From an uncultured Victivallales bacterium (GTDB lineage: Bacteria > Verrucomicrobiota > Lentisphaeria > Victivallales > UBA1829): a stretch of DNA of 64,000 nt. The notes beneath the pieces are model-generated. The model was not told the origin of the DNA. It made no database searches and saw nothing but the letters and a program-made list of their open reading frames with translations. Position 1 is the first letter of the stretch. Each line of letters opens with the position of its first letter. The DNA is taken from contig CAKUJH010000005.1 of assembly GCA_934661375.1 (NCBI GenBank), positions 2,498-66,497 of the forward strand, in the 5' to 3' direction. Of the stretch, positions 1-64,000 are shown piece after piece. Both the position numbers and the translations under genes were made by a program.

Positions 1-1463
1 CTCATGGTGAACATCTGGATGACGGGCGGGTGCGCGCGTACATTGACGGACGCTGTTTTGCGGATCGTTATATTTGCCATAAAGGTTTGAACCGCTTCAC
101 GTTCCGTCATCGGCGTCTGGGGGCGCGCTATCTGGAAATGCACATGACCCATTGCGCGGAAAGCCGGGTTACTCTGCATTATCTGGGGATGATTCCGCTG
201 GAACTGCCACTGCCGGAAGCTGCGGATTTTCAATGTGAAGACTCTGCGATTGTCCGTCATAATCAATTGGCGATCAACACGTTGAAACTCTGTATGCATG
301 AGCATTATGAAGATTGTCCATGGCGCGAGCAGGGACTGTACGCCTATGATTCCCGTAATCAGATGCTGTTCGGGTATTATGTCTGGGGCAATTATGATTT
401 CGCCGCAGCATCGCTTGACCTGCTGGGCAGCAATTTCGACGGCGAACGGTATCTGGGCTTGACCGCGCCGGGACGTCTGGCGTTGACGATTCCAATTTTT
501 ACCATGGCGTGGATCACTGCTGTTTATGAACATATTCTGTTCAGCGGGTCGGACCGTCTGTTTGTCCGCTGGCAGGAACAGATCGACCGGATTCTGGATG
601 CCGCATTGGCGGCGGATCGCGTTCCCGGTTTTCCGGAACTTTGCCGTTCCTGCGAAGGCAAGGAAATCTGGAATTTCTGCGAGTGGCAGGGCGAACTCAG
701 CCAGCTGAACCGTCAGCCGCAATCCATCTATAATCTGTACCTTGCCGAAGCATTGCGCGCTGCGGGGCAACTCCATGAATACAAAGGAAATACCGAACGT
801 GCGGCATACCTGAACCGTCAGGCGGAAACGATCGAAAACGCCGTGAAAGAAGTTTTCCGCGATGATGCCCGGCACGGGTTTCTGTGCAGTCTGCCGCAGA
901 CTTCCGAAACGCTGTATGAACATGTGCAGGCTCTGATGCTGGCATTGGTTCCGTTGTCCGCGGAGGATACAGCTCTGCTGCTGGATCAGCTGACGACAGG
1001 TTCCATGCAGCCGATCTCGTTGAGTGCGTATCCGTATTTACTGCGCGGATTCCTCAAAGCCGGGACGCGCGGTGAACAGATTATTCTGCCGCGTCTGCGT
1101 AAAACCTTTGATCCGATCCTGTTTTCCGGCGCAACGTCGCTGTGGGAAACGACAGCCGGAAGCGATGATTTCGGGGCGGCTGGCAGTCTGTGTCATGCGT
1201 GGAGCGGTCTGTTTCCGTATTTTTCCGGGCGCGTCCTGCTGGGGGTATGGCCGTTGTCGCCGGGGTTCCGGACATTTGAAGTGAATCCGGTGTCCTGCGG
1301 ATTGACCCATGCAGAAGGCGAGATACCCACGCCGTCGGGCAAGATCCGGGTGCGCTGGCAGCGGAACGCCGCCGGGAAACTGGATGTTACCGTGCAGAAA
1401 CCAGACAATCTGCAATGCATTGCCGGAAAAAATGTCGCATCTCTGCAACTGGTCAAGGGGTGA
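1..1463 (+). CDS. alpha-L-rhamnosidase-like glycoside hydrolase (GH78-type six-hairpin domain), 5' end cut by window edge
   Basis: The reading frame is open from nt 3 to the TGA at 1461-1463, so the track 'M' at 30 is an internal GTG and the true start lies upstream of the window. The motif EDCPWREQGLYAYDSRNQ resembles the DCP-x-RE signature region of bacterial alpha-L-rhamnosidase catalytic domains. Family call is by eye. Confidence 0.6.
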   Translation, partial: HGEHLDDGRVRAYIDGRCFADRYICHKGLNRFTFRHRRLGARYLEMHMTHCAESRVTLHYLGMIPLELPLPEAADFQCEDSAIVRHNQLAINTLKLCMHEHYEDCPWREQGLYAYDSRNQMLFGYYVWGNYDFAAASLDLLGSNFDGERYLGLTAPGRLALTIPIFTMAWITAVYEHILFSGSDRLFVRWQEQIDRILDAALAADRVPGFPELCRSCEGKEIWNFCEWQGELSQLNRQPQSIYNLYLAEALRAAGQLHEYKGNTERAAYLNRQAETIENAVKEVFRDDARHGFLCSLPQTSETLYEHVQALMLALVPLSAEDTALLLDQLTTGSMQPISLSAYPYLLRGFLKAGTRGEQIILPRLRKTFDPILFSGATSLWETTAGSDDFGAAGSLCHAWSGLFPYFSGRVLLGVWPLSPGFRTFEVNPVSCGLTHAEGEIPTPSGKIRVRWQRNAAGKLDVTVQKPDNLQCIAGKNVASLQLVKG

Positions 1464-1465
1464 AA

Positions 1466-1484
1466 TAAAAAAGGACGTCCTTTT
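1466..1484. terminator. weak bidirectional terminator candidate between convergent genes
   Basis: Palindrome AAAAAAGGAC/GTCCTTTTT (A-run, GC core, T-run) lies 3 nt after the + strand stop and about 40 nt after the - strand stop. The stem is short and AU-rich. Confidence 0.35.
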
Positions 1485-1522
1485 TACGGGTCGTCCTTTG
1501 CTGTATCAGCTTGCAGGATGTT

Positions 1523-2332
1523 TCAGGATTTCCAGTTGCGCTGTCTTGCCGCTTCATAAAGCAGCAGCGTGGCAGCCGTGGCAACGTTGAGGGAATCCAT
1601 TTTGCCGAGCATGGGGATGACCACCTGAATATCGGCGGCCTTCATCCAGTAGTCGGAAAGCCCGTACTGTTCCGCACCCACGACAATGGCGGTTGGTCCG
1701 GTCATGTCGTTTTCGGTGTAAATCTTGTCGGTATGCGGTGTTGCGGCAAGGGAACGGATGCCGTTTCTGCGCAGCCATTCCACCGCTTCTTCGGAAGAAG
1801 TTTCCGCCAGCGGAACCGAAAAGATGGCGCCGGTACTGGCGCGGATGACGTTCGGGTTGAAAATATCCGTCTGGCGGTTGCAGACGATCACACCGGTGGC
1901 GTTGACCGCATCCGCACTGCGGAGGATTGAGCCGAGATTGCCGGGTTTCTCGATGGTTTCCGCTACGAGATACAACCCGTTCTTGCGGACGGGGATGGAT
2001 TCCAGCCCTTTCTTTTTCATTTCAGCGATGGCAATCAGCCCTTCGGGACGGTCGCGATACGCCAGTTTGGTGAGAATTTCGGGCGTAGTCTGCCAGACAT
2101 CCGCGTCGTCTTTCGCAAGGGATTCCAGCAGGGGATATTCGTTTTCGCCGAGGAAAAGTTCCGGGGCGAAGAAACATTCCCGGATATGGATTCCGAGCAG
2201 ATGCGCACGGGAGAGTTCCCGGTATCCTTCAAGGATGGTAACGCCTTCCCGATCCCGTTCCCGGCGTTCGCGCAGGGAACAGGCATGTCTGATTTTGGGA
2301 TTTTTGGCGCTGGTCAGCAGGGTGAAATCCAT
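1523..2332 (-). CDS. TrmH/SpoU-family RNA 2'-O-methyltransferase
   Basis: 269-aa ORF with SpoU methylase motifs LVAETIEKPGNLGSILRSADA, NVIRASTGAIFSVPL and IPMLGKMDSLNVATAATLLLYE. Confidence 0.85.
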   Translation of the reverse strand: MDFTLLTSAKNPKIRHACSLRERRERDREGVTILEGYRELSRAHLLGIHIRECFFAPELFLGENEYPLLESLAKDDADVWQTTPEILTKLAYRDRPEGLIAIAEMKKKGLESIPVRKNGLYLVAETIEKPGNLGSILRSADAVNATGVIVCNRQTDIFNPNVIRASTGAIFSVPLAETSSEEAVEWLRRNGIRSLAATPHTDKIYTENDMTGPTAIVVGAEQYGLSDYWMKAADIQVVIPMLGKMDSLNVATAATLLLYEAARQRNWKS

Positions 2333-2341
2333 CTTGTCCGC

Positions 2342-3511
2342 TCACTCGTTGAAAAACACTTCGGAAGTATAGACCAGACCGGCTTCATCTTCGAGCAGAA
2401 GATAGGCGGCAGTCCAGTCCGCCGGCAGATTTCCGACAACCGTGTTGTTTTCGCGGTTGAGACGGGCAGGCTGGGCGCGGAAGACACAGTCGTTCCAGCA
2501 TCCGGATGCGCGGGTCCAGACAATATCGGCTTTTTTGATTTTGACGCTGGAAGACCATTTGCCGCCGAGCTGAATCGTATCGTCATTGAATTTGACTTTG
2601 GTGAATCCGGGGAATTCCTTTCCGGCGAGAACGGCTTTGGCGAACGGAACCAGTTCGGGCGCATTTTCGCCTTCCATGTGTCCATGAACCATGGCGGGAC
2701 GCAGGGCGCGGCAGGACCGCGGAGCAAGCGAGGCGGAGTGATTCCAGTTGCGGACGTCAAACGCGAAATCGCAGGCGCCGGAGACCCAGAGCATCGGCAT
2801 TTTCGCTTTGGTGAGCGTATTGTTCGGATCCCAGAGTTCCGCAAATTTTCTGACTTTTTTCGCGGAAGCGTCTTCGGGAACAATGGCGAGAGAATCGAAA
2901 CCGCCGCAGCCGTAGACAGGCATGACGAAACGGAAACGGTCATCGTATCCGGCAGCGAGAGCCGCAGCGAAACCGCCCCAGGAGATACCGGTCAAGCCGA
3001 TTTTGGAGCCGTCGACTTCCGGGAGAGACGCCAGAAAACTGTTTGCCGCAATGATCGCTGCAACCGCATGGAAGGGCCACTGATCGACGGGCGCATAGTC
3101 CACATCCTCAAATTTATTTTCGGGATCCGGACCGGAAAATTCGTGGCGTTCCGGCGGATTTTTGGTGCAGTAGGAGCCGTCTTTAGCGGGCAGCCCGCCG
3201 AACATGTCAATGGAAATGGCGGCGAATCCGCAGTCGTTCCAGTGTTTCACCCAGGGAGCCATCGCGGTGCCGAGTCCACCGTGAACCAGCACGATGCCGG
3301 GAACTTTGGTGTCCGGAGAAGCGTTTTCGGGCAGTCCATACCACGCAAATACGCGGGTTTCCTTGTCTTCATACTGTGCGCCGGCAAGGAAAATCCCTTT
3401 CACTCCGGGAGTTGCACTTTCAAATCCTTCCGCTTCAAACGTCGCGGGCGTCTTGTAAAATTCAGAAAAATCCAGCATTGTTTTTCTCTTTCCTTGGCTG
3501 ATGTTTTTCAC
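2342..3511 (-). CDS. alpha/beta hydrolase, acetyl-xylan-esterase/dienelactone-hydrolase-like carbohydrate esterase
   Basis: 389-aa ORF with IVLVHGGLG (HGG oxyanion region) and the nucleophile elbow GISWGG (G-x-S-x-G). An alternative start is ATG 3476-3478 (MLDFSEF...). Confidence 0.7.
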   Translation of the reverse strand: MKNISQGKRKTMLDFSEFYKTPATFEAEGFESATPGVKGIFLAGAQYEDKETRVFAWYGLPENASPDTKVPGIVLVHGGLGTAMAPWVKHWNDCGFAAISIDMFGGLPAKDGSYCTKNPPERHEFSGPDPENKFEDVDYAPVDQWPFHAVAAIIAANSFLASLPEVDGSKIGLTGISWGGFAAALAAGYDDRFRFVMPVYGCGGFDSLAIVPEDASAKKVRKFAELWDPNNTLTKAKMPMLWVSGACDFAFDVRNWNHSASLAPRSCRALRPAMVHGHMEGENAPELVPFAKAVLAGKEFPGFTKVKFNDDTIQLGGKWSSSVKIKKADIVWTRASGCWNDCVFRAQPARLNRENNTVVGNLPADWTAAYLLLEDEAGLVYTSEVFFNE

Positions 3512-3675
3512 TTTGTTTTCAGATGCCCTTCAATGTAATTGCAGGAACGGGAAATTACAATCTCCGGAATGTTTTTTTTGCATAAAAAAAGACTTTTTTT
3601 TCGTCAAAATTTGTATTTTTGCGTTGAGGGTGTACCTTGTATGGCAAAAAACTGAAACAGAAAGTGCGAATATTC

Positions 3676-4329
3676 ATGAAGCTGAAAATCTATGAAACGT
3701 TTGCCAGCATACAGGGAGAATCCACTTATGCGGGCATTCCGTGTTTTTTCATCCGGCTGGCTCAATGCAATCTGCGCTGCTCCTATTGCGATACCCGGCG
3801 GGCGCAGACGTTGGAACGCGCTGTCGAAATATCGGTTGGGGAACTGGTGCAGCGCGCCGCTGCGTCCGGATTGAAACTGACGGAAATCACCGGCGGAGAG
3901 CCCATGCTCCAGCAGGAAGGCGTCTGTGAACTGGCGGAACAGCTGCTGACAGCAGGACATACCGTGCTGATGGAGACCAACGGGTCCTGCGATCTGCGTA
4001 TGCTGCCGCCGGGCGTAGTCCGGATTGTGGACTGGAAAACTCCGTCCAGCGGCGAAGATTCCCGGATGTTCGAACCGAATTTCCAGTCGCTGCGTCCGGT
4101 TGACGAGGTGAAATTCGTGATGTCCGATGAAAGGGATTACCGTTTCGCTCTGGAAAAAATCCGAGCATTTCATCTGGCGGAACAGACGGAAAATATTCTG
4201 TTCAGTCCGGTTTACGGCGCATTGGCGGGGGCGGATCTGGCGGCGTGGATGGTGCGCGACAATCCGCCGGCGCGTCTGAACCTTCAGATTCACAAATATA
4301 TCTGGGATCCGAACCGGGAAGGTGTTTGA
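3676..4329 (+). CDS. queE: 7-carboxy-7-deazaguanine synthase (radical SAM)
   Basis: FASIQGESTYAG followed by CNLRCSYCDT (CxxxCxxC) is the QueE signature. I prefer ATG 3676 (MKLKIYE...) to the track's TTG at 3637. Confidence 0.85.
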   Translation: MKLKIYETFASIQGESTYAGIPCFFIRLAQCNLRCSYCDTRRAQTLERAVEISVGELVQRAAASGLKLTEITGGEPMLQQEGVCELAEQLLTAGHTVLMETNGSCDLRMLPPGVVRIVDWKTPSSGEDSRMFEPNFQSLRPVDEVKFVMSDERDYRFALEKIRAFHLAEQTENILFSPVYGALAGADLAAWMVRDNPPARLNLQIHKYIWDPNREGV

Positions 4330-4354
4330 TTTTTTTTCCGGCAGGGAAGGGCGG

Positions 4355-5155
4355 TCAGTGCAGAAAAGTCAAATTTTCTCCGTCACTGGCAATCCGTCCC
4401 TGCATTGCCAGTGATTCCAGCAGCCGCCGACAGGTTGTGTCGCCCATGAACGGGTGTGGTTCCATCCGGTTGAATGCCTGGAAAACTTCGGTCGGGCGGC
4501 GGATTCCGGAACGGATGAGTTCCAGCAGACGCAGTTCACTTTTTCCGGGCGAGCCGTCTGCGGGATGATCTTCCCCGTAACGGATCATGGCTTCCGCCAG
4601 TACCGGATCCGCGGCGCGGTTTTCCCGGTTGAAACGGGCAACGGTTTCCGGTCCGGAGACGACGGCATTCCAGGCTTCGGCATACAACAGAATGATTTCC
4701 GGGGAAAGCACGGGAAAAGTCCGCCAGTCCTGAAGAAAATATTCCGGGTGTTCGTCCGGTACAAAATCGGCGCGGAACAGCCGGATTTCCGCCGGAGAAT
4801 TCCGCAGCAGAAACAGAATCCGGGCAAGCATGAGAGTGTCGAACATGCAGACGTCGAACCAGAGAACTGCGGTATTCCGGACAGTCAGTTCCGCCAGTGT
4901 GCGATCCAGTCCGAGCAGAAAATTCCGCAGCTGTTCTTCTGAATATTCCGGTACACAGGAATGCAGAAAATTGGCACGGACCCGTGCAAATTCTTCTGCG
5001 GAAACATTATGAGGCAAAGGTCCTTCCGTATAATTTTCCCGCCAGACAATATGATTCTGCAAACCGCCGGTCATGCGTTTCCAGACATTGTACGCGCAAT
5101 CGCCGTTGAAGATGTGGAACGGTTGATTTCCTGATTTCACGAAAAATTCTTTCAA
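4355..5155 (-). CDS. DUF1835/DUF3658-like protein of unknown function
   Basis: 266-aa ORF with coding-like composition. N-terminal HIFNGDCAYNVWK resembles the DUF1835 H-I-x-x-G-D-S motif. Similarity is by eye only. Confidence 0.5.
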   Translation of the reverse strand: MKEFFVKSGNQPFHIFNGDCAYNVWKRMTGGLQNHIVWRENYTEGPLPHNVSAEEFARVRANFLHSCVPEYSEEQLRNFLLGLDRTLAELTVRNTAVLWFDVCMFDTLMLARILFLLRNSPAEIRLFRADFVPDEHPEYFLQDWRTFPVLSPEIILLYAEAWNAVVSGPETVARFNRENRAADPVLAEAMIRYGEDHPADGSPGKSELRLLELIRSGIRRPTEVFQAFNRMEPHPFMGDTTCRRLLESLAMQGRIASDGENLTFLH

Positions 5156-5193
5156 AATATTGCAGAACGTATTTTTTTACTGAATGGATAATG

Positions 5194-5229
5194 AAAAACC
5201 CCGAACCACTGAAACGTTCCGGGGTTTTT
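5194..5229 (-). terminator. intrinsic terminator downstream of rpsU
   Basis: AAAAACCCCGAA...TTCCGGGGTTTTT forms a GC-rich stem with one bulge, flanked by an A-run and a T-run. On the minus strand a U-tract follows the hairpin, 17 nt after the rpsU stop. Confidence 0.6.
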
Positions 5230-5245
5230 CCGATTTGCGCACTCT

Positions 5246-5410
5246 TCAGCGATGACGCTGGGTGCGGCGCTTTTTCTCGCTCGGCTTTTCAAAGTGTCTT
5301 CTGTTGCGAAGTTCCTTGAGGGTGCCTTCTTTGTCGAGTTTCTTTTTGAGACGGCGAAGAGCTCTTTCGATCGGTTCGCCTTTCTTCAAACGTACTTCCG
5401 TTGCTTCCAT
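5246..5410 (-). CDS. rpsU: 30S ribosomal protein S21
   Basis: Absent from the ORF track (54 aa). Minus-strand ATG (5408-5410) to TGA (5246-5248) translates to [54 protein letters not shown], a typical S21. A GAGGGGG Shine-Dalgarno sits about 8 nt upstream and a terminator lies downstream. Confidence 0.9.
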
Positions 5411-5464
5411 TGTTGTTCACCCCCTCTCTTTCACAGGTTGTTCATATTTCATGTTTTACACTCA

Positions 5465-7192
5465 TCATTCGTTGTTGGCGTAACCGGCTTCGTCCGCCAG
5501 CAGATCCCGGAGTTTACTCAATGCCTGGTTCTGAATCTGACGTACCCGTTCGCGGGTTCTGCCGATGGTCTGGCTGACTTCTTCCAGCGTTTTGGGACGT
5601 ACTCCGTCCAGACCGAAACGCATTTTCAGAATCATCCGTTCCCGTTCATCCAGTTCGCTCAGCAGATCGACCAGACGGCTGACAGATTCCACATCACTCA
5701 GAATCCGGTCGGGCGTCTGCGCCCCGCGGTCCGGAATGATGTCCTGAAATTCGCCGTCTTCCCCTTGCTGAATCGGGTCATGGAGAGAAAATGTGCGGAG
5801 ATCCGCCAGACGCAGACCAGCCACGGTTCTTTCGCTGAAATCCAAATCTTTGGCGATTTCGGCATCCGTCGGTTCACGTCCGAGTTTTTCCGCCAGTTTC
5901 GTGCGGATGGACTTGATTTTGTTGATTTTTCCCGCCGACTGCACCGGAATACGGATAATCCGGCTCTGGTTGGCAAGCGCACGGCGCATGGACTGCTTAA
6001 TCCACCATGCGGCATAAGAACTGAATTTTGCACCTTTGGCAGGATCGAATTTTTCGACCGCACGCATCAGACCGATGTTGCCTTCGGAAATCAGATCCAG
6101 CAACGGCAATCCCAGCCCCTTGAAGTCGTGTGCAATTTTGACAACCAGACGCAGGTTGGCCTTGATCAGAGTCTTGCGGGCTTCATCATGGGCGCTGTTG
6201 TCCGCCCCGTGGATAGCCGCAGCCAGAAACACTTCCTGCTCTTTGGTGACCAGCGAGATCTGCCCGATCTCGTTCATGTAGGTCTTCATGGTGTCATTTT
6301 TGGAAGCCGCGACTTTTGCACCGGCGAGTTCATTCTTCTTGTCTTCGTCTTCCGCATCCGCCCCGTCGCCGGATTCTTCCTGATCTTCCGCAGACTGTGC
6401 GGCTTCCGCTTTTACGGCTTCGTCTTCCTGATCTTCATCCTCTGCCGGCTTTTTTACCGCTTTTTCCGGCTTTGCTGTCTTTTTCGGAGCGGCGGGAACC
6501 GGTTCGATAATTTCTTCCTCTTCTGCTTTTACCGCTTTGACCGCAGGTTTCACTTCCGTTTTCTTTTCGGGTTTAGCCGCGGTTTTGACCGTAGTTGTTT
6601 TCTCGGCTTTCGGCATCGGCTTGACAGATTCTGTTTTTTCCGCTTTTGCGGGAACAGCAGCCTTGACAGAAGGAGTTTTCGCTGTTTTTACGGAATCCGC
6701 TTTGACCGGAGAAGCCGGTTCAACTTTTTTGGCTTTGACCGCTGGTGCTTTAGCCGGAGCTGTTTTCTTTTCCGCTTTATCGTTTTTTACGGGAGCCGTT
6801 TTTGCATCCGTTTTCTTTTCGGGTTTAGCCGCGGTTTTGACCGGTGTGGCGGCTTTTTTTGCCGGAGTTTCCTTAACCGCTTTCGTTGTGGAGGTTACGG
6901 CAGCTTTCTTTTCAACTTTTGCTGCAGGTTTGACCGGAGCGTTTTCTTCGGTCTTTTTGGAAACGGTTTCGGCTTTTTTGACCGGAGTCTTGCTTTTCGG
7001 AGCGGCGGCGGATTTCACTTCTGCTTTTTTCGCTGGACTGGATTTTTTCTCGGACTTCCCGTCTTTGGCAGTTGTTGATTTTTTGACCGGAGCTGCTTTT
7101 TTAGCAGACGTTTTAGCCGCGGCCGATTGGGTTGCGGAGGAGACAGCTTTTCCCAAAGCGTTCTTTTTTTCTGGAACTTTAGAAGATTTCAT
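5465..7192 (-). CDS. rpoD: primary RNA polymerase sigma-70 factor with long basic/acidic N-terminal extension
   Basis: The C-terminal ~276 aa contain regions 1.2-4 (NLRLVVKIAHDF, DLISEGNIGLMRAVEKFD, YAAWWIKQSMRRAL, TLEEVSQTIGRTRERVRQIQNQAL). I chose the start at ATG 7190-7192 (MKSSKV...) because AAGGAGG lies 12 nt upstream. The track's longer start (7342) lies inside the predicted promoter. Confidence 0.9.
   Translation of the reverse strand: MKSSKVPEKKNALGKAVSSATQSAAAKTSAKKAAPVKKSTTAKDGKSEKKSSPAKKAEVKSAAAPKSKTPVKKAETVSKKTEENAPVKPAAKVEKKAAVTSTTKAVKETPAKKAATPVKTAAKPEKKTDAKTAPVKNDKAEKKTAPAKAPAVKAKKVEPASPVKADSVKTAKTPSVKAAVPAKAEKTESVKPMPKAEKTTTVKTAAKPEKKTEVKPAVKAVKAEEEEIIEPVPAAPKKTAKPEKAVKKPAEDEDQEDEAVKAEAAQSAEDQEESGDGADAEDEDKKNELAGAKVAASKNDTMKTYMNEIGQISLVTKEQEVFLAAAIHGADNSAHDEARKTLIKANLRLVVKIAHDFKGLGLPLLDLISEGNIGLMRAVEKFDPAKGAKFSSYAAWWIKQSMRRALANQSRIIRIPVQSAGKINKIKSIRTKLAEKLGREPTDAEIAKDLDFSERTVAGLRLADLRTFSLHDPIQQGEDGEFQDIIPDRGAQTPDRILSDVESVSRLVDLLSELDERERMILKMRFGLDGVRPKTLEEVSQTIGRTRERVRQIQNQALSKLRDLLADEAGYANNE
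6555..6843. repeat. pair of perfect 37-nt direct repeats inside the rpoD N-terminal extension
   Basis: TCCGTTTTCTTTTCGGGTTTAGCCGCGGTTTTGACCG occurs at 6555-6591 and 6807-6843. The copies are 252 nt (84 codons) apart and in frame. Both encode ...VKTAAKPEKKT.... Confidence 0.9.
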
Positions 7193-7330
7193 AATGTTCA
7201 AGAACCTCCTTGGATATTTGAACTTTTCGCTATTGACTTTTTTCGTTTCCGTTATATTGTAACCCTTATGCAATGAAAATTTGCGGCAGGAAAACACCAT
7301 GCTGCGAAGACTCATTACAAATAGTCTGTA

Positions 7331-7359
7331 ATTATAATACATAAAGGCGTTTTTGTCAA
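7331..7359 (-). promoter_or_regulatory. consensus sigma70-type promoter facing rpoD
   Basis: The minus strand reads TTGACA (7359-7354), a 17-nt spacer, then TATAAT (7336-7331). Both hexamers match the consensus perfectly at optimal spacing, about 130 nt upstream of the rpoD start. Confidence 0.5.
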
Positions 7360-10300
7360 GTGGGAAAAGTTACGGAATACGAGAAAATTTTAAAAAAATG
7401 GCTGAAGAAGCCGTTTTTTACCGGACGGCAACTCTGCTCGGTGGACGAGAGTGTGGTGTCGCTGCTGGTTCTTTCGCTGTACTGCCGGGAACCGGGGAAG
7501 CGTCTGCTGCTGGAAACGCCGGGTTTTGCGCTGGGGGAAAAAATCCGCGGAGAACTGCTGCAATGGGCGGCGGGACTGGGATTGACGCCGCGCGTTCTGC
7601 TGCTTCCGGACGGTTCCAGCGGCGGCAAAAAACTGATGGAATCGGAAATTCCCCGCGCTAAAGTTCTGGATGAAGTACTGAATAATCCGCCGGATATTCT
7701 GATCGTATCCGCTTCTGCCGAACTGTCGCCGGCACCTGCACCTGACCGGATGCGCCGTTCGGAGCTGATTCTGAAGCCCGGCATGGAGCTGGCTCCGGAA
7801 AAACTGGCGGAACTGCTGACAGGCATGGACTATGATGATGAACCCGAAGTGGTTCAGAAGGGCGAATTTGCCCGGCGCGGCGGACTGATTGACGTATTTT
7901 CGCCGGCGTCCGAACAGCCGGCGCGCATTGAATTTTTCGGCGATGAAATCGAATCCATCCGGCTGTTTTCGGCGCAAGCCCAGATTTCGACCGGAGAAGT
8001 TCAGGAATATAAGCTGATTATGCGTTCCGGGGCGGGTGAATCTGAATCGGTTCAGGACAGTGATTTCACGGAATATGTCAAATGCTATAATCCTCAGATT
8101 GTTACGCTGTTTCCTTCCGAATGTGTGGAGATTCTGAAACGGTTCGGGGCTGCCGGTATGCCGGAACGCTGGCTGGCGCTTCATGAAAAAGAACCCGCCT
8201 GGCGTGATTCCATCCGTCTGCTGGATGAATTGGAAAGTGCATCTGTTCCGGAAAAGGAAAAATGTATCTCCCCGGTTTTTCCGTCGGCGCGTCATATTCT
8301 GAAATTGGTTCCGGAGGGCACGGAGGAAAATTTTTCCGAGCTGATCCGCCAGATCAGTTCCAGTCTGATCCGTCAGCTTGCCGGCGAAAAATACCGGGTG
8401 CTGATAGCGGGCGGGGCAGACGGCAGTCAGAATGCTCTGCATCAATGGCTGGAGGAAGAGCATCTGGACAAGCTGGAGAATGTGGAATGTCTTCCCTTGA
8501 CGATTCCGCGCGGTGTTTTTCTGCCCGGAGAAAAACTTGCACTGTTTTCGGAGTATGAACTGTATTCTTCACCGCGGCGTCTGGCGTCCGGCAAAAAAAC
8601 GGCTCCGGAGCCTGTGGAAGAACAGGATTTCCGCAAAGACAAAGTGCGCGACGCCATCGGGGAAAGTCTTTCATCCGATCTAGAGGAGGGAGATTACGCC
8701 GTTCATCTGAACTACGGGATCTGCATTTACCGCGGGCTGAAAACCGTTTCCGACAAGCAAAGCACCTCCGAAGTGATGGAACTGGAATTTGAAGACGACA
8801 AAATTGTGTATGTTCCGATCTGGCAGTCCTATTGCGTATCGCGTTATATCGGTTCACGGAAAGGAAACGTCAAGCTGAGCAAGATCGGCAGCACCCGCTG
8901 GAATAAAACCAAATCCGACGCCGCGGATTCGGTGCGCACGCTGGCTCTGGACATGCTTCGGGTTCATGCGATCCGCTGCCGTGCGGAAGGCACGAAATTT
9001 CCGGATGACGATCTGGCACAGCATCTTTTTGAAAAATCTTTTCCGTTCACGGAAACCCCGGATCAGCTGCGCGCGGCGGAGGAAATCAAGAAGGACATGG
9101 AGTCGCCGCGTCCGATGGACCGTCTGCTGTGCGGCGATGTGGGATACGGCAAAACGGAAATTGCCATGCGCGCCGTGTTCAAGTGTGTGATGTCGGGACG
9201 GCAGGCCGCGGTACTGGTGCCGACAACGGTTCTGGCGCAGCAGCACTACTATAATTTTCTGGAACGCTTTGCGGAATATCCGGTCATCATCGAGACACTC
9301 AGCCGATTCCGCACCAAAGCGCAGCAGCGGGAAATCATTGAACGCCTGAAACATGGCAAGGTGGATGTGGTGATCGGGACGCACCGTCTGCTTCAGGAAG
9401 ATGTGAAATTCCAGAATCTCGGTCTGGTCGTGGTGGACGAGGAACAGCGATTCGGGGTCATGCACAAGGAAAAACTGAAAAATCTCCGCACCACGGTGGA
9501 TGTGCTGACGATGACTGCGACGCCGATTCCGCGGACACTGTATTTTTCGATGGCGGGGATGCGTGATCTCAGTACGATCATGAGCGCACCGGTACAGCGT
9601 CTTCCGGTGCAGACCGTGGTTTCGCAGTATGACGACCAGCTGATTGCGGGGGCGATTTCGCGGGAACTGCAGCGCGGCGGACAGGTGTATTATCTGCACA
9701 ACCGGGTGCAGTCGATCGAAGATACAGCGGAACATCTGCGGCAGATGTTTCCCGCGGCACGCATCGGGGTTGGTCATGGGCAGATGGACGAGCATCAGCT
9801 GGAAGAAGTCATGGGATCCTTCATTGAGGGAAAAACCGATATCCTGGTCAGCACCACGATCATTGAATCCGGACTGGACATTCCGAATGCGAACACCATT
9901 CTGATCGAACGTGCGGACCGCTTTGGACTGGCGGAGCTGTATCAGCTGCGCGGACGGGTTGGACGCTGGCGGCGGCAGGCGTATGCGTACCTGCTGCTGC
10001 CGAAAAACGGAATCATGTCGGGCGATGTGCGGAAGCGGATTGCCGCCATGCGCAAATACACCCATCTGGGCGCAGGGTTCAAGCTGGCTCTGCGCGACCT
10101 GGAAATCCGCGGCGCCGGCAACATTCTGGGCGCGGAACAGAGCGGTCATATCAATGCAATCGGTTTCACTCTGTACTGCGATCTGCTGCGGACGGTAACT
10201 TCCCAGCTGAAAGGCGAGGAGACCACGCTGCGCCGGGAATGCAATGTGTATCTGGACTTTGTGGAATATGCGCTGAAAGCTCCGCCCGGCAAAGCCGCCG

Positions 10301-10647
10301 CGGCGTTTTCGCCGGATTACATCAATTCCGAACGGCTGCGTCTGGATGCGTACCGCCGTCTGGCTTCGATTCACGATGCGGCGAAGCTGAATGAATTTGA
10401 AAAGGAAATCACGGATCGTTTCGGACGAATGCCGCGGGAAGCCGAAAACCTGCTGGTCTGCGCACGGATCCGGATTCTGGGGGAGGGCGCGCGTCTGCGG
10501 TCGCTCAGCTGTTCTGCCGGACGGATTCTGATGGAGCGCGGGCAGGAGCTGGTTAAAGTGAACGGACGGATTCCGATTCTGCCGAATATGGGGACACCGG
10601 AAGCGAAACTGCGGATGCTGAAGGGGATGCTGGAAAAATTCTGGTGA
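7360..10647 (+). CDS. mfd: transcription-repair coupling factor
   Basis: 1095 aa with a CarD/TRCF-type RNAP-interaction region (DYAVHLNYGICIYRGL) and SF2 translocase motifs GDVGYGKTE and VVDEEQRFG, plus a C-terminal TRG region. GTG start. Confidence 0.9.
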   Translation: MGKVTEYEKILKKWLKKPFFTGRQLCSVDESVVSLLVLSLYCREPGKRLLLETPGFALGEKIRGELLQWAAGLGLTPRVLLLPDGSSGGKKLMESEIPRAKVLDEVLNNPPDILIVSASAELSPAPAPDRMRRSELILKPGMELAPEKLAELLTGMDYDDEPEVVQKGEFARRGGLIDVFSPASEQPARIEFFGDEIESIRLFSAQAQISTGEVQEYKLIMRSGAGESESVQDSDFTEYVKCYNPQIVTLFPSECVEILKRFGAAGMPERWLALHEKEPAWRDSIRLLDELESASVPEKEKCISPVFPSARHILKLVPEGTEENFSELIRQISSSLIRQLAGEKYRVLIAGGADGSQNALHQWLEEEHLDKLENVECLPLTIPRGVFLPGEKLALFSEYELYSSPRRLASGKKTAPEPVEEQDFRKDKVRDAIGESLSSDLEEGDYAVHLNYGICIYRGLKTVSDKQSTSEVMELEFEDDKIVYVPIWQSYCVSRYIGSRKGNVKLSKIGSTRWNKTKSDAADSVRTLALDMLRVHAIRCRAEGTKFPDDDLAQHLFEKSFPFTETPDQLRAAEEIKKDMESPRPMDRLLCGDVGYGKTEIAMRAVFKCVMSGRQAAVLVPTTVLAQQHYYNFLERFAEYPVIIETLSRFRTKAQQREIIERLKHGKVDVVIGTHRLLQEDVKFQNLGLVVVDEEQRFGVMHKEKLKNLRTTVDVLTMTATPIPRTLYFSMAGMRDLSTIMSAPVQRLPVQTVVSQYDDQLIAGAISRELQRGGQVYYLHNRVQSIEDTAEHLRQMFPAARIGVGHGQMDEHQLEEVMGSFIEGKTDILVSTTIIESGLDIPNANTILIERADRFGLAELYQLRGRVGRWRRQAYAYLLLPKNGIMSGDVRKRIAAMRKYTHLGAGFKLALRDLEIRGAGNILGAEQSGHINAIGFTLYCDLLRTVTSQLKGEETTLRRECNVYLDFVEYALKAPPGKAAAAFSPDYINSERLRLDAYRRLASIHDAAKLNEFEKEITDRFGRMPREAENLLVCARIRILGEGARLRSLSCSAGRILMERGQELVKVNGRIPILPNMGTPEAKLRMLKGMLEKFW

Positions 10648-11032
10648 TCCGCAAAAGACCGGGGGGATCTCCATTGATTGCTCCCGGCGTTTTTCAATCC
10701 GTGCCGTGCCTGGCTGACGGAGCGTGAAACGCACATGCCGTCCTCGAAGCGGCGATTGATTCCTGCGCTGACGGAAAATTTCCCGCCTGTCTTTCCGGAC
10801 TTGTCCATGTCCGGGCTTTCTTTCAGGTTCATGAACCGATATACTTCATTCCGGCTTTTTTCAGCCGCGAAACCGGATAAAAAACGCATTTTAAGCGAGT
10901 TTTCCATTTGCAAAATGGTGGTTTGTGTGGCATATTACCTGCTTTATTATTTAATTAATTGCATAACATAATTTTTTGAATGCTGAACTGTTTACGGACA
11001 GGACGGCGTTCTGAGATATAGCGGGGGCGGAA

Positions 11033-11263
11033 ATGTGTGTGGCTTTTCCAATGAAAATTGTTGAAGTCCGGGATTCCGGACACGGCACAGCTTCCTGCGG
11101 CGGAGTGATCCGCGAGGTGAACACGCGGCTTCTGAAAGATTGCCGGATCGGTGATTTTGTGCTGGTCCATGCCGGGTATGCCATAGAAAAAGTTACACCG
11201 GATACGGCGGAAACCATGCTGGAATATTTCCGCGAAATCGACGACCGGAAGACGGACAAATGA
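11033..11263 (+). CDS. hypC: [NiFe] hydrogenase maturation chaperone HypC/HybG family
   Basis: 76 aa. The N-terminal MCVAFPMKIV carries the essential Cys2 of the MC(L/V)xIP motif. Its stop overlaps the hypD start (ATGA). Confidence 0.9.
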   Translation: MCVAFPMKIVEVRDSGHGTASCGGVIREVNTRLLKDCRIGDFVLVHAGYAIEKVTPDTAETMLEYFREIDDRKTDK

Positions 11264-12315
11264 GCAGTGAACATATAGAACTGGTGCGGCGGGTTCTGTC
11301 GGAAAAAGCTGCGGCTGCCGGACGGAAAATCCGTCTGATGGAAGTGTGCGGAAGCCACAGCTTTGCCATAGCCCGTGCCGGAATCCGCAATCTGCTGCCT
11401 GAAAATGTGAAACTGCTTTCCGGACCGGGGTGTCCGGTCTGTGTGTCCGGTGAAAATTTCATCTCCAAAGTCATTCTGCTGGCGCGTGCCGGAGTGCGGG
11501 TGGCGGTGTTCGGCGATCTGCTCCGGATTCCGTCTCCGCTCGGTACGCCGGGCGCGGAAAAGGGGCTGATGGTCATTTATTCCCCCGAAGAAGTTCTTTC
11601 GTATGCGCGCGCGCACAAAGATGAGAGTGTGGTTTTTGCCGCCGTGGGTTTTGAACCGACGCAAGCCGCGGCAGCCGCGATGCTGGACGAAGCGGCGGAA
11701 GACGGTCTGGACAACTTTTCCATTCTGTGCGATTTCAAGAACATACGCCCTGTGCTGGACCGTCTCTGCACAGATTCGGAGTCTCCGCTTGACGGTTTTC
11801 TGCTGCCGGGACATGTGGCTGCCGTGACGGGTGTGGACTGGTTCCGCGGGCTGGCGGTGCCGGGGGTGATTTCCGGATTTGCGCCGGAAAATATTCTGAC
11901 GTCGCTGGCGATGCTGCTGGAGCTGGCTGCGGCAAAACGGCGGGAAGTGGTGAACAATTATCCTTCGAGCGTAACAGCGGAAGGAAGTACGGGTGCGCGG
12001 GAACTGATCCGGAAGTATTTTGAACCGGCGGATGGTGAATGGCGCGGTCTGGGCGTAATTCCCGGCGGCAACCGTGCGCTGCGGCAGAAATATTCCCGTT
12101 TCGATGCAATGAACCGTTTTGAAGTGCTGAAACAGCCTCTGCCGTCTGCACCGGACCGCGGCTGCCGCTGCGGTGAAGTGCTGACCGGACGGCTCGCGCC
12201 GGAAGAGTGTCCGCTGTATGATAAAATCTGTACGCCGGAACATCCGGTCGGAGCCTGCATGGTGAGTGTGGAAGGGGCTTGCGCCGCTTCCTGGTACAAC
12301 CGGGGGAGGTGCTGA
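11260..12315 (+). CDS. hypD: [NiFe] hydrogenase maturation protein HypD
   Basis: HypD motifs EVCGSHS, GPGCPVCV, GFEPT and PGHVAAVTG are present. Confidence 0.9.
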   Translation: MSSEHIELVRRVLSEKAAAAGRKIRLMEVCGSHSFAIARAGIRNLLPENVKLLSGPGCPVCVSGENFISKVILLARAGVRVAVFGDLLRIPSPLGTPGAEKGLMVIYSPEEVLSYARAHKDESVVFAAVGFEPTQAAAAAMLDEAAEDGLDNFSILCDFKNIRPVLDRLCTDSESPLDGFLLPGHVAAVTGVDWFRGLAVPGVISGFAPENILTSLAMLLELAAAKRREVVNNYPSSVTAEGSTGARELIRKYFEPADGEWRGLGVIPGGNRALRQKYSRFDAMNRFEVLKQPLPSAPDRGCRCGEVLTGRLAPEECPLYDKICTPEHPVGACMVSVEGACAASWYNRGRC

Positions 12316-12316
12316 C

Positions 12317-13327
12317 ATGAAGAACGGCGAATCCGGAATCATGCTGTCGCAAGGCGGAGGCGGAGCGGCTTCCGCGCGTTTGATTGAAGAGGAAATTGTA
12401 TCCCGTTTCGGCGGGCGCGGCAAGGTATTGTCGGGACTGCCGGATGCGGCGTTTCTGCCGGAAGGTCTGCTGTTTTCCACGGACAGTTTTGTAGTGAATC
12501 CGCGCTTTTTTCCCGGTGGAAATGTGGGAAAACTGGCGGTCTGCGGAACGATCAATGATCTTCTGGTGAGCGGCGGCATTCCGAAATATCTGTCGCTGGC
12601 GCTGGTGCTGGAAGAAGGTTTTTCCTGTGCGGAGCTGTCGGAAATTCTGGATACGGTACGGGAAACCGCAGAAACGGAACAGGTGGTCATTGCCACCGGG
12701 GACACGAAAGTGGTTCCGGCTGGCGCAGTGGACGGCATCATCATCAATACGGCAGGAATCGGTTTTCCGCGTCCGGGGATTGCGCTGGGACGTGCCGGAC
12801 TGAAAGCCGGAGACCGTATTCTGGTAAGCGGCAGTCTGGGGGAACACGGCATGGCGGTGCTTGCTGCCCGGCATGGGATTGCCGGTCCGGGTATTCGGAG
12901 CGACTGCGCATCGATCCGGCGGTTTGTGGAAACTGCGCTGGAACAGGCGGGGAACGGAGTCCGTCTGATGCGTGATCCGACCCGCGGGGGCTGTGGCGCC
13001 GTACTGACGGAACTGCTTCACGGGACGGCATTCGGTGCGGAACTGGATGAAACGTCGATTCCGGTTTCGGAAGGAGTGCGTTCGCTGTGCGGCATGACGG
13101 GAATCGATCCGATGTTTGTGGCGTGCGAAGGCAGGGTTGTGGTGATCGCTGCGGAAGAAGCGGCGGACAGGATTCTGTCCCGCTGGAAAGAACTGCCGGG
13201 CGGGGAACAGGCATCCATCATAGGGGTGCTGAATTCCGTGCCGGAAGAAATCGTGATTCGCGGGGAGTGGGGCGGATTGCGCAGAATGGTACTGCCGGAA
13301 GGTGACCCGATACCGAGGATTTGCTGA
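12317..13327 (+). CDS. hypE: [NiFe] hydrogenase maturation protein HypE (carbamoyl dehydratase)
   Basis: PurM-like fold sequence (TDSFVVNPRFFPGGNVGKLAVCGTINDL) and the diagnostic C-terminal PRIC. ATG 12317 with a GGGGGAGG SD is preferred to the track start at 12266. Confidence 0.9.
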   Translation: MKNGESGIMLSQGGGGAASARLIEEEIVSRFGGRGKVLSGLPDAAFLPEGLLFSTDSFVVNPRFFPGGNVGKLAVCGTINDLLVSGGIPKYLSLALVLEEGFSCAELSEILDTVRETAETEQVVIATGDTKVVPAGAVDGIIINTAGIGFPRPGIALGRAGLKAGDRILVSGSLGEHGMAVLAARHGIAGPGIRSDCASIRRFVETALEQAGNGVRLMRDPTRGGCGAVLTELLHGTAFGAELDETSIPVSEGVRSLCGMTGIDPMFVACEGRVVVIAAEEAADRILSRWKELPGGEQASIIGVLNSVPEEIVIRGEWGGLRRMVLPEGDPIPRIC

Positions 13328-13328
13328 C

Positions 13329-13679
13329 ATGCACGAACTTGCCATAGCTCAATCTCTTCTGAACACCATCAGTTCCTGGCGCGATCAGCACAACGGAGCG
13401 AAAGTTCTGTCCGCCCGGATCGAGGTGGGGCGTCTGGGCGGCGTGGATCCCGAAGCACTTCAGTTTGCGTGGGAAGCGGCATGTGAATTCGTGAGCGGCG
13501 GCAGATTGAAGGACTGCCGTCTGGAAATAGAGCTTCTGCCTTTGCATTATCACTGCGGAGGCTGCGGCGAAGATTTTGAAACGGAAACATTAACTGATTC
13601 CTGTCCCGCGTGCGGCCGGAAATATCCGGAGCGTCTCGGCGGCAAGGAATTGAACCTGAAATCGTTAGAGGTGGAATAA
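13329..13679 (+). CDS. hypA: [NiFe] hydrogenase nickel-insertion protein HypA
   Basis: Starts MHELAIAQSLL and has a zinc-finger pair CGGCG...CPACG. ATG 13329 is preferred to the track start at 13302. Confidence 0.9.
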   Translation: MHELAIAQSLLNTISSWRDQHNGAKVLSARIEVGRLGGVDPEALQFAWEAACEFVSGGRLKDCRLEIELLPLHYHCGGCGEDFETETLTDSCPACGRKYPERLGGKELNLKSLEVE

Positions 13680-14470
13680 TGTGCAAGGAATGCGGATGCG
13701 GTCAGACCGGTCATAATCATGTTCACGCGCATACCGGACCGGACGGGAAGGTGTACTACCATACCCATGAGGAACATGTGCATGATGCGGAAGCGCATGA
13801 ACATCATCATGAACCGGAAAGCGGGAAAACCGTGACGCTGGGGCAGGCGATACTGGCGGAAAACGATCATATTGCAGCGCACAACCGAGCCTGGTTTGCG
13901 CAGCGCGGACTGCGGGTGTTCAATCTGATTTCATCGCCCGGTTCCGGAAAGACCACCCTGCTGGTGAAAACACTGGAACGCCTGAAAGCGAAAAATATTC
14001 CCTGCGCCGTGATTGTCGGCGACCAGTACGGAGAAATTGACGCGGAACGGATGCGTGTTACCGGAGTTCCCGTTACGCAGATTCAGGTGCATGACAGCTG
14101 CCATCTGACGGCGCAGCAGGTCAATGCCGTGCTGGAAAAAGCAATTCCCGCAGATACGAAAATAGTGTTCATCGAGAATGTCGGAAATCTGGTGTGTCCC
14201 GTGGCATTCGATCTGGGAGAACAGGAAAAAATCGCTTTGCTGTCCACTCCGGAAGGCGAGGAAAAGCCGTTGAAATATCCGGGGCTGTTCAGCGCGGCAC
14301 ATCTGGTTCTGCTGACCAAGAGCGACTTGTCGGATGCTCTGGGCTGGGATCGTGAACAGTGCCGGAAAAATATCCGCATGGTGAACCCCGGTGCGCGGAT
14401 ACTGGAAGTTTCCGCCCGGACGGAAGCGGGGCTGGACGGCTGGATTTCGTATCTGGAAGAGACTTTGTGA
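13679..14470 (+). CDS. hypB: [NiFe] hydrogenase nickel-incorporation GTPase HypB
   Basis: MCKECGCG N-terminus, a His-rich stretch (HNHVHAHTG...HEEHVHDAEAHEHHHE), P-loop SSPGSGKTTLL, ENVGNLVCP and LLTKSDL. The ATG overlaps the hypA stop. Confidence 0.9.
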   Translation: MCKECGCGQTGHNHVHAHTGPDGKVYYHTHEEHVHDAEAHEHHHEPESGKTVTLGQAILAENDHIAAHNRAWFAQRGLRVFNLISSPGSGKTTLLVKTLERLKAKNIPCAVIVGDQYGEIDAERMRVTGVPVTQIQVHDSCHLTAQQVNAVLEKAIPADTKIVFIENVGNLVCPVAFDLGEQEKIALLSTPEGEEKPLKYPGLFSAAHLVLLTKSDLSDALGWDREQCRKNIRMVNPGARILEVSARTEAGLDGWISYLEETL

Positions 14471-14523
14471 AAGAACAACGAACTTTACAATAAACCAACA
14501 AAACAACCAAAAGAAAGGAAATC

Positions 14524-16569
14524 ATGGAGAGCATCCAGAGTTTTCTGCAACAGGCGCAAGTTCAGAATTGGACTTTGTTCAGTCTGATTCTGCTGCCTGT
14601 GGTGTTCGGGACGCTGACCTGGCTGTGCGGAGACCGCGATAAACTGCGGCGCGTACTGGTCTGGGCTGCGGCTGTCGTAATTTTTGCCGGAGGTCTTCTG
14701 ACCGTCTGGCAGTCCATGGGCGGGAAACTGTCCGAAGATGTGTGGGAACTGACTTTGCCGGCGCGTTATGCCAATATCGGCTTTGCGCTGGAATCGCTGA
14801 TACTGCTGGTGATTCTGGCAGTCGCGATCCGGATCCGCAATGTCTGGATTACGGTTTTTGCGGTGATTCAGGCGGCATTTGCCATCGGCGGACATTTTCT
14901 GCACGGCGGAGCGGAAGCGCAGACTCTGACGCTGTTCCGGATCGACAATCTTTCCCGGATTCTGCTGCTGGTGACTTCGGTGGTCGGCAGTGCCATCATG
15001 ATTTTCGCCATGGGGTACATGAAGGAACACATGCGCCATCTGTATGCGCTGGGACGGAACCGCGCCCCGAAAGGTGCCGGAACGGAAGGAAGATTCTTCT
15101 TTTTCTTCATCAGTTTCCTGGGCTTCATGATCGGTCTGGTAACGTCGAACAATTTCTCGTTTTTCTCGGCATTCTGGGAAGCGACGACGCTGTGTTCGTA
15201 TGCTCTGATCGGTCAGGACGGCGGCGACGCCCGGCGAATCAATGCGACCCGCGCGCTGCTGATCAACAGTTTCGGCGGAGTGCTGCTGCTGGGCGGTATT
15301 TTCATATTGAAATACAATGGGCTGGGCGAAGATTTTCAGACGATGTTCCAGCATAATGCATCTGCGCTGACCCTGCTGCCTGCGGTGCTGCTGTGCATGG
15401 CGGCGTTCACGAAATCGGCATTGTTCCCGTTCCAGAGCTGGCTGCTGGGGGCGATGGTTGCGCCGACGCCGGTTTCCGCACTGCTTCACGCTGCGACCAT
15501 GGTGAAAGCCGGCGTTTACCTGGTGATGCGTCTGACCCCGAATTACTCGCAGTATTCTTCCTTCATGATGATGATTGCCTTTGCCGGGGCATTGTCCTTT
15601 GCGGGCGCGGCATTCCTTGCCTGTACGCAGACCAATGCGAAAAAAGTGCTGGCGTATTCCACGATTTCGAATCTGGGACTGGTGGTTGCCTGTGCCGGCA
15701 TCGAATCTCCGCTGGCGTATGCGGCGGGACTTTCCATTATTACTTTCCATGCCATATCCAAGGGACTGCTGTTCCTGTGTGTTGGACGTATTGAACAGAA
15801 GATCGGCAGCCGCGACATTGAAAAGATGGACGGTATGCCGCACCGGATGTTCTTCACGACTTGCATTGCGCTGATCGGGATGATGTCCATGCTGCTGCCG
15901 CCGTTCGGTATGCTGCTGAGCAAATGGTTGGCGATTGAAGCCACCATCAAATCGCCGTTCCTGCTGGTGTTCATGGTGATCGGTTCCGCTTTCACTGTGT
16001 ATTTCTGGGCAAAATGGATGGGACACATGCAGCTGACCGGTTACCATGAAACAACCCCGAAGGAAGATATTCCCGGCACTATGAAAATATCGTTGAGCAT
16101 TCTGGCGTTTCTGGTGATTGCTACAGGGATTGTCACGATGATGATCTTTTCCGGCGTGTTCACGCATATGGCGAAAGAAGCCTTCCCGCTGATGACGGAT
16201 GCACTTTCCCGCATGACGGCGGAACAGGCGTCGTTCCCTGCCTGGATGGTGCTGACCTGCCTGTTTGCCGGACTGATTTTTGCCGGACTGCTGAGTCTGT
16301 TTGTTCTGAAAAAACAGGATATCCGGCCTCCGTATCTGTGCGGAGAGAATGCGATTTCCATTGAGGAAGAGCAGAATCCGGAGATGAACAGGAGCGGAGT
16401 CAAGAGTTATGACTTCTATTCGGTTGGCGGCAAAGTGGAACATGCCGTGTTCGCCAGCTATTATTTCACGAAATACATCAGCGAAGATTTTGTGACCAAG
16501 GGCATGAACTGGTTCGGCTGGCTGGTTCTGATTGTGCTTTTCGGCTGTGCCGTTGCCAACATTCACTGA
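14524..16569 (+). CDS. echA: Ech-type membrane hydrogenase, antiporter-like subunit (NuoL/HyfB-like)
   Basis: 681 aa and polytopic, with the NuoL/Mrp-type core WLLGAMVAPTPVSALLHAATMVKAGVYL. First gene of a six-gene cluster whose order matches echABCDEF. Confidence 0.8.
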   Translation: MESIQSFLQQAQVQNWTLFSLILLPVVFGTLTWLCGDRDKLRRVLVWAAAVVIFAGGLLTVWQSMGGKLSEDVWELTLPARYANIGFALESLILLVILAVAIRIRNVWITVFAVIQAAFAIGGHFLHGGAEAQTLTLFRIDNLSRILLLVTSVVGSAIMIFAMGYMKEHMRHLYALGRNRAPKGAGTEGRFFFFFISFLGFMIGLVTSNNFSFFSAFWEATTLCSYALIGQDGGDARRINATRALLINSFGGVLLLGGIFILKYNGLGEDFQTMFQHNASALTLLPAVLLCMAAFTKSALFPFQSWLLGAMVAPTPVSALLHAATMVKAGVYLVMRLTPNYSQYSSFMMMIAFAGALSFAGAAFLACTQTNAKKVLAYSTISNLGLVVACAGIESPLAYAAGLSIITFHAISKGLLFLCVGRIEQKIGSRDIEKMDGMPHRMFFTTCIALIGMMSMLLPPFGMLLSKWLAIEATIKSPFLLVFMVIGSAFTVYFWAKWMGHMQLTGYHETTPKEDIPGTMKISLSILAFLVIATGIVTMMIFSGVFTHMAKEAFPLMTDALSRMTAEQASFPAWMVLTCLFAGLIFAGLLSLFVLKKQDIRPPYLCGENAISIEEEQNPEMNRSGVKSYDFYSVGGKVEHAVFASYYFTKYISEDFVTKGMNWFGWLVLIVLFGCAVANIH

Positions 16570-16588
16570 GAAGGGATAGAACAGAGAA

Positions 16589-17461
16589 ATGGAATTTTTG
16601 CATAGCCTTATAGAATCGCCGGTCTGGCGCTGTGTTCTGGCATTGCTGCTGGCACCGATGCTCGGCACTTTGCTGTGCGGCGTAGACCGCAAACTGACAG
16701 CCCGGATGCAGGGACGGGTCGGACCGTCTTTCTGGCAGCCGGTGTATGACCTGTTCAAACTTTTCGGCAAACAGCCGATGATGATCCACCGGATCCAGAT
16801 CATGTACGCGATCCTGCATCTGTTTTTCCTGCTGCTGGTGGTGGTGCTGCTGGTGCTGGGACAGGATCTGCTGATGATTCTGTTCTGCCAGGCGTTTTCC
16901 GCGCTGTGTCTGGTGATCGCCGCCATGAGCGTGCGTTCCCCGTACAGCTGGATCGGCAGTCAGCGCAAGATTCTCCAGATGCTGGCGTATGAGCCGACCC
17001 TGGTTCTGCTGATTCTGGCGGTTTATCTGCGGACGGACAGTTTCATGGGGTGCAAGGTGCTGGAAAGCGGTACTCCGCTGATTTACTCCATGCCGCTGCT
17101 GTTTGTGTCTCTGCTGTGTGTGATCTGCATTGAGTTTGAGAAATCGCCCTTTGATGTGGCGAGTTCGCATCATGCACATCAGGAAATCGTGAAAGGCACG
17201 ATGCTGGAGTTCTCCGGTCCGTTCCTGGGATTGATTGAACTTGCCCATGCGTATGAAATGGCGATTTTCTTCGGTCTCATGGTGGCGTTCTGGCATACTT
17301 CGCTGATCATGGGCATCGTGCTGGCATTCTTCGGTTTCCTGATGGTGCTGGTTGCCGACAACGTCTGCGCGCGTCTCACCTCCTTCTGGATGGTGCGGTT
17401 CATGTGGACAATTCCGCTGACTCTTTCGCTTGCCAATCTGGTTTGGCTCTGGAGGAAATAA
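16589..17461 (+). CDS. echB: Ech-type hydrogenase membrane subunit (NuoH/HycD-like)
   Basis: 290 aa and polytopic. KSPFDVASSHHAHQEIVKGTMLEFSG matches the NuoH PFD...E...G...E(Y/F)SG signature. Confidence 0.8.
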   Translation: MEFLHSLIESPVWRCVLALLLAPMLGTLLCGVDRKLTARMQGRVGPSFWQPVYDLFKLFGKQPMMIHRIQIMYAILHLFFLLLVVVLLVLGQDLLMILFCQAFSALCLVIAAMSVRSPYSWIGSQRKILQMLAYEPTLVLLILAVYLRTDSFMGCKVLESGTPLIYSMPLLFVSLLCVICIEFEKSPFDVASSHHAHQEIVKGTMLEFSGPFLGLIELAHAYEMAIFFGLMVAFWHTSLIMGIVLAFFGFLMVLVADNVCARLTSFWMVRFMWTIPLTLSLANLVWLWRK

Positions 17462-17464
17462 ATC

Positions 17465-17992
17465 ATGTCGAAATTTACAGGTAAATCCCCGTGGGTGGTG
17501 CATTTCAACTGCAACAGCTGCAACGGCTGCGACATTGAATTTCTGGCTTGTCTCACCCCGCTTTATGATGCGGAACGGTTCGGCATCATTCATGTCGGCA
17601 CACCGAAACATGCGGATGTGCTGGTGGTAACCGGCTCCGTCAATGAAAAGAACAAACACGTGCTGAAAAACGTGTACGATCAGATACCGTCCCCGAAAGT
17701 TGTGGTCGCCATGGGCGTCTGTGCTGCCACGGGCGGTATTTTTGCCGACTGTTACAATGTGGTTGGCGGTGTCGGCAAAGTGATTCCCGTCGACGTGTAT
17801 GTGCCGGGATGTCCCCCGAAACCGGAAGCCATGCTGGACGGCATCGTGAAGGCGGTGGAAATCCTCGGAAAGAAACGGCGTGACAGCGAAACCGAAAAAC
17901 CGGAACTGCCGGTGAAGATCGTAACTCCGAAAGAGGTTCCGGCGGCTCCTGCACCTGCCGCCGCCCCGGAGAAAAAGGAGACTGAAAAATGA
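17465..17992 (+). CDS. echC: Ech-type hydrogenase small subunit (NuoB-like, proximal [4Fe-4S])
   Basis: CNSCNGCDIE, GVCAATGG and VPGCPPKPE are present. It ends in a Pro/Ala/Lys-rich tail. Confidence 0.85.
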   Translation: MSKFTGKSPWVVHFNCNSCNGCDIEFLACLTPLYDAERFGIIHVGTPKHADVLVVTGSVNEKNKHVLKNVYDQIPSPKVVVAMGVCAATGGIFADCYNVVGGVGKVIPVDVYVPGCPPKPEAMLDGIVKAVEILGKKRRDSETEKPELPVKIVTPKEVPAAPAPAAAPEKKETEK

Positions 17993-18414
17993 TGACGATC
18001 AACGAAGAAGCAACCAAAGCAACGATTCTGGAAGAAGTGGTTCCCCTGTTGTCGCAGGGATACCGGTTCGTTACCATGACGGCGGTGGACTGCGATGACC
18101 ATTTCGATATTTACTATCATTTTGATAAGGACTACGAACTGTTCACGATCCGGGTTCAGCTGGAAAAACCGGGGGAAATCAGCAGTATTTCCACGGTCTG
18201 TTTCCCTGCGCTGATTGTGGAGAACGAGATTCAGGATTTGTTCGGAATCAAGTTCAGCGATCTGGTTCTGGATTACCGGAATCATTTCCTGCTGTCTCCG
18301 GATGCTCCGGTCAAACCGTTCTGTCATGTTCCCGGCGTGAAAGTTACCGCCGTGGAAGCCCCGAAAGCCAAACCCGCCGCAGGCGAAGCCCAGAAAGAGG
18401 AGGCAGCGAAATGA
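17989..18414 (+). CDS. echD: Ech-type hydrogenase subunit at EchD position (NuoC/30-kDa-like)
   Basis: 141 aa. VTMTAVDCDDHFDIYYHF...VENEIQDLFGIKFSD resembles NuoC (ERE..DMFGI.F). It has ATGA overlaps with both neighbours. Confidence 0.7.
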   Translation: MMTINEEATKATILEEVVPLLSQGYRFVTMTAVDCDDHFDIYYHFDKDYELFTIRVQLEKPGEISSISTVCFPALIVENEIQDLFGIKFSDLVLDYRNHFLLSPDAPVKPFCHVPGVKVTAVEAPKAKPAAGEAQKEEAAK

Positions 18415-19484
18415 GTATTGTCGTACCGTTCGGCCCGCAGCACCCGGTTCTGCCGGAACCCCTTCAGCTGCGTCTTGAAATTGTCGATGAACAGGTAACA
18501 TCCGTTGTTCCTGTCATCGGATACGTGCACCGCGGACTGGAACGTCTGGCGGAACAGAAAGATTTTCAGCAGGATACGTTCCTGATAGAACATATCTGCG
18601 GAATCTGTTCCTTCATTCACAGCACCACCTACTGCATGGGACTGGAGGAAATGATGGGCATTGAAATTCCGCCGAGGGCAAAATTCCTGCGTACCGCCTG
18701 GGGTGAAATGCACCGTCTGCACAGTCATCTGCTGGCACTGGGACTGCTTGCCGACGCCTTCGGTTTTGAAAGTCTGTTCATGCAGATCTGGCGCACCCGT
18801 GAACATATCATGGATGCGATGGAATACACCACGGGCGGACGTGTCATGCTGAGTGCCGCCTGTGTCGGCGGAGTCCGCAAGGACATCACACCGGAAGGGG
18901 CGAAGTTTGTGCTGAAACAGCTGGACGCCATCGAGAAGGAAGTCAAGGACGAATTCCATGTGCTGATGGAAGATTACACGGTCAAACAGCGCATGGTCGG
19001 CGTCGGTGTTCTGGATCCGAAAACGGCACTGGAACGCGGAGCTGTCGGACCGACGGCGCGCGGAAGCGGCATTGTTACCGACCACCGCATGACCGGGTAT
19101 GCCGCTTACGGCGAACTCGGTTTCGAACCGGTGGTGGAAACGGACGGCGACTGCTATGCCCGAACCATGATCCGCGTACGGGAAGTGTATCAGTCCATCG
19201 AACTGGTCCGCAAAGCTCTGGCGATGCTGCCGGATTCCGAACTCAAAGTTCCGGTCAAAGGCAAACCGCTGGGTGAAGTGGCAGTCCGCGCCGAACAGCC
19301 GCGCGGCGAAGTGCTGTATTACCTGAAAGGAAACGGCACGGATAAACTGGCGCGGGTGCGCGTCCGTACTCCGACTTTCGCCAATATCCCGCCGCTGCTG
19401 TCCATGCTGACCGGCTGCAACCTTGCCAACGTCGGAGCCATTGTGCTGTCGGTTGATCCCTGTATTTCCTGCACGGAGCGTTGA
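18411..19484 (+). CDS. echE: Ech-type [NiFe] hydrogenase large subunit (NuoD-like)
   Basis: RGLE, ICGICSFIHS (N-terminal CxxC) and a terminal DPCISCTER (C-terminal CxxC). The protein ends at the Arg of DPCxxCxxR. Confidence 0.9.
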   Translation: MSIVVPFGPQHPVLPEPLQLRLEIVDEQVTSVVPVIGYVHRGLERLAEQKDFQQDTFLIEHICGICSFIHSTTYCMGLEEMMGIEIPPRAKFLRTAWGEMHRLHSHLLALGLLADAFGFESLFMQIWRTREHIMDAMEYTTGGRVMLSAACVGGVRKDITPEGAKFVLKQLDAIEKEVKDEFHVLMEDYTVKQRMVGVGVLDPKTALERGAVGPTARGSGIVTDHRMTGYAAYGELGFEPVVETDGDCYARTMIRVREVYQSIELVRKALAMLPDSELKVPVKGKPLGEVAVRAEQPRGEVLYYLKGNGTDKLARVRVRTPTFANIPPLLSMLTGCNLANVGAIVLSVDPCISCTER

Positions 19485-19486
19485 TC

Positions 19487-19792
19487 ATGAAGATTTATAC
19501 AATGTTGAAAGTGGTTCTGAAGAACCTGTTCCATGGACCGGTTACCCGCCGGTATCCTTACGAGGAACGCGAAGCATTTCCGGGTGAGCGCGGAGTCATC
19601 GTCATGCCTGACGAATCCAAGTGCATCTATTGCGGAATCTGCGCGAAAAAATGTCCGTCCAACGCGATTGCGGTTGTACGGGTTCCCGCCAAACAGTGGA
19701 AATACGAACGTTTCCGCTGTATTCTGTGCGGTGCGTGCGTGGACGCCTGTCCGAAGAAATGTCTGGCGTTTGCTCCACGCAAACAAGGCTGA
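19487..19792 (+). CDS. echF: Ech-type hydrogenase 2x[4Fe-4S] subunit (NuoI/HycF-like)
   Basis: CIYCGICAKKCP and CILCGACVDACP are present. ATG 19487 is preferred to the track's TTG at 19481. Confidence 0.8.
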   Translation: MKIYTMLKVVLKNLFHGPVTRRYPYEEREAFPGERGVIVMPDESKCIYCGICAKKCPSNAIAVVRVPAKQWKYERFRCILCGACVDACPKKCLAFAPRKQG

Positions 19793-19812
19793 TTCTTCCA
19801 GATGGCATTGAC

Positions 19813-19858
19813 AAAAAACAGGACTGCGGCTGAAAACTGCAAGTCCTGTTTTTTTTGT
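19813..19858. terminator. bidirectional intrinsic terminator shared by ech and the [FeFe] operon
   Basis: AAAAAACAGGACT...AGTCCTGTTTTTTTT forms a 9-bp perfect stem (19817-19825 / 19842-19850), with an A-run upstream and an 8-T run downstream. It sits exactly between the convergent stops at 19792 and 19878. Confidence 0.7.
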
Positions 19859-19877
19859 GTGTTTCTGCGGGATTTTT

Positions 19878-21269
19878 TTATTTGGTGATCAGCGAGCAGG
19901 GACCGCCGACGCATCCTCCTTCGCAGGACATGACTTCCAGGAAATTGCCCGGCAGTTTGCCCATGGCATACAATGCCAGCAGTTTGGCAGTGCGTGCGTC
20001 GATTCCGTTGATGAATTTGGAGTCCAGCTTGATTTCACCGTCTTCCCCGACCAGTTCTTTCAGTACGGCATCCGTTACGCCGCAGCTCTTGGCGAAGTTG
20101 CGCGCAGTGGAGGCGGCGGGATGTTCGAACGGCCATTCTTCCTGTGTCATGATGTCGATTCCCAGACCGCTCAGCATGGAGCCGAGTTCTTCAAAGGTCA
20201 GTACCCGGTCAATATTTTCAGAGTGGAACGCCTCGTAACGTTTGGCGATGCAGGGTCCGATGAACACATTGATGCCGTCGGGATATTTTTCCCGTGCGAT
20301 TTTTCCGGCGTATCGCATCGGGCTGGGGGTGGTGGAAACTTTGTCCAGCAGCTGCGGAACATGGCGTTTGACCAGTTCCACATACGCGGTACAGCAGGAG
20401 GTGGTCATCAGTTTTTCGCCTTTTTTCATGCGTTCGATGAATTCCTTCGATTCATGTTCCGTGGTCATTTCCGCGCCGAGGGCGACTTCGATCACATCGG
20501 TGAATCCGGCTTTGACCACAGCGCTGAACAGCTTGCCGAGTCCGCCGGGGAACTGGAACTGGGCGGACGGTGCGACCAGCGCAATGACTTTGCGGCCTTC
20601 CTTGATCGCCTGCATCACATGCAGGAGTTCCGAACGTTCCATGATGGCGCCGAAAGGACAATGCGCAAAACATTTTCCGCAGGAAATGCACTTGGTGAAA
20701 TCAATGTCCGCCACGCCGTACTCATTTTTGTGAATCGCACCGACCGGGCAGGCGTCTTCGCAGGGAACTTTGGTCCGGATGATGGAGTTGAACGGACACG
20801 CCTGAATGCACTTGCCGCACTTGATGCATTTGGAGTGGTCAATGCGCGCTTGCTGTTCGAAAACCGTAATGGCGTTTTTCGGACAGGAGAACAGGCATGG
20901 ACGCGAGAAGCAGCCGCGGCAGTTTTCCGTGATCCGGATCCGGCTCGGCGGACAGCCGTCGCATCCGGCACCGCAGACGGAAAGCGGATATTCCGGACGG
21001 GCGTCCGACGCCAGTGCTTCCTTCAGATATTCATGCAGCGGCTTGGTTTCATCGGTTTCCTGCCGGAAGTCGAATCCCAGCAGAGCCAGCAGACGGTATT
21101 TCAGCACTGCCCGGTCATGATATATGCAGCACCGGGAAGCGGGGTTGTTGTGACGCGGACGCAGCAGCACCGGGATTTTGTCGATATTTTCTTCCAGTGT
21201 GCCGTCATGAAATTCGCGTACCAGACGAATCATCAGTTCGCGGCGGATCCGTTCTGTGCCGTCAAACAT
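19878..21269 (-). CDS. [FeFe] hydrogenase, Cys-rich monomeric type (group B-like)
   Basis: H-cluster motifs TSCCT (20388-20402), GPCIAKRYE and EVMSCEGGCVGGP. The N-terminal part holds CIKCGKCIQACP, CISCGKCFAHCP and further Cys clusters. I chose the start at ATG 21267-21269 (GGAGG 6 nt upstream). It overlaps the upstream ORF by 8 nt. Confidence 0.85.
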   Translation of the reverse strand: MFDGTERIRRELMIRLVREFHDGTLEENIDKIPVLLRPRHNNPASRCCIYHDRAVLKYRLLALLGFDFRQETDETKPLHEYLKEALASDARPEYPLSVCGAGCDGCPPSRIRITENCRGCFSRPCLFSCPKNAITVFEQQARIDHSKCIKCGKCIQACPFNSIIRTKVPCEDACPVGAIHKNEYGVADIDFTKCISCGKCFAHCPFGAIMERSELLHVMQAIKEGRKVIALVAPSAQFQFPGGLGKLFSAVVKAGFTDVIEVALGAEMTTEHESKEFIERMKKGEKLMTTSCCTAYVELVKRHVPQLLDKVSTTPSPMRYAGKIAREKYPDGINVFIGPCIAKRYEAFHSENIDRVLTFEELGSMLSGLGIDIMTQEEWPFEHPAASTARNFAKSCGVTDAVLKELVGEDGEIKLDSKFINGIDARTAKLLALYAMGKLPGNFLEVMSCEGGCVGGPCSLITK

Positions 21270-21531
21270 TTGCGGCCTCCGTTTCATCGAGAAGACCGCC
21301 GATGAGCGACGCCATCTTTTCCGTTGTCATATTTCCGTAGATTTTTCCGTTGATCCGGACGAACGGCGCACTGCCGATCTGATCCGCCGTGCAGGTTTCC
21401 ATGCAGGGCAGACCGGAAAACTCCACCTGGTTTTTCCAGGCATCCGGCATGTTTTGTTCGATTTTGAGCAGTTTTCCGGCGCCCAGCATAAAGCAGGTGG
21501 TGCCGCAGCAGATTTCAACTTTCACTTTCAT
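21262..21531 (-). CDS. thioredoxin-like [2Fe-2S] ferredoxin (NuoE/HfsA-like small protein)
   Basis: 89 aa with Cys pattern ICCGTTC...CMETC (Cx4C...Cx3C). An AGGAG SD is present, and it is a paralogue of ORF 24455-24730. Confidence 0.7.
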   Translation of the reverse strand: MKVKVEICCGTTCFMLGAGKLLKIEQNMPDAWKNQVEFSGLPCMETCTADQIGSAPFVRINGKIYGNMTTEKMASLIGGLLDETEAANV

Positions 21532-21546
21532 GACAACTCCTGTATC

Positions 21547-22734
21547 TCAGATATATTGAACAGTCACTTTTTTCCGGTAATCTTTTTCCAGAACGTTTTT
21601 CAGACGTTTGACCACATTGCGGCGGATTTCCAGGTCAACCGGCAGCGACGGATCCTGATGCGCCTCGTTGACTTTGGTTCCCACGACAAATTCGATCAGG
21701 TCGCTGTCCGCCAGCCGGGACAGAATTTCTTTTGCGGCGACCGGAGCTTTGTCCGTGGTGTGGTTTTCCAGCAGGGACGCTACACGGGTCAAGGTCAGAA
21801 TCCCTTCCGTCACCAGCCCGACGCCGACCATTTCACCCGGCGGGGGCAGGTCTTCCGCCAGACTCATCAGTTTCAGGTCAATCTCCACTTCGGTCCGGAG
21901 TTCGCGCTTGATGATGTTTGCCGTGGTTCCGCCGCAGATGATGACCGAATCTGCACCCGTCGCCATGGCGGCAAAGCGCGCATCGTCGCCTTTGTGATAC
22001 GGCGGACCGGTTATGATCCGCAGTACACGCGGTTTCCGCAGATAGATCACCACACAGCTGGTGTCGTCCACCACCCGGCTGCCCGGATTGAGGGACACTG
22101 CATTGAATACGATATTGCGCGAGAGTTCCCGTGCGGAAATGGCGGGGTCCTTTTCGATCATGCCGCGGCAGAATTCCAGACATCCCTGCCGCCGCCAGCC
22201 GAATTTGCAGCCGGGCAGCCCCAGACCTGCCTGAGTAACGCCGTCTGAACAGATGATCAGGCGGTCTCCCAGTTCCATGCGGAGTTCGGAAATTTTCATA
22301 TCGCGGTCGGGCCAGCGTTCCGAAACCAGGGTTTTCTGTGAAAACGGCGGAACTTCCTGCGTTCCGCGCAGCTGAATATAATCGGGATTGCCCATTTCGA
22401 TCAGCCGGCAGCGTCCCGTCCCCGCCATCAGATCCATCACGCTGAATGTTGCGTAACTGATCTGCCGGACTTCGCAGACCGGCAGCGAGTCCATGATGGT
22501 TTCCGCCGACTGCAGAATATCCATGTTGGATTCCATGAACCGCAAAGCCATGGTCGTGGTCATATTCGCCAGCAGGTGCGCTTTGATGCCGCTGCCCAGT
22601 CCGTCCGACAGCACGGCAATGCTGCGGTTTTCGCTTTCGATGCGCTTCCAGCGGAAATCGTCGCCGCAGGCTGCCTGCCCGTCTTTGGTCAGCTGGCAGA
22701 CTTCCATCTCAACGAACGGAGTGTCCTGGATCAT
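21547..22734 (-). CDS. PP2C/SpoIIE-family serine phosphatase with uncharacterised C-terminal half
   Basis: The N-terminal ~200 aa carry ACGDDFRW...IAVLSDGLGSGIKAHLLA...ICSDGV (PP2C/SpoIIE metal-binding Asp motifs). Its start overlaps the HydS-like stop (ATGA). Confidence 0.8.
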   Translation of the reverse strand: MIQDTPFVEMEVCQLTKDGQAACGDDFRWKRIESENRSIAVLSDGLGSGIKAHLLANMTTTMALRFMESNMDILQSAETIMDSLPVCEVRQISYATFSVMDLMAGTGRCRLIEMGNPDYIQLRGTQEVPPFSQKTLVSERWPDRDMKISELRMELGDRLIICSDGVTQAGLGLPGCKFGWRRQGCLEFCRGMIEKDPAISARELSRNIVFNAVSLNPGSRVVDDTSCVVIYLRKPRVLRIITGPPYHKGDDARFAAMATGADSVIICGGTTANIIKRELRTEVEIDLKLMSLAEDLPPPGEMVGVGLVTEGILTLTRVASLLENHTTDKAPVAAKEILSRLADSDLIEFVVGTKVNEAHQDPSLPVDLEIRRNVVKRLKNVLEKDYRKKVTVQYI

Positions 22735-24458
22735 GCTTTTTTCTCCCCGCCGTTTTTCCGGTCATGTTCATAAGCACCGGCAACTTCGTTGAGCAGAATT
22801 TCCGTATCCGCCATGTGTTCGCCCAGATAACTGGCGATTTTCTGCACGGTAAGCACATTTTTACGGATGACTTCCCGTGCTTTTTCGGCGACCTGTTCCC
22901 GGCGCAGTTCATTGCGGGTAACGTCCTGAATCACTGCTCCGGCGGTTTCGCCCGGTGTGATGGAAAATACACTGATATTCAGAATGCGGTCGCCGTAAAC
23001 CTGATTGAATCGTTCCAGTTCGCCGCTGTGCGCCATGACGGATTCGAAGAGATCGGTGTATTCCACCAGAGATGCGAGAAATGCGCCGTTCAGCGAACCG
23101 CAGGAATCGAAGACGGCAACGGCGTCGTCTCCGCAGAGTTCCGCAAAATGACGGTTGCATTCCAGCACTTGCAGCTTGTCATCCACAATGACCACACCCG
23201 CCGGAATGTATTTGATCAGGGCGGTACTGGTCCGGCGTGCGATTTTCCGCAGATAGGACAGGCACATGGAGGCTTCGGCTTTACCTTCCAGTTTGGCTTT
23301 GGCGAATTCCCGGCAGGTGTTGTAGCCGCAGCCGCCGCAGTTCAGTTCATCGGCAAGCGTGTATTTGCCCACGGACGCCAGCGCGGCGGTCAGGGCTTCC
23401 TGGGTAACCGTATGTTCCGGAACGGGTGCAGACGGAAATTCGCTTTTTACATCTACGGGAATTTCACGGCCGAGACTGCTGCGGTTTTTGCCGTTGAGCA
23501 TGGTTTTCATCAGCACATCCGCGCTGGATGTTCCCGCCGGCGGCATTACAGGTCCGTTGACACAGCCGCCGCGGCACGCCAGGGCTTCGATGAAAATTCT
23601 GCCGCCGGAATCTTTGAGCCGTTTCTGATCGACGCCGCTCAGAACCCGGTTGAGGTCCGCGATTCCAGACACCGCCAGATAACGGGTCCCGCTGGTGTTT
23701 TCCCGGAGAGTGTCGTTCATGCCCCCTTCCAAAGAATAGGCGCGGCCTTCTTCCGCCGCGGACGGCATCGGTGCAAAACGGTTTTCAGGGGTCAGTTCGA
23801 TGTTCTTGCTTTCCATCCAGTCTTCCAGCGCGGCGAAAGTCATGGCAAGCGCAAGATCTTCCGGATGACGGTCCGCTTCATTTTTCTTGGCGGCGCAGGG
23901 ACCGATGAATACTACTTTCACATCGTTTCCGTACAGCTGATGCAGCAGCCGCGCATGAGCCATGACCGGGGAAATGACCGGCGTGATGGAGTCGCGCCAT
24001 TCCGGATGATATTTTGTAATGTAGTCAACCGTTGCCGGACATGCGCTGGAAATGTAAACTCCCGGCGGGGCATTTTTCAGAAATTCTCCGGTCTGTGCGC
24101 TGACAATCTGCGCACCCAGTGCGGTTTCGCTGTATCCCGCGAACCCCAGCTGCTTCAATACGCCGCCCAGCATTTCAAGGTCGGCATCCTTGAAATATCC
24201 GACGTAGCTCGGCGCGACCGAAGCAAAAACTTTTTCCCCGTTCTGCACCATGAGCCGGACGCGGTCCAGATCGGAACGGATTTTTTTCGCGTGGGCGGGA
24301 CATACCCGCACGCACTCGCCGCAGCTGACGCACAGTTCCGGAATCACTGCGGCGCGGGCGTTTTCGATCTGAATCGCTTTGCACGGACAATGCCGGACGC
24401 ATTTATAGCAGTCCTGACATTCGTTCGGAACGGTGTAGACGGGAAAATTCCGGTTCAT
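22731..24458 (-). CDS. hydS: sensory-type (group C, HydS-like) [FeFe] hydrogenase homologue with C-terminal PAS domain
   Basis: N-terminal CQDCYKCVRHCP and CVSCGECVRVCP. The H-domain has SSACP (24036-24050), GPCAAKKNE and EALACRGGCVNGP. A four-Cys patch CGGCGYNTC...C is followed by a PAS-like segment (IPAGVVIVDDKLQVLECNRHFAELCG...). Confidence 0.85.
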   Translation of the reverse strand: MNRNFPVYTVPNECQDCYKCVRHCPCKAIQIENARAAVIPELCVSCGECVRVCPAHAKKIRSDLDRVRLMVQNGEKVFASVAPSYVGYFKDADLEMLGGVLKQLGFAGYSETALGAQIVSAQTGEFLKNAPPGVYISSACPATVDYITKYHPEWRDSITPVISPVMAHARLLHQLYGNDVKVVFIGPCAAKKNEADRHPEDLALAMTFAALEDWMESKNIELTPENRFAPMPSAAEEGRAYSLEGGMNDTLRENTSGTRYLAVSGIADLNRVLSGVDQKRLKDSGGRIFIEALACRGGCVNGPVMPPAGTSSADVLMKTMLNGKNRSSLGREIPVDVKSEFPSAPVPEHTVTQEALTAALASVGKYTLADELNCGGCGYNTCREFAKAKLEGKAEASMCLSYLRKIARRTSTALIKYIPAGVVIVDDKLQVLECNRHFAELCGDDAVAVFDSCGSLNGAFLASLVEYTDLFESVMAHSGELERFNQVYGDRILNISVFSITPGETAGAVIQDVTRNELRREQVAEKAREVIRKNVLTVQKIASYLGEHMADTEILLNEVAGAYEHDRKNGGEKKA

Positions 24459-24730
24459 GCTTTTTTCTCCCCGGATCTGCCGTTGAGCAGGGTTTCCCGG
24501 AGCAGATCCTGAATGCTGTTGCCCGTTACATGGGTGTAGATTTTGCCGTCGATGATGACTATCGGTCCGTCTGCGCAGCGTCCCAGACAGAGACAGGCTT
24601 CCAGATCCACGTCCACTTCATCCTTGAGGTTGTTTTCCGCAAGGAAACGTTCCACAGCTTCCACATTTTTCTGGTTCCCGCGTGCGAAGCAGGAACTGCC
24701 GAGACAGATGCGAATTTCCGGTTTGCCCAT
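24455..24730 (-). CDS. thioredoxin-like [2Fe-2S] ferredoxin (NuoE/HfsA-like small protein)
   Basis: 91 aa with ICLGSSCFARG...CLCLGRCADGPIVIIDGKIY. AAAGGAG SD is present. Its stop overlaps the HydS-like start (ATGA). Confidence 0.7.
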   Translation of the reverse strand: MGKPEIRICLGSSCFARGNQKNVEAVERFLAENNLKDEVDVDLEACLCLGRCADGPIVIIDGKIYTHVTGNSIQDLLRETLLNGRSGEKKA

Positions 24731-24936
24731 CGGTGTAACTCCTTTTTCTCTAGTTTGCAGTCATAAAATAGCACGGCAGGACACTTTTTTCAAGGGATTC
24801 TGAAAAAAATGCGGCACGGAGTGCCGTCAGAATGCAAGTTTTTAAACGTATTTTCCTGAATTGGGTTTGTTATTACGGGAAACTGCGCTATATTTACCGC
24901 AAAAAAACAAATCTGTGACAGAGGAAGGATTGCAGT

Positions 24937-25944
24937 ATGACGTATCTGGACAAAGATGATCTTTACCCGCTGCTTTTTGAGCCGGCATACCGGCAGGTGA
25001 TCTGGGGCGGACATAAACTTGCGGAACGCTTCGGGCGTCCACTGCCGCCGGACGGTCCGCCGGTCGGGGAAGCATGGGAAATCTGCGACCGCCCGGAATA
25101 CGAAAGTCCGGTCGTCAACGGCTCCCTCGCTGGAACTTCGATCCGTGAACTGGTCGCCGCTTTCGGCAAGGATTTTGTGGGGCACTCTTTCAATGGCGGC
25201 CGTTTCCCTATTCTGGTGAAACTCATTGACGCCGAAAAACGCCTTTCTCTGCAAGTTCATCCCAGTGAAGCAGCTGCGGCGGAAATCGGCGGCGGAGCGG
25301 AAGCCAAAAACGAGATGTGGTATATTCTGGAAGCGGAAAAGAACGCCAAAATCATTGCCGGCCTCAGCCCGCGTTCGTCCAAAGTCCGTTTCATGGAAAA
25401 CCTCCATTCCCCCGACATTGAAAGCCAGCTGCAGGTGTTTGATTCTTTCCCCGGCGACGCCTATTACATTGCCGCGGGACGGGTTCATGCGATCGGCGGC
25501 GGCAATCTCCTGCTCGAAATTCAGCAGAACAGCAATACCACCTACCGGCTCAGCGACTGGGGACGCGTCGATGCCAACGGCAAATCCCGCGAACTCCATA
25601 TCGAACAGGCTCTCCGCTGCATTGATTTCATGGACCGCACGGTTTCACGTTTCACTGCGCCCAGCGACCTCGCCGGACACAACCGAAAGTATCCGGTCAT
25701 CAACCGCTGTCCGCATTTCAAGGTGGATGAACTGCTGCTCACTGCGGACTGGCACGATTCCACGGAAAACACCGCCAGCTTCCATCTGCTGACTGCGGTT
25801 TCCGGACCGTTCACTGTCGGACACGACCGGAAAACCGCCAGAGTCCCGCTCGGTTCAACCTGTCTGATCCCCGCATGTTTCGGCAGTTATTCCATCATTC
25901 CGGAACAGGAAGCCCAGACGGTCATCATACGCACCACATTATAA
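24937..25944 (+). CDS. manA: mannose-6-phosphate isomerase, class I
   Basis: Motifs IWGGHKL, LVKLIDAEKRLSLQVHP, EMWYILEAE, AGRVHAIGGG and LEIQQNSNTTYRLSDWGR are present. Confidence 0.85.
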   Translation: MTYLDKDDLYPLLFEPAYRQVIWGGHKLAERFGRPLPPDGPPVGEAWEICDRPEYESPVVNGSLAGTSIRELVAAFGKDFVGHSFNGGRFPILVKLIDAEKRLSLQVHPSEAAAAEIGGGAEAKNEMWYILEAEKNAKIIAGLSPRSSKVRFMENLHSPDIESQLQVFDSFPGDAYYIAAGRVHAIGGGNLLLEIQQNSNTTYRLSDWGRVDANGKSRELHIEQALRCIDFMDRTVSRFTAPSDLAGHNRKYPVINRCPHFKVDELLLTADWHDSTENTASFHLLTAVSGPFTVGHDRKTARVPLGSTCLIPACFGSYSIIPEQEAQTVIIRTTL

Positions 25945-25972
25945 TTTCATCAAGGAAAGGATTTTCCGTTTT

Positions 25973-27772
25973 ATGAACCTTCAATGCATACGCAGACTGG
26001 AAAAACAGCTTCAGACGGTTTTCCCGCAGGCGCAGATCCCGGCGGACTGGAGCATTGCTCCGGAACAGTGTCCCGCGGATATGAGCGGAGATGTTACCGT
26101 GAACTGCTTCCGTTTTGCCCGGATTTTCAAAGCCGCTCCCGATATGGTCGCGGAAAAAACTGTTGAACTGCTGAATGCCGATCCCGAAGTGCTGAAAGCC
26201 GAACGCATCAAGGCGTTTGTCAATATCACGCTCAAAGCCGATGCGCTGTTCCGGGATACGGTCGGAAACATTCCCGTTCTGCTTCAGGAAGGACAGCTGC
26301 CGCAGAATGCGCGCAAACGCATCCTGATCGAGTATTCCGCCCCCAACACCAATAAACCGCAGCACCTGGGACACGTCCGCAACAATACCATCGGCATGAG
26401 TGTCTGCAAACTCCTGTCCCGTGTCGGTCATGACGTTGTGCCGGTCAACCTGATCAATGACCGCGGCATTCATATCTGCAAATCCATGCTGGCATATCAG
26501 CGCTTCGGCAATGGCGATACTCCGGAAAAATCCGGAATCAAAGGCGACCATTTTGTCGGAAATTATTATGTCCGGTATAATATTGAACTGAAGAAACAGC
26601 TGGAAGCTCTCCGTGCCGCCAAACCGGAACTGGCGGAAAAATCCGATGACGAACTGTTTCTGGAAACGGAAATCGGCGCAGCCGCGCAGGAAATGCTCCG
26701 CAAATGGGAAAATTCTGATCCCGATACCGTCGCCCTCTGGAAACTCATGAATTCCTGGGTGATTGCCGGATTCAATGAAACCTATGCCCGCATGGGCGTG
26801 GAATTCCGTAAAACGTATCTGGAAAGCCAGACTTACCTGCTGGGCAAAGACAATGTCCGCAAAGGTCTGGAAGACGGCGTTTTCACCCGGCGCGAAGACG
26901 GGGCGGTCATTGCGGACTTGGGCAAGCTCGGCACAAAGGTGCTGCTGCGCAAGGACGGTACCAGCGTTTACATCACGCAGGACATCGGAACCACGCTGCT
27001 CAAACACCGGGAGTTCGAACCGGATGCCATGATCTGGGTGGTCGGCGATGAACAGATCCTTCATTTCCAGATGCTGTTCTCCATCCTGAAGAAAATGGGG
27101 CATGAATGGGCTTCGGATCTGCATCACCTGTCCTACGGCATGGTCAATCTGCCGACCGGGAAAATGAAAAGCCGTGAAGGCACGGTGGTGGATGCCGACG
27201 ACCTGTTCGATGAAATGCACGCTTTGGCGCGCACTGCGGCGCTGGAACGGGTTCCGGAAGGAACGGAACCGCCCGCCGATCTGGAGGATCGTTCCGAAAT
27301 CATCGGCATGGGCGCACTGAAATTCATGCTGCTCAAATTCAATCCGAAGACCACGATGATGTTTGACCCCCAGGCTTCGCTGAAATTCGAAGGCGATACC
27401 GGGCCGTATGTCCAGTATGTCTGCGCGCGTATTCATTCGATCGCGCGCAAAGCGGCGGAACGCGGCATCTGCGTGGATTCGGCGGCGGACTGGTCGCTCA
27501 CGGATTCCGCGGAGGAACGTTCGCTGGCGATTACGGCGGCGCGTTATCCGGAAGTTCTGAAAGCCGCCGCGGAAAAAATGGATTGTTCCGCAGTGGTCAA
27601 TTATCTGCTGGAACTGGCAAAAGCGTTCAACCGTTTCTATCGCGAAAAACAGGTGCTGAACGCGGAAAATCCGGCAGTGATCGCTTCGCGCATTGCGCTG
27701 TGTTTTGCCGTGCGCGATATTCTGGAAGACGGTCTGGCAACACTTACAATCGGTGTTCCCGAAGCCATGTAA
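25973..27772 (+). CDS. argS: arginine--tRNA ligase
   Basis: 599 aa with a HIGH-type PQHLGHVRNN, a KMSKS-type GKMKSREG, and the typical C-terminal ...PEAM. Confidence 0.95.
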   Translation: MNLQCIRRLEKQLQTVFPQAQIPADWSIAPEQCPADMSGDVTVNCFRFARIFKAAPDMVAEKTVELLNADPEVLKAERIKAFVNITLKADALFRDTVGNIPVLLQEGQLPQNARKRILIEYSAPNTNKPQHLGHVRNNTIGMSVCKLLSRVGHDVVPVNLINDRGIHICKSMLAYQRFGNGDTPEKSGIKGDHFVGNYYVRYNIELKKQLEALRAAKPELAEKSDDELFLETEIGAAAQEMLRKWENSDPDTVALWKLMNSWVIAGFNETYARMGVEFRKTYLESQTYLLGKDNVRKGLEDGVFTRREDGAVIADLGKLGTKVLLRKDGTSVYITQDIGTTLLKHREFEPDAMIWVVGDEQILHFQMLFSILKKMGHEWASDLHHLSYGMVNLPTGKMKSREGTVVDADDLFDEMHALARTAALERVPEGTEPPADLEDRSEIIGMGALKFMLLKFNPKTTMMFDPQASLKFEGDTGPYVQYVCARIHSIARKAAERGICVDSAADWSLTDSAEERSLAITAARYPEVLKAAAEKMDCSAVVNYLLELAKAFNRFYREKQVLNAENPAVIASRIALCFAVRDILEDGLATLTIGVPEAM

Positions 27773-27790
27773 TTCCACTCAGACTGAAAG

Positions 27791-27831
27791 AGACGGTTGG
27801 AGACTGAAAGGTTTTCAGCCGTCTTTTTTTT
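27791..27831 (+). terminator. intrinsic terminator after argS
   Basis: AGACGG...CTGAAAGGTTTTCAG...CCGTCT forms nested stems followed by an 8-T run, 19 nt after the argS stop. Confidence 0.65.
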
Positions 27832-27925
27832 GACAATATCAGAAAAATAAAGTTGAATAGTCGTTTAAATATGCTATGTTATAATACGGAATCCCGATGA
27901 AATCCAGAAAGAGGAGGATTTGAAC

Positions 27926-28291
27926 ATGAGAGCAAAATCAAGATCGAAGGCAAAAAGCAAAGACAGAAAAATTGAGAGTGTGTCTGTTTTTGAAATTCAT
28001 GCAAAACGGGTGTTTTTCTGCAGTCCGCCGCCCGTGTGTATCGCGGAAGGCGGAATGGATGTTTATTATGACGACGAATCCAGGGAAGAGCAGTATCTTT
28101 TTATTTCTGATTCAGATTTCGGTTTATGTATTGCCGTCTGCAAAAAGAGTTTTTTCGATGAACCTGCGGAAGACGAATCCGATGAAGCGGAAAGCATCAC
28201 CATTACAGAATTTCCTACGCAGAAAGCGGCATTGCAGTCTCCTTATCGGGAAGCATTCAAAAAAGTATTGAAAGCGTATAAAATGATTTGA
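27926..28291 (+). CDS. hypothetical protein (AT-rich orphan; basic N-terminus, acidic C-terminal half)
   Basis: AGAGGAGG lies 8 nt before ATG 27926. Upstream are TTGAAT (27853), a 16-nt spacer, and TATGTT/TATAAT (27875-27885). The 121-aa product has no motif I recognise. Confidence 0.5.
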   Translation: MRAKSRSKAKSKDRKIESVSVFEIHAKRVFFCSPPPVCIAEGGMDVYYDDESREEQYLFISDSDFGLCIAVCKKSFFDEPAEDESDEAESITITEFPTQKAALQSPYREAFKKVLKAYKMI

Positions 28292-28314
28292 ACCAAGTGA
28301 CGGACTGTCCGCTT

Positions 28315-28968
28315 TCAGCCGTTCAGGTTCAGCAGAGTGCGGAAATTGCGGTTCAGTATGGCGGACAGTTCTTCCGGTGTTTCGTTCCGCAATTCCGCGG
28401 TGCGGCGGTAAATGTCCGGGAGCGGAATTTTTGATTCATCCGTTTCCAGCAGAAAATCCGTGCCGGAAAGTTTTTCCGGAAAGCGGTGCAGGTGCATGAG
28501 CCAGACTGGCGACAGCGAAAGCAGACATCCGGCTTTCCGCAGAGCCATGGCGGTTTCCGGTTTTCCGCGGAATCCGTGAACCAGCCAGGGAATTTCCGGA
28601 TGTTTCCAGCACTGTTTGCGGAAATGGATGATTTCATAATGCAGCCGGACACAATGGATCACCATCGGGAGCGCGAGTTCCTGTGCCAGTTCGATCTGCT
28701 GCCGGAAAACGGCACGCTGTTTTTCCATGCGTACCGGAGCCAGCGGATCCAGCCCGCATTCCCCGATTGCGGAACAGGGGGTCTGCCGTACAGCGTTTTT
28801 CAGCTGTTCCAATGAGATGGAATCCGCGTCTTTCGGATGAATCCCCAATGAAAAATAAACTCCGGCAGGACGGCTTTCCGGCAGGAAATTCCAGTTCAGG
28901 TTGACCAGAGCGTTCTGATCCGGTTCCCGCGGGAGCCGGTGCGTGTGTGCGTCCGTCAGCGGAGTCAT
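28315..28968 (-). CDS. TatD-family metal-dependent hydrolase
   Basis: Motifs DAHTHRL, IGECGLD, MVIHCVR, HGFRG and LLETD are present. Confidence 0.85.
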   Translation of the reverse strand: MTPLTDAHTHRLPREPDQNALVNLNWNFLPESRPAGVYFSLGIHPKDADSISLEQLKNAVRQTPCSAIGECGLDPLAPVRMEKQRAVFRQQIELAQELALPMVIHCVRLHYEIIHFRKQCWKHPEIPWLVHGFRGKPETAMALRKAGCLLSLSPVWLMHLHRFPEKLSGTDFLLETDESKIPLPDIYRRTAELRNETPEELSAILNRNFRTLLNLNG

Positions 28969-29813
28969 TTGCGCTCCGCCAGTTTGCTGCGCATGGCGTC
29001 AAGCAGTTCGTCCGGAACAATCAGTGAACCGTCGCCGCAGCCCAGCCGGATGCCCGGATGATAGATGCCGTGATAATCCGTGCCGCCGGTCCGGAGCAGT
29101 CCGAATTCCTTTGCCATGGCGGACAGCATTTCCGTCTGCCGTGCCGTGAACACCGGGTAGCAGGTTTCGATACCGTCCAGTCCGTGCGGCGTCATGACTC
29201 TGAGGAAACGCCTGACCATGGAACGTTCGCCTCTGGCGCGGTATACCGGATGCGCCCAGAATGCCAGTCCGCCCGCGTCGTGAATGGCGCGTATGCTTTC
29301 ATCCGGCGAAGCCAGTACACGCGGCGTGTATGCCCGCGCACCCCGTTTGAGACAACGGTCGAAGGCGTCCTGTATGGTCGGGAAGAAACCTTTCTGAACC
29401 AGCATCTGCGCCATGTGCGGGCGTCCGACGCTTTCTCCTCCGGCGCAGATGCGCACTTCCTCTTCGGTAACGGCATATCCCATGGCGTTCAGCTTTTCGA
29501 GCATGATCCGGTTTCGGAGGTTGCGGTTCTCACGCGCATTTTCCAGAAACGTATTCAGCGATTCTGAATGCGGGTCGATGAACAGCCCGACAATATGAAT
29601 TTCCTTATTGTACAGGCTGGATGAGATTTCTACTCCGGGGACAGCAGTGATCGGCTGTCCCTCCGCCGCTTTCAGAAATTCCGGCAGCCCGGACAGTGTG
29701 TCGTGATCGGTCAGGGCGATTGCCGTCAAGCCCGCCTGAAGAGCGGCATGAAGCAGTTCTGCCGGGGTATCCGAACCGTCGGACGCCCGGCTGTGGGTAT
29801 GAAAATCAAGCAT
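28965..29813 (-). CDS. PHP-domain phosphoesterase (TrpH/YciV-like)
   Basis: MLDFHTHSRASDGS and IALTDHDT are present. ATG 29811-29813 is preferred to the track start at 29948. There is a 4-nt overlap with the TatD-like gene. Confidence 0.8.
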   Translation of the reverse strand: MLDFHTHSRASDGSDTPAELLHAALQAGLTAIALTDHDTLSGLPEFLKAAEGQPITAVPGVEISSSLYNKEIHIVGLFIDPHSESLNTFLENARENRNLRNRIMLEKLNAMGYAVTEEEVRICAGGESVGRPHMAQMLVQKGFFPTIQDAFDRCLKRGARAYTPRVLASPDESIRAIHDAGGLAFWAHPVYRARGERSMVRRFLRVMTPHGLDGIETCYPVFTARQTEMLSAMAKEFGLLRTGGTDYHGIYHPGIRLGCGDGSLIVPDELLDAMRSKLAERK

Positions 29814-29832
29814 GGAAAGAATACCTCTCCCG

Positions 29833-30465
29833 TCAGCAGGAAGTGGCGGCGATCCAGCTTTCGGCGATGAGTGCATGACCGGTGGGGGTCGGATGCACAC
29901 CGTCGGTTGTCCAGAAGGATTTTTCACGCCGACATGCGGCTGCGGCAAAAATACCGTCCAGCGGAATCAGCGTACAGACAAATTCTTCGGCAAGGTCGCG
30001 GACCGCCTGGATTTTCGGATCCAGATCGGCGCGCCAGCGGCGGAGTTCTTCGCGCAGCGGCAGCAGGAACGGTTCCATCAGAATGATTTTCGTTTCCGGC
30101 AGTTCCTTGCGGATACTGTCCAGAAGCGAATGATATACTTCGGCAAATTCCATAGTGCTGATGGAAATATCGCCGTCGTAACGGGTTGCCACGTCGTTGA
30201 TCCCGACCTGAACGGTCAGCACCTGGGGCTTGTGGTTCAGAACATCGCGCTGCCAGCGGTTTGCCAAGTCCGAAACGCGGTTTCCGGCGACGCCGGAATT
30301 GACGAACGTCAGTTCCAGTTCCGGGTGTCTCACGCCCATTTCGGACGCGATGAACACGGGGTAGCCGTGACCGAGGTAATTGATGTCGTCGCAAAGCGAG
30401 CTGCCGCAGTCGGTGATGCTGTCGCCGATGAAAAGGATTTTATCTCCCTGATTGAGTTTTATCAT
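29833..30465 (-). CDS. SGNH/GDSL-family hydrolase
   Basis: Block I FIGDSITD, GVAGNR, VGINDV and block V DGVHPT are present. AGGAGG lies before ATG 30463-30465. Confidence 0.8.
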   Translation of the reverse strand: MIKLNQGDKILFIGDSITDCGSSLCDDINYLGHGYPVFIASEMGVRHPELELTFVNSGVAGNRVSDLANRWQRDVLNHKPQVLTVQVGINDVATRYDGDISISTMEFAEVYHSLLDSIRKELPETKIILMEPFLLPLREELRRWRADLDPKIQAVRDLAEEFVCTLIPLDGIFAAAACRREKSFWTTDGVHPTPTGHALIAESWIAATSC

Positions 30466-30789
30466 GATTGATGCCTCCTGAATCTCTCTTTTAGGTCTAT
30501 GCGGCAATGTAGCTGTCTTTCAGGTATGCGTCAAGTGAAATCCGGCCTGTTTTTGCGGAAAAAACAGAAAAAATATCCGATTCGCGGGAAAATGCCCGGT
30601 TTTTGCCGGAAAAACAATCTCTTTTCGGTAAAATATATGAACAGTCTCCGTGTATGCCGCGAATCAGCGTGTTTAATATATCAAGAATTTTGTTTGATAT
30701 TCTTTGCTTTCTGATTTGAATTACGGAAAGAATAATGTATAGTATATCATACTTTGAAATAATATATCAAACAAAAAGAGGAGAGAATC

Positions 30790-31392
30790 ATGGAAATTTT
30801 TCTGAAAGACGCATTCAAGATATCCATTCTGCTGAATCCGTTTGCTGTGCTGTCCACCTTCATCGCCCTGACCGGGAGCCGGACGTCCGGACAGCGTTTG
30901 CGGATCATGATTCATACTTGTCTGGCGGCTTTGGCGGCAGGAGCCGTGGTGCTGTTCAGCGGCAACATTATTTTCTCGCTGATCGACATCAATCTGAATC
31001 TGTTCAAAGTCGGCGGCGGAATTGTGCTGATGATCTGTTCCATTTCGCTGGTCTGGGGCAATGAACGTTCGGTGCGCAAGGCGGATCCGTCGGACACTTC
31101 GATTTCCGTGGTGCCGCTGGCTGTTCCGATGGCGGTCGGTCCCGGCACGGCTGCGGGGCTGATTATCATCGGCAGTGAGCATGGCGGCTCGTTCCTGACA
31201 TCCTGCGGCAATCTGGCTGCGCTGGCGGTCGGGGTGTTGGTACTGGGCGGGGTTCTGCTGCTGGGGGTGTGGTCGGACAAGATACTGAACCGCACCATGA
31301 TTTCCGTGATTACGCGTCTGACGGGTCTGTTTCTTTCCGCCATCGCCGCGAAGATGATTCTGGAAGGCGTGAAGATCTGCCTGAATCTGTAA
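30790..31392 (+). CDS. MarC-family (UPF0056) integral membrane protein
   Basis: 200 aa with about six hydrophobic segments. LNPFAVLSTFIALTG is an N-terminal MarC-type motif. It is a paralogue of 53036-53650. Confidence 0.75.
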   Translation: MEIFLKDAFKISILLNPFAVLSTFIALTGSRTSGQRLRIMIHTCLAALAAGAVVLFSGNIIFSLIDINLNLFKVGGGIVLMICSISLVWGNERSVRKADPSDTSISVVPLAVPMAVGPGTAAGLIIIGSEHGGSFLTSCGNLAALAVGVLVLGGVLLLGVWSDKILNRTMISVITRLTGLFLSAIAAKMILEGVKICLNL

Positions 31393-31416
31393 CGGCAGAT
31401 CTTCCGCTCCGTATTT

Positions 31417-32178
31417 TCAAGGGGTATTTTTCCGGATCAGTTCCCGGAGTTTAGCTGACAGGGCGGCGGTATCTTCCGCAATGGCACGCCATTGCATGAA
31501 ACGTTTTTCCCAGAAAGGACCGGCACAGAAACCGCCCAGCAGAACCCGTCCGCGGGTTGCCAGCGTTTCTTCGCGGATGAAGTCAATGGCATGAATGATT
31601 TCCGGATCGTCCCATTGTCCGGCTTTGCCGTAAGAGCCGGACAGGTCGCAAGGTCCGATGCAGACCGAGCCGACACCTTCCACCTGAAGAATTTCCTTCA
31701 GATTCTCCACGGCGGTTCTGTGTTCGATCTGCAGAATGACATGCGGTGCCGTGCGGGAACTTTCCAGATATTCGGGGAAGGGGATCGCCCCGAAGTTGTG
31801 GTTGCGCCGCAGCGAGTAACCGCGCTCTCCGCCGAAGTCCGGATAGCGGCAGAAACTCACCGCCTGCCGGGCGTCCTCCGCTGTTTTGATCATCGGAATG
31901 ATGACGCCGGCTGGGTTCAGGTCCAGCACGGGTTTCAGCAGATGCGGAAGATTTGCGCCGACCCGGACGAACGGGGCGCAGCGGGTTCCTTTGGTGCTGA
32001 GAATATGGTGATAGATGTCATGAATGGTCAGCGGCGAGTGTTCTCCGTCGATCCAGATGAAATCCATGCCGCACGCCGCCGCCAGTTCGGAGACCGCCGG
32101 ATCGGAGGAGGTTACCACCAGTCCCAGCGGAACTTCCCCGCGTTGTATTTTTTCCAGAAAAAAGTTCAGATTGTTCAT
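31417..32178 (-). CDS. HpcH/HpaI-family class II aldolase (2-keto-3-deoxy-sugar-acid aldolase-like)
   Basis: SELAAACGMDFIWIDGEHSPL...APFVRV...GVIIPMIKTAEDARQAV...YPDFGGERGY matches the HpcH/HpaI layout. Confidence 0.8.
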   Translation of the reverse strand: MNNLNFFLEKIQRGEVPLGLVVTSSDPAVSELAAACGMDFIWIDGEHSPLTIHDIYHHILSTKGTRCAPFVRVGANLPHLLKPVLDLNPAGVIIPMIKTAEDARQAVSFCRYPDFGGERGYSLRRNHNFGAIPFPEYLESSRTAPHVILQIEHRTAVENLKEILQVEGVGSVCIGPCDLSGSYGKAGQWDDPEIIHAIDFIREETLATRGRVLLGGFCAGPFWEKRFMQWRAIAEDTAALSAKLRELIRKNTP

Positions 32179-32257
32179 GTTTTCCTTGCCGGAATTTTTC
32201 CTTGTTCCGATCCGAATCCATTGAGACGGACCGGAATTCCGGAATTTTTTCCTTGAA

Positions 32258-34684
32258 TTATTTTTTCTGTTCCGGACGCAGCAGCACTACACTGTCCAGA
32301 TAGATGGCGTTGTCCTTTGTCGACCCCTTGACCCATTCCGGACCGGTGAATTTCAGGGATACCCAGCAGTCCCAGAGATTGATTTCGCGGCTGCCGTCGC
32401 CCAGCACGAACAGGTGCGCCAGTTCCACTTGAATCGCCCATCCCTGCCCCCAGAGATACGAGGCGGAATTCAGCACTTCGGATTTCGGGAACTTGTACCA
32501 GTGATACTTTTCATCCTGCGGAATCTGCGTGATGTTCATGGATGTATTGCCGAACTTGAAAAATGCCGGGGCAACATGAATGGTCTTGGTTGCGGCGATT
32601 TTTTTGCCGACGCCGTGCCAGTCCTTGTTCAGCCCGGATGCCTTGATGGCTTGTCCGTACAGCGACTGGGGATCTTCCACGATGGCAGAGCCGATGTGCT
32701 TGAACTGACGGAATTTAGACGGTCCGACCACACGCACCAGTTCCGGGGATATGCTTTTGAACTTCTGCGGAATCGGGTATTTCAGCGACAGAATCTTTAT
32801 GGTGTCATCCACGGTTTTGCGCGGACGCGTCATATCTGCGCCGTTCAGGCGGGTGATGAATTCTTCGGTGTAGAGCTTGTATTCCGCCATCAGCTGTTTT
32901 TCAGACGTGCCGATTTTGTCCAGAGCCGCCTTGTAGTCGTCGCTGTTCTGAATCATCAGATAAAGCAGCGGAATCATTTCATAGTGCAGCCGTTTCCGGT
33001 AGACGCTGCCCGGTTCGGTCAGTTTTTCGGCTTCTTTGAATTTCTGATAGGATTCCATCATGAAACGGAGGGTCATGTGCGGCCAGTTGGCGACCCGGTT
33101 GGTCAGCTGATGCTGCTTGCAGTCCCGGACGCCCTTGCGGATGGTTTCCAGGTATTCCCGGAGCATGGGAGCGGCGGGTCCGTAGTATCCGTTCATGAAG
33201 ATTTCAATCAGCTGTTCCATATCCTTTTCCGGATCCAGAGCCAGCTGGGCATACAGGAATTTGGTCATTTCGGCGAAATTCTGCACCAGAACTTCGCTGG
33301 TTTCACATTCATAGAAAACCGCCAGCACATTGCTGTCGCGGAACAGCCGGAGATCATCCTTGAATGAGTCGATGACCGTTTCAATGCGGGGCGGGTAGAA
33401 ATACCGGTCGCCGATGTTGCCGTAATCCCAGAGAGACATGCGGCCGCCGCTGTTCAGCCAGGATTTCAGCTGCGCGAGCAGTTCCTGGTTGATGCTGTGG
33501 GTGAGCGGACGGAAGCAGTCCGAACGGGAAAAGGAATCGCAATACTGCCACAGCACATTGGGGGCGGCTTTCGTGGAAACCGGCGGATATTTGACGCCGT
33601 TGTATGCCGCAAAGGTGCGGATGATCACATCCGGATATTTCTTCCGGACATTGTCCGCCAGATAATTGACCAGATCCAGCAGCAGGTCGGCGTTGGAGCC
33701 TTTTTCCTTGACCAGTTTTCTGCATTCCGGGCAGAGACATACTTTGGTATAGGAATCCAGCGCGGAGAAGTCATAGACCACCGGCCAGTCGGCGCTGGTC
33801 CCGGTTTCTCGGTCCTTCGCAATGGTTTTCAGCATGTTTTCCAGCGCAATCCGCTTGACATCCCTGTTCGTGTAGCAGTACGTGGTGTTCACCGCGGTTT
33901 TGTCAAAAAGAATCTTGGGACGAACCCGTTTGCCATGTTCGTCCATGGCAAAGTATTCCGGATGTTTCTCATACAGCGTCGGGTCGACGTAATAGGACAT
34001 GGTATGATAACCGGGGACCTGCTGCGTGAGTTTGAAGTGTCGGGAAAGATAGAACGCATCCTGAATTTCCTTGCGGCCGATGCCGTGTCCGCCGTTGTAA
34101 CGGTTGCGCAAACGGTGCAGCCAATACGCATTGACCTGTTCTTTCGGAACTTTGGTGTAGGTCATCATCCAGGGCAGCCCGTCATAGAAATTGCGTCCGG
34201 CGATGGCAGGTTTCTTGCGTTCGTTGAGCTGATTCATGGCAAGAGACGGACGGTTCGGCACGATTTCCTGATCCGGGGTGAGACTCCAGCATCCGGCTTT
34301 TTCCAGCAGGGAACGGACCGCATAATATGTCCCGGCAGGCTGTCCGCCGGTCAGGTACAGTTCATTTCCCTTGTCCAGAATCTGCCATTCCTCGTCCTGA
34401 AATACGGCAGCGTCAATGCCTTGTTCGGCAGCGGCGCGTGTATTGCCCAGATAAATTGCCGGCCCGTTCTTCTTTCCGCTTTCCGGCAGAACCGTGAATT
34501 CTGCTCCGGTCATTTTCTCCAGATACGTTTTCAGTTCATCCACTGCCTGTTTGTCCAGTCCCGCCATCCGGTCGGAATGAACCAGCACGCAGGATGCTTT
34601 CCCGTCTCTGGCAAATTCGAAGGCGTGGACGGACGCCATCATCGCCGTCATCAGAAACAGACTTGTCATCAATTTGACTTTCAT
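32258..34684 (-). CDS. secreted DUF4838-like putative glycoside hydrolase
   Basis: 808 aa with a signal peptide MKVKLMTSLFLMTAMMASVHA. It has an N-terminal A.DELKTYLEKMTG..F pattern and a CLCPEC motif, as I recall for DUF4838 proteins. Similarity is by eye. Confidence 0.6.
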   Translation of the reverse strand: MKVKLMTSLFLMTAMMASVHAFEFARDGKASCVLVHSDRMAGLDKQAVDELKTYLEKMTGAEFTVLPESGKKNGPAIYLGNTRAAAEQGIDAAVFQDEEWQILDKGNELYLTGGQPAGTYYAVRSLLEKAGCWSLTPDQEIVPNRPSLAMNQLNERKKPAIAGRNFYDGLPWMMTYTKVPKEQVNAYWLHRLRNRYNGGHGIGRKEIQDAFYLSRHFKLTQQVPGYHTMSYYVDPTLYEKHPEYFAMDEHGKRVRPKILFDKTAVNTTYCYTNRDVKRIALENMLKTIAKDRETGTSADWPVVYDFSALDSYTKVCLCPECRKLVKEKGSNADLLLDLVNYLADNVRKKYPDVIIRTFAAYNGVKYPPVSTKAAPNVLWQYCDSFSRSDCFRPLTHSINQELLAQLKSWLNSGGRMSLWDYGNIGDRYFYPPRIETVIDSFKDDLRLFRDSNVLAVFYECETSEVLVQNFAEMTKFLYAQLALDPEKDMEQLIEIFMNGYYGPAAPMLREYLETIRKGVRDCKQHQLTNRVANWPHMTLRFMMESYQKFKEAEKLTEPGSVYRKRLHYEMIPLLYLMIQNSDDYKAALDKIGTSEKQLMAEYKLYTEEFITRLNGADMTRPRKTVDDTIKILSLKYPIPQKFKSISPELVRVVGPSKFRQFKHIGSAIVEDPQSLYGQAIKASGLNKDWHGVGKKIAATKTIHVAPAFFKFGNTSMNITQIPQDEKYHWYKFPKSEVLNSASYLWGQGWAIQVELAHLFVLGDGSREINLWDCWVSLKFTGPEWVKGSTKDNAIYLDSVVLLRPEQKK

Positions 34685-34726
34685 ACCATCTCCTGTTGTT
34701 TTTTTATGTTCAGGGGTTAAAATTTG

Positions 34727-35905
34727 TCAGGACAGCAGTTTGCGGAAACCGGGGATGCGGTGATAAGTGATCCGGTTGGAATCATGGAATGTGTGCGCGC
34801 CGCGGTATCCGGTACGGCAGACAAATTCAATGTCATCGCCGTCGAACAGCCAGTCCACATACTGGAATCCGGTCAGATGCGCGGAGAAGAATTCACTCAT
34901 TCCGGTGTCATCCTTCAGAATCTGCTTGATCATGCGCCAGTTCCGCAAATCTTCGGAAACCGCCAGATCCAGCTCATGCCGTTCACAGAAATAGTCCGGA
35001 TTGTCCACATAATTGGTCAGGGTGAAATACAGTCCGGTAACGGGATCTTTGCGGGGAATGAACCGGGAGTGTCCGCCGGGGAAATCAATGATGCCGGATG
35101 CGTAATCGAAACTCAGACGCGAGCCGTCATCGGACACATCCAGAATTGCCGCTTTGTTCGGCTGCGCCAGATGAATCCGTGTCATGTATTTGAGACTTCC
35201 GTCCGGCGCTTCGATCAGATTGCCTTCCAGCCAGCCGCTGACCTGCAGCACAGGGTCTGCGTGTTTCAGCCGTCCTTCCAGCAGCCCGCTGGTCTCCACC
35301 GGCAGTTTCTGATCAGGAACTTTGGTCCGTTCAAACGGCAGCGCATTGCTTTCGCTCCAGTTGGCGGCGTCCAGCAGATCCGCATCTTCCGGAACAGCAA
35401 AAATCATGGCGCTTTCCCGGTCCGGACGGTATACCGGAGCGGTTCCGTCGGCATACAGCAGATCCGCGGGAATCATCAGTCTGCCGTTCCGGATGATTTT
35501 GGCGCAGACGCCTGTGGTGTAGTTCGGCATGGTGTACCCTTCGCTGGCTTTGCGGAGCAGACCGCTCCGGCTGTCCGTCGGATATGTCCAGGTGAGGCCG
35601 CCGTCCGTACTGCGGCGGATGACCAGATCGCCGTATTCCCGCGTAACGCCGAACAGATACAGACTGCCGCGGTGAAGGAACAGCGTTCCCCAGTACATGT
35701 TGACCAGGTGAGTGATGGAAACCCAGTCTTTTCCGTTGTTGTAAGAATGGTATATACTGGTCAAACCCGGACGGTTGTCCGCGGCGGCTGCTCCGAAGTA
35801 ATCGTGGCTCACCACCAGGGTTCCGTCCGGCATACGCACCATGGACGGTGTGCCGAGGTACGTTCCGGTCATTTCGACCTGATGCCTTATTTCTGAGAAT
35901 ATCAT
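34727..35905 (-). CDS. BNR/Asp-box beta-propeller glycosidase (sialidase-like), no signal peptide
   Basis: 392 aa. It has an Asp-box STDGGLTW and a degenerate copy (YNNGKDW). The repeat-like composition suggests a beta-propeller. Confidence 0.65.
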   Translation of the reverse strand: MIFSEIRHQVEMTGTYLGTPSMVRMPDGTLVVSHDYFGAAAADNRPGLTSIYHSYNNGKDWVSITHLVNMYWGTLFLHRGSLYLFGVTREYGDLVIRRSTDGGLTWTYPTDSRSGLLRKASEGYTMPNYTTGVCAKIIRNGRLMIPADLLYADGTAPVYRPDRESAMIFAVPEDADLLDAANWSESNALPFERTKVPDQKLPVETSGLLEGRLKHADPVLQVSGWLEGNLIEAPDGSLKYMTRIHLAQPNKAAILDVSDDGSRLSFDYASGIIDFPGGHSRFIPRKDPVTGLYFTLTNYVDNPDYFCERHELDLAVSEDLRNWRMIKQILKDDTGMSEFFSAHLTGFQYVDWLFDGDDIEFVCRTGYRGAHTFHDSNRITYHRIPGFRKLLS

Positions 35906-35965
35906 GTCCCGTGTCCTTTCTGCTCTCTGTTGCTGCTTGTCATCGGAAATTTTTTCTGATATTCA

Positions 35966-36015
35966 ATTATAATCGGAAATGGATCGGTTGACAAGTTCAA
36001 ATAGTATGATATAGT
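35966..36015. promoter_or_regulatory. back-to-back divergent sigma70-like promoters (AraC gene / BNR-glycosidase operon)
   Basis: The + strand reads TTGACA (35988-35993), a 16-nt spacer, then TATAGT (36010-36015). The - strand reads TTGTCA (35994-35989), a 17-nt spacer, then TATAAT (35971-35966). The two -35 hexamers overlap. Confidence 0.45.
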
Positions 36016-36040
36016 AGATAAAAAAGAGGATATTTAAGAC

Positions 36041-36970
36041 ATGCAGCAGGAAATATTCAATCAGCGTTTGCAGGCGGTAACTTCATCCATGGAGGCGTTC
36101 CGGGTGGGACCATTGAGTGTGAAGGTAACCAATTTTCATGATTCCCGGCGGGGCGCATTCACGACTACCGTGCATGAGCATTACTATTATGAGTTCTGCT
36201 ATGTGAGGAACAACAGCTGTATCTATCAGGTTCAGGAACAGAATATTATTTTGCAGGAAAACGACGGCCGCTGTGTCCTGATTCCGTCGGCACTGCCGCA
36301 TCTTCGGAAAGTTACCGGGAAATACAACACTCTCACCGGTTCCACGCTGGCGCATCTGCTCATAAATCCGTTTGCTCCGGAATACCAGCTGAATCTGTCC
36401 ATGTTCCGCGAGGCGATCGCCAAACGGAATTGCCAGTTCCGCTGCTCCGCTTTATTCCGGATGCTGGAAAGTCAGCTCCGGTCCATTGTGGAAAAGCATG
36501 AACCTTACTGGCAGGAATACGCTTCCTGCAAACTGCGGGAGCTGATCCTGAGTTTCTTTCAGGAAAATTTTCCGGAACTGCCCGTCAATGAAGGTGTTGC
36601 ACATGTTGCAAAAAATCAGGAAGTGATCGGGCGTCTTCTTTATATGATTGCGGTGTGGAGCAATTTTTCCATGGATGCGCGCAGTTTTGCGGAGGCGGTC
36701 GGTTTTTCGGAACGGCACCTGTCCCGGATTGTGGAAGCGGAATTCGGCATGTCTCTGGGAAAATTCATCATGCTGAAACGTCTGGAATACGCCAAGGAAC
36801 TTCTGGCAGGAAACCGGCAGCTGGTGAAAGACGTCGCCGCCACTCTCGGTTTTCACGACACCAGCCACTTCTGCCGGGTATTCCGTCATTTCTTCGGAAT
36901 TACACCGAAACAGTATGTTCAGCAACAGCAGCGCGCCGCCCGTGAACCGGAAAATGATCTGGAGGAATGA
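36041..36970 (+). CDS. AraC-family transcriptional regulator
   Basis: The C-terminal double HTH is FAEAVGFSERHLSRIVEAEFG...VKDVAATLGFHDTSHFCRVFRHFFGITPKQY. The N-terminal domain is cupin-like. Confidence 0.85.
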   Translation: MQQEIFNQRLQAVTSSMEAFRVGPLSVKVTNFHDSRRGAFTTTVHEHYYYEFCYVRNNSCIYQVQEQNIILQENDGRCVLIPSALPHLRKVTGKYNTLTGSTLAHLLINPFAPEYQLNLSMFREAIAKRNCQFRCSALFRMLESQLRSIVEKHEPYWQEYASCKLRELILSFFQENFPELPVNEGVAHVAKNQEVIGRLLYMIAVWSNFSMDARSFAEAVGFSERHLSRIVEAEFGMSLGKFIMLKRLEYAKELLAGNRQLVKDVAATLGFHDTSHFCRVFRHFFGITPKQYVQQQQRAAREPENDLEE

Positions 36971-37053
36971 CCGGATATGACAGTTTTCCGGCTTTTTTTA
37001 GCGGATTGTCGCTTCTTTCCTCTTTTTTGTCCATTTTATACCATCTTCTCCTG

Positions 37054-37081
37054 TTGTCAAAGATTCAAAAACAAATATAAT
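37054..37081 (+). promoter_or_regulatory. sigma70-like promoter giving a ~220-nt leader for the pilin-like gene
   Basis: TTGTCA (37054-37059), a 16-nt spacer, then TATAAT (37076-37081), within an AT-rich intergenic island. Confidence 0.4.
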
Positions 37082-37224
37082 ATGCTATTGAAGGCAGTAA
37101 TTTCAGAAGTCATTGACGAATGTCTATTTGAAATTGCAGATGACAACCGGGTAATGAAAAATAGAAAAAACGAAGGGAAAGAACATGGAACCGGAATTCT
37201 TATGAAACTTTTAGAAGGAGAACA

Positions 37225-37354
37225 TCGCATAACATTGATTATGTGACAGAGAAAAGATGATTTTGAGTATGAAAATAAACAGACAGAGTGAACAAGGAGG
37301 TACAAAATGAAGAAAAACAAGTTTGGCGGGTTAAACATAATCAATGTTATGCGA
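37225..37354. repeat. perfect 20-bp inverted repeat with 90-nt spacer enclosing RBS and start codon of the pilin-like gene
   Basis: Arm 1 is TCGCATAACATTGATTATGT (37225-37244) and arm 2 is ACATAATCAATGTTATGCGA (37335-37354). They are exact reverse complements. Confidence 0.9.
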
Positions 37355-38098
37355 CGGAGTTTTACACTTATAGAACTGCTGGTCGTTATAGCGATCATTG
37401 CAATTCTTGCCGGTATGCTGCTCCCTGCATTGAACAAAGCCAGACAATCCGCACAGAGAATTTCGTGTGTGGCAAATCTGAAACAGATCGGAACGCAGAT
37501 GGCGGTTTATGAAAGCGACCATCAGAGTTATCCGCTGGGATTCATGGCTGCCGGCAGCAACGACAATCAGAATTATGCCTGGCACCTGTATCTGTTCGGC
37601 AAACTGGATACCAGCATTGTCAATATCTGGTCCAAAACGCCGGCAGCTTCTCTGAAAGTGCTGAAATGTCCGAGCGACAATATTCCGGCGGACGCACCCA
37701 CTCAGCCGAAATTGTCCTACGCCTATAACCGCAACTCTTTGGGCTGGCTGAAAGCGGATGGAAAATTCATGACTCCGCCGGATGACTCCTACGGCTCGCT
37801 GAACAGCGATATCCGCAACAACCGCGGCAATAAAAGCCCGTCCAAAATCACCGTGGTGTTTGATTTCGGCTGCAAATCCCGTGCCAGCAACGCCGGCACG
37901 CAAAGTCTCCAGTGGCTGCTGCCCATCGGGTCTTATACCCTGGGCGGACTTAACGATCCTGATGCATCCCACAAGTCCGGCTCCAACTGGATGTTCTGGG
38001 ACGGCCATGTGGAATGGCTGAGACCGCACGCCATGGATGCGACCGCATTCACCTTGAAATACCTCTACAACGGGAAGAATTTCTCCCGTTACTGGTAA
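37307..38098 (+). CDS. prepilin-type N-terminal cleavage/methylation domain protein with H-X9-DG motif (DUF1559-like pseudopilin)
   Basis: It has [27 protein letters not shown] and a C-terminal [12 protein letters not shown] (H-X9-DG). AAGGAGG lies 7 nt before ATG 37307. An alternative start is ATG 37349 ([11 protein letters not shown]). Confidence 0.85.
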
Positions 38099-38172
38099 GC
38101 TTCAGAACACGACATTCCTTCCTGCGGGGGGAGGAGTGTCTTTTGCATTTCAATACAGAAAGCCGCATACGC

Positions 38173-40482
38173 ATGAACAAGCAAAATTACAAACCACTGC
38201 CGTTCTATTTCATCAACACGACAAAACCGGAAGAACTGGACGCAGCAACGGCGGAAAGACGTCTGCGTGATCTGGCGGACGCCGGATTCGGTGGAGCCGT
38301 TCTGTTCAACAAACCGCCGGACGGATTTGACCGGGAACAGTATCTTTCCGAATTCTGGTTTGAAACGATCGGTCATTTTCTGGCAGCCGCAGAGAAACTG
38401 CATCTGGAAATCTGGATCAATGACGGCTGGGACTATCCGCCGGGCGATGCGGGGAACCGGATTCGGGAACGTGCGCCGGAACTGGTTCAGATGCGGCTGA
38501 CGCTGAAAGACGGCGAAGCGGTGCCGGTGGTCTGTTCCTGGGGATTCCCCGCTTTCGAGGAACCGGAAAGTTCGCGTCTGTTCATCGAACTGGTTTATGA
38601 AGAATACAGAAAACGTTTCCGGAAATATTTCGGGAATGTGCTGCGCGGTTTCTTTTCCGACGCCGACAACCGGCGTTACAACCATTTCACCCGTGCGGAA
38701 ATGAAGGGAGAACGGTATTATCCGTGGTCGCGGAATTTCGCCGCGGTTTTTCAGCGGAAATATGGTTATGACATCCTGCCACTGCTGAAAGAAATCATGA
38801 CGGATGAAAAGCACCCGGCGTCGCTTCACTACTGGGAACTGGCTTCGGAACTGTATCAGAACTGGTTCCGGAACAACTATCAGTGGTGCATCGCCAACGG
38901 GTTGGAATATGCGTTCCACACATCGGATACCGGACCGTTTCCTTATGCGCAATGCGACCGTTCTTCGGTGTTCACGGAAGGTGAAACCCTGCGTCTGCTG
39001 TCCTGGTCAAGCCGTCCGGGAACGGACCATGAGCTGGCGGAGCTGGACGGCGGCACGCATTATGACAGCCGCTACTTCACCCCGAAGGCGCAATACGGCG
39101 GCAGCTGCACGGTCAATCCGCATTTTCATCAGACGAAATGGGATCTGCGCGCCAAGTATGCGGCGTCCGCGGCATGGCTGTACGGACGCGAACGCGTATT
39201 GTGTGAAGCCTTTGCCGCGACCAACTGGAGTTCTTCGCCGGAACTGCTGCGCCGGATTGCCGCCTGGCAGATCATGCAGGGAATCAATTTCTTCATTCCG
39301 CACGCGGTTCACCATGTTTTCCGCGGTGCAACGAAAATTTTTGCTCCGCCGGAACTGCTGCATCTGCCGGGAATCCGGGAACTGAACGGTTTTCTGGAAA
39401 AATATTCCTTCATTGCGGCGCAGGGAAAATACGCTGATCCGGTCCGGATTGCTGATCCCACCCGGAAAATCTGGCAGGGATCGCAGGACAGCATTTTTGA
39501 TCTGTGCGATGAACTGTCCCGCCGGGCAGTCAATTATGTGGTCGTTCCGGACGGTTCAGAGAATCCGGATATTCCGGAAGAGTTTGCCTCGTTTGACGGC
39601 GGAGAGCTGGCATGGATGCTTCGGGAACTGGCGGACGGGACACGCTATATTCTTGCCGCGAATATCTGGGCGGATCGTGAGCTGTCCGGAACGCTGGTCT
39701 TCAACGGCAGGAAATATCCAGCCGCCTTTGCTCCGGGCGAAATCGGCGTATTCGGCGGTCCGTATGAATGCTGGCGCAGAAGTACGGCGGTTATCTGCTG
39801 CCGGGAATTACCGATGCCCTGTCCAGTGCAGTGGAATCAGCTGAACAACATCACGCTTTTCCAGCCGGGAGAGTTCACGGTTGAGGAAAAAGTCGGGGAA
39901 CTCCGTCTGCTGGTTCCGGCGGGAACGGATGTCCGGCTGGACGGCGCAGCGTTTCCCGGCGGGAAACCGTGTCCGGTTTTTGATGATGCGTACACGGAAT
40001 ATGTGTTTGAGCCGGAACCGGGTGTTCATAAGCTGGATTTTTCCGGTGTTCAGGCACATATGCCGGTCTATCTCCGGGGCGGATTTGATGTGAGTACGGA
40101 ACAGCTGGTGTTCCAGAGTTACGAAATGAGCGTAGCGGCTCCGGCATTGCGTCTTTCCCCGCGCCGGAAACAGCTGTCTGCCGGCTCCTGGGCGGATCAG
40201 GGACAGGTTTTCTATTCCGGCAGCGCGGATTATTTTTTCACGGCGGAGTGTCTGGGAGAAAACGCGCTGGAAGTGTTCACTGCGGGAAACACAGCGGAAC
40301 TGTTCATTGATGAAGAACCGGCGGGCAGACAGGTCTGGGCACCGTACGAGTTCCGCTTTCCTGCACTGCACGGCAGACATGAATTCCGGGTCCGTCTGAC
40401 GAACACGAATGCCAATCAGCTGGAAGGCTGGCGTGCGGTTTCGGGTATTCTTGCGCCGCCGCGGCTGAAAATCATATCCTGA
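38173..40482 (+). CDS. large putative glycoside hydrolase (GH106-like/unassigned TIM-barrel family), no signal peptide
   Basis: 769 aa from ATG 38173. N-terminal PLPFYFINTTKPEELD...LADAGFGGAVLF...YLSEFWFE...LHLEIWINDGWDYPPGDAG resembles the N-terminal pattern of a widespread 'glycosyl hydrolase' family. I cannot assign the family by eye. Confidence 0.6.
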   Translation: MNKQNYKPLPFYFINTTKPEELDAATAERRLRDLADAGFGGAVLFNKPPDGFDREQYLSEFWFETIGHFLAAAEKLHLEIWINDGWDYPPGDAGNRIRERAPELVQMRLTLKDGEAVPVVCSWGFPAFEEPESSRLFIELVYEEYRKRFRKYFGNVLRGFFSDADNRRYNHFTRAEMKGERYYPWSRNFAAVFQRKYGYDILPLLKEIMTDEKHPASLHYWELASELYQNWFRNNYQWCIANGLEYAFHTSDTGPFPYAQCDRSSVFTEGETLRLLSWSSRPGTDHELAELDGGTHYDSRYFTPKAQYGGSCTVNPHFHQTKWDLRAKYAASAAWLYGRERVLCEAFAATNWSSSPELLRRIAAWQIMQGINFFIPHAVHHVFRGATKIFAPPELLHLPGIRELNGFLEKYSFIAAQGKYADPVRIADPTRKIWQGSQDSIFDLCDELSRRAVNYVVVPDGSENPDIPEEFASFDGGELAWMLRELADGTRYILAANIWADRELSGTLVFNGRKYPAAFAPGEIGVFGGPYECWRRSTAVICCRELPMPCPVQWNQLNNITLFQPGEFTVEEKVGELRLLVPAGTDVRLDGAAFPGGKPCPVFDDAYTEYVFEPEPGVHKLDFSGVQAHMPVYLRGGFDVSTEQLVFQSYEMSVAAPALRLSPRRKQLSAGSWADQGQVFYSGSADYFFTAECLGENALEVFTAGNTAELFIDEEPAGRQVWAPYEFRFPALHGRHEFRVRLTNTNANQLEGWRAVSGILAPPRLKIIS

Positions 40483-40500
40483 AAAATGACCCTCATTCCC

Positions 40501-40544
40501 CCAACCCCCGGAAACGCTGTTTCGGCAGTGCTTCCGGGGGTTGG
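40501..40544 (+). terminator. strong hairpin after the GH gene (terminator candidate, poor U-tract)
   Basis: CCAACCCCCGGAA (40501-40513) and TTCCGGGGGTTGG (40532-40544) form a 13-bp perfect GC-rich stem. It is followed only by CTTTCT. Confidence 0.5.
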
Positions 40545-40616
40545 CTTTCTGCGCTGCCGGAATTGCATTTTCGCCGGAATTGTGTATATTATTGTTCATT
40601 TACCAGTGAGGAAAAC

Positions 40617-41438
40617 ATGAAACAGTATTTTGACAGGGTCCGGGCGGAACATCCGCTCATCCATTGCATCACGAATTATGTTACGGTCAATGACTGCGCC
40701 AATATTCTGCTGGCGTGCGGGGCGTCGCCCATTATGGCGGACGATGCCGCGGAAACGGCGGAAATCACCTCCATCTGCGCGGGAACGGTGCTGAACATCG
40801 GCACGCTCAATTCCCGGACGGTTGAATCCATGCTTTCCGCCAGCCGCCGCGCGAAGGAACTGGGGCATCCGGTGGTGCTGGATCCCGTGGGTGCAGGGGC
40901 GTCCCGGCTGCGAACGGAAACAGCCATGCGTATTCTGTCGGAAGTCCAGCCGGATGTGGTCCGCTGCAATATGTCCGAACTCAAAATGATGATGAATGCC
41001 GGCTCGGTCAGCCGCGGAGTTGATGCCGCGGAGATTGACCGCATCACGGATGAAAATCTGGCATCCGGTGCGGAACTGCTGTGTGAATTTTCCCGGAAGA
41101 ATCATTGCGTAACCGCCGTTTCCGGAGCCATCGACCTGATTGCCGCGCCGGATGGACGGGTCTGCGCGGTCCGCAACGGACATCCCATGATGTCGGCAAT
41201 TACGGGCAGCGGCTGTATGTTGAGTGTGGTTACCGGAGCTTTTGCCGCGGCGTCCGGCGGAAAATATTTTGAAAGTGTCTGCGCCGCATTCTGCGCCATG
41301 GGGATTGCCGGAGAACGCGCCCAGGCTCTGCTGCTGCCGCAGGAAGGAAATGCCACATACCGCAATCGTCTGATCGATGCGTTTTACTGCGCCGATACAG
41401 CGGACTGGGAAAGGAGTGTCCGCTGTGAAATGCACTGA
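40617..41438 (+). CDS. thiM: hydroxyethylthiazole kinase
   Basis: HCITNYVTVNDCANILLACGASPIMAD and VLDPVGAGASRLR are present. Start is ATG 40617. Confidence 0.9.
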   Translation: MKQYFDRVRAEHPLIHCITNYVTVNDCANILLACGASPIMADDAAETAEITSICAGTVLNIGTLNSRTVESMLSASRRAKELGHPVVLDPVGAGASRLRTETAMRILSEVQPDVVRCNMSELKMMMNAGSVSRGVDAAEIDRITDENLASGAELLCEFSRKNHCVTAVSGAIDLIAAPDGRVCAVRNGHPMMSAITGSGCMLSVVTGAFAAASGGKYFESVCAAFCAMGIAGERAQALLLPQEGNATYRNRLIDAFYCADTADWERSVRCEMH

Positions 41439-42060
41439 AGAATCCATGCGGCTGTATGCCGTAACCGGCGGAACATCCGCATTGCCACTGACGGAACAGG
41501 TGCGTCAGGCGGTTGCCGGTGGTGCAACTTTTGTTCAGCTTCGGGAAAAAACACTCGATCATGCCGCCATTGTGCGGGAAGCCCTGGAACTCAAGGAGAT
41601 CTGCGCGGCGGCAAAGATCCCGCTGGTCATTGATGATGATGTTCAGGCAGCATTGGAAGCGGATGTGGACGGTGTGCATGTCGGGCAGTCCGACATGGCA
41701 CTGGCGGAAGCCCGGCGTCTGCTCGGTCCGGAGAAAATCGTCGGGGTTTCCGTGCATACCGTGGAAGAAGCTCTGGCGGCGGAACGCGGCGGCGCGGATT
41801 ACCTGGGGGTGGGTGCGATGTTTGCCACTGCCACGAAAACCGATGCCGAAGTGTTGTCCTTCGAAACCTTGCGGGCAATTGGTGAGACAGTGCAGATTCC
41901 GGTGGTGGTGATCGGCGGAATTTCACTGGAGAATCTGCCGCGTTTCGCCGGAAGCGGTGCAGACGGTGCGGCGGTGGTTTCCGCCATATTCTCGCAGCCG
42001 GACATCCGCAAGGCCGCGGCAGAACTGCGGTCGCTGGCGGACCGGGTCTTCGCGGAATGA
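41425..42060 (+). CDS. thiE: thiamine-phosphate synthase
   Basis: LYAVTGG, FVQLREK, VIDDDVQAALEADVDGVHVGQSD, GVGAMFATATK and VVVIGGI are present. GTG 41425 has AAGGAG 8 nt upstream. An alternative start is ATG 41446. Confidence 0.85.
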   Translation: MKCTEESMRLYAVTGGTSALPLTEQVRQAVAGGATFVQLREKTLDHAAIVREALELKEICAAAKIPLVIDDDVQAALEADVDGVHVGQSDMALAEARRLLGPEKIVGVSVHTVEEALAAERGGADYLGVGAMFATATKTDAEVLSFETLRAIGETVQIPVVVIGGISLENLPRFAGSGADGAAVVSAIFSQPDIRKAAAELRSLADRVFAE

Positions 42061-42063
42061 GTT

Positions 42064-42804
42064 TCAGGAGACAATCTGAAAATCCAGCATGACCGGCAGG
42101 TGATCGGAGGCTTTTTCCGTGCCGACTTCAAAGCGGAGCGGACGGATCTGCGGGGAATAAAGAATGTAGTCCAGCTGCTGTTCCGGTTTCCAGGAGGGGA
42201 AAGTCGGCTGATTGGTGCGGTTGGCGGATTTCAGACCGAGTTCCTTCATGAAGGCGCGCAGTTCGCCTTTGCCGCGGAACAGATTGAAGTCGCCGCCGAC
42301 CAGATACGGAGTCCGGATCGGCCGCAGAATTTCCTTCAGAGCGTTCAGCTGTTCATTCCGCACCGACGCCGAAAGTGCCAGATGCAGCAGAAAAAAACGG
42401 ACTCCGCCGCTTTCCGTTTCCAGTGCCAGCCGTTTCATGCCGGACGGAAAATAATGAAAGGCGCAGGGGGTGCGCGGGGAACGGGTCAGAAAAACATTGG
42501 ACTGTTCCCGCAGAATCGGTATCCGGCGGGGCAGGGAACCCGGCGCGTATTTGACTGCCCCGTGTGCGTACAGATGCAGCGCACGGGCAATCATGATTCC
42601 CTGATCCGCATAATCGGTACGGAATGAACCGCGGTCCACTTCGAGCAGCCCGGCGACATCGGGATTCCGTTCCGCAAGACAGTCAATCACTTTTTCCAGA
42701 TGCGTCCGCTCTGTCCGCAGATAACGGGGCAGGGACAGCAGCTGTCCGCAGCGTCCGCCGGGTGCGCCCGTCCCGTAGGCAATATTGTAGATCAGGAATT
42801 TCAT
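42064..42804 (-). CDS. endonuclease/exonuclease/phosphatase (EEP) family protein
   Basis: 246 aa from ATG 42802-42804. MKFLIYNIAYG, LLEVD, VGGDFNLF and ASDHLPV are present. The start overlaps the trxB stop (ATGA). Confidence 0.8.
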   Translation of the reverse strand: MKFLIYNIAYGTGAPGGRCGQLLSLPRYLRTERTHLEKVIDCLAERNPDVAGLLEVDRGSFRTDYADQGIMIARALHLYAHGAVKYAPGSLPRRIPILREQSNVFLTRSPRTPCAFHYFPSGMKRLALETESGGVRFFLLHLALSASVRNEQLNALKEILRPIRTPYLVGGDFNLFRGKGELRAFMKELGLKSANRTNQPTFPSWKPEQQLDYILYSPQIRPLRFEVGTEKASDHLPVMLDFQIVS

Positions 42805-43718
42805 TGACTCAGCCAGCGTTCCGCGTCGATGGCGGCGGCACATCCCATGCCTGCGGCATAAACCGCCTGCCGGTATTCCGGATCGGCACAGTCCCCGGCG
42901 GCGAACACGCCGTCCATGCCGGTCCGGGATGACCGTCCCTGAAGTTTCAGACAGCCGGAGCTGTCCATGTTCAGCAGACCTTTGAACAGTTCCGTGCGCG
43001 GAATATGTCCGAGCGCGGCAAAATACCCTTTGCAGGGAATGCGGGTGAGCTGTCCGGAGGCATTGTCCCGGATTTCCACGGCTTCGACTTCGTCTTTTCC
43101 GCAGATGTCTGTGATCTGTGCGTTCAGATGAAAAATGATTTTCGGGTTGGCTTTGGCGCGTTCGGTCATGACCGCGGAAGCGCGGAAAGAGTCCCTGCGG
43201 TGAACCAGATGCACTTCGCTGGCGAAACGGGACAGGAAACAGGCTTCCTCCATGGCGCTGTCTCCGCCGCCGGCAACCACGACGGGAACACCGCGGAAGA
43301 AAGCACCGTCGCAGGTCGCGCAGGCGGAAACGCCGTGATTGCGGAACTTTTCCTCTCCGGGCAGTCCCAGCCAGCGCGGAGCGGCTCCGGTCGCGATAAT
43401 CAGCACCTGACATTTCAGTTCCCGTCCGCCTTCCAGAAACAGAGTGTGCGGACCGCCCGGAGTGAGGCTGACTTTCTGCACATTTTCATATTCGATCCGG
43501 GCGCCGAATCTTTCTGTCTGCAGAAGAAATTTCTGCATGAGTTCGGACCCGTCGACTCCGTCCGGGAATCCCGGATAATTTTCCACAACGGAAGTCTGAG
43601 TGAGCTGTCCGCCGGGCAGTGAGCCCGCCAGTACGAGCGGTTTCAATCCGGCTCTGGCGGCATAAATTGCAGCGGTCATGCCGGCGGCGCCGCATCCCAT
43701 GATGATGATTTTTTCCAT
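42801..43718 (-). CDS. trxB: thioredoxin-disulfide reductase
   Basis: GCGAAGMTAAIYAARAG, the redox-active CATC and GGGDSAMEEA are present. Confidence 0.95.
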   Translation of the reverse strand: MEKIIIMGCGAAGMTAAIYAARAGLKPLVLAGSLPGGQLTQTSVVENYPGFPDGVDGSELMQKFLLQTERFGARIEYENVQKVSLTPGGPHTLFLEGGRELKCQVLIIATGAAPRWLGLPGEEKFRNHGVSACATCDGAFFRGVPVVVAGGGDSAMEEACFLSRFASEVHLVHRRDSFRASAVMTERAKANPKIIFHLNAQITDICGKDEVEAVEIRDNASGQLTRIPCKGYFAALGHIPRTELFKGLLNMDSSGCLKLQGRSSRTGMDGVFAAGDCADPEYRQAVYAAGMGCAAAIDAERWLSQ

Positions 43719-43875
43719 AAGCGTAACCCCCCTGTTGTTTTTTTCATGCCGCAGACATTCTCCGGCATTTCAAACTGTAATATGGCATGAATCCGGTGTT
43801 CCGGCAAGTGTATTCCGGAAGAAAAACCGGATTTTTTTTCAGACCCCGCAATTTTCTTCTTCATTTTGCCATTAA

Positions 43876-47037
<3,162 letters not shown>

Positions 47038-47057
47038 GTTTCCCTGACTTTGCAAAG

Positions 47058-47096
47058 ACAGCCGTGTTCCTGCTGTGGGAATGCGGCTGTTTTTTT
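47058..47096 (+). terminator. intrinsic terminator after lacZ
   Basis: ACAGCCG (47058-47064) and CGGCTGT (47084-47090) form a stem followed by TTTTTT. Confidence 0.55.
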
Positions 47097-47159
47097 GGAA
47101 AAAATACGGTTCGGACTTTGAATCCGCGGCGGTTGCGATTATAGTACAGACAGCAAGGA

Positions 47160-48890
47160 ATGAACAGGAATTACAATATGAAAAATATGCTCATGGCAAT
47201 CTGGCGGCATTCGTCGCGGCGGGAAAAGTATCTTTTCTATCTGCTGCTGGTGCTGATGTTCATCGCCGCCAATCTGGAACTGCTGGGAATCGGTCTGCTG
47301 CTGCCGGTAGTCGCGATGCTGACCAATCCGGAACTGATTTTCCAGAATTATTATCTGGATCTGATATACCTCCTGCTGCGTCCGGCGTCCGAACGATCCT
47401 TCCTGTTTCTGCTCTGTCTGCTGATTGCGGCAGTTTATCTGCTGAAAAACGGTTTCCTGATTTTTCTGACCTGGTTTCAGTCCAAGGTACTGTTCCGGAA
47501 AACCTGCCGGCTGGCGGATTCGCTGTTCCAGGCGTATGTTTACGCTCCGTATGCCATGTATCTGAACCGCAATACTTCGGAGCTGATGGCAAACCTGAAT
47601 CTGGTGTCTTACAGCTTCAATTCCGTTCTGCTCAGTCTGCTGATGCTGCTGACCGAACTGCTGAATGTGGTGATGATTTTTGCCATGCTGTTCTTTTTCG
47701 TACCGCTGACCACTCTGGCGATTCTGGCTGTTTCGCTGTCTGTTTCGTTCCTGATTTATTTCCCCCTGCGCAAACTCAATCTCCGGCTGGGACAGGAACA
47801 TTTCGACTGTCAGAATGCGCGGACGCTGAACGAACTCCAGACGTTCAACGGTATCAAAGAGATACGGATTCGCGGCGCGGAAGAGATCTTCGCCGGACGC
47901 AACCGCAGAGCGGTGGACCGATCCGGACATCTCAGCTGTCTGATGAATCTGCTGGCGCAGCTGCCGCGCTTCCTGCTGGAAATCTCCATGGTCTGCGGCG
48001 CAATGCTTCTGCTGGCTTTGTATCTGCTGGCGGGAACCGCCAACACGTCAATTGTGCTGAAACTGTCGCTGATCGGGGCAGGGATGGTGCGGCTGATGCC
48101 TGCTCTTTCCCGGATTCAGTACCATCTGTCGAATATGCGACATCAGCAGTCAGTGGTGGATTTTGTGTTCCGCGACCTGGACACTCTGCCAGCGGAACAG
48201 CTGCAATCCGATGCCCCGCCGGTTCGTTTCGAGCATGAACTGCGTCTGGAAAATCTCAGCTTTTCCTATGAAGGTTCAGAAAAACAGGTTTTTTCCGGTT
48301 TTTCTCTGACGGTTCCGGTCAATACTTCCGTGGCATTTGTCGGACGTACCGGATGCGGCAAGACCACGCTGGCGGATCTGGTTGCCGGACTGCTGAAACC
48401 GGACAGCGGCAGAATTCTGGCGGACGGACGCGACATCCGTGAGAATCTCCGTTCCTGGCGTTCGCTGATCGGTTATGTGCCCCAGTTCATTTATATTATG
48501 GATGATACGATTCTGGCGAATATTGCCATGGGGGCGGGCGAGGATAAGCCGGATGAAGCGCGCGCGGCGGAATGTCTCCGCATGGCGCAGCTGTATGATT
48601 TTGTGGAATCTCTGCCGGACGGCATGAATACGGTGGTCGGGGAACGCGGCGCGCGGCTTTCCGGCGGACAGCGGCAGCGTCTGGGCATTGCCCGTGCGCT
48701 GTATCTCAAACCCCGTGTCCTGATTCTGGATGAAGCCACCAGCGCATTGGACAACGAAACCGAGAAAGCGTTTATTGACGCCATCGAGGTACTGCATGGA
48801 CGTCTGACTCTTTTCATCATCGCGCACCGGCTGTCGACTACGCGCGGCTGTTCGCAGATCGTGGATGTCGGAGCCGGAAAGCCGGAATAA
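47160..48890 (+). CDS. ABC exporter, fused permease/ATPase (MsbA-like type I exporter)
   Basis: An N-terminal six-helix region is followed by Walker A GRTGCGKTT, signature LSGGQRQR and Walker B ILDEATSALD. Confidence 0.85.
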   Translation: MNRNYNMKNMLMAIWRHSSRREKYLFYLLLVLMFIAANLELLGIGLLLPVVAMLTNPELIFQNYYLDLIYLLLRPASERSFLFLLCLLIAAVYLLKNGFLIFLTWFQSKVLFRKTCRLADSLFQAYVYAPYAMYLNRNTSELMANLNLVSYSFNSVLLSLLMLLTELLNVVMIFAMLFFFVPLTTLAILAVSLSVSFLIYFPLRKLNLRLGQEHFDCQNARTLNELQTFNGIKEIRIRGAEEIFAGRNRRAVDRSGHLSCLMNLLAQLPRFLLEISMVCGAMLLLALYLLAGTANTSIVLKLSLIGAGMVRLMPALSRIQYHLSNMRHQQSVVDFVFRDLDTLPAEQLQSDAPPVRFEHELRLENLSFSYEGSEKQVFSGFSLTVPVNTSVAFVGRTGCGKTTLADLVAGLLKPDSGRILADGRDIRENLRSWRSLIGYVPQFIYIMDDTILANIAMGAGEDKPDEARAAECLRMAQLYDFVESLPDGMNTVVGERGARLSGGQRQRLGIARALYLKPRVLILDEATSALDNETEKAFIDAIEVLHGRLTLFIIAHRLSTTRGCSQIVDVGAGKPE

Positions 48891-48959
48891 TTCTGTGAAA
48901 TACCATAAAAATCCGGAATAAATGTGTCTTTTCGCTGATTCCTGATTTGACTTTTGATG

Positions 48960-49002
48960 CCTGCAACGTTATAGTAACGGACAAAATCTATAACGTTGCA
49001 GG
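48960..49002. promoter_or_regulatory. 15-bp perfect inverted repeat just upstream of the LacI-family gene (operator pair or terminator/RBS-sequestering hairpin)
   Basis: CCTGCAACGTTATAG (48960-48974), a 13-nt spacer, then CTATAACGTTGCAGG (48988-49002). Each arm carries a TGCAACGTT LacI/cre-like core. Arm 2 overlaps the AGGAG before ATG 49016. Confidence 0.45.
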
Positions 49003-49015
49003 AGATTTGTTTTTC

Positions 49016-50023
49016 ATGGCGACCTTGAAAGATCTGGCGGCGGCGACCGGGTTGAGCGTATCCACGGTTTCCGTGGTCATGCGCGGCGATGCGGCGCGTT
49101 TCGGCATAAAGGATGAAACGGTGGAAACGGTTCGGAAGTCCGCATTGAAAATCGGTTATGTCAAGAATGATTTCGCCCGCGCCATGGCAAGCGGAAAAAG
49201 CCGTGTGCTGGGCTTCGTTTCCCATTCGCGCGCGTCCGTGGAATATGCCGGACGCCAGCTCTACGGCGCATTGCAGAAAGTATCGGAGCTGGGGTATTCC
49301 CTGCGGGTTTTCCATTATCAGGGAGAGAAACCGGAAGTTTTTCTGAGCGGACTGCAATCGCAGAATATTCGCGGGATTCTGCTTTCCGGAGAACTGGGAC
49401 GTGAAAATATCGACCGTCTCATGACCTGCTGCGGGGAACATGATATTTTCTGCATTCCGGTCAATCTGTCCAACCGGATCGGCGGAATTGGCGTAGTCAG
49501 TGATGATGCCGCGGGAATGTCTGAACTGGTGCAGTATCTGATCGGGGAAGGACACCGCCGGATTGCTTACTACGGCACCGGGGATGATCCGGAATATGCG
49601 CAGAAACGCCGGGATGGCTACCGGGACGCGATGAAAGAAGCCGGACTGCGGCCGCTGATCCTGCATTCGGAACAGAACGTGAGTCTGACCGCTCTGCTGC
49701 GCCGGAAAGTATCGGCAGTGGTCTGCGATTCCGATTATCTGGCTGCCCGGATGATGCAGCAGGCGTATCAGACAGGTACGGCGATTCCCGAAGAAATCAG
49801 CATCTGCGGTTTCGGCGGCATCCAGATTGCGGATTTTGCCGCCTTGCCGCTGACGACTGTTGCGCAGGATTTCGAAGGCATGGGGGCGGCAGGAGCGGAA
49901 AAACTGATTGAGAATCTGGAACATCCGCGTCGTTTTCCCGCAGGAAAAACCGAAAACATACGGCTGGCTGCCAGCCTGAAAATACAAAAAACAACCCGGA
50001 GGCTCAAACATGCACAAAGTTAA
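49016..50023 (+). CDS. LacI-family transcriptional regulator
   Basis: N-terminal HTH ATLKDLAAATGLSVSTVSVVMRG followed by a periplasmic-binding-protein-like effector domain. Start is ATG 49016. Confidence 0.85.
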   Translation: MATLKDLAAATGLSVSTVSVVMRGDAARFGIKDETVETVRKSALKIGYVKNDFARAMASGKSRVLGFVSHSRASVEYAGRQLYGALQKVSELGYSLRVFHYQGEKPEVFLSGLQSQNIRGILLSGELGRENIDRLMTCCGEHDIFCIPVNLSNRIGGIGVVSDDAAGMSELVQYLIGEGHRRIAYYGTGDDPEYAQKRRDGYRDAMKEAGLRPLILHSEQNVSLTALLRRKVSAVVCDSDYLAARMMQQAYQTGTAIPEEISICGFGGIQIADFAALPLTTVAQDFEGMGAAGAEKLIENLEHPRRFPAGKTENIRLAASLKIQKTTRRLKHAQS

Positions 50024-51947
50024 GTATGCACTGTTTTACGACAATCACACGCAGTATGAAAACCCGGACGTCGGCAAGGATTTTGACGTCGAACACTTCA
50101 CGGATGAAATCAAAAAATGCGGCGCGGATTACGTTGCGTTCCACGCCAGGTGCAACGTCGGCATGGCGTATTACGACACGAAGATCGGCATCCGGCATCC
50201 TGCCTTGAAATACGATCTGTTCGGACAACTGGCACAGGTTTGCCGGAAAAAAGACATTGCGCTGGTGGCATATCTCAACGGCGGACTCAGCACCGTCGAA
50301 AGTATTCAGCACCGTGAATGGCGGACGATCCGTATGCCGGGTCATGACGAGTTCGGCATGGTTACTCCTTTTGCCATCACAATGTGTTGCAATACACCGT
50401 ACCGGGATCATCTCATTGCCATGGTCCGTGAGATCGCCGAAAATTACCCGGTCAACGGATTTTTCCTCGACTGTCTCGGCGCGGTCCCGTGCGTTTGTCC
50501 GGAATGTGTCCGGAAAATGAAGGAGCAGGGCGTCGACTATACAGATTATGATGCCGTCATGGAATTTTCCCGTCAGTCCATCCTTCGGTTCTGCGCGGAC
50601 ATTTCCGCCGCGGTCAGGGAAATCATTCCGGATCCGATGCTGTTCTTCAACGGACCCGTGTACGGGACGGTCCGGGAGCTGGACACCTTTTTTGACTGCG
50701 AATGTCTGCCGACAGCCGGCTGGGGGTATGAATTCCTGCCGACCATGGCGCACTACATGCGCAATATCAAGCCAGGCATGCAGATTCTGAACATGACGGG
50801 ACGTTTTTATGACTGGGGCGATTTCGGCGGTCTCCGCACGGCCGAGAGTCTGAAATTCGACCTGTTCTACGGTCTCGCGCATGGCATGCGTCCGAATATC
50901 GGCGGGCATTTTCATCCGCGCGGCGACCGGGACCAGGCGGTGTTCGACCGTATCCGCGAGGTTTACGCCGACCTTCAGAAATATGACGCATGGTATGAAA
51001 ATGCTGAAAATCCGGCGGACGTTGCCATCGTGTACCCGCAGGATGATATCCCGCTGCGTCAGCTGTCGTCCGTCCGCAGTTCGGTCCGTATGCTGGATGA
51101 ACTCAAAGTGCAGTTCGATGTTCTTCTGGCGGACTGCGAAAAATCCTGGGAACAGTACAAACTCATCATTCTGCCGGAAAATGTGAAAATCACAGATCTT
51201 CTGGCGGACCGCATCCGTGAATTCATTGCCCGCGGCGGCGCGTTTTTTGCCTGCGGGAAAAATGCCGCGGAAAAATTCGGTCCGGAACTGGGTATTGAAT
51301 ATCAGGGCGATTCCGACATGGATCCGGTTTATTTCAGAATGAATCAGACTTTCGGGGAAGGGCTGGATGACATGTTCCTGTCGCTTTATGCTCCTGCTTC
51401 CAAAGCAGCGCTGAAGGATGCCCAGGCGGTTTCTTATCTGGTGAAGCCGTATTACAACCGCGGCTGGAATGGTGAATATGCTATTTATTATACTCCGCCG
51501 CAGGAAGTTACGGAAATTCCGTTCCTTACCGTGAAAGGGAAATGCGTCTGGTGTTCCGGCGATTTGTTCAGCGGTTATTATCATCGCGGCGCACTGCATC
51601 TGCGCGACATTTTCCGGAATATCGTAACGGCTCTGACCGGGAAAATGCTGTTTGTGAACGAAACTCTGCCGGCGTTTGTGCGCGCAGTGCTGTCCACTCA
51701 GCCGAACCGGCTCAACGTTCATCTGATTGCATACGCACCGGAACGCCGCGGCGAAACCACGGTGGTGGAGGATGCGGCGGCAGTGCTGGACGGCAGATTC
51801 AAGGTGCAGCTGTCCGGCCGCAAAGTCAAATCTGTCGTGCTTGCGCCCTGTGGAACTCCGCTGGAATACACGGTTGCGGATGATTACGCCGAAATTGTCA
51901 TGCCGCCGTTCAAAGGATATGCGCTGGCTGTCATTGAACTGGAATAA
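50010..51947 (+). CDS. putative glycoside hydrolase (GHL6-like barrel plus GH42-type trimerisation/GATase-like domain)
   Basis: 645 aa. FTDEIKKCGADYVAFHARCNVGMAYYDT, a Cys cluster PCVCPEC, and LIILPENV...FIARGGAFFACG resemble GHL6 plus the beta-galactosidase middle domain. Call is by eye. It overlaps the LacI gene by 14 nt. Confidence 0.5.
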   Translation: MHKVKYALFYDNHTQYENPDVGKDFDVEHFTDEIKKCGADYVAFHARCNVGMAYYDTKIGIRHPALKYDLFGQLAQVCRKKDIALVAYLNGGLSTVESIQHREWRTIRMPGHDEFGMVTPFAITMCCNTPYRDHLIAMVREIAENYPVNGFFLDCLGAVPCVCPECVRKMKEQGVDYTDYDAVMEFSRQSILRFCADISAAVREIIPDPMLFFNGPVYGTVRELDTFFDCECLPTAGWGYEFLPTMAHYMRNIKPGMQILNMTGRFYDWGDFGGLRTAESLKFDLFYGLAHGMRPNIGGHFHPRGDRDQAVFDRIREVYADLQKYDAWYENAENPADVAIVYPQDDIPLRQLSSVRSSVRMLDELKVQFDVLLADCEKSWEQYKLIILPENVKITDLLADRIREFIARGGAFFACGKNAAEKFGPELGIEYQGDSDMDPVYFRMNQTFGEGLDDMFLSLYAPASKAALKDAQAVSYLVKPYYNRGWNGEYAIYYTPPQEVTEIPFLTVKGKCVWCSGDLFSGYYHRGALHLRDIFRNIVTALTGKMLFVNETLPAFVRAVLSTQPNRLNVHLIAYAPERRGETTVVEDAAAVLDGRFKVQLSGRKVKSVVLAPCGTPLEYTVADDYAEIVMPPFKGYALAVIELE

Positions 51948-51960
51948 AATTCCACACCGG

Positions 51961-52006
51961 AAAAACAGAGATGCTGTCACAATCGAGCGGACATCTCTGT
52001 TTTTTT
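51961..52006. terminator. bidirectional intrinsic terminator
   Basis: AAAAACAGAGATG (51961-51973) and CATCTCTGTTTTT (51992-52004) form a 13-bp perfect stem including A/T runs. It lies between the convergent stops at 51947 and 52005. Confidence 0.7.
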
Positions 52007-52931
52007 ATTCGTTTTCAATGATTTCCGGAGTATGCTTCAAATTGTTTTTGAGCAGTGACAGGAAATTTTTCAGCGGCGGGGAAGCATTACTGTCGGCATA
52101 AACCGCATAGACCGGCAAAGCCGCATGACAGTCGCAGAACTGCCGGTAACAGAGCCGTTCAGAAAAAAGTCCGGCATAAGTTGCGGAAACGATGGTGATG
52201 CCCATGCCGGCTTCCACCAGACGCAATGCCGCGTAGGAACTGCTGATTTCATCCTGAATCCACGGGGAAAATCCGCCGTGTTTCATGCAGAAACTGCAGA
52301 TGTAATTCCGGAATTCCGGAGAAGTCCGCCTGGGAACCAGCAGAAAACGTTCTGTTGCCAGGTCCGCCGCCCGCAGTTCTTTCTGTTTCGCCAGACGGTG
52401 CTTGCGCGGCAGAACCACAGCCAGCGGATCGTCGTAGATTTTTTCGCAGACCAGCTCTTCATCTGCGGAAAGTTCCGGGGATGAACGCAGCAGCGCCAGA
52501 TCCAGCGCGCGTTCGCGCATCTGTTCCGACAGTCCGGTGGAGTTGGAATCAATCACTTCCATGGCGACTTCCGGATATGTTCTCTGCATTCGGAGCAGGG
52601 TGTTGGTGAATGCCGTTTTCCCCAGCATGGATGCGATGGCTCCGACGGTCAGGCGTCCGAATTTCCCTTCACCGGCGGCGCGGGCACGGCTTTCCGCATA
52701 TTTCAGCTGCCGCAGTGTTTTTTCCGCTTCCGGCAGAAATGCGCAGCCGGCGGCGGTCAGTTCCACATGCCATTTGTTGGCGCGGTGAAACAATGCGGTT
52801 CCCAGTTCTTTTTCCAGCAGCTGGATTCCCCGGCTCAGGGACGGCTGCGTTACTCCCAGTTTTTCCGCCGCACGGGCGAAATGCAGCTCTTTCGCGGTTA
52901 AGACAAAATACCGCAGTTGATTCAATTCCAT
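52005..52931 (-). CDS. LysR-family transcriptional regulator
   Basis: N-terminal HTH MELNQLRYFVLTAKELHFARAAEKLGVTQPSLSRGIQLLEKELG plus a LysR substrate-binding domain. It is divergent from a MarC-family gene. Confidence 0.9.
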   Translation of the reverse strand: MELNQLRYFVLTAKELHFARAAEKLGVTQPSLSRGIQLLEKELGTALFHRANKWHVELTAAGCAFLPEAEKTLRQLKYAESRARAAGEGKFGRLTVGAIASMLGKTAFTNTLLRMQRTYPEVAMEVIDSNSTGLSEQMRERALDLALLRSSPELSADEELVCEKIYDDPLAVVLPRKHRLAKQKELRAADLATERFLLVPRRTSPEFRNYICSFCMKHGGFSPWIQDEISSSYAALRLVEAGMGITIVSATYAGLFSERLCYRQFCDCHAALPVYAVYADSNASPPLKNFLSLLKNNLKHTPEIIENE

Positions 52932-53035
52932 TTTATTTAATGCCTTATGTGTATTGATATTCTGATTTTAATATATTGACTTTATCAGTTTTTTCAAGTA
53001 TGTTTCCGTAAAAAAAGCAAAAGGAAGTCATTTTT

Positions 53036-53650
53036 ATGGAAATCGGATTGAGGGAAGTTTTTGAAAACGGGTTTTACATGCTGGCTCTGCTGAATCCCGC
53101 CAGCAAAATCATGTTTCTGGCGTCATATCAGCCGAAACTGTCCAGACGGCGCAATTTTGAGCTGTCGTGGAAATCTTCGGCGGCGGCTCTGCTGATTCTG
53201 GTTCTGCTGGCGGCGGCAGGACAAATCATGCTGAGCCGGATTTTCCGGGTGGAACTGTATTCCCTGCAGATTACAGGCGGGCTGGTGCTGTTTGTGATCG
53301 GCTGGACCGCCATCAGCAAAGGACGCTTCATTCAGCGTCAGCAGCACGCGCTCCGGAACAATCTTACGGACATTTCGCTGGTTCCGCTGGCGGCTCCGCT
53401 GATTGCCGGTCCGGGGCTGATTGCCGCCGTAATTGCCGGCAGTGTGAAGGATGGTCTGCTGCCGACTTGCGCCGCTCTTTCGGTGGCGATTCTCATCAAT
53501 TTCATCCTGATGCTGTTTTCCGGAGCCATCAACGCATTTCTGATCCGGACTCACCTGCTGGGACCGCTGATCCGTCTGACGGGGCTGGTGATTGCAGTCG
53601 TGGCAATGCAGATGGCGATTACCGGACTGAAAACCTGTTTCAGTCTTTGA
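53036..53650 (+). CDS. MarC-family (UPF0056) integral membrane protein
   Basis: 204 aa with about six hydrophobic segments. LLNPASKIMFLASY resembles the MarC N-terminal motif. It is the second paralogue in the window. Confidence 0.75.
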   Translation: MEIGLREVFENGFYMLALLNPASKIMFLASYQPKLSRRRNFELSWKSSAAALLILVLLAAAGQIMLSRIFRVELYSLQITGGLVLFVIGWTAISKGRFIQRQQHALRNNLTDISLVPLAAPLIAGPGLIAAVIAGSVKDGLLPTCAALSVAILINFILMLFSGAINAFLIRTHLLGPLIRLTGLVIAVVAMQMAITGLKTCFSL

Positions 53651-54923
53651 GATTGTTTTTCTGCAGAATCAGTTTGTGCAGCGGCTTTTCCAGAAGCGGA
53701 CGGAACGAAGCAAACCAGCTGTCCGGTGCCTGAAAACGGAAAACCAGTTCATTCCGTTCAAACGTCAGCTGCACCAGCGGTTTTTCCGGATGCGCCAGGT
53801 CCAGACAGACAAACGGACAATCGGGAACCGGGAGATTCAACGGCTGCGGACTGCGCATCTTTTCCAGTGTTTCGCGTTCCCCCCGTTCCAATCCGTAAAG
53901 AATCAGAGCATTTTTTCCGGCGGAACAGAACAGCGGCGGAGTCCGGCGCAGCTGCCAGAGACCGGGAAACGGCGTATATCCCAACTTTTCCATTCCCTGC
54001 CGGAGAGCCGGAAAATACTCCGGCACAATTCCCAGACAAAGCCGCGCCGCCGGAGAGCCGGAATGCCGTGCCGCCAGTACGGCAAATCCGCTGACACTCA
54101 TCGTCCATTCCGGGGGAAGGACATCCCTGCCGTTCAGCCGCAGATAATTCCTGCCGTACCGGCGCAGCGCGTCCGTGGGCGGCAGCCGCAGAACCGTCAG
54201 AGTGGAAGCTCCTTCGAACGTTTTGATGGATTCTTTCGGCGGAAGCGGACGCCGCATCCAGTCCGCCAGAGCTGAACCGGGTTTGGCTTCCGCCCGCAAG
54301 GTAAGATGCAGGGTTTCGGGTTCGGCGGAGAAAGACAATCGGACGCGTTTCACTGCCGCCGCCAGTTCTTCCGTTCCGCGCAGAAGCAGGCGTGTGGAAT
54401 TTTCAGGCGGCTTGCGCTTTCCTGCGGGCAGGTTCATGATCCGCAGAATTTCCGGATCCGCTTCCGCCTGGAGCAGTTCTCCGGACTGCAATGCCGAACC
54501 AGGCGGAAAAGCAGGAACCGGGCATGAACGGAGATCTTCGGTGAAAAACAGAATCATGTTTCCGGTTCGCCGGACAGAAAATCTGGCGTTCCACAGCTTC
54601 GCTGAACTGCGCATGTCTTCTTTTGACGGCAGGGCATGAGCAAAGATCCGCATGGACGGCGTTTTTCCCAACCCGTAGATTTCAATAATCAGCGGCCGGG
54701 TCAAATCCATGCCGTATTGCGCCGCTCCCATGGTCAGAACCACAGTCGCCGCCGCCAGACTGTCCTTGAATTTCGGTGCGATGCAGTCGCCCAGCCGGGA
54801 AAGGGAACTGGAAACCTGCGGGACGGACGCCGCTTCAAAACGCAGCAGCGGAAAGCGTTCCTGTGCCGCCGCGGCGGTTGAAAACAGCAGGAAAAGACCG
54901 GGCAGGATATTCCGCAGTTTCAT
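53640..54923 (-). CDS. secreted hypothetical protein
   Basis: 427 aa with a signal peptide MKLRNILPGLFLLFSTAAAAQE and no motif I recognise. Its start lies 3 nt after the rsmB stop. Confidence 0.5.
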   Translation of the reverse strand: MKLRNILPGLFLLFSTAAAAQERFPLLRFEAASVPQVSSSLSRLGDCIAPKFKDSLAAATVVLTMGAAQYGMDLTRPLIIEIYGLGKTPSMRIFAHALPSKEDMRSSAKLWNARFSVRRTGNMILFFTEDLRSCPVPAFPPGSALQSGELLQAEADPEILRIMNLPAGKRKPPENSTRLLLRGTEELAAAVKRVRLSFSAEPETLHLTLRAEAKPGSALADWMRRPLPPKESIKTFEGASTLTVLRLPPTDALRRYGRNYLRLNGRDVLPPEWTMSVSGFAVLAARHSGSPAARLCLGIVPEYFPALRQGMEKLGYTPFPGLWQLRRTPPLFCSAGKNALILYGLERGERETLEKMRSPQPLNLPVPDCPFVCLDLAHPEKPLVQLTFERNELVFRFQAPDSWFASFRPLLEKPLHKLILQKNNLKD

Positions 54924-54926
54924 GGT

Positions 54927-56231
54927 TCAGACTCCTTTCTTCCGGAAACGGGCGAAAAAGGACGCATCGCAGTCGCCGTCGGAATGCAGGATCTGCAGAA
55001 AACCGGGAACGGGAACGCCGGACAGCGGATGCGGAAAACTTTCCGGCTGGAAATCCGGATGCTCCGACAGAAATTTTTCCACGACTGCCCGGTTTTCATC
55101 TCTGAACATGGAGCAGGTCGCATAAACCAGTACGCCGCCGGACCGGACCGCCGAACTGGCATGGTTCAGTATATCCAGTTGGGTCGCAGATATTTCCGCC
55201 AGTTTTTCTTCTTCCAGAGTCCAGCGGCTTTCCGGATTGCGCCGCCAGCGTCCGGAAGAAGTGCAGGGCGCATCGACCAGCACCCCGGCGCAGTGTCCGG
55301 CAAGACCTTCCGGCAGAGAATGTCCGTCCCAGCCGCTCGTGCGGATATTGCTGAAACCTGCCAGAGCCGCGCGGCGTTTGAGTTCATTCAGCTTGGCACT
55401 GCGCACGTCCGAGGCAAAGACGGTGCCGCGTCCGTTCATCATGGCTGCCAGCTGAAGGGTTTTTCCGCCGCCGCCGGCACAGGCGTCCCACCAGTATTCT
55501 CCGGCTTCCGGGGCGCACGCCAGCCCGATGCATTGCGAAGAGAGATCCTGAACTTCCACCCAGCCTTTGCGGTATGCCTCCGTACTTTGCAGATTCACCC
55601 GCGGAGTCAGTACCCGCAAGGCATTGCCGGCAAATTCATGCGGCAGAGTTTCAACGCGGTCATTCAGCAGGGATTCCCGTACTTTTTCTGTCGAGCCGCG
55701 CTGTACCCGGAGCCAGAGCGGGGCGCGGTTCTGATGTGCTTCGAAAAATGCCGCATCCGGGACAAAATCCAGCCGGGGGAAAATCCAGCGGGGAAAGAGA
55801 TCCTGTTCCGTGCACTCCGGCGATCCGGTCAGCCGCAGGAACGCGTTGAGCCGCGCCAGCGGAGTTTCCGACGCCAGCAGTGACGGCAGAACTGCCGGAT
55901 CAAGCCCCGCATATTCCAGAAAACAGCCTGCCGCCGGGTCGTCGATCCGTCCGGCAGCCGCCGCACCCGCCAGATAAAAAGCGGTATAGTTTTCCCGTTT
56001 TTCGAAGGAGTTGCGCAGCGAACCGAGACAGCGCAGCACGGAAAAAATCAGTTCGGAATACAGTCTCCGGTCGCGTCCGCCAATACGGTGATCGCTCTGA
56101 AAATGCCGTTTCAGAAACAGGTCCGCGGGCAGGTGTTCGTGGAAAACCGCGTGCAGAGTGCTTTCCAGCAGAACCGCGGACATGGCGGCGCGGGTGCGGA
56201 CACGGGAATCTTTCATGGGAATATCATTCAT
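54927..56231 (-). CDS. rsmB: RsmB/NOP2/Sun-family RNA (cytosine-C5) methyltransferase
   Basis: A NusB-like N-terminus, SAM-binding DACAGGGGKT, and catalytic Cys motifs DAPCTSSG and YATCS. Confidence 0.8.
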   Translation of the reverse strand: MNDIPMKDSRVRTRAAMSAVLLESTLHAVFHEHLPADLFLKRHFQSDHRIGGRDRRLYSELIFSVLRCLGSLRNSFEKRENYTAFYLAGAAAAGRIDDPAAGCFLEYAGLDPAVLPSLLASETPLARLNAFLRLTGSPECTEQDLFPRWIFPRLDFVPDAAFFEAHQNRAPLWLRVQRGSTEKVRESLLNDRVETLPHEFAGNALRVLTPRVNLQSTEAYRKGWVEVQDLSSQCIGLACAPEAGEYWWDACAGGGGKTLQLAAMMNGRGTVFASDVRSAKLNELKRRAALAGFSNIRTSGWDGHSLPEGLAGHCAGVLVDAPCTSSGRWRRNPESRWTLEEEKLAEISATQLDILNHASSAVRSGGVLVYATCSMFRDENRAVVEKFLSEHPDFQPESFPHPLSGVPVPGFLQILHSDGDCDASFFARFRKKGV

Positions 56232-57213
56232 GGGATGTTTCCTTCGGTTTGGCGGGGGAGAAAATGAAGAAAAGACCGCCGGAGAGATTGAACAGAATAA
56301 TGATTGCGGAGATGGTCAGCGAAATGGCAAGTGCGGCATCGCCGGGAATCCCGCCTGCCTGAAGAATCGGAATGATGAACAGATCGCGGGTGCCGACGCC
56401 AGAGGGGGTTGTCGGGAGCAGTCCCGCAATGTTTCCCACGGTGATTGCCGCGAGAATCACTCCGAAGGAGGGCGCCGAACCCAGAATCGCCATGCCGACA
56501 CACCATGCCATGCATCCCAGCACCAGGTTGACCAGCACGATGCTTGCCAGAATGCATACCGCCACTTCCGTACGGCATTCGGAATAGGAGTCCAGCGCAC
56601 CGGTTACTTTGGAATACAGACCGCGGGTGATTCTGTCGCCGAATGCACTCAATTTCCGGTACAGTGCGATTCTTTCCAGCATTCTGTGGTTGAAGACAAC
56701 AACAGAAGCCGCTATTCCGCAGAGACTTCCGGCAAGAAGCACATAGATGAACTGTTCAATGATTCCTTTGACCGAAGACAAAATTCCCCAGACGAACGGA
56801 AGCATTCCCAGCGCCACCAGAAAAATCCCGATCATGCCGGTGAAACGGTCAATCAGAATGGTGAACGCACCATCGAATTTGCGTCCTTTCCGGATATGCG
56901 CAGCCAGAAAACCGATGCGGACCAGGTCGCCTCCGATGGCTCCGGGCAGCACCAGGGAAAAGAAAAAGGACTGCATGGTCAGAGAAACCGCCAGATGGAG
57001 CGAGCATCCGATTTTCTGCGCCCGCAGGAGAAGCCACCACCGCCACGCATTGGCGAAGATATGCAATGCGTAAAAAAGCAGGGCGGCGACGATCCAGTAC
57101 GGATTGGCGCGGAGCAGGGTATCCAGAAATCCCCGCGGTGTTTTATATATCAGAAAAGCGATAATCCCGCCTGCCAGCAGGACTTTTACCGCGGTTTTGA
57201 GCCAGCTTTTCAT
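56224..57213 (-). CDS. lysylphosphatidylglycerol-synthase-TM-region/UPF0104 family membrane protein
   Basis: Polytopic, with LPGAIGGDLVRIGF and GLLPTTPSGVGTRD as in UPF0104 'flippase-like' proteins. The start is either 57213 (MKSWLK...) or the track's 57318. Confidence 0.65.
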   Translation of the reverse strand: MKSWLKTAVKVLLAGGIIAFLIYKTPRGFLDTLLRANPYWIVAALLFYALHIFANAWRWWLLLRAQKIGCSLHLAVSLTMQSFFFSLVLPGAIGGDLVRIGFLAAHIRKGRKFDGAFTILIDRFTGMIGIFLVALGMLPFVWGILSSVKGIIEQFIYVLLAGSLCGIAASVVVFNHRMLERIALYRKLSAFGDRITRGLYSKVTGALDSYSECRTEVAVCILASIVLVNLVLGCMAWCVGMAILGSAPSFGVILAAITVGNIAGLLPTTPSGVGTRDLFIIPILQAGGIPGDAALAISLTISAIIILFNLSGGLFFIFSPAKPKETSHE

Positions 57214-57361
57214 TTTTATCGTGTATTTTCCCTTGTTTTTGATTTGCAGAGATGCGGTTTCCCGGTTATATTGTCGTCCGGAAGGATATAAAGATAACCC
57301 GTTTTTTTCTTTTTTCAATTAGGGAAGGAGAAAAACAGATGATTATTCATCGGAAAGAAAA

Positions 57362-58174
57362 GTGGGAATGGCCGGACCGGTATTGAATCTGTTATTTGTC
57401 GGAGACATCGTGGGGAAGGGCGGACGCAATGCCGTCAAAGCCCTGGTTCCTGTATTGAAACAGCGTCACAATGCGTCGTTTGTGATCGCCAACGGCGAAA
57501 ACTGCGCCAACGGGGCAGGGTACAGCCTGACCTGCATCCGCGATATGGAATCTGTGGTGAATGTGTTCACTTCGGGCGATCATACCTGGGATCAGAAAAA
57601 TTTCGAACAGGAAATCCAGTCGGTCCGCAATCTGGTGCGTCCCGCGAATTTCAGTTATCTTCAGCCCGGACGCGGCTGGGGCATTTTTCGCAATCCGGCA
57701 GGCGGCGACGTCGCTGTGATTTCCCTGCAGGGACGCGTTTTCATGAAAGACAGCGCGGCATGTCCGTTTGAAACCGCCGAAAAAATCATAGCACAGCTGC
57801 CGCCGTCGGTGAAGTGCATCATCGTGGACATCCATGCCGAAGCGACCAGTGAAAAAGCGGCGATGGCATGGAATCTCGACGGCAAAGTTACCGCGGTGAT
57901 CGGGACTCATACCCATGTGCAGACTTCCGATGCGCGGATTTTGCCCGGCGGAACAGCTCTGCTGACGGATGTCGGCATGGTGGGCGGTCATGACTCTGTG
58001 CTGGGCAGGGATGTCCGCGATGTGGTCCGCAAATTCCGCACCGGTATGCCGACCCGTCTGAATGTTACCGAAAAAAACATACGGCTGGATTATGCCGTGA
58101 TTTCTTATGAACTTATGACCGGACGCGCGGTTTCGATCCGTGCGTTCTCGGAATTTTACACCCCGGAGAACTGA
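57362..58174 (+). CDS. YmdB-like metallophosphoesterase (TIGR00282 family)
   Basis: FVGDIVGKGGR, ANGENCANGAG, DIHAEATSEK and GTHTHVQTSD are present. Confidence 0.85.
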   Translation: MGMAGPVLNLLFVGDIVGKGGRNAVKALVPVLKQRHNASFVIANGENCANGAGYSLTCIRDMESVVNVFTSGDHTWDQKNFEQEIQSVRNLVRPANFSYLQPGRGWGIFRNPAGGDVAVISLQGRVFMKDSAACPFETAEKIIAQLPPSVKCIIVDIHAEATSEKAAMAWNLDGKVTAVIGTHTHVQTSDARILPGGTALLTDVGMVGGHDSVLGRDVRDVVRKFRTGMPTRLNVTEKNIRLDYAVISYELMTGRAVSIRAFSEFYTPEN

Positions 58175-58176
58175 AT

Positions 58177-59055
58177 ATGAAGAACATTCCTGAAATTGAC
58201 TGGAAACGGGCGGATGCGCTGATTGCTCTTGCCCTCGAAGAAGACCTGGACGGACGCGGCGACGTAACCACCAATTCCGTGATTCCGGAAAATCTGGTTA
58301 CGGATGCCGTGTTTCTGGCGAAAGAAGATCTGGTCTGCGCCGGACTGCCCGTTGCCGAACGCCTGTTCCATACTTTGAGTCCGGATCTGAAATGGGAATC
58401 ACTGGTTCAGGAAGGCGAATTCTGTCCGAAAGGGACCGTCATGGCGAAAGTGCATGGTTCGGCGCGTCTCCTGCTGACTGGCGAACGCACCGCCCTGAAC
58501 TTTCTGCAGCGTCTCTGCGGCGTTGCCACCGCCTCGAAAAAGTATCAGGACGCGGCAGGCGACCGCTGTCAGATTCTGGACACCCGCAAGACAACTCCCG
58601 GCTGGCGCAATCTGGAAAAATACGCAGTGGCGACCGGCGGCGCGCACAACCACCGTATCGGTCTGTATGACCGGGTCATGATCAAGGACAATCACCGTGA
58701 ACTTGCCGGACTCGAAGGAGCAGGCGGGATCACCCGTTCCGTGGCTCACGCACGGGAAAAATACCCGGATCTGGAAGTCGAAGTGGAAGTGGATTCTCTG
58801 GATGAACTGGCGGAAGCCGTCGCGACCGGAGCGGAATACATTCTGCTGGACAATATGAGCGACGAAATGATGGCGGAAGCGGTCCGGTTTGTGAATGGAC
58901 GCTCCAAACTCGAAGCCAGCGGCGGCATTACTCTGGCGCGGATCCCGTCCGCCGCCGCCTCCGGTGTTGATTTCATTTCCGCCGGCGCGCTGACTCATTC
59001 GGTGAAATCCTGCGACATTTCCGTGGATATTGCCTTGCCGGGAGATAAAAAATGA
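58177..59055 (+). CDS. nadC: nicotinate-nucleotide diphosphorylase (carboxylating)
   Basis: GERTALNFLQRLCGVAT, ILDTRKTTPGWR, KYAVATGGAHNHR and MIKDNH are present. Confidence 0.9.
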   Translation: MKNIPEIDWKRADALIALALEEDLDGRGDVTTNSVIPENLVTDAVFLAKEDLVCAGLPVAERLFHTLSPDLKWESLVQEGEFCPKGTVMAKVHGSARLLLTGERTALNFLQRLCGVATASKKYQDAAGDRCQILDTRKTTPGWRNLEKYAVATGGAHNHRIGLYDRVMIKDNHRELAGLEGAGGITRSVAHAREKYPDLEVEVEVDSLDELAEAVATGAEYILLDNMSDEMMAEAVRFVNGRSKLEASGGITLARIPSAAASGVDFISAGALTHSVKSCDISVDIALPGDKK

Positions 59056-59669
59056 TTGCGCAGCTCCGGGGCATTCTGCTGGATTCCTCTTTCACGGAAG
59101 CGGTGATTGATGTCAACGGCGTCGGCTATCAGGTGCTGATTCCGATGAGCACTTTTGACAAGCTGCCGCGTCCGGATAAAAAAGCGGAAGTAACTTTGCT
59201 GACGTATCTTCAGGTTCGGGAAGACGCGTTGACGCTGTTCGGGTTCGCCACGCGGCAGGAACGGGATGTGTTCCTGCTGCTGACCACGGTCAACGGAATC
59301 GGTGCGAAAACAGCTCTGAATATTCTGAGCTGCATGAATATCGCCACTTTCTGTCAGGCGGTTGCTTCCGGTGATTTGAAGAGTCTCAAGAAAATTTCCG
59401 GAGTCGGACCGAAATCAGCGGAACGCATTCTGGTTGAACTGCGGGACAAGATTCAGAAGATTGCGCCTGAAACCGTTTTCACTTCCGGCGGGAAAGCCGC
59501 CCCGGCGGTCGACAAAGCGGTGGAGGACGCCATTCTGGCTTTGGGACAGCTCGGATTCCAGGGACCGAAATTCCAGCAGCTGATTGCCGATGTCGCGGCG
59601 GGAATGCCGGAAAACGAACGTTCCTGCGAAAATATCATCCGCAAATCTCTGCAGGCTCTGAACCGCTGA
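59052..59669 (+). CDS. ruvA: Holliday junction branch migration complex subunit RuvA
   Basis: MIAQLRGIL...VNGVGYQVLIP and two HhH motifs (VNGIGAKTALNIL, ISGVGPKSAERI) are present. There is a 4-nt overlap with nadC. Confidence 0.9.
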   Translation: MIAQLRGILLDSSFTEAVIDVNGVGYQVLIPMSTFDKLPRPDKKAEVTLLTYLQVREDALTLFGFATRQERDVFLLLTTVNGIGAKTALNILSCMNIATFCQAVASGDLKSLKKISGVGPKSAERILVELRDKIQKIAPETVFTSGGKAAPAVDKAVEDAILALGQLGFQGPKFQQLIADVAAGMPENERSCENIIRKSLQALNR

Positions 59670-59818
59670 TCTTCTGTTCGATGCAATGCCGGAATAAACC
59701 GCTTGAAAAAAGGCAGAACGGACTAATTTAACCGTTAAAACAGAAGTTGCATACGGTTCTCCTTTTCCGTCCGTGCGTTTTTTCGCGTCGGTCAATTGCG
59801 GCGGAAACGATGCACCTG

Positions 59819-60541
59819 TCAGCGGAGCAGACTGCGGATGACTGCCGCGGCGCAATGGCAGCCGAATACTGCCGGCATGAAGGAAATCGTGCCGGTGGCA
59901 GAACGTTTGTTGCGTCCTTTTTCTTCCCGTATGGCTTCTTTGAGCGGCAGTTCAGAGGAAAAAACCGCCTGAATTCCTTTACGTATGCCCAGCTGCGCCA
60001 ACCCATGCCGGAAGGCTTTCGCCAATCCGCAATTATAGGTTTTGGAGATGTCCGTACAGGAAATTTTTTCCGGATTCAGCCGGGCGCCGGCTCCCATGGA
60101 TGAGACCAGCGGAATGCCGCGTTCCAATACCGCTTTCGCCAGCTGCAGCTTCGGGGTAAGAGTGTCAATGGCGTCCAGAACACAATCGAAATGACGGGAA
60201 TCCAGCAGGGCGGGGATGTTGCTGTCCAGCAGATATTCCGTGCGGATTTCCAGATCCAGATCCGGGTGGATGGCTTTGAGTCTGGCGCCGATGATTTCCG
60301 TTTTGTATTGTCCCAGCGTGCTGGTCAGTGCCGGCAGCTGACGGTTCAGATTGGTTGCCTCGACCTGATCGCCGTCCACTATGACCAGATGTCCGATTCC
60401 GGCGCGTCCGATCATTTCCGCCGCAGCCCCGCCGACGCCGCCCAGCCCGACAATCAGGACACAGGCATTCTGAAGTTTCAGTACATTTTCCTTTCCGAGC
60501 AGCAGTTCCGTGCGGTCCTGCCAGTTTTCCGGTGTATTCAT
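59819..60541 (-). CDS. tcdA: tRNA threonylcarbamoyladenosine dehydratase (ThiF/MoeB-fold)
   Basis: VGLGGVGGAAAEMIGRAGIGHLVIVDGDQVEATNLNRQ is present, and the size (240 aa) is typical of TcdA/CsdL. Confidence 0.8.
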   Translation of the reverse strand: MNTPENWQDRTELLLGKENVLKLQNACVLIVGLGGVGGAAAEMIGRAGIGHLVIVDGDQVEATNLNRQLPALTSTLGQYKTEIIGARLKAIHPDLDLEIRTEYLLDSNIPALLDSRHFDCVLDAIDTLTPKLQLAKAVLERGIPLVSSMGAGARLNPEKISCTDISKTYNCGLAKAFRHGLAQLGIRKGIQAVFSSELPLKEAIREEKGRNKRSATGTISFMPAVFGCHCAAAVIRSLLR

Positions 60542-60551
60542 GATAATGTCC

Positions 60552-62669
60552 TCACAGCCAGGAAGGCGTTTTTTTCTCTTTGACGATTCCGGCGAAATAA
60601 ATCAGTCCGAATCCCGCCGCCAGGCAGAGGAAGGGCAGGGCGGGCAGTTGGTAGCGCGGTTCCGCGATGGAGCCGGGCATCAGCAGATAATATCCGGAGA
60701 GCAGCAGAAGGAGCAGCACGGGAAACCAGCTCCGCCGGTCCGCCGCCGCGACGAAATACCAGACCAGCCCCAGCAGCATCGCCGCGTAAAGCAGCCGTAC
60801 CGCAATGGCGAAAACCTGCATCCAGGTCCGGTTCGGCGCATGGAGCATGCCCAGATTGATGAGCAGTCCGGCGGTTTCCGGCAGAAGCACCGCAGGGTTC
60901 AGATGCATGACCAGACAGCGGAACGGGTGCTGAAGAATCCGATGCAGCATCCGGTTGTCCCGTTCGCGGAGCTGTGCGCCAAGCGTGGCGAATTTTTCCG
61001 GTTCAGCGGCATAAACCGCATACATTTCTGCCCGGTAATCCGCCAGAACATCCGCTTTTTTGCGTCCGCTGGCTGCCGCTTCCAGCGCGGCGGCATTTTT
61101 CAGAAGGGCTTCCGAGCTGATGGTGTCGATCCGCCAGCCCAGTCCTGCCCGGTGCGAACTCCACAGCCAGGGCAGCAGCACAGCCCCGAACAGCAGCAGA
61201 GAAACGAGCATGTAATTCAGGCGCAGACGCGGAGAGGTTTTTCGGAAGAAAAACAGCACGAAAACGCATGGGAAGATCCACAACGCATTTGCCGGCCGGA
61301 TCAATGCGCCGAGCGCGGCAAGCATCACCGATGCGATCAGATTCAGCCCGAAGGCATTGCGGATGAAACGCAGGAAAAACCAGACCTGCAGCGCCGCCGC
61401 CAGCAGAAACAGTGTGTCCGGCAGAAACAGCGGAGCATACGCGATTGCCGTCGGATTCAATGCCAGCAGCAGAGCCGCCGCCAGCCCGGTCCTGTACGAA
61501 CCGAAAAGGTGTCCGGCAAGATACAGCACCACACAGCACAATGCCCCCAGCAGACAGCCGGACATGGCGGCGAATGCGAGGTTGTGTCCGCTGATGCCGA
61601 AAATCACCGACAGCCAGATCACGTACAGCGGAGCCCGCGTTTCATTGCCGTAGACCTGCTGGAATGCGGGCGTGTCCGGCTGCTGGATACGCCACGCCGA
61701 AGGGTATGGTTTATGGAAAACCGGAGCTTCCGTGAATATCCCTTTTCCCGCATCCGCCAGAAACGCCGCACTGTCCGGACGCATCAGAAGCTGCGGATTT
61801 GAGAGTCCGGGCAGCGCGCCGAGCAGCCGGATCAGAAAGGCGAATACAAAAACGGCAACCAGACAGAAGCGGCTGATTTTCTTCTGTTTTATGACATCGC
61901 TGAATGCGGGGGATATCGCTGCTGTGCCGCGGCGGATTCGGTAAAGAGAGGCAAAACGCCAGTACAGCGCAATCCAGAGTGCGAGCAGTCCGTCCTTCCA
62001 TTTGATTTTCTTGCCTTCGGAAACTTTGCGCGGATGGTACGAGACGGGAACTTCGCGGATTTCGAATCCCATCCGGAGCAGTTTCGCCGTGATTTCCGGT
62101 TCCCATTCAAAGCGGCCGCCGTCAAGGGGAATCGAGCGGAGCAGGGGACCGTCAAACGTTTTGTAGCAGGTCGGTTCATCCGTCAGTTCCGCATTGAACA
62201 GCAGGTCAATCCACCAGGTCAGGAGCAGTCCGCCCAGAAAAAATGAGGGCGAAGAAAACATGCGGTTGCGGTTGTCTGCTTCCCGTGAACCGTAGACAAC
62301 TTTGCATTCTCCGTGGAGAATGGGGGCAATACAGGCGGCATAGTCGTTGGGGTCGTATTCCAGATCGGCATCCTGAATGATGACCACATCTCCGGCAGAT
62401 GCCTTGATACCGGTTTTGACCGCTGCTCCTTTGCCGCCGTTTTCGCGGTGCAGTAGTTTGAGAGAATGCGGAGTGTGAGAGCGGTTTTTCCGAATCCATT
62501 CTTCGCAGAGACGCGGTGACTGATCGGTGGAGCCGTCATTGACGATGATGATTTCCATGGAAACCGGAACATCGGCATGAATGACTTTGTCCAGCAGGGC
62601 GGTTACAGTCCGTTCTTCGTTGTAGACGGGAATGATGACGGACAGTGTTTTATGATTTGAATCTGACAT
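60552..62669 (-). CDS. fusion protein: GT2 polyprenyl-phosphate glycosyltransferase-like domain plus GT-C/PMT_2 (ArnT/GT39-like) polytopic membrane domain
   Basis: The N-terminal ~230 aa carry SVIIPVYNEE, IIVNDGSTD, NGGKGAAVKTGI and IIQDADLEYDP (GT2, Dpm1/ArnC-like). The remaining ~470 aa are multi-pass hydrophobic, with an early-loop RPDSAAF. Confidence 0.75.
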   Translation of the reverse strand: MSDSNHKTLSVIIPVYNEERTVTALLDKVIHADVPVSMEIIIVNDGSTDQSPRLCEEWIRKNRSHTPHSLKLLHRENGGKGAAVKTGIKASAGDVVIIQDADLEYDPNDYAACIAPILHGECKVVYGSREADNRNRMFSSPSFFLGGLLLTWWIDLLFNAELTDEPTCYKTFDGPLLRSIPLDGGRFEWEPEITAKLLRMGFEIREVPVSYHPRKVSEGKKIKWKDGLLALWIALYWRFASLYRIRRGTAAISPAFSDVIKQKKISRFCLVAVFVFAFLIRLLGALPGLSNPQLLMRPDSAAFLADAGKGIFTEAPVFHKPYPSAWRIQQPDTPAFQQVYGNETRAPLYVIWLSVIFGISGHNLAFAAMSGCLLGALCCVVLYLAGHLFGSYRTGLAAALLLALNPTAIAYAPLFLPDTLFLLAAALQVWFFLRFIRNAFGLNLIASVMLAALGALIRPANALWIFPCVFVLFFFRKTSPRLRLNYMLVSLLLFGAVLLPWLWSSHRAGLGWRIDTISSEALLKNAAALEAAASGRKKADVLADYRAEMYAVYAAEPEKFATLGAQLRERDNRMLHRILQHPFRCLVMHLNPAVLLPETAGLLINLGMLHAPNRTWMQVFAIAVRLLYAAMLLGLVWYFVAAADRRSWFPVLLLLLLSGYYLLMPGSIAEPRYQLPALPFLCLAAGFGLIYFAGIVKEKKTPSWL

Positions 62670-62684
62670 GACAAACCTTTCCGG

Positions 62685-63950
62685 TTATAAAACAGGAGAC
62701 ATCAGGGCGCAGGCACTTTCCGCAAGTTTGCGCAAAGTCTTCTTCCTCTGAAGCATATCATCTGTGATTTCAACGGATTTTCTTAATTCAATCAGGAACT
62801 GACGGCGGAGTTTTTCCGGAAAATCACCGCTTTCCACCAGCAGATCCAATTCAAAATTGAGCCGGAAACTCCGGACGTCGCAATTGCTGGATCCCAGATA
62901 CGCCAGTTCTCCGTCCACCAGCATCGCCTTGGCATGAGTGAATACTTCCCTGCGTTCAAAAATACGGACGCCGTCCGCGCGGAGCGGTTCATAAAAACTG
63001 GCGGACGCCATCCGCACGTACCAGTGATTGTTGATTGCCGGGACAATCAGGCGGACATCCACGCCGCGGGCGGACGCCATGCGCAGCGCTTTGGAAAAAT
63101 CATGAGTCGGCACAAAATACGGCGTGATGATCCAGATGGATTTCCGGGCGGTGGATGCCGCAGTGAAAAAAACGTTTTCCGTTCCCTCGAAAAAATATCC
63201 GTGTCCGCTGGCAATCAGCCGGATGGTGTCGCGTCCGCATTCTTCCGGAAGCGGAAAATATTCCCGCAGGAACAGATTGTCCGGTGCCGATTTCGAGGCG
63301 TAGAGCCAGTCGCACAGAAAAGAATACTGCAGTTCGCCGACAATCGGACCATGCACCCGGCAATGAAAATCGTGAATGCCCAGATGATCATTGGTCCGGA
63401 TATTTTCCTGACTGATGTTCAGTCCGCCTGTGAAAGCGGTTTTCCCGTCCACAATCAGCAGTTTGCGGTGATTGCGGAGCTGAATCCGCCATGGCGTCAG
63501 CACGGACGCATGGGAAAACGGTTTGATTTTCAGCGCCGGCAGTTTGCGGGAACGGCAGCGCAGCAGAAACCAGGAGGATTTCAGACTGCCGAATTTGTCG
63601 AACAGCACTTTTACTTCCACTCCGGCTTCGGCGCGTTCCCGGAGGGCTTTCAGCATTTCGCGGCCGATGGCGTCGTCGGCAAAAATGAAACTCTGCAGAT
63701 TGATGCTTTTCCGCGCAGAGCGGATGCTGTCCAGCATGGCGGGATAGGCATCGGTTCCGTCACAGAACAGTTCGACTTTGTTTCCGGAAAGCGACGATGC
63801 CCCCAGCGGCAGCAGCGGAGAGTCTTCCGGCGTTTCATTCCGTTCCTGATGAAAATACTGATGATTGCGCTGCAGCAGACGTTCCAGCATCGCCGTGAAA
63901 TCTCCGACGACACCGTTCCGCGGTTCGGTGCAGCGGAACTGCCGCATCAT
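62685..63950 (-). CDS. cls: cardiolipin synthase / phospholipase D family (ClsB-like, no N-terminal TM helices in this ORF)
   Basis: Two HKD motifs are present: HRKLLIVDGKTAFTGGLN and HAKAMLVDGELAYLGSSN. The frame stays open from 63951 to the window end, so the true start could lie beyond nt 64000. Confidence 0.8.
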   Translation of the reverse strand: MMRQFRCTEPRNGVVGDFTAMLERLLQRNHQYFHQERNETPEDSPLLPLGASSLSGNKVELFCDGTDAYPAMLDSIRSARKSINLQSFIFADDAIGREMLKALRERAEAGVEVKVLFDKFGSLKSSWFLLRCRSRKLPALKIKPFSHASVLTPWRIQLRNHRKLLIVDGKTAFTGGLNISQENIRTNDHLGIHDFHCRVHGPIVGELQYSFLCDWLYASKSAPDNLFLREYFPLPEECGRDTIRLIASGHGYFFEGTENVFFTAASTARKSIWIITPYFVPTHDFSKALRMASARGVDVRLIVPAINNHWYVRMASASFYEPLRADGVRIFERREVFTHAKAMLVDGELAYLGSSNCDVRSFRLNFELDLLVESGDFPEKLRRQFLIELRKSVEITDDMLQRKKTLRKLAESACALMSPVL

Positions 63951-64000
63951 TTCCTTGCGGCTGCGGAGCGCATGATGTTCCGCTTCGGAACGTTCCCGGA

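Follow-up and report, generated by a model that had tools for sequence, protein, structure and literature searches.

A sigma factor gene in a window of 64,000 nucleotides (the whole stretch of DNA that was analysed) from a gut Victivallales bacterium raises the question of whether a long lysine-rich sequence ahead of the conserved sigma-70 core belongs to the protein, and what such an extension would do in a housekeeping sigma factor. The features of the locus are collected in Table 1.

Table 1. Features of the sigma factor locus, with positions in the window, strand and basis
Feature	Position	Strand	Basis
rpsU (ribosomal protein S21)	5246-5410	-	PF01165, E = 8.5e-11
rpoD/sigA CDS, 575 aa plus stop	5465-7192	-	ORF calling, Pfam
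Sigma-70 region 4, aa 510-562	5507-5665	-	PF04545, E = 5.3e-17
Sigma-70 region 3, aa 422-495	5708-5929	-	PF04539, E = 4.9e-18
Sigma-70 region 2, aa 342-411	5960-6169	-	PF04542, E = 1.6e-19
Sigma-70 region 1.2 and conserved junction (K293, K298, N299; ...KVAASKND)	6209-6316	-	PF00140 at aa 300-328
Acidic segment, predicted disordered, aa 250-292 (AEDEDQEDEAVKAEAAQSAEDQEESGDGADAEDEDKK...)	6317-6445	-	composition
Basic tail, predicted disordered, aa 1-249	6446-7192	-	composition, motif counts, AF2
5' leader, about 130 nt, with Shine-Dalgarno AAGGAGG at 7211-7205	7193-7323	-	sequence
Sigma-70 promoter TTGACA-17-TATAAT	7331-7359	-	consensus match 12/12
mfd (transcription-repair coupling factor)	7360-10647	+	ORF; Pfam content of relatives' neighbour

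The full open reading frame around the sigma gene occupies 5465-7342 of the minus strand and gives 575 residues when begun at ATG 7192. Regions 1.2, 2, 3 and 4 are complete and in order, all with Pfam scores above the gathering thresholds, and their positions agree with the sequence-only reading, which had placed the conserved core in the last ~276 codons. At the junction K293 is conserved at 90% or more, K298 is the first of the invariant columns, and the first AF2 helix covers residues 298-310. Region 1.1 (PF03979) was not matched by Pfam in the full protein or in the extension alone, and no non-conserved insert between regions 1.2 and 2 is present in the core.

The assignment of this protein to a sigma group was approached through names, models, structures and gene neighbourhood. 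An identical 575-aa protein is present in public data (P0286). The cluster name look-up returned one informative name only, that of a protein from the same 90% cluster, which NCBI calls [quoted passage not shown]; one homologue is named “primary sigma factor” by JGI. The curated RpoD equivalog models tried (NCBIfam TIGR02393, PRK09210 and PRK05658) were none of them reached, the scores being 247.8 vs 354 bits for TIGR02393 and 257.6 vs 572 for PRK09210; a principal role is still allowed, because these models were trained on other phyla. The RpoS models of NCBIfam score slightly higher than those of RpoD (271 and 268 bits) and are the best of that collection, though also below cut-off (271 vs 394). 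Together with the lack of region 1.1 and of an insert between regions 1.2 and 2, and with solved RpoS chains among the structure matches, these scores would fit an alternative, RpoS-like group-2 sigma, the tail of which would then be a stress-sigma specialisation. Such an identity is nevertheless improbable in view of the following: (i) the closest solved structures are SigA, HrdB and RpoS, and SigA proteins (7ckq, 7l7b, 8x6f) head the PDB matches; (ii) the core retains 80-95% identity across the order (80 species, each retained locus being a separate assembly); (iii) rpsU is linked to the gene, 54 nt downstream on the same strand, and is retained as a neighbour in the relatives L081, L082 and L083; (iv) a sigma-70 consensus promoter stands upstream; (v) the source names are RpoD/SigA and primary sigma. 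In many phyla, moreover, the primary sigma is a compact protein of about 280 aa. Divergent from the sigma gene lies mfd, which begins directly beside the sigma promoter's -35 hexamer, and in relatives this neighbour carries the Pfam domains CarD_TRCF_RID, DEAD, Helicase_C and TRCF. Judged by conservation, synteny and annotation, the gene product is probably the principal sigma factor, of RpoD/SigA type, of this gut bacterium, a member of the Victivallales (Lentisphaerota).

Whether the extension is translated depends on the start of the gene, and here the database entries are inconsistent, since the seven annotated product lengths (371, 383, 575, 583, 603, 611 and 618 aa) imply differing starts. 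The promoter is identical in the relatives L081 and L083, and its position predicts a transcription start near 7323, so that ATG 7342 is not within the transcript. Comparison of the leader with that of L081 revealed one substitution in 208 nt (7193-7400) and a 1-nt indel near 7291, which puts ATG 7300 and ATG 7342 out of frame. The upstream starts ATG 7342, 7315 and 7300 (611- to 625-aa models) were rejected because ATG 7342 lies in the promoter spacer and the indel in L081 shifts 7300 and 7342. The AAGGAGG Shine-Dalgarno sequence noticed earlier for the start at 7192 is indeed there, 12 nt ahead of the ATG, and this spacing is kept, with a MKSSKV..KK N-terminus, in species of only 59-91% identity. 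Automatic picking of starts by Shine-Dalgarno sequence over 80 loci was noisy, with many picks internal or without such a sequence, and was therefore used solely for the subclade in which the MKSS start and the spacing agree. No Rfam match was obtained over the whole window, hence no known leader element, and the 137-nt 5' leader shows no significant folding (z = -0.33).

A start near region 1.2, at Met302 or Met306, would turn the upstream 900 nt into a leader and the extension into an annotation artefact. Gene callers do give products from 371 to 618 aa, the NCBI gene model of a near-identical strain begins at an internal GTG, and the antisense frames of the extension are nearly open as well, which is typical of low-complexity DNA. 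Against this, neither ATG 6289 (Met302) nor ATG 6277 (Met306) is preceded by a Shine-Dalgarno sequence. The sense frame of the extension is free of stops over 894 nt, as the sequence-only reading had stated, and was retained in 0/5000 shuffles of the extension DNA; it is open in about 70 species though the sequence has turned over completely. Indels inside the extension, as compared with relatives of 95-98% identity, measure 21 nt and 3 nt and are both in frame, whereas the 1-nt indel falls just upstream of ATG 7192. With the start peptide and its Shine-Dalgarno spacing also conserved, a late start is barely credible, and the sequence comparisons indicate that the sigma factor is translated from ATG 7192, extension included.

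The extension consists of two parts of opposite charge, and both the ~300-aa Lys/Ala/Pro-rich stretch and the acidic stretch behind its basic part, as first described from the letters alone, were borne out. The basic tail contains 26.5% lysine and no arginine, 20.9% alanine, 10.4% proline, 10% threonine and 10% valine, with the motifs PVK, PAK and P.KK; its D+E content is 10.4% and its net charge +40, i.e. +0.16 per residue. The acidic segment, with 44% D+E and a net charge of -16, occupies the place of the acidic region 1.1 or linker in other sigmas. Over aa 1-295 the AF2 model has a pLDDT below 50 (33-43 in the basic tail) and no secondary structure, and aa 1-298 alone match no Pfam family at E <= 10. 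A DNA tandem-repeat search between 6200 and 7300 gave merely two trivial rows of 9-10 nt; the extension in this strain is low-complexity, with no clean repeat array. By this modelling the N-terminal 295 residues are predicted to be intrinsically disordered; they are fast-evolving and low-complexity, and stand where a folded region 1.1 would be. Among all open reading frames of the window the sigma extension is the only segment that passes a lysine-rich filter (K >= 6 and K+A+P >= 17 per 30 aa). No sign of a proteome-wide drift towards lysine tails was seen by this filter inside the 64 kb.

The extension was then compared across the lineage. A lysine-rich N-terminal extension is present in all 120 of the 120 best database homologues (K 18-29%), and in 77/80 Lentisphaerota/Victivallales species examined the frame stays open for 60 aa or more outside the core. 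In Victivallis vadensis (L036, L079) the tail measures 227-282 aa and contains 28-30% lysine. Its length ranges from about 68 to 690 aa on a core constant at about 275 aa, so that the orthologue comparison proposed with the first reading shows the extension to be widespread and variable in length. A strongly basic window (+8 or more per 40 aa) occurs in 69 of the 77 Lentisphaerota species, and some relatives carry near-pure AKKAEPVKK or PVKK arrays. An acidic segment like that of aa 250-292 is found in 35/77 related species, and 23/77 are without any acidic window, so that the earlier proposal, in which the protein's acidic segment neutralises its basic tail, cannot hold as a general rule. The extension is found in Lentisphaerota representatives of at least 66% identity and is mostly missing from the next-nearest sigmas; on this distribution it is typical of the lineage, common to nearly all relatives. 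The sequence-only reading had set a feature both common and already described in the clade against its own proposal. Common it is; as to described, no paper on a lysine-rich extension in Lentisphaerota RpoD was found in the literature, and for an H1-like RpoD or a disordered lysine-rich housekeeping sigma only actinobacterial papers were found.

These papers concern the best counterparts of the Victivallales protein. SigA of Mycobacterium tuberculosis (Mtb) has a 205-aa disordered N-terminal extension (PMC11888270, PMC10011835), absent from solved models and functionally important: its deletion lowers steady-state transcription about 100-fold (PMC11888270). Deletion of aa 1-132 is tolerated, but the protein no longer functions once the acidic aa 132-179 are removed (PMC10011835). 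Both HrdB and the RpoD of B. pertussis have been noted to contain lysine repeats; such repeats are enriched in Streptomyces DNA-binding proteins, stabilise TopA on DNA and are linked to GC-rich genomes (PMC5714199). In Mtb SigA (PDB chain 5uh5_F; extension about 205-225 aa) aa 1-103 have a net charge of +19 and aa 104-212 of -47. In HrdB (PDB 8k60_F / 7vpz_F) aa 77-161 contain 25% lysine and 34% alanine (net +21) in AKK/TAKK-type repeats, followed, as in the Victivallales sigma, by an acidic stretch (-17 over 45 aa) and region 1.2. The net charge per residue of the basic parts is +0.16 for the Victivallales sigma, +0.25 for HrdB and +0.18 for Mtb SigA, and the D+E content of the acidic parts is 44%, 40% and 45%, respectively. 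By sequence, then, the Victivallales protein shares the layout of Mtb SigA and HrdB, an N-terminus observed or predicted to be disordered, basic then acidic, abutting region 1.2, and like Mtb SigA, an accepted principal sigma, it has no Pfam region 1.1.

There are also clear differences. The basic part of Mtb SigA is rich in A/K/R/P/T/S, whereas the Victivallales one is 2.4 times longer, has lysine as its only basic residue and contains more E and V; the acidic part, in contrast, is shorter (43 aa against 109 aa). The insert that actinobacterial sigmas have between regions 1.2 and 2 is missing from the Victivallales core. The two extensions have no detectable sequence homology and belong to the unrelated lineages Lentisphaerota and Actinomycetota, with Mtb SigA aligning solely from region 2 onward (query aa 336-563). 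Using phmmer, aa 168-300 of the Victivallales sigma were aligned to aa 77-215 of HrdB, a similarity regarded as compositional in view of the 43 bits of composition bias in this stretch. In HrdB the repeats are preceded by a segment that weakly matches region 1.1 (PF03979, E = 0.0085, aa 18-79), whereas the Victivallales protein opens lysine-rich; and while lysine repeats have been tied to GC-rich genomes (PMC5714199), the Victivallales window has 54.6% GC and AAA is used for 55 of the 71 lysines of the extension. The distribution suggests an independent origin of the actinobacterial and Lentisphaerota extensions. Since the tail is near-universal in relatives (120/120 best homologues, 77/80 species) and the layout is known in Mycobacterium and Streptomyces, the architecture is one more instance of an established design and not the unusual one first supposed. 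The basic part of Mtb SigA is dispensable in the assays used (PMC10011835), a point against a function of the tail.

The substitution pattern of the extension differs sharply from that of the core. Against L081 the 298-codon extension (6299-7192) shows 19 synonymous and 20 non-synonymous codon differences, compared with 40 synonymous and one non-synonymous change in the core between close strains. Between close strains the evolution of the extension is almost neutral at the amino-acid level. Such near-equal numbers would be expected if the extension were translated but merely tolerated, a drifting expansion by slippage that acts as a spacer or “entropic bristle” with no specific binding or regulatory role. 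The about ten-fold length range (68-690 aa) on a constant core, the slippage-like repeat arrays of relatives and the dispensable basic segment of Mtb SigA point the same way. Neutral expansion, however, is not expected to retain the sign of its charge or to remain in one gene. The lysine-rich composition is phylum-wide (a basic window in 69/77 species, K 18-29% in the 120 best homologues), no second protein of the window passes the lysine-rich filter, and every observed extension indel is in frame. Tolerated drift is on this balance rather unlikely, and the comparisons suggest that it is probably the composition of the lysine-rich extension, rather than its sequence or length, that is under selection.

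The extension had also been called histone-H1-like, which holds for its composition and not for family membership. Like the C-terminal domain of H1, Hc1/Hc2 and the tails of Streptomyces DdbA/HupS (PMC3643593), it is K/A/P-rich and predicted to be disordered. H1-type motifs occur in five copies (S/T-P-x-K) and seven copies (P-x-K-K), and some homologues have near-perfect AKKAEPVKK arrays; among the homologues, P0014 comes with a precomputed HC2 (PF07382) match. Membership of the extension in the H1, Hc1 or HC2 families was rejected, with no Pfam match at E <= 10 for aa 1-298. In contrast to histone H1 tails, the Victivallales tail is a polyampholyte and much less basic (10% D+E, +0.16 per residue), and unlike H1-like proteins it is fused to a sigma factor and not to a DNA-architectural domain.

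From these analogies it appears somewhat more probable than the contrary that the protein is a principal sigma with a disordered extension, the acidic part of which would act approximately as region 1.1 and the lysine-rich part of which would have weak nucleic-acid affinity. The acidic 43-residue segment beside region 1.2 would be the probable equivalent of region 1.1, a polyanionic DNA mimic, placed in or near the DNA channel of RNA polymerase and modulating open-complex formation and sigma/core recycling. This role is proposed because the acidic part of Mtb SigA is required for function. As in E. coli sigma-70, a net-negative segment stands right N-terminal of region 1.2; unlike the folded, helical region 1.1 of E. 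coli, it is short and low-complexity, with no predicted helices and no PF03979. A region-1.1-like role cannot cover the whole clade, since 23/77 species are without the acidic patch. The lysine-rich 249-residue polyampholyte would give the sigma or the holoenzyme a weak, sequence-independent electrostatic affinity for nucleic acids and raise the local sigma concentration on the nucleoid, as an accessory function. Nucleoid tethering by the tail, as the sequence-only reading had proposed, is plausible, with composition as the ground for the proposed DNA binding.

A stronger version, possible yet doubtful, is that the housekeeping sigma doubles as an H1-like nucleoid protein of independent origin, the tail of which binds DNA or RNA or drives transcription condensates. 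The polylysine/alanine/proline tail of 70-690 residues would then keep the free sigma or the holoenzyme on DNA or RNA; promoter search and sigma recycling would not follow the E. coli model, and such a tail would be a recurrent, selected solution instead of a lineage quirk. A functional extension would mean that a second, unrelated phylum evolved the disordered basic-then-acidic N-terminus of the mycobacterial SigA type; should the tail have no function, the gene would clearly exemplify how low-complexity sequence can expand and be tolerated within an essential protein. The Lentisphaerota form a natural panel, with a constant core, tails of about 70 to about 690 aa and a variably present acidic patch, which could address the effects of the tail on promoter search, sigma recycling and nucleoid association.

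Elsewhere in the window, tails similar to the sigma extension had been noticed at the ends of EchC and EchD. P/A/E/K-rich C-terminal tails are present in both the EchC-like (PF01058, 17462-17989) and the EchD-like (PF00329, 17986-18411) open reading frames; they are short, 35 and 26 aa respectively, and lysine is not dominant in them.

The RpoD/SigA-type sigma factor of the window possesses a translated, disordered and compositionally conserved N-terminus, which is basic and then acidic. The sequence-only reading had described a lysine/alanine/proline-rich extension followed by an acidic patch, and both its coordinates and its quoted peptide are correct. In silico analysis revealed the following features: (i) a sense frame with no stop codon over 894 nt, kept open in 0 of 5000 shuffles; (ii) a basic part, aa 1-249, with 26.5% K, 0% R, 20.9% A, 10.4% P, 10% T, 10% V and 10.4% D+E (net +40); (iii) an acidic part, aa 250-292, with 44% D+E (net -16); (iv) a lysine-rich composition (per 30 aa, 6 or more K and 17 or more K+A+P) found, among all ORFs of the 64-kb window, in this extension only. 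The open frame, the shuffles and the unique filter pass therefore confirm the observation, and the extension is a real feature, accurately described. Neither region 1.1 nor an insert between regions 1.2 and 2 was found by Pfam in the sigma protein. The two antisense ORFs across the gene appear to be artefacts of sense-strand codon composition rather than genes, because their products are F/R/L/C-rich or low-complexity. Similar tails had been noted on EchC and EchD; they are present in the EchC-like and EchD-like proteins, which are hydrogenase subunits, but are short and not dominated by lysine.

Features of the sigma gene, its surroundings and the compared tails (window positions, or residues where marked aa)
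Feature	Position	Strand	Remark
Promoter TTGACA-17-TATAAT	7359-7331	minus	12/12 consensus positions
Shine-Dalgarno AAGGAGG	7211-7205	minus	12 nt ahead of ATG 7192
Sigma ORF	5465..7342	minus	575 aa when read from ATG 7192
Region 1.2	aa 300-328		Pfam
Region 2	aa 342-411		Pfam
Region 3	aa 422-495		Pfam
Region 4	aa 510-562		Pfam
rpsU (S21)	5246-5410	minus	54 nt downstream of rpoD; same strand
Antisense shadow ORF	5252-7078	plus	608 aa, across sigma gene
Antisense shadow ORF	6537-7262	plus	241 aa, across sigma gene
EchC-like ORF (NuoB family, PF01058), C-terminal tail	17885-17989	plus	35 aa, P/A/E/K-rich
EchD-like ORF (30-kDa family, PF00329), C-terminal tail	18328-18405	plus	26 aa, P/A/E/K-rich

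The available sequences favour ATG 7192 as the translation start. The window was aligned with two close relatives, both from gut metagenomes, L083 (protein 98% identical) and L081 (95%), and the only indels within the extension are of 21 nt and 3 nt. The GGAGG motif at the identical 12-nt spacing, together with an MKSS(K/S)..KK N-terminus, recurs in five further species loci (L001, L002, L005, L007 and L008; 59-91% identity), and the start motif occurs in 37 of the best 120 homologues. No SD-like sequence was seen ahead of Met302 or Met306. The upstream starts ATG 7300 and ATG 7342 were rejected: a 1-nt indel near 7291 throws both out of frame in L081, and the position of the promoter places ATG 7342 inside its spacer. 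Public models of the gene give 371, 383, 575, 583, 603, 611 and 618 aa, a spread of up to 247 aa (database proteins P0276, P0010, P0001-P0009 and P0277-P0288). The model of P0276 (NCBI MCI6288804.1) begins at an internal GTG, so that about 200 aa of the tail are removed, and other gene callers run the start into the 5' leader.

The protein is very probably the principal sigma factor. Its closest solved relatives are SigA proteins, its homologues are annotated at source as RpoD/SigA or "primary sigma factor", and its core is very strongly conserved throughout the order; the consensus sigma-70 promoter upstream and the rpsU gene, which follows 54 nt downstream in the window and is the downstream neighbour in its relatives too, were also counted for this role. 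Neither the RpoD nor the RpoS equivalog cut-off of NCBIfam is reached, and the RpoS models score marginally highest among these models. In E. coli the gene order is rpsU-dnaG-rpoD; the rpoD-rpsU order of the window is the reverse, and it is kept in L081, L082 and L083, with dnaG absent between the two genes.

Scanning a single genome for each species gave 80 loci; apart from one bin labelled Kiritimatiellota, they all belong to Lentisphaerota (Victivallales or Lentisphaeria MAGs). Core length is 272-278 aa, nearly always 275 aa; ahead of the core the frame stays open for about 68 to about 690 aa. An extension of 60 aa or more is present in 77 species. Of these, 69 contain a stretch of 40 aa whose net charge is +8 or higher, and only 35 contain an acidic window (-10 or lower), usually 13-40 aa ahead of region 1.2; 23 have no acidic window whatsoever. 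As a trait, the acidic patch belongs to a subclade. Lysine makes up 18-29% of the sequence ahead of the core in all 120 best matches from a database of 5.8 billion proteins. When 50%-identity representatives were searched exhaustively with only the core as query, a lysine-rich extension was seen in nearly all those at least 66% identical. Most of the next-nearest sigmas (below 60%) measure about 280 aa and lack one, with sporadic exceptions such as P0252. The homologues P0067, P0011 and P0035 contain near-pure arrays of AKKAEPVKK or PVKK, 300-430 aa long. Its spread over species and these arrays thus indicate that the extension is a clade trait of hypervariable length. In the comparison of orthologues, the feature emerges as the norm in its clade.

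The open frames ahead of the core in loci L015 and L016 (687-692 aa) and L011 (681 aa), and in protein P0122 (523 aa), are 2-3 times as long as the extension of the window and contain less lysine (13-19%); that of P0122 is S/G/T-rich besides K. In P0252 (680 aa, core 44% identical) a K/A/T tail of 400 aa is followed by a segment resembling a canonical region 1.1, and P0149 (467 aa), also outside the close clade, has a long K/A/T-rich N-terminal tail too. These two proteins suggest a repeated origin of lysine-rich tails on sigma factors.

The architecture had been considered unusual; this does not hold, as the same layout had been documented before, in the principal sigmas of actinobacteria. 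In M. tuberculosis (Mtb) SigA (PDB 5uh5_F) a basic part (aa 1-103; K 15%, R 8%, A 28%, net +19) is directly followed by an acidic one (aa 104-212; 45% D+E), the same order as in the window, and Pfam likewise finds no region 1.1. Streptomyces HrdB (8k60_F) carries AKK/TAKK repeats at aa 77-161 (K 25%, A 34%) and then an acidic stretch of net -17; phmmer aligned aa 168-300 of the window sigma to this part, with strong composition bias. HrdB and B. pertussis RpoD are listed among lysine-repeat proteins (PMC5714199). A published suggestion is that lysine repeats accompany GC-rich genomes; the window, in contrast, has 54.6% GC, and 55 of its 71 tail lysine codons are AAA. Loss of aa 1-132 of Mtb SigA is tolerated, whereas loss of the acidic aa 132-179 is not (PMC10011835), and when the 205-aa extension is removed, steady-state transcription falls about 100-fold (PMC11888270). 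The literature search found nothing on Lentisphaerota sigma factors.

In an AlphaFold2 model (30-sequence alignment), aa 1-295 have a pLDDT of 33-43 and no secondary structure; the first helix is predicted from residue 298, and K298 is the first invariant alignment column. Against L081, the 298 codons of the extension show 19 synonymous and 20 non-synonymous changes, thus the tail sequence is barely constrained, while the 276 codons of the core show 40 and 1, so purifying selection on the core is very strong. Such near-neutral protein evolution, with a ten-fold variation in length, is what speaks for the main rival explanation, a tolerated low-complexity expansion; its charge sign is nevertheless retained phylum-wide, and no other protein of the window has passed the lysine-rich filter. 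As to function, the acidic segment would stand in for region 1.1, as suggested by where it lies, by its charge and by the deletions in Mtb SigA. Its proposed role as a neutraliser of the tail is weakened by the species lacking any acidic window. The lysine-rich part may provide weak non-specific nucleic-acid affinity or drive condensation, judging from its composition and from the lysine repeats of TopA, HupS and DdbA (PMC5714199, PMC3643593). The likeness to histone H1, Hc1 and Hc2 is one of composition only: the extension has no Pfam match to their profiles, and the basic tail bears a net charge of just +0.16 per residue. A sigma factor doubling as an H1-like nucleoid protein is less likely than not.

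The region 7193-7400, comprising the rpoD-mfd intergenic stretch and the first 41 nt of mfd, differs from L081 by one substitution in 208 nt and the 1-nt indel, whereas about 14% of the codons of the sigma core carry synonymous changes. The -35 hexamer of the rpoD promoter adjoins the mfd start codon (7360), and a weaker promoter-like site on the plus strand (7233-7260) could serve mfd. A small hairpin (GUUCAA...UUGAAC) holds the SD of the sigma gene in its loop.

Follow-up and report, generated by a model that had tools for sequence, protein, structure and literature searches.

Described inversion switches and the layout of the pseudopilin locus

In E. coli fimS (FimB/FimE) and in the invertible promoters of Bacteroides, inversion flips the promoter of a surface structure. 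In Moraxella, the transposase-like recombinase Piv acts on an invertible region of about 2 kb and swaps the C-terminal coding segments of a type IV pilin. The fim system is summarised in PMC2784873. The same report describes the RecV-dependent switch of C. difficile cwpV, in which a small invertible leader element with inverted repeats of about 21 bp lies downstream of the promoter, and recV is located away from the switch that it inverts (PMC2784873). The cwpV segment possesses neither a promoter nor an ORF and acts via an intrinsic terminator in the OFF RNA (PMC2784873). In U. parvum mba (PMC3599477) and M. agalactiae vpma (PMC2268961), genes for surface proteins have short sites in or next to their 5′ end, and inversion by a Xer-like tyrosine recombinase results in phase variation; the phase-variable inversions of Ureaplasma are driven by Xer-type enzymes (PMC3599477). 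In Acinetobacter plasmids, opposed pXerC/D pairs with identical central spacers invert reversibly (PMC9947245). Partial intergenic invertons are known from the PhaVa survey of Chanin et al. (PMC10028968), and gene-altering programmed inversions were reported by Milman et al. (PMC9881135).

The locus studied here lies in a 64-kb stretch of DNA (the window), in which a 20-bp inverted repeat with a 90-nt spacer is located at the start of a pseudopilin gene (Table 1). The repeat had been noticed in a first-pass annotation of the window. Its coordinates and complementarity were rechecked, and the arms match at 20 of 20 positions. The spacer holds the Shine-Dalgarno (SD) sequence, ATG 37307 and codons 1–9 of the gene. 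The position of the SD and ATG in the spacer, as annotated, was confirmed from the sequence and the 263-aa ORF, and that of arm 2 and ATG 37349 inside the coding region from the sequence. The predicted promoter, which the annotation had placed upstream of both arms, is the best sigma-70-like match in the region. All factual points of the annotation were confirmed. In the Pfam analysis of the 263-aa ORF, PF07963 (N_methyl) gave 30.7 bits (cut-off, 21.2) and PF07596 (SBP_bac_10/DUF1559) gave 44.9 bits (cut-off, 23.3). Thus, an N-terminal methylation motif is followed by a DUF1559 domain, as in type IV pilin-like DUF1559 pseudopilins. The homologues are annotated as Lentisphaeria/Victivallis DUF1559 or type II secretion proteins. 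The terminator-like hairpin at the 3′ side suggests that the unit may be mainly monocistronic.

Table 1. Positions of the features in the window
Feature	Position	Strand	Remarks
Predicted sigma-70-like promoter, TTGTCA-16-TATAAT	37054–37081	+	11/12 consensus; outside and upstream of the invertible segment; consensus match only
Left site as 28-bp Xer/dif-like core, ACATCGCATAA-CATTGA-TTATGTGACAG	37222–37249	+	From the sequence, compared with the dif sites in PMC3025954
Inverted-repeat arm 1 (IRL), TCGCATAACATTGATTATGT	37225–37244	+	5′ leader; same in both orientations
Invertible segment, 90 bp	37245–37334		Forward in the window; exact reverse complement in other assemblies
SD sequence, AAGGAGG	37294–37300	+	Within the invertible segment, 6 nt 5′ of ATG 37307
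Start codon, ON orientation	37307–37309	+	Within the invertible segment; choice of the gene callers in all forward contigs
DUF1559/H-X9-DG-type pseudopilin gene, 263 aa	37307–38098	+	Pfam PF07963 and PF07596; FTLIELL N-methylation motif at 37361–37381
Right site as 28-bp Xer/dif-like core	37330–37357	−	Opposite orientation to the left site
Inverted-repeat arm 2 (IRR), ACATAATCAATGTTATGCGA	37335–37354	+	Exact reverse complement of arm 1; codons 10–16 (N-I-I-N-V-M-R), in the cleavable prepilin-type leader
In-frame ATG in arm 2	37349–37351	+	No SD; start chosen by the gene callers in inverted contigs
Terminator-like hairpin and T-run	38111–38150	+	Stem of 13 pairs, 6 of them GC; tail TTTTGCATTT; consensus match only

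The 20-bp repeat is genuine and far beyond chance. Among the inverted repeats of the whole 64-kb window with partners at most 1.5 kb apart, this pair is both the best and the longest. When up to three mismatches were allowed, the 20-mer was found at two sites only in the window, whereas the shuffle expectation was 0.02, and two or more matches were observed in none of 100 shuffles of the window. The earlier judgement that such a repeat is improbable by chance in 64 kb is thus borne out. In 596 Gb of reference genomes, the 20-mer gave two single matches, one in Thioglobus and one in Methylovulum; these genomes are unrelated, and by our own estimate about as many matches would be expected by chance. 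No plasmid or phage similarity to the repeat element was found, and the sequences flanking the arms (GAACA on the left and CGGAG on the right) showed no direct repeat indicative of a target-site duplication. The first-pass annotation had also considered a scar of a MITE whose terminal repeat is scattered in many copies. Because the 20-mer is not repeated in this way and matches neither plasmids nor phages, a MITE or other multi-copy element was rejected.

Arm 1 lies in the 5′ leader and arm 2 in the CDS, which is the arrangement of a partial intergenic inverton (PMC10028968). We estimate a probability of about 80% that the arms are opposed sites at which a short DNA segment is inverted by site-specific recombination, and that the locus is thus a switch of the partial intergenic inverton type which carries the SD and ATG as its payload and is served by a recombinase in trans. 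Like the elements in PMC10028968 and PMC9881135, this locus has one arm in an intergenic region and the other in a CDS, the 5′ end of the gene is changed, and the hosts are gut bacteria. However, those elements are mostly long and shufflon-like and swap coding domains, whereas the segment here is only 90 bp, belongs to a single gene and carries a translation start. The search of Milman et al. required repeats of at least 22 bp that link two CDSs on opposite strands (PMC9881135). Therefore, their pipeline would miss a 20-bp switch of this type. Lentisphaerae and Victivallis are not mentioned in the two inverton surveys (PMC10028968, PMC9881135), and our literature search found no paper naming Victivallis together with invertons; Lentisphaerae is a phylum new to such surveys.

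The logic of the locus is closest to that of the cwpV-type leader switches, in which the promoter is fixed, a short stretch of the leader inverts and the recombinase gene is not nearby, and the repeat lengths are similar (about 21 bp in cwpV and 20 bp here; PMC2784873). In contrast to cwpV, the segment here codes for the SD, the ATG and nine codons, one arm lies within the ORF, and no OFF-specific terminator was found. The locus is thus set apart from the cwpV type. As in mba and vpma, short sites are found at or in the 5′ end of a gene for a surface protein. In those systems, several genes take turns at a single expression site, whereas here each gene has a private ON/OFF cassette; furthermore, the phylum and the gene family differ, and so far as they were compared, the arms show no sequence relationship. 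With dif/XerCD and the Acinetobacter pdif sites (PMC3025954, PMC9947245), the sites share two partly symmetric arms, a 6-bp centre and the inner bases CATAA-N6-TTATGT. However, they are not the single chromosomal dif, only the inner 6–8 bp of each arm match, and pdif modules are kb-sized plasmid cargo (PMC9947245), whereas a 90-bp translational switch is proposed here.

In fimS and the Bacteroides elements, as at this locus, a small invertible element with short inverted repeats serves the ON/OFF control of a surface structure or appendage. It is the promoter that flips in those elements, whereas at this locus the part that flips is the ribosome-binding site with the start codon, next to a promoter that is predicted to stay in place. 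As with Moraxella Piv, the inversion junction is inside a gene of the type IV pilin class, but no alternative coding segments are present. Thus, the distinct traits of this locus are the payload of ribosome-binding site and start codon, the site within the cleavable leader-coding sequence, the dif-like sites with locus-specific centres, and the multi-locus DUF1559 family described below.

Both orientations of the 90-bp segment in one species

Inversion removes ATG 37307, so that gene callers should start at ATG 37349. Accordingly, public assemblies were queried for proteins identical to either form (L-numbers denote the retrieved contigs and WIN the window locus). The long form (start at 37307) was found in contigs of 61 index blocks, and all ten of the places that were fetched (L001–L010) were forward. 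The short form (start at 37349) was found in seven contigs (L011–L017). In five of these (L012–L016), the 90 bp between the intact arms is the exact reverse complement, one SNP aside. The contig L017 begins 10 bp upstream of arm 2, and the inverted arm-2 junction alone is visible. In L011, which is a mixed scaffold from a single sample, the left junction is forward and the right junction is inverted, with a run of N between them. When JGI metagenomes were scanned for the paired-arm pattern, a further forward copy (L025) and a further inverted copy (L027) were obtained; L026 proved to be the same record as L014. Furthermore, 373-aa members of the 90% protein cluster (P0252 and P0254) correspond exactly to a reading frame that opens at ATG 36977, crosses the flipped segment and continues into the gene, and L040, a 58-kb contig running through the switch, and L041 were inverted at the DNA level.

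In total, counting the 15 of the 38 cluster members that were listed, forward forms were found in at least 71 contigs and inverted forms were verified in at least 10. Five further contigs are probably inverted, judging at the protein level from P0246, which is a diverged allele in its short form. Among contigs, the forward state is about 5–7 times commoner than the inverted state. The arms are unchanged in both orientations. Thus, in gut-metagenome assemblies of one species, the 90-bp segment occurs both ways round in natural populations. The first-pass annotation had offered an invertible segment as one of two options and leaned away from it; this is the correct option, as independent assemblies carry the exact reverse complement between unchanged arms and, as shown below, the orientation is decoupled from the flanking haplotype.

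The gene callers reported proteins of 263, 249 or 373 aa from one and the same gene, by the orientation of the switch alone.

All copies belong to one species, with flanks that are 98.9–100% identical. In the SNP tree of the flanks, the inverted contigs fall in separate clades amid the forward ones, and the inverted state was found on at least five flanking haplotypes, which differ upstream as well as downstream. The forward WIN and the inverted L012–L015 share an identical 800-bp downstream haplotype. The downstream sequence of the inverted L016 is the same as that of the mixed scaffold L011 and is one SNP away from those of the forward L003 and L004. In L040 and L041, the inverted segment belongs to a more distant allele, with 96.6% identity to the window in the gene body. 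The haplotype pattern fits repeated inversion. The mixed scaffold and the haplotype sharing suggest that the switch may be reversible within one clone.

Position 37250, six bases inside the segment, is T in every inverted copy, and the copies with the A allele are all forward. T was also found in the forward L004 and L007 and in the mixed scaffold L011. The association of this allele with orientation gave p = 0.002 in Fisher's test, a value uncorrected for relatedness. The A allele may bias the switch to ON or lock it there, or the association may reflect ancestry. The flank tree and the SNP table speak against a single lineage-specific inversion, although not completely in view of this association, which leaves some probability for a single ancestral inversion that was spread between strains by homologous recombination.

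A family of paired arms and the putative recombinase

The first-pass annotation had proposed a search for similar inverted repeats at related genes, and seven other DUF1559 genes with the same layout were found. The eight loci (WIN, L022, L023, L024 gene 1, L028, L036, L032 and L039) share an in-gene arm, an inverse partner 75–90 nt upstream, and at least the SD between the arms at the DNA level. The arms are 25/25 bp with a 76-bp spacer in L022, 26 bp with one central mismatch in L023, 22/22 bp in L024 gene 1 (whose tandem duplicate has the in-gene arm only) and 21 bp in L028. They match at 18/19 positions in L036–38 and at 17/19 in L032–35, where the gene is broken. In L039, the gene is also broken and the start ATG is within the arm. 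Each related locus has its own segment, which differs from the others.

The arm-2 peptide N-I-I-N-V-M-R-R is also present in leaders of proteins with only about 35–55% identity elsewhere, and this arm-encoded leader motif was detected in many more proteins than the eight DNA-level loci. A profile search with the leader alignment retrieved mostly short fragments at contig ends, so that it served to collect motif variants and not to estimate the family size. The other loci, which were seen in the ON orientation only, were found via long-form proteins, and this introduces an ascertainment bias. P0150 was a candidate for an OFF-state call at a second family locus. However, its DNA showed one more locus in the ON state, where the arm itself contains the start codon, and the candidate was rejected. 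The long-leader class MKNNLKQHD...IGS was also rejected as a family member, as L029–31 possess no inverted repeat.

When the arms of the seven paired loci were aligned, 11 of the 19 positions proved to be invariant (ACATA...TTATGCG). Seven central positions show compensatory changes in both arms, and one position varies on one side only. At two loci, a C-to-T change in the left arm still allows a G-U pair in RNA. Across the alignment, 98.2% of the cells are paired, a value that was reached by none of 500 shuffles. Thus, the arms co-vary. These results suggest that the same switch design and arm consensus may control other DUF1559 genes in related gut Lentisphaeria, with the other loci seen in the ON state only.

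The arm on the leader strand reads CGCATAA-N6-TTATGT, in which a CATAA/TTATG dyad surrounds 6 bp, and the left centre is CATTGA. Two partly dyad-symmetric arms around a centre of 6–8 bp are the layout of the Xer/dif core. In the window, CATAA-N6-TTATGT was found in the two arms only, with an expected number of 0.01. We compared the left site with the dif sites of E. coli (GGTGCGCATAA-TGTATA-TTATGTTAAAT), B. subtilis (ACTTCCTAGAA-TATATA-TTATGTAAACT) and F. alni (CACGCCGATAA-TGCACA-TTATGTCAAGT) (PMC3025954). Thirteen arm positions are the same in all three references, and by manual count the left site agrees with them at 11. Against E. coli dif, 17 of 28 positions are identical overall. The outer arm bases differ, and the likeness is limited to the inner 6–8 bp of each arm. 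In the arm of L039, 16 contiguous bases are identical to the E. coli dif core.

The centres of the partner arms are identical in five of the seven paired loci, and L023 and L032 have one central mismatch each. Between loci, the centres differ, except that WIN and L022 are the same. Tyrosine recombinases require identical central regions in partner sites. This rule would explain both the co-variation within a locus and the difference between loci. The locus-specific central 6–7 bp would also stop recombination between different loci.

No recombinase domain (Phage_integrase, Resolvase or transposase-type) was detected by the Pfam annotation of the 64-kb window, and none was detected by Pfam within ±10 kb of the related loci as far as the contigs reach. 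The former agrees with the first-pass annotation, which took the missing gene as a point against an invertible segment. A gene at another place is normal for switches served in trans, such as recV/cwpV (PMC2784873). With no recombinase near the loci, a trans-acting enzyme is suggested, and the dif-like arms make a Xer-family tyrosine recombinase the likeliest candidate. All the switches would probably be served in trans by one recombinase. On the basis of the site sequences, we slightly favor a trans-acting Xer-family tyrosine recombinase, either the housekeeping enzyme or a paralogue. A more speculative idea, which we consider rather doubtful, is that the housekeeping enzyme of chromosome-dimer resolution (XerC/XerD or a single Xer) was co-opted as a genome-wide engine of phase variation. 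Many DUF1559 genes would then each have a dif-like pair with a private centre and one site in the leader-coding sequence, and they would flip independently without rearrangement across loci. If this is true, combinatorial ON/OFF variation would be generated across the large pseudopilin repertoire of gut Lentisphaeria.

Predicted effect of inversion and competing explanations

Since the segment includes the SD and ATG but not the promoter, inversion is expected to remove the translation start. The fixed promoter (predicted, 37054–37081) would produce a leader of about 220 nt. In the ON state, the mRNA would carry a strong SD-ATG in frame with the pseudopilin gene. In the predicted ON RNA, the SD and ATG 37307 lie in a loop closed by the arm helix, with unpaired probabilities of 0.78 and 0.67, respectively, and ATG 37349 is buried in the helix, which dominates the fold (z = −4.5). 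After inversion (OFF), the SD and ATG would be on the antisense strand and the SD-less ATG in arm 2 would be left; it is the only nearby in-frame start, in the context TTTTCTCTGTCACATAATCAATGTT-ATG. Thus, the inversion takes the SD and ATG off the sense strand, as the first-pass annotation had proposed for its on/off step, and translation should be lost or greatly reduced in the OFF state. A translational ON/OFF switch is the most economical reading, in which the effect on expression is a prediction.

The real OFF sequence of the contig L040 was also analyzed. The promoter is unchanged (at 3078–3105 of this contig), and no new promoter-like or terminator-like site was found in the OFF sequence. 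Therefore, a cwpV-like OFF terminator and an orientation-specific promoter were both rejected. Fold prediction for the real OFF RNA favored structures other than the arm helix. At WIN, the OFF frame stays open from upstream ATGs, which accounts for the 373-aa calls. As the frame is open from ATGs 37202 and 37241 into the gene, some OFF product with a long aberrant leader is conceivable at WIN. However, leader swapping as a design principle was rejected because the open OFF frame is not conserved: the flipped segment contains stops at four of the seven related loci. The in-gene arm encodes leader residues that cleavage would be expected to remove from the protein. If so, the DNA site can be conserved without constraint on the mature protein.

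The other option of the first-pass annotation was an RNA helix. In such an explanation, the primary function is at the RNA level: the 20-bp long-range leader helix sets the start choice, the translation efficiency or the RNase III processing, and the inversions are incidental. The predicted ON fold, with its dominant helix, open SD and ATG 37307 and buried ATG 37349, is consistent with this, as are the compensatory changes that keep the arms complementary across loci and the C-to-T changes that still permit G-U pairs. However, a helix needs complementarity only, yet 11 of 19 arm positions are invariant and match a recombinase-site consensus. Moreover, DNA inversion was seen directly, many times and in different backgrounds, and the helix is not favored in the real OFF RNA. 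Rfam covariance models gave no match to 36900–37500 at E ≤ 1, and a known RNA family was rejected. We thus consider a primary function in RNA unlikely. The proposed helix is predicted to form, whereas a role in start choice or RNase III processing is not needed by the data. The helix is a by-product of transcribing both sites and may have a secondary effect.

An explanation without a dedicated enzyme seems equally unlikely to us. In this case, RecA or replication template switching would have produced the inversion once or a few times, it would have spread by recombination, and the result would be a polymorphism, not a programmed switch. The T at 37250 common to all the inverted copies, the lack of a recombinase in the window and the predominance of the forward state point in this direction. 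Efficient homologous recombination usually needs repeats of at least 20 bp or longer, so that the arms are at best of minimal length, yet at least five haplotypes are inverted, including the 96.6%-identical gene allele. The T allele also occurs in the forward L004 and L007 and in the mixed L011. In addition, a site pair with a consensus like that of a protein site is kept at seven other genes, which would not be expected of chance repeats. Far less probable still are the two remaining explanations. Short perfect terminal repeats around a segment of about 100 bp resemble a MITE in outline, inserted at the gene start. However, the 20-mer is confined to two positions in the window apart from the two unrelated single matches in 596 Gb, plasmid and phage similarity and a target-site duplication were not found, the SD and start codon in the segment are those of the gene itself, and the segment and the central arm sequence differ at each related locus. 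As for assembly artefacts, inverted repeats can confuse assemblers, and among the inverted contigs there are short ones that stop at the switch (L016 and L017). The assemblies were made with several assemblers and k-mer sizes (k119, k127, k141, SPAdes NODE records and Logan), and a 20-bp repeat cannot cause misassembly because every k-mer used was longer than 20. Identical inverted junctions were obtained from at least nine samples with different assemblers, including the 58-kb contig that runs through the switch. A site-specific inversion switch is thus the reading that we prefer.

The DUF1559 (H-X9-DG) family is very large in Lentisphaeria and related PVC bacteria, with more than 6,000 matches in the homologue search. 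To our knowledge, no function is known for the DUF1559 pseudopilins. Heritable ON/OFF switches on single genes of this family suggest fluctuating selection by phage, host immunity or substrate, and the switches offer an experimental handle on the DUF1559 function. The DUF1559 genes here adjoin regulators and large glycoside hydrolases.

Orientation-linked variants and gene calls

An A/T polymorphism was found 6 bases into the invertible segment, one base past a canonical 11-bp Xer-type arm. T was carried by all inverted copies and by the mixed scaffold L011. A was detected in forward copies only, and two forward copies (same-species contigs L004 and L007) carried T. The allele was associated with orientation (Fisher p = 0.002, kinship among the copies being ignored). 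Either the allele influences switching, by biasing or locking it, or it may just be a marker of ancestry.

In L027, a same-species contig with an inverted copy, the Shine-Dalgarno sequence AAGGAGG is changed to AAGGATG. This change may be a neutral SNP, or the start cassette may be decaying during its time in the OFF orientation.

Upstream of the switch, an ORF of 89 aa, or of 94 aa or 54 aa, is called, and its length varies between strains with a 1-bp indel near position 37198. This upstream "gene" is probably just leader. In the OFF orientation, the ORF joins the pseudopilin gene in frame, and calls of 373 aa result. Thus, the same gene is annotated as 263, 249 or 373 aa because the switch state differs.

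Coordinates of the features in the window and in related Lentisphaeria contigs
Feature	Contig	Position	Strand	Remark
Promoter-like site TTGTCA-16-TATAAT	window	within 37033-37081	+	consensus match
Promoter-like site TTGACA-16-TAAAAT	window	within 37033-37081	-	consensus match
AraC-family regulator gene	window	36041-36970
Upstream ORF	window	36977-37246
Joined ORF, OFF orientation	window	36977-38098
A/T polymorphism	window	37250
Shine-Dalgarno change	L027	equivalent of window 37299
Residue before FTLIELL	window	37358-37360
Left arm with TATAAT box	L036	about 9918-9936		equivalent arm in L032
Split pseudopilin gene	L032	9933-10748		ORFs 80+173 aa
Split pseudopilin gene	L039	124-921		ORFs 63+163 aa
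Tandem DUF1559 genes	L024	4145-5047
Locus with MKNNLKQHD-type leader	L029	10001-10050
16-bp inverted repeat	window	27498-27513 / 28564-28579		1050 bp between arms

Promoter-like sites and leader peptides

The two promoter-like sites in the window are strong, overlap each other and lie on opposite strands. As judged from the sequence, the minus-strand site would drive antisense reading into the AraC-family regulator gene. The left arms of L036 and L032 read CGTATAAT... and contain a perfect TATAAT box. The C-to-T change that makes this box still permits G-U pairing in RNA. In the two contigs, the recombination site may share sequence with a promoter element.

The position before the FTLIELL motif, in the window gene and its homologues, is occupied by S, N, K or Q instead of glycine, the usual residue at prepilin cleavage sites. 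Leaders of the pseudopilin homologues range from 2 to >60 residues. A second recurrent type of long leader, MKNNLKQHD..x.., was found in DUF1559 proteins (database proteins P0025, P0038, P0097, P0123, P0136, P0139 and others); at one locus with this leader type (L029), no inverted repeat was detectable. Very many of the database DUF1559 proteins matched in the leader-profile search are 36-86-aa fragments at contig ends. Near-identical DNA for a 28-residue stretch in many paralogues probably breaks the assemblies.

Neighbourhood and variant family members

Gene order was compared in the window (about 32258-40482) and in L022, L023, L029, L032 and L036. Switch-bearing pseudopilin genes repeatedly lie directly 3' of a transcription regulator of the AraC, GntR or LacI type, and are followed by genes for very large proteins (GH106, DUF4838, 700-1300 aa) that either resemble glycoside hydrolases or are unannotated. 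This order resembles a polysaccharide-utilisation cassette.

In two related contigs the pseudopilin gene is split. The arms of L032 are imperfect (17/19), and the left arm of L039 carries a 5-bp duplication. These may be switches decaying on pseudogenes, or sequencing errors.

L024 carries two DUF1559 genes in tandem. The full switch is on the first, which the MAG annotation calls from the internal ATG despite the switch being ON. The second is a duplicate that starts within the spacer and retains the in-gene arm alone. This arm has the same orientation as the in-gene arm of the first gene, and the opposite orientation to the upstream arm. With such a layout, the entire first gene could be deleted, or flipped by an inversion of 865 bp, a potential similar to that of a shufflon.

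Elsewhere in the window, a perfect 16-bp inverted repeat, TCACGGATTCCGCGGA, was also found, and it may have arisen by chance.
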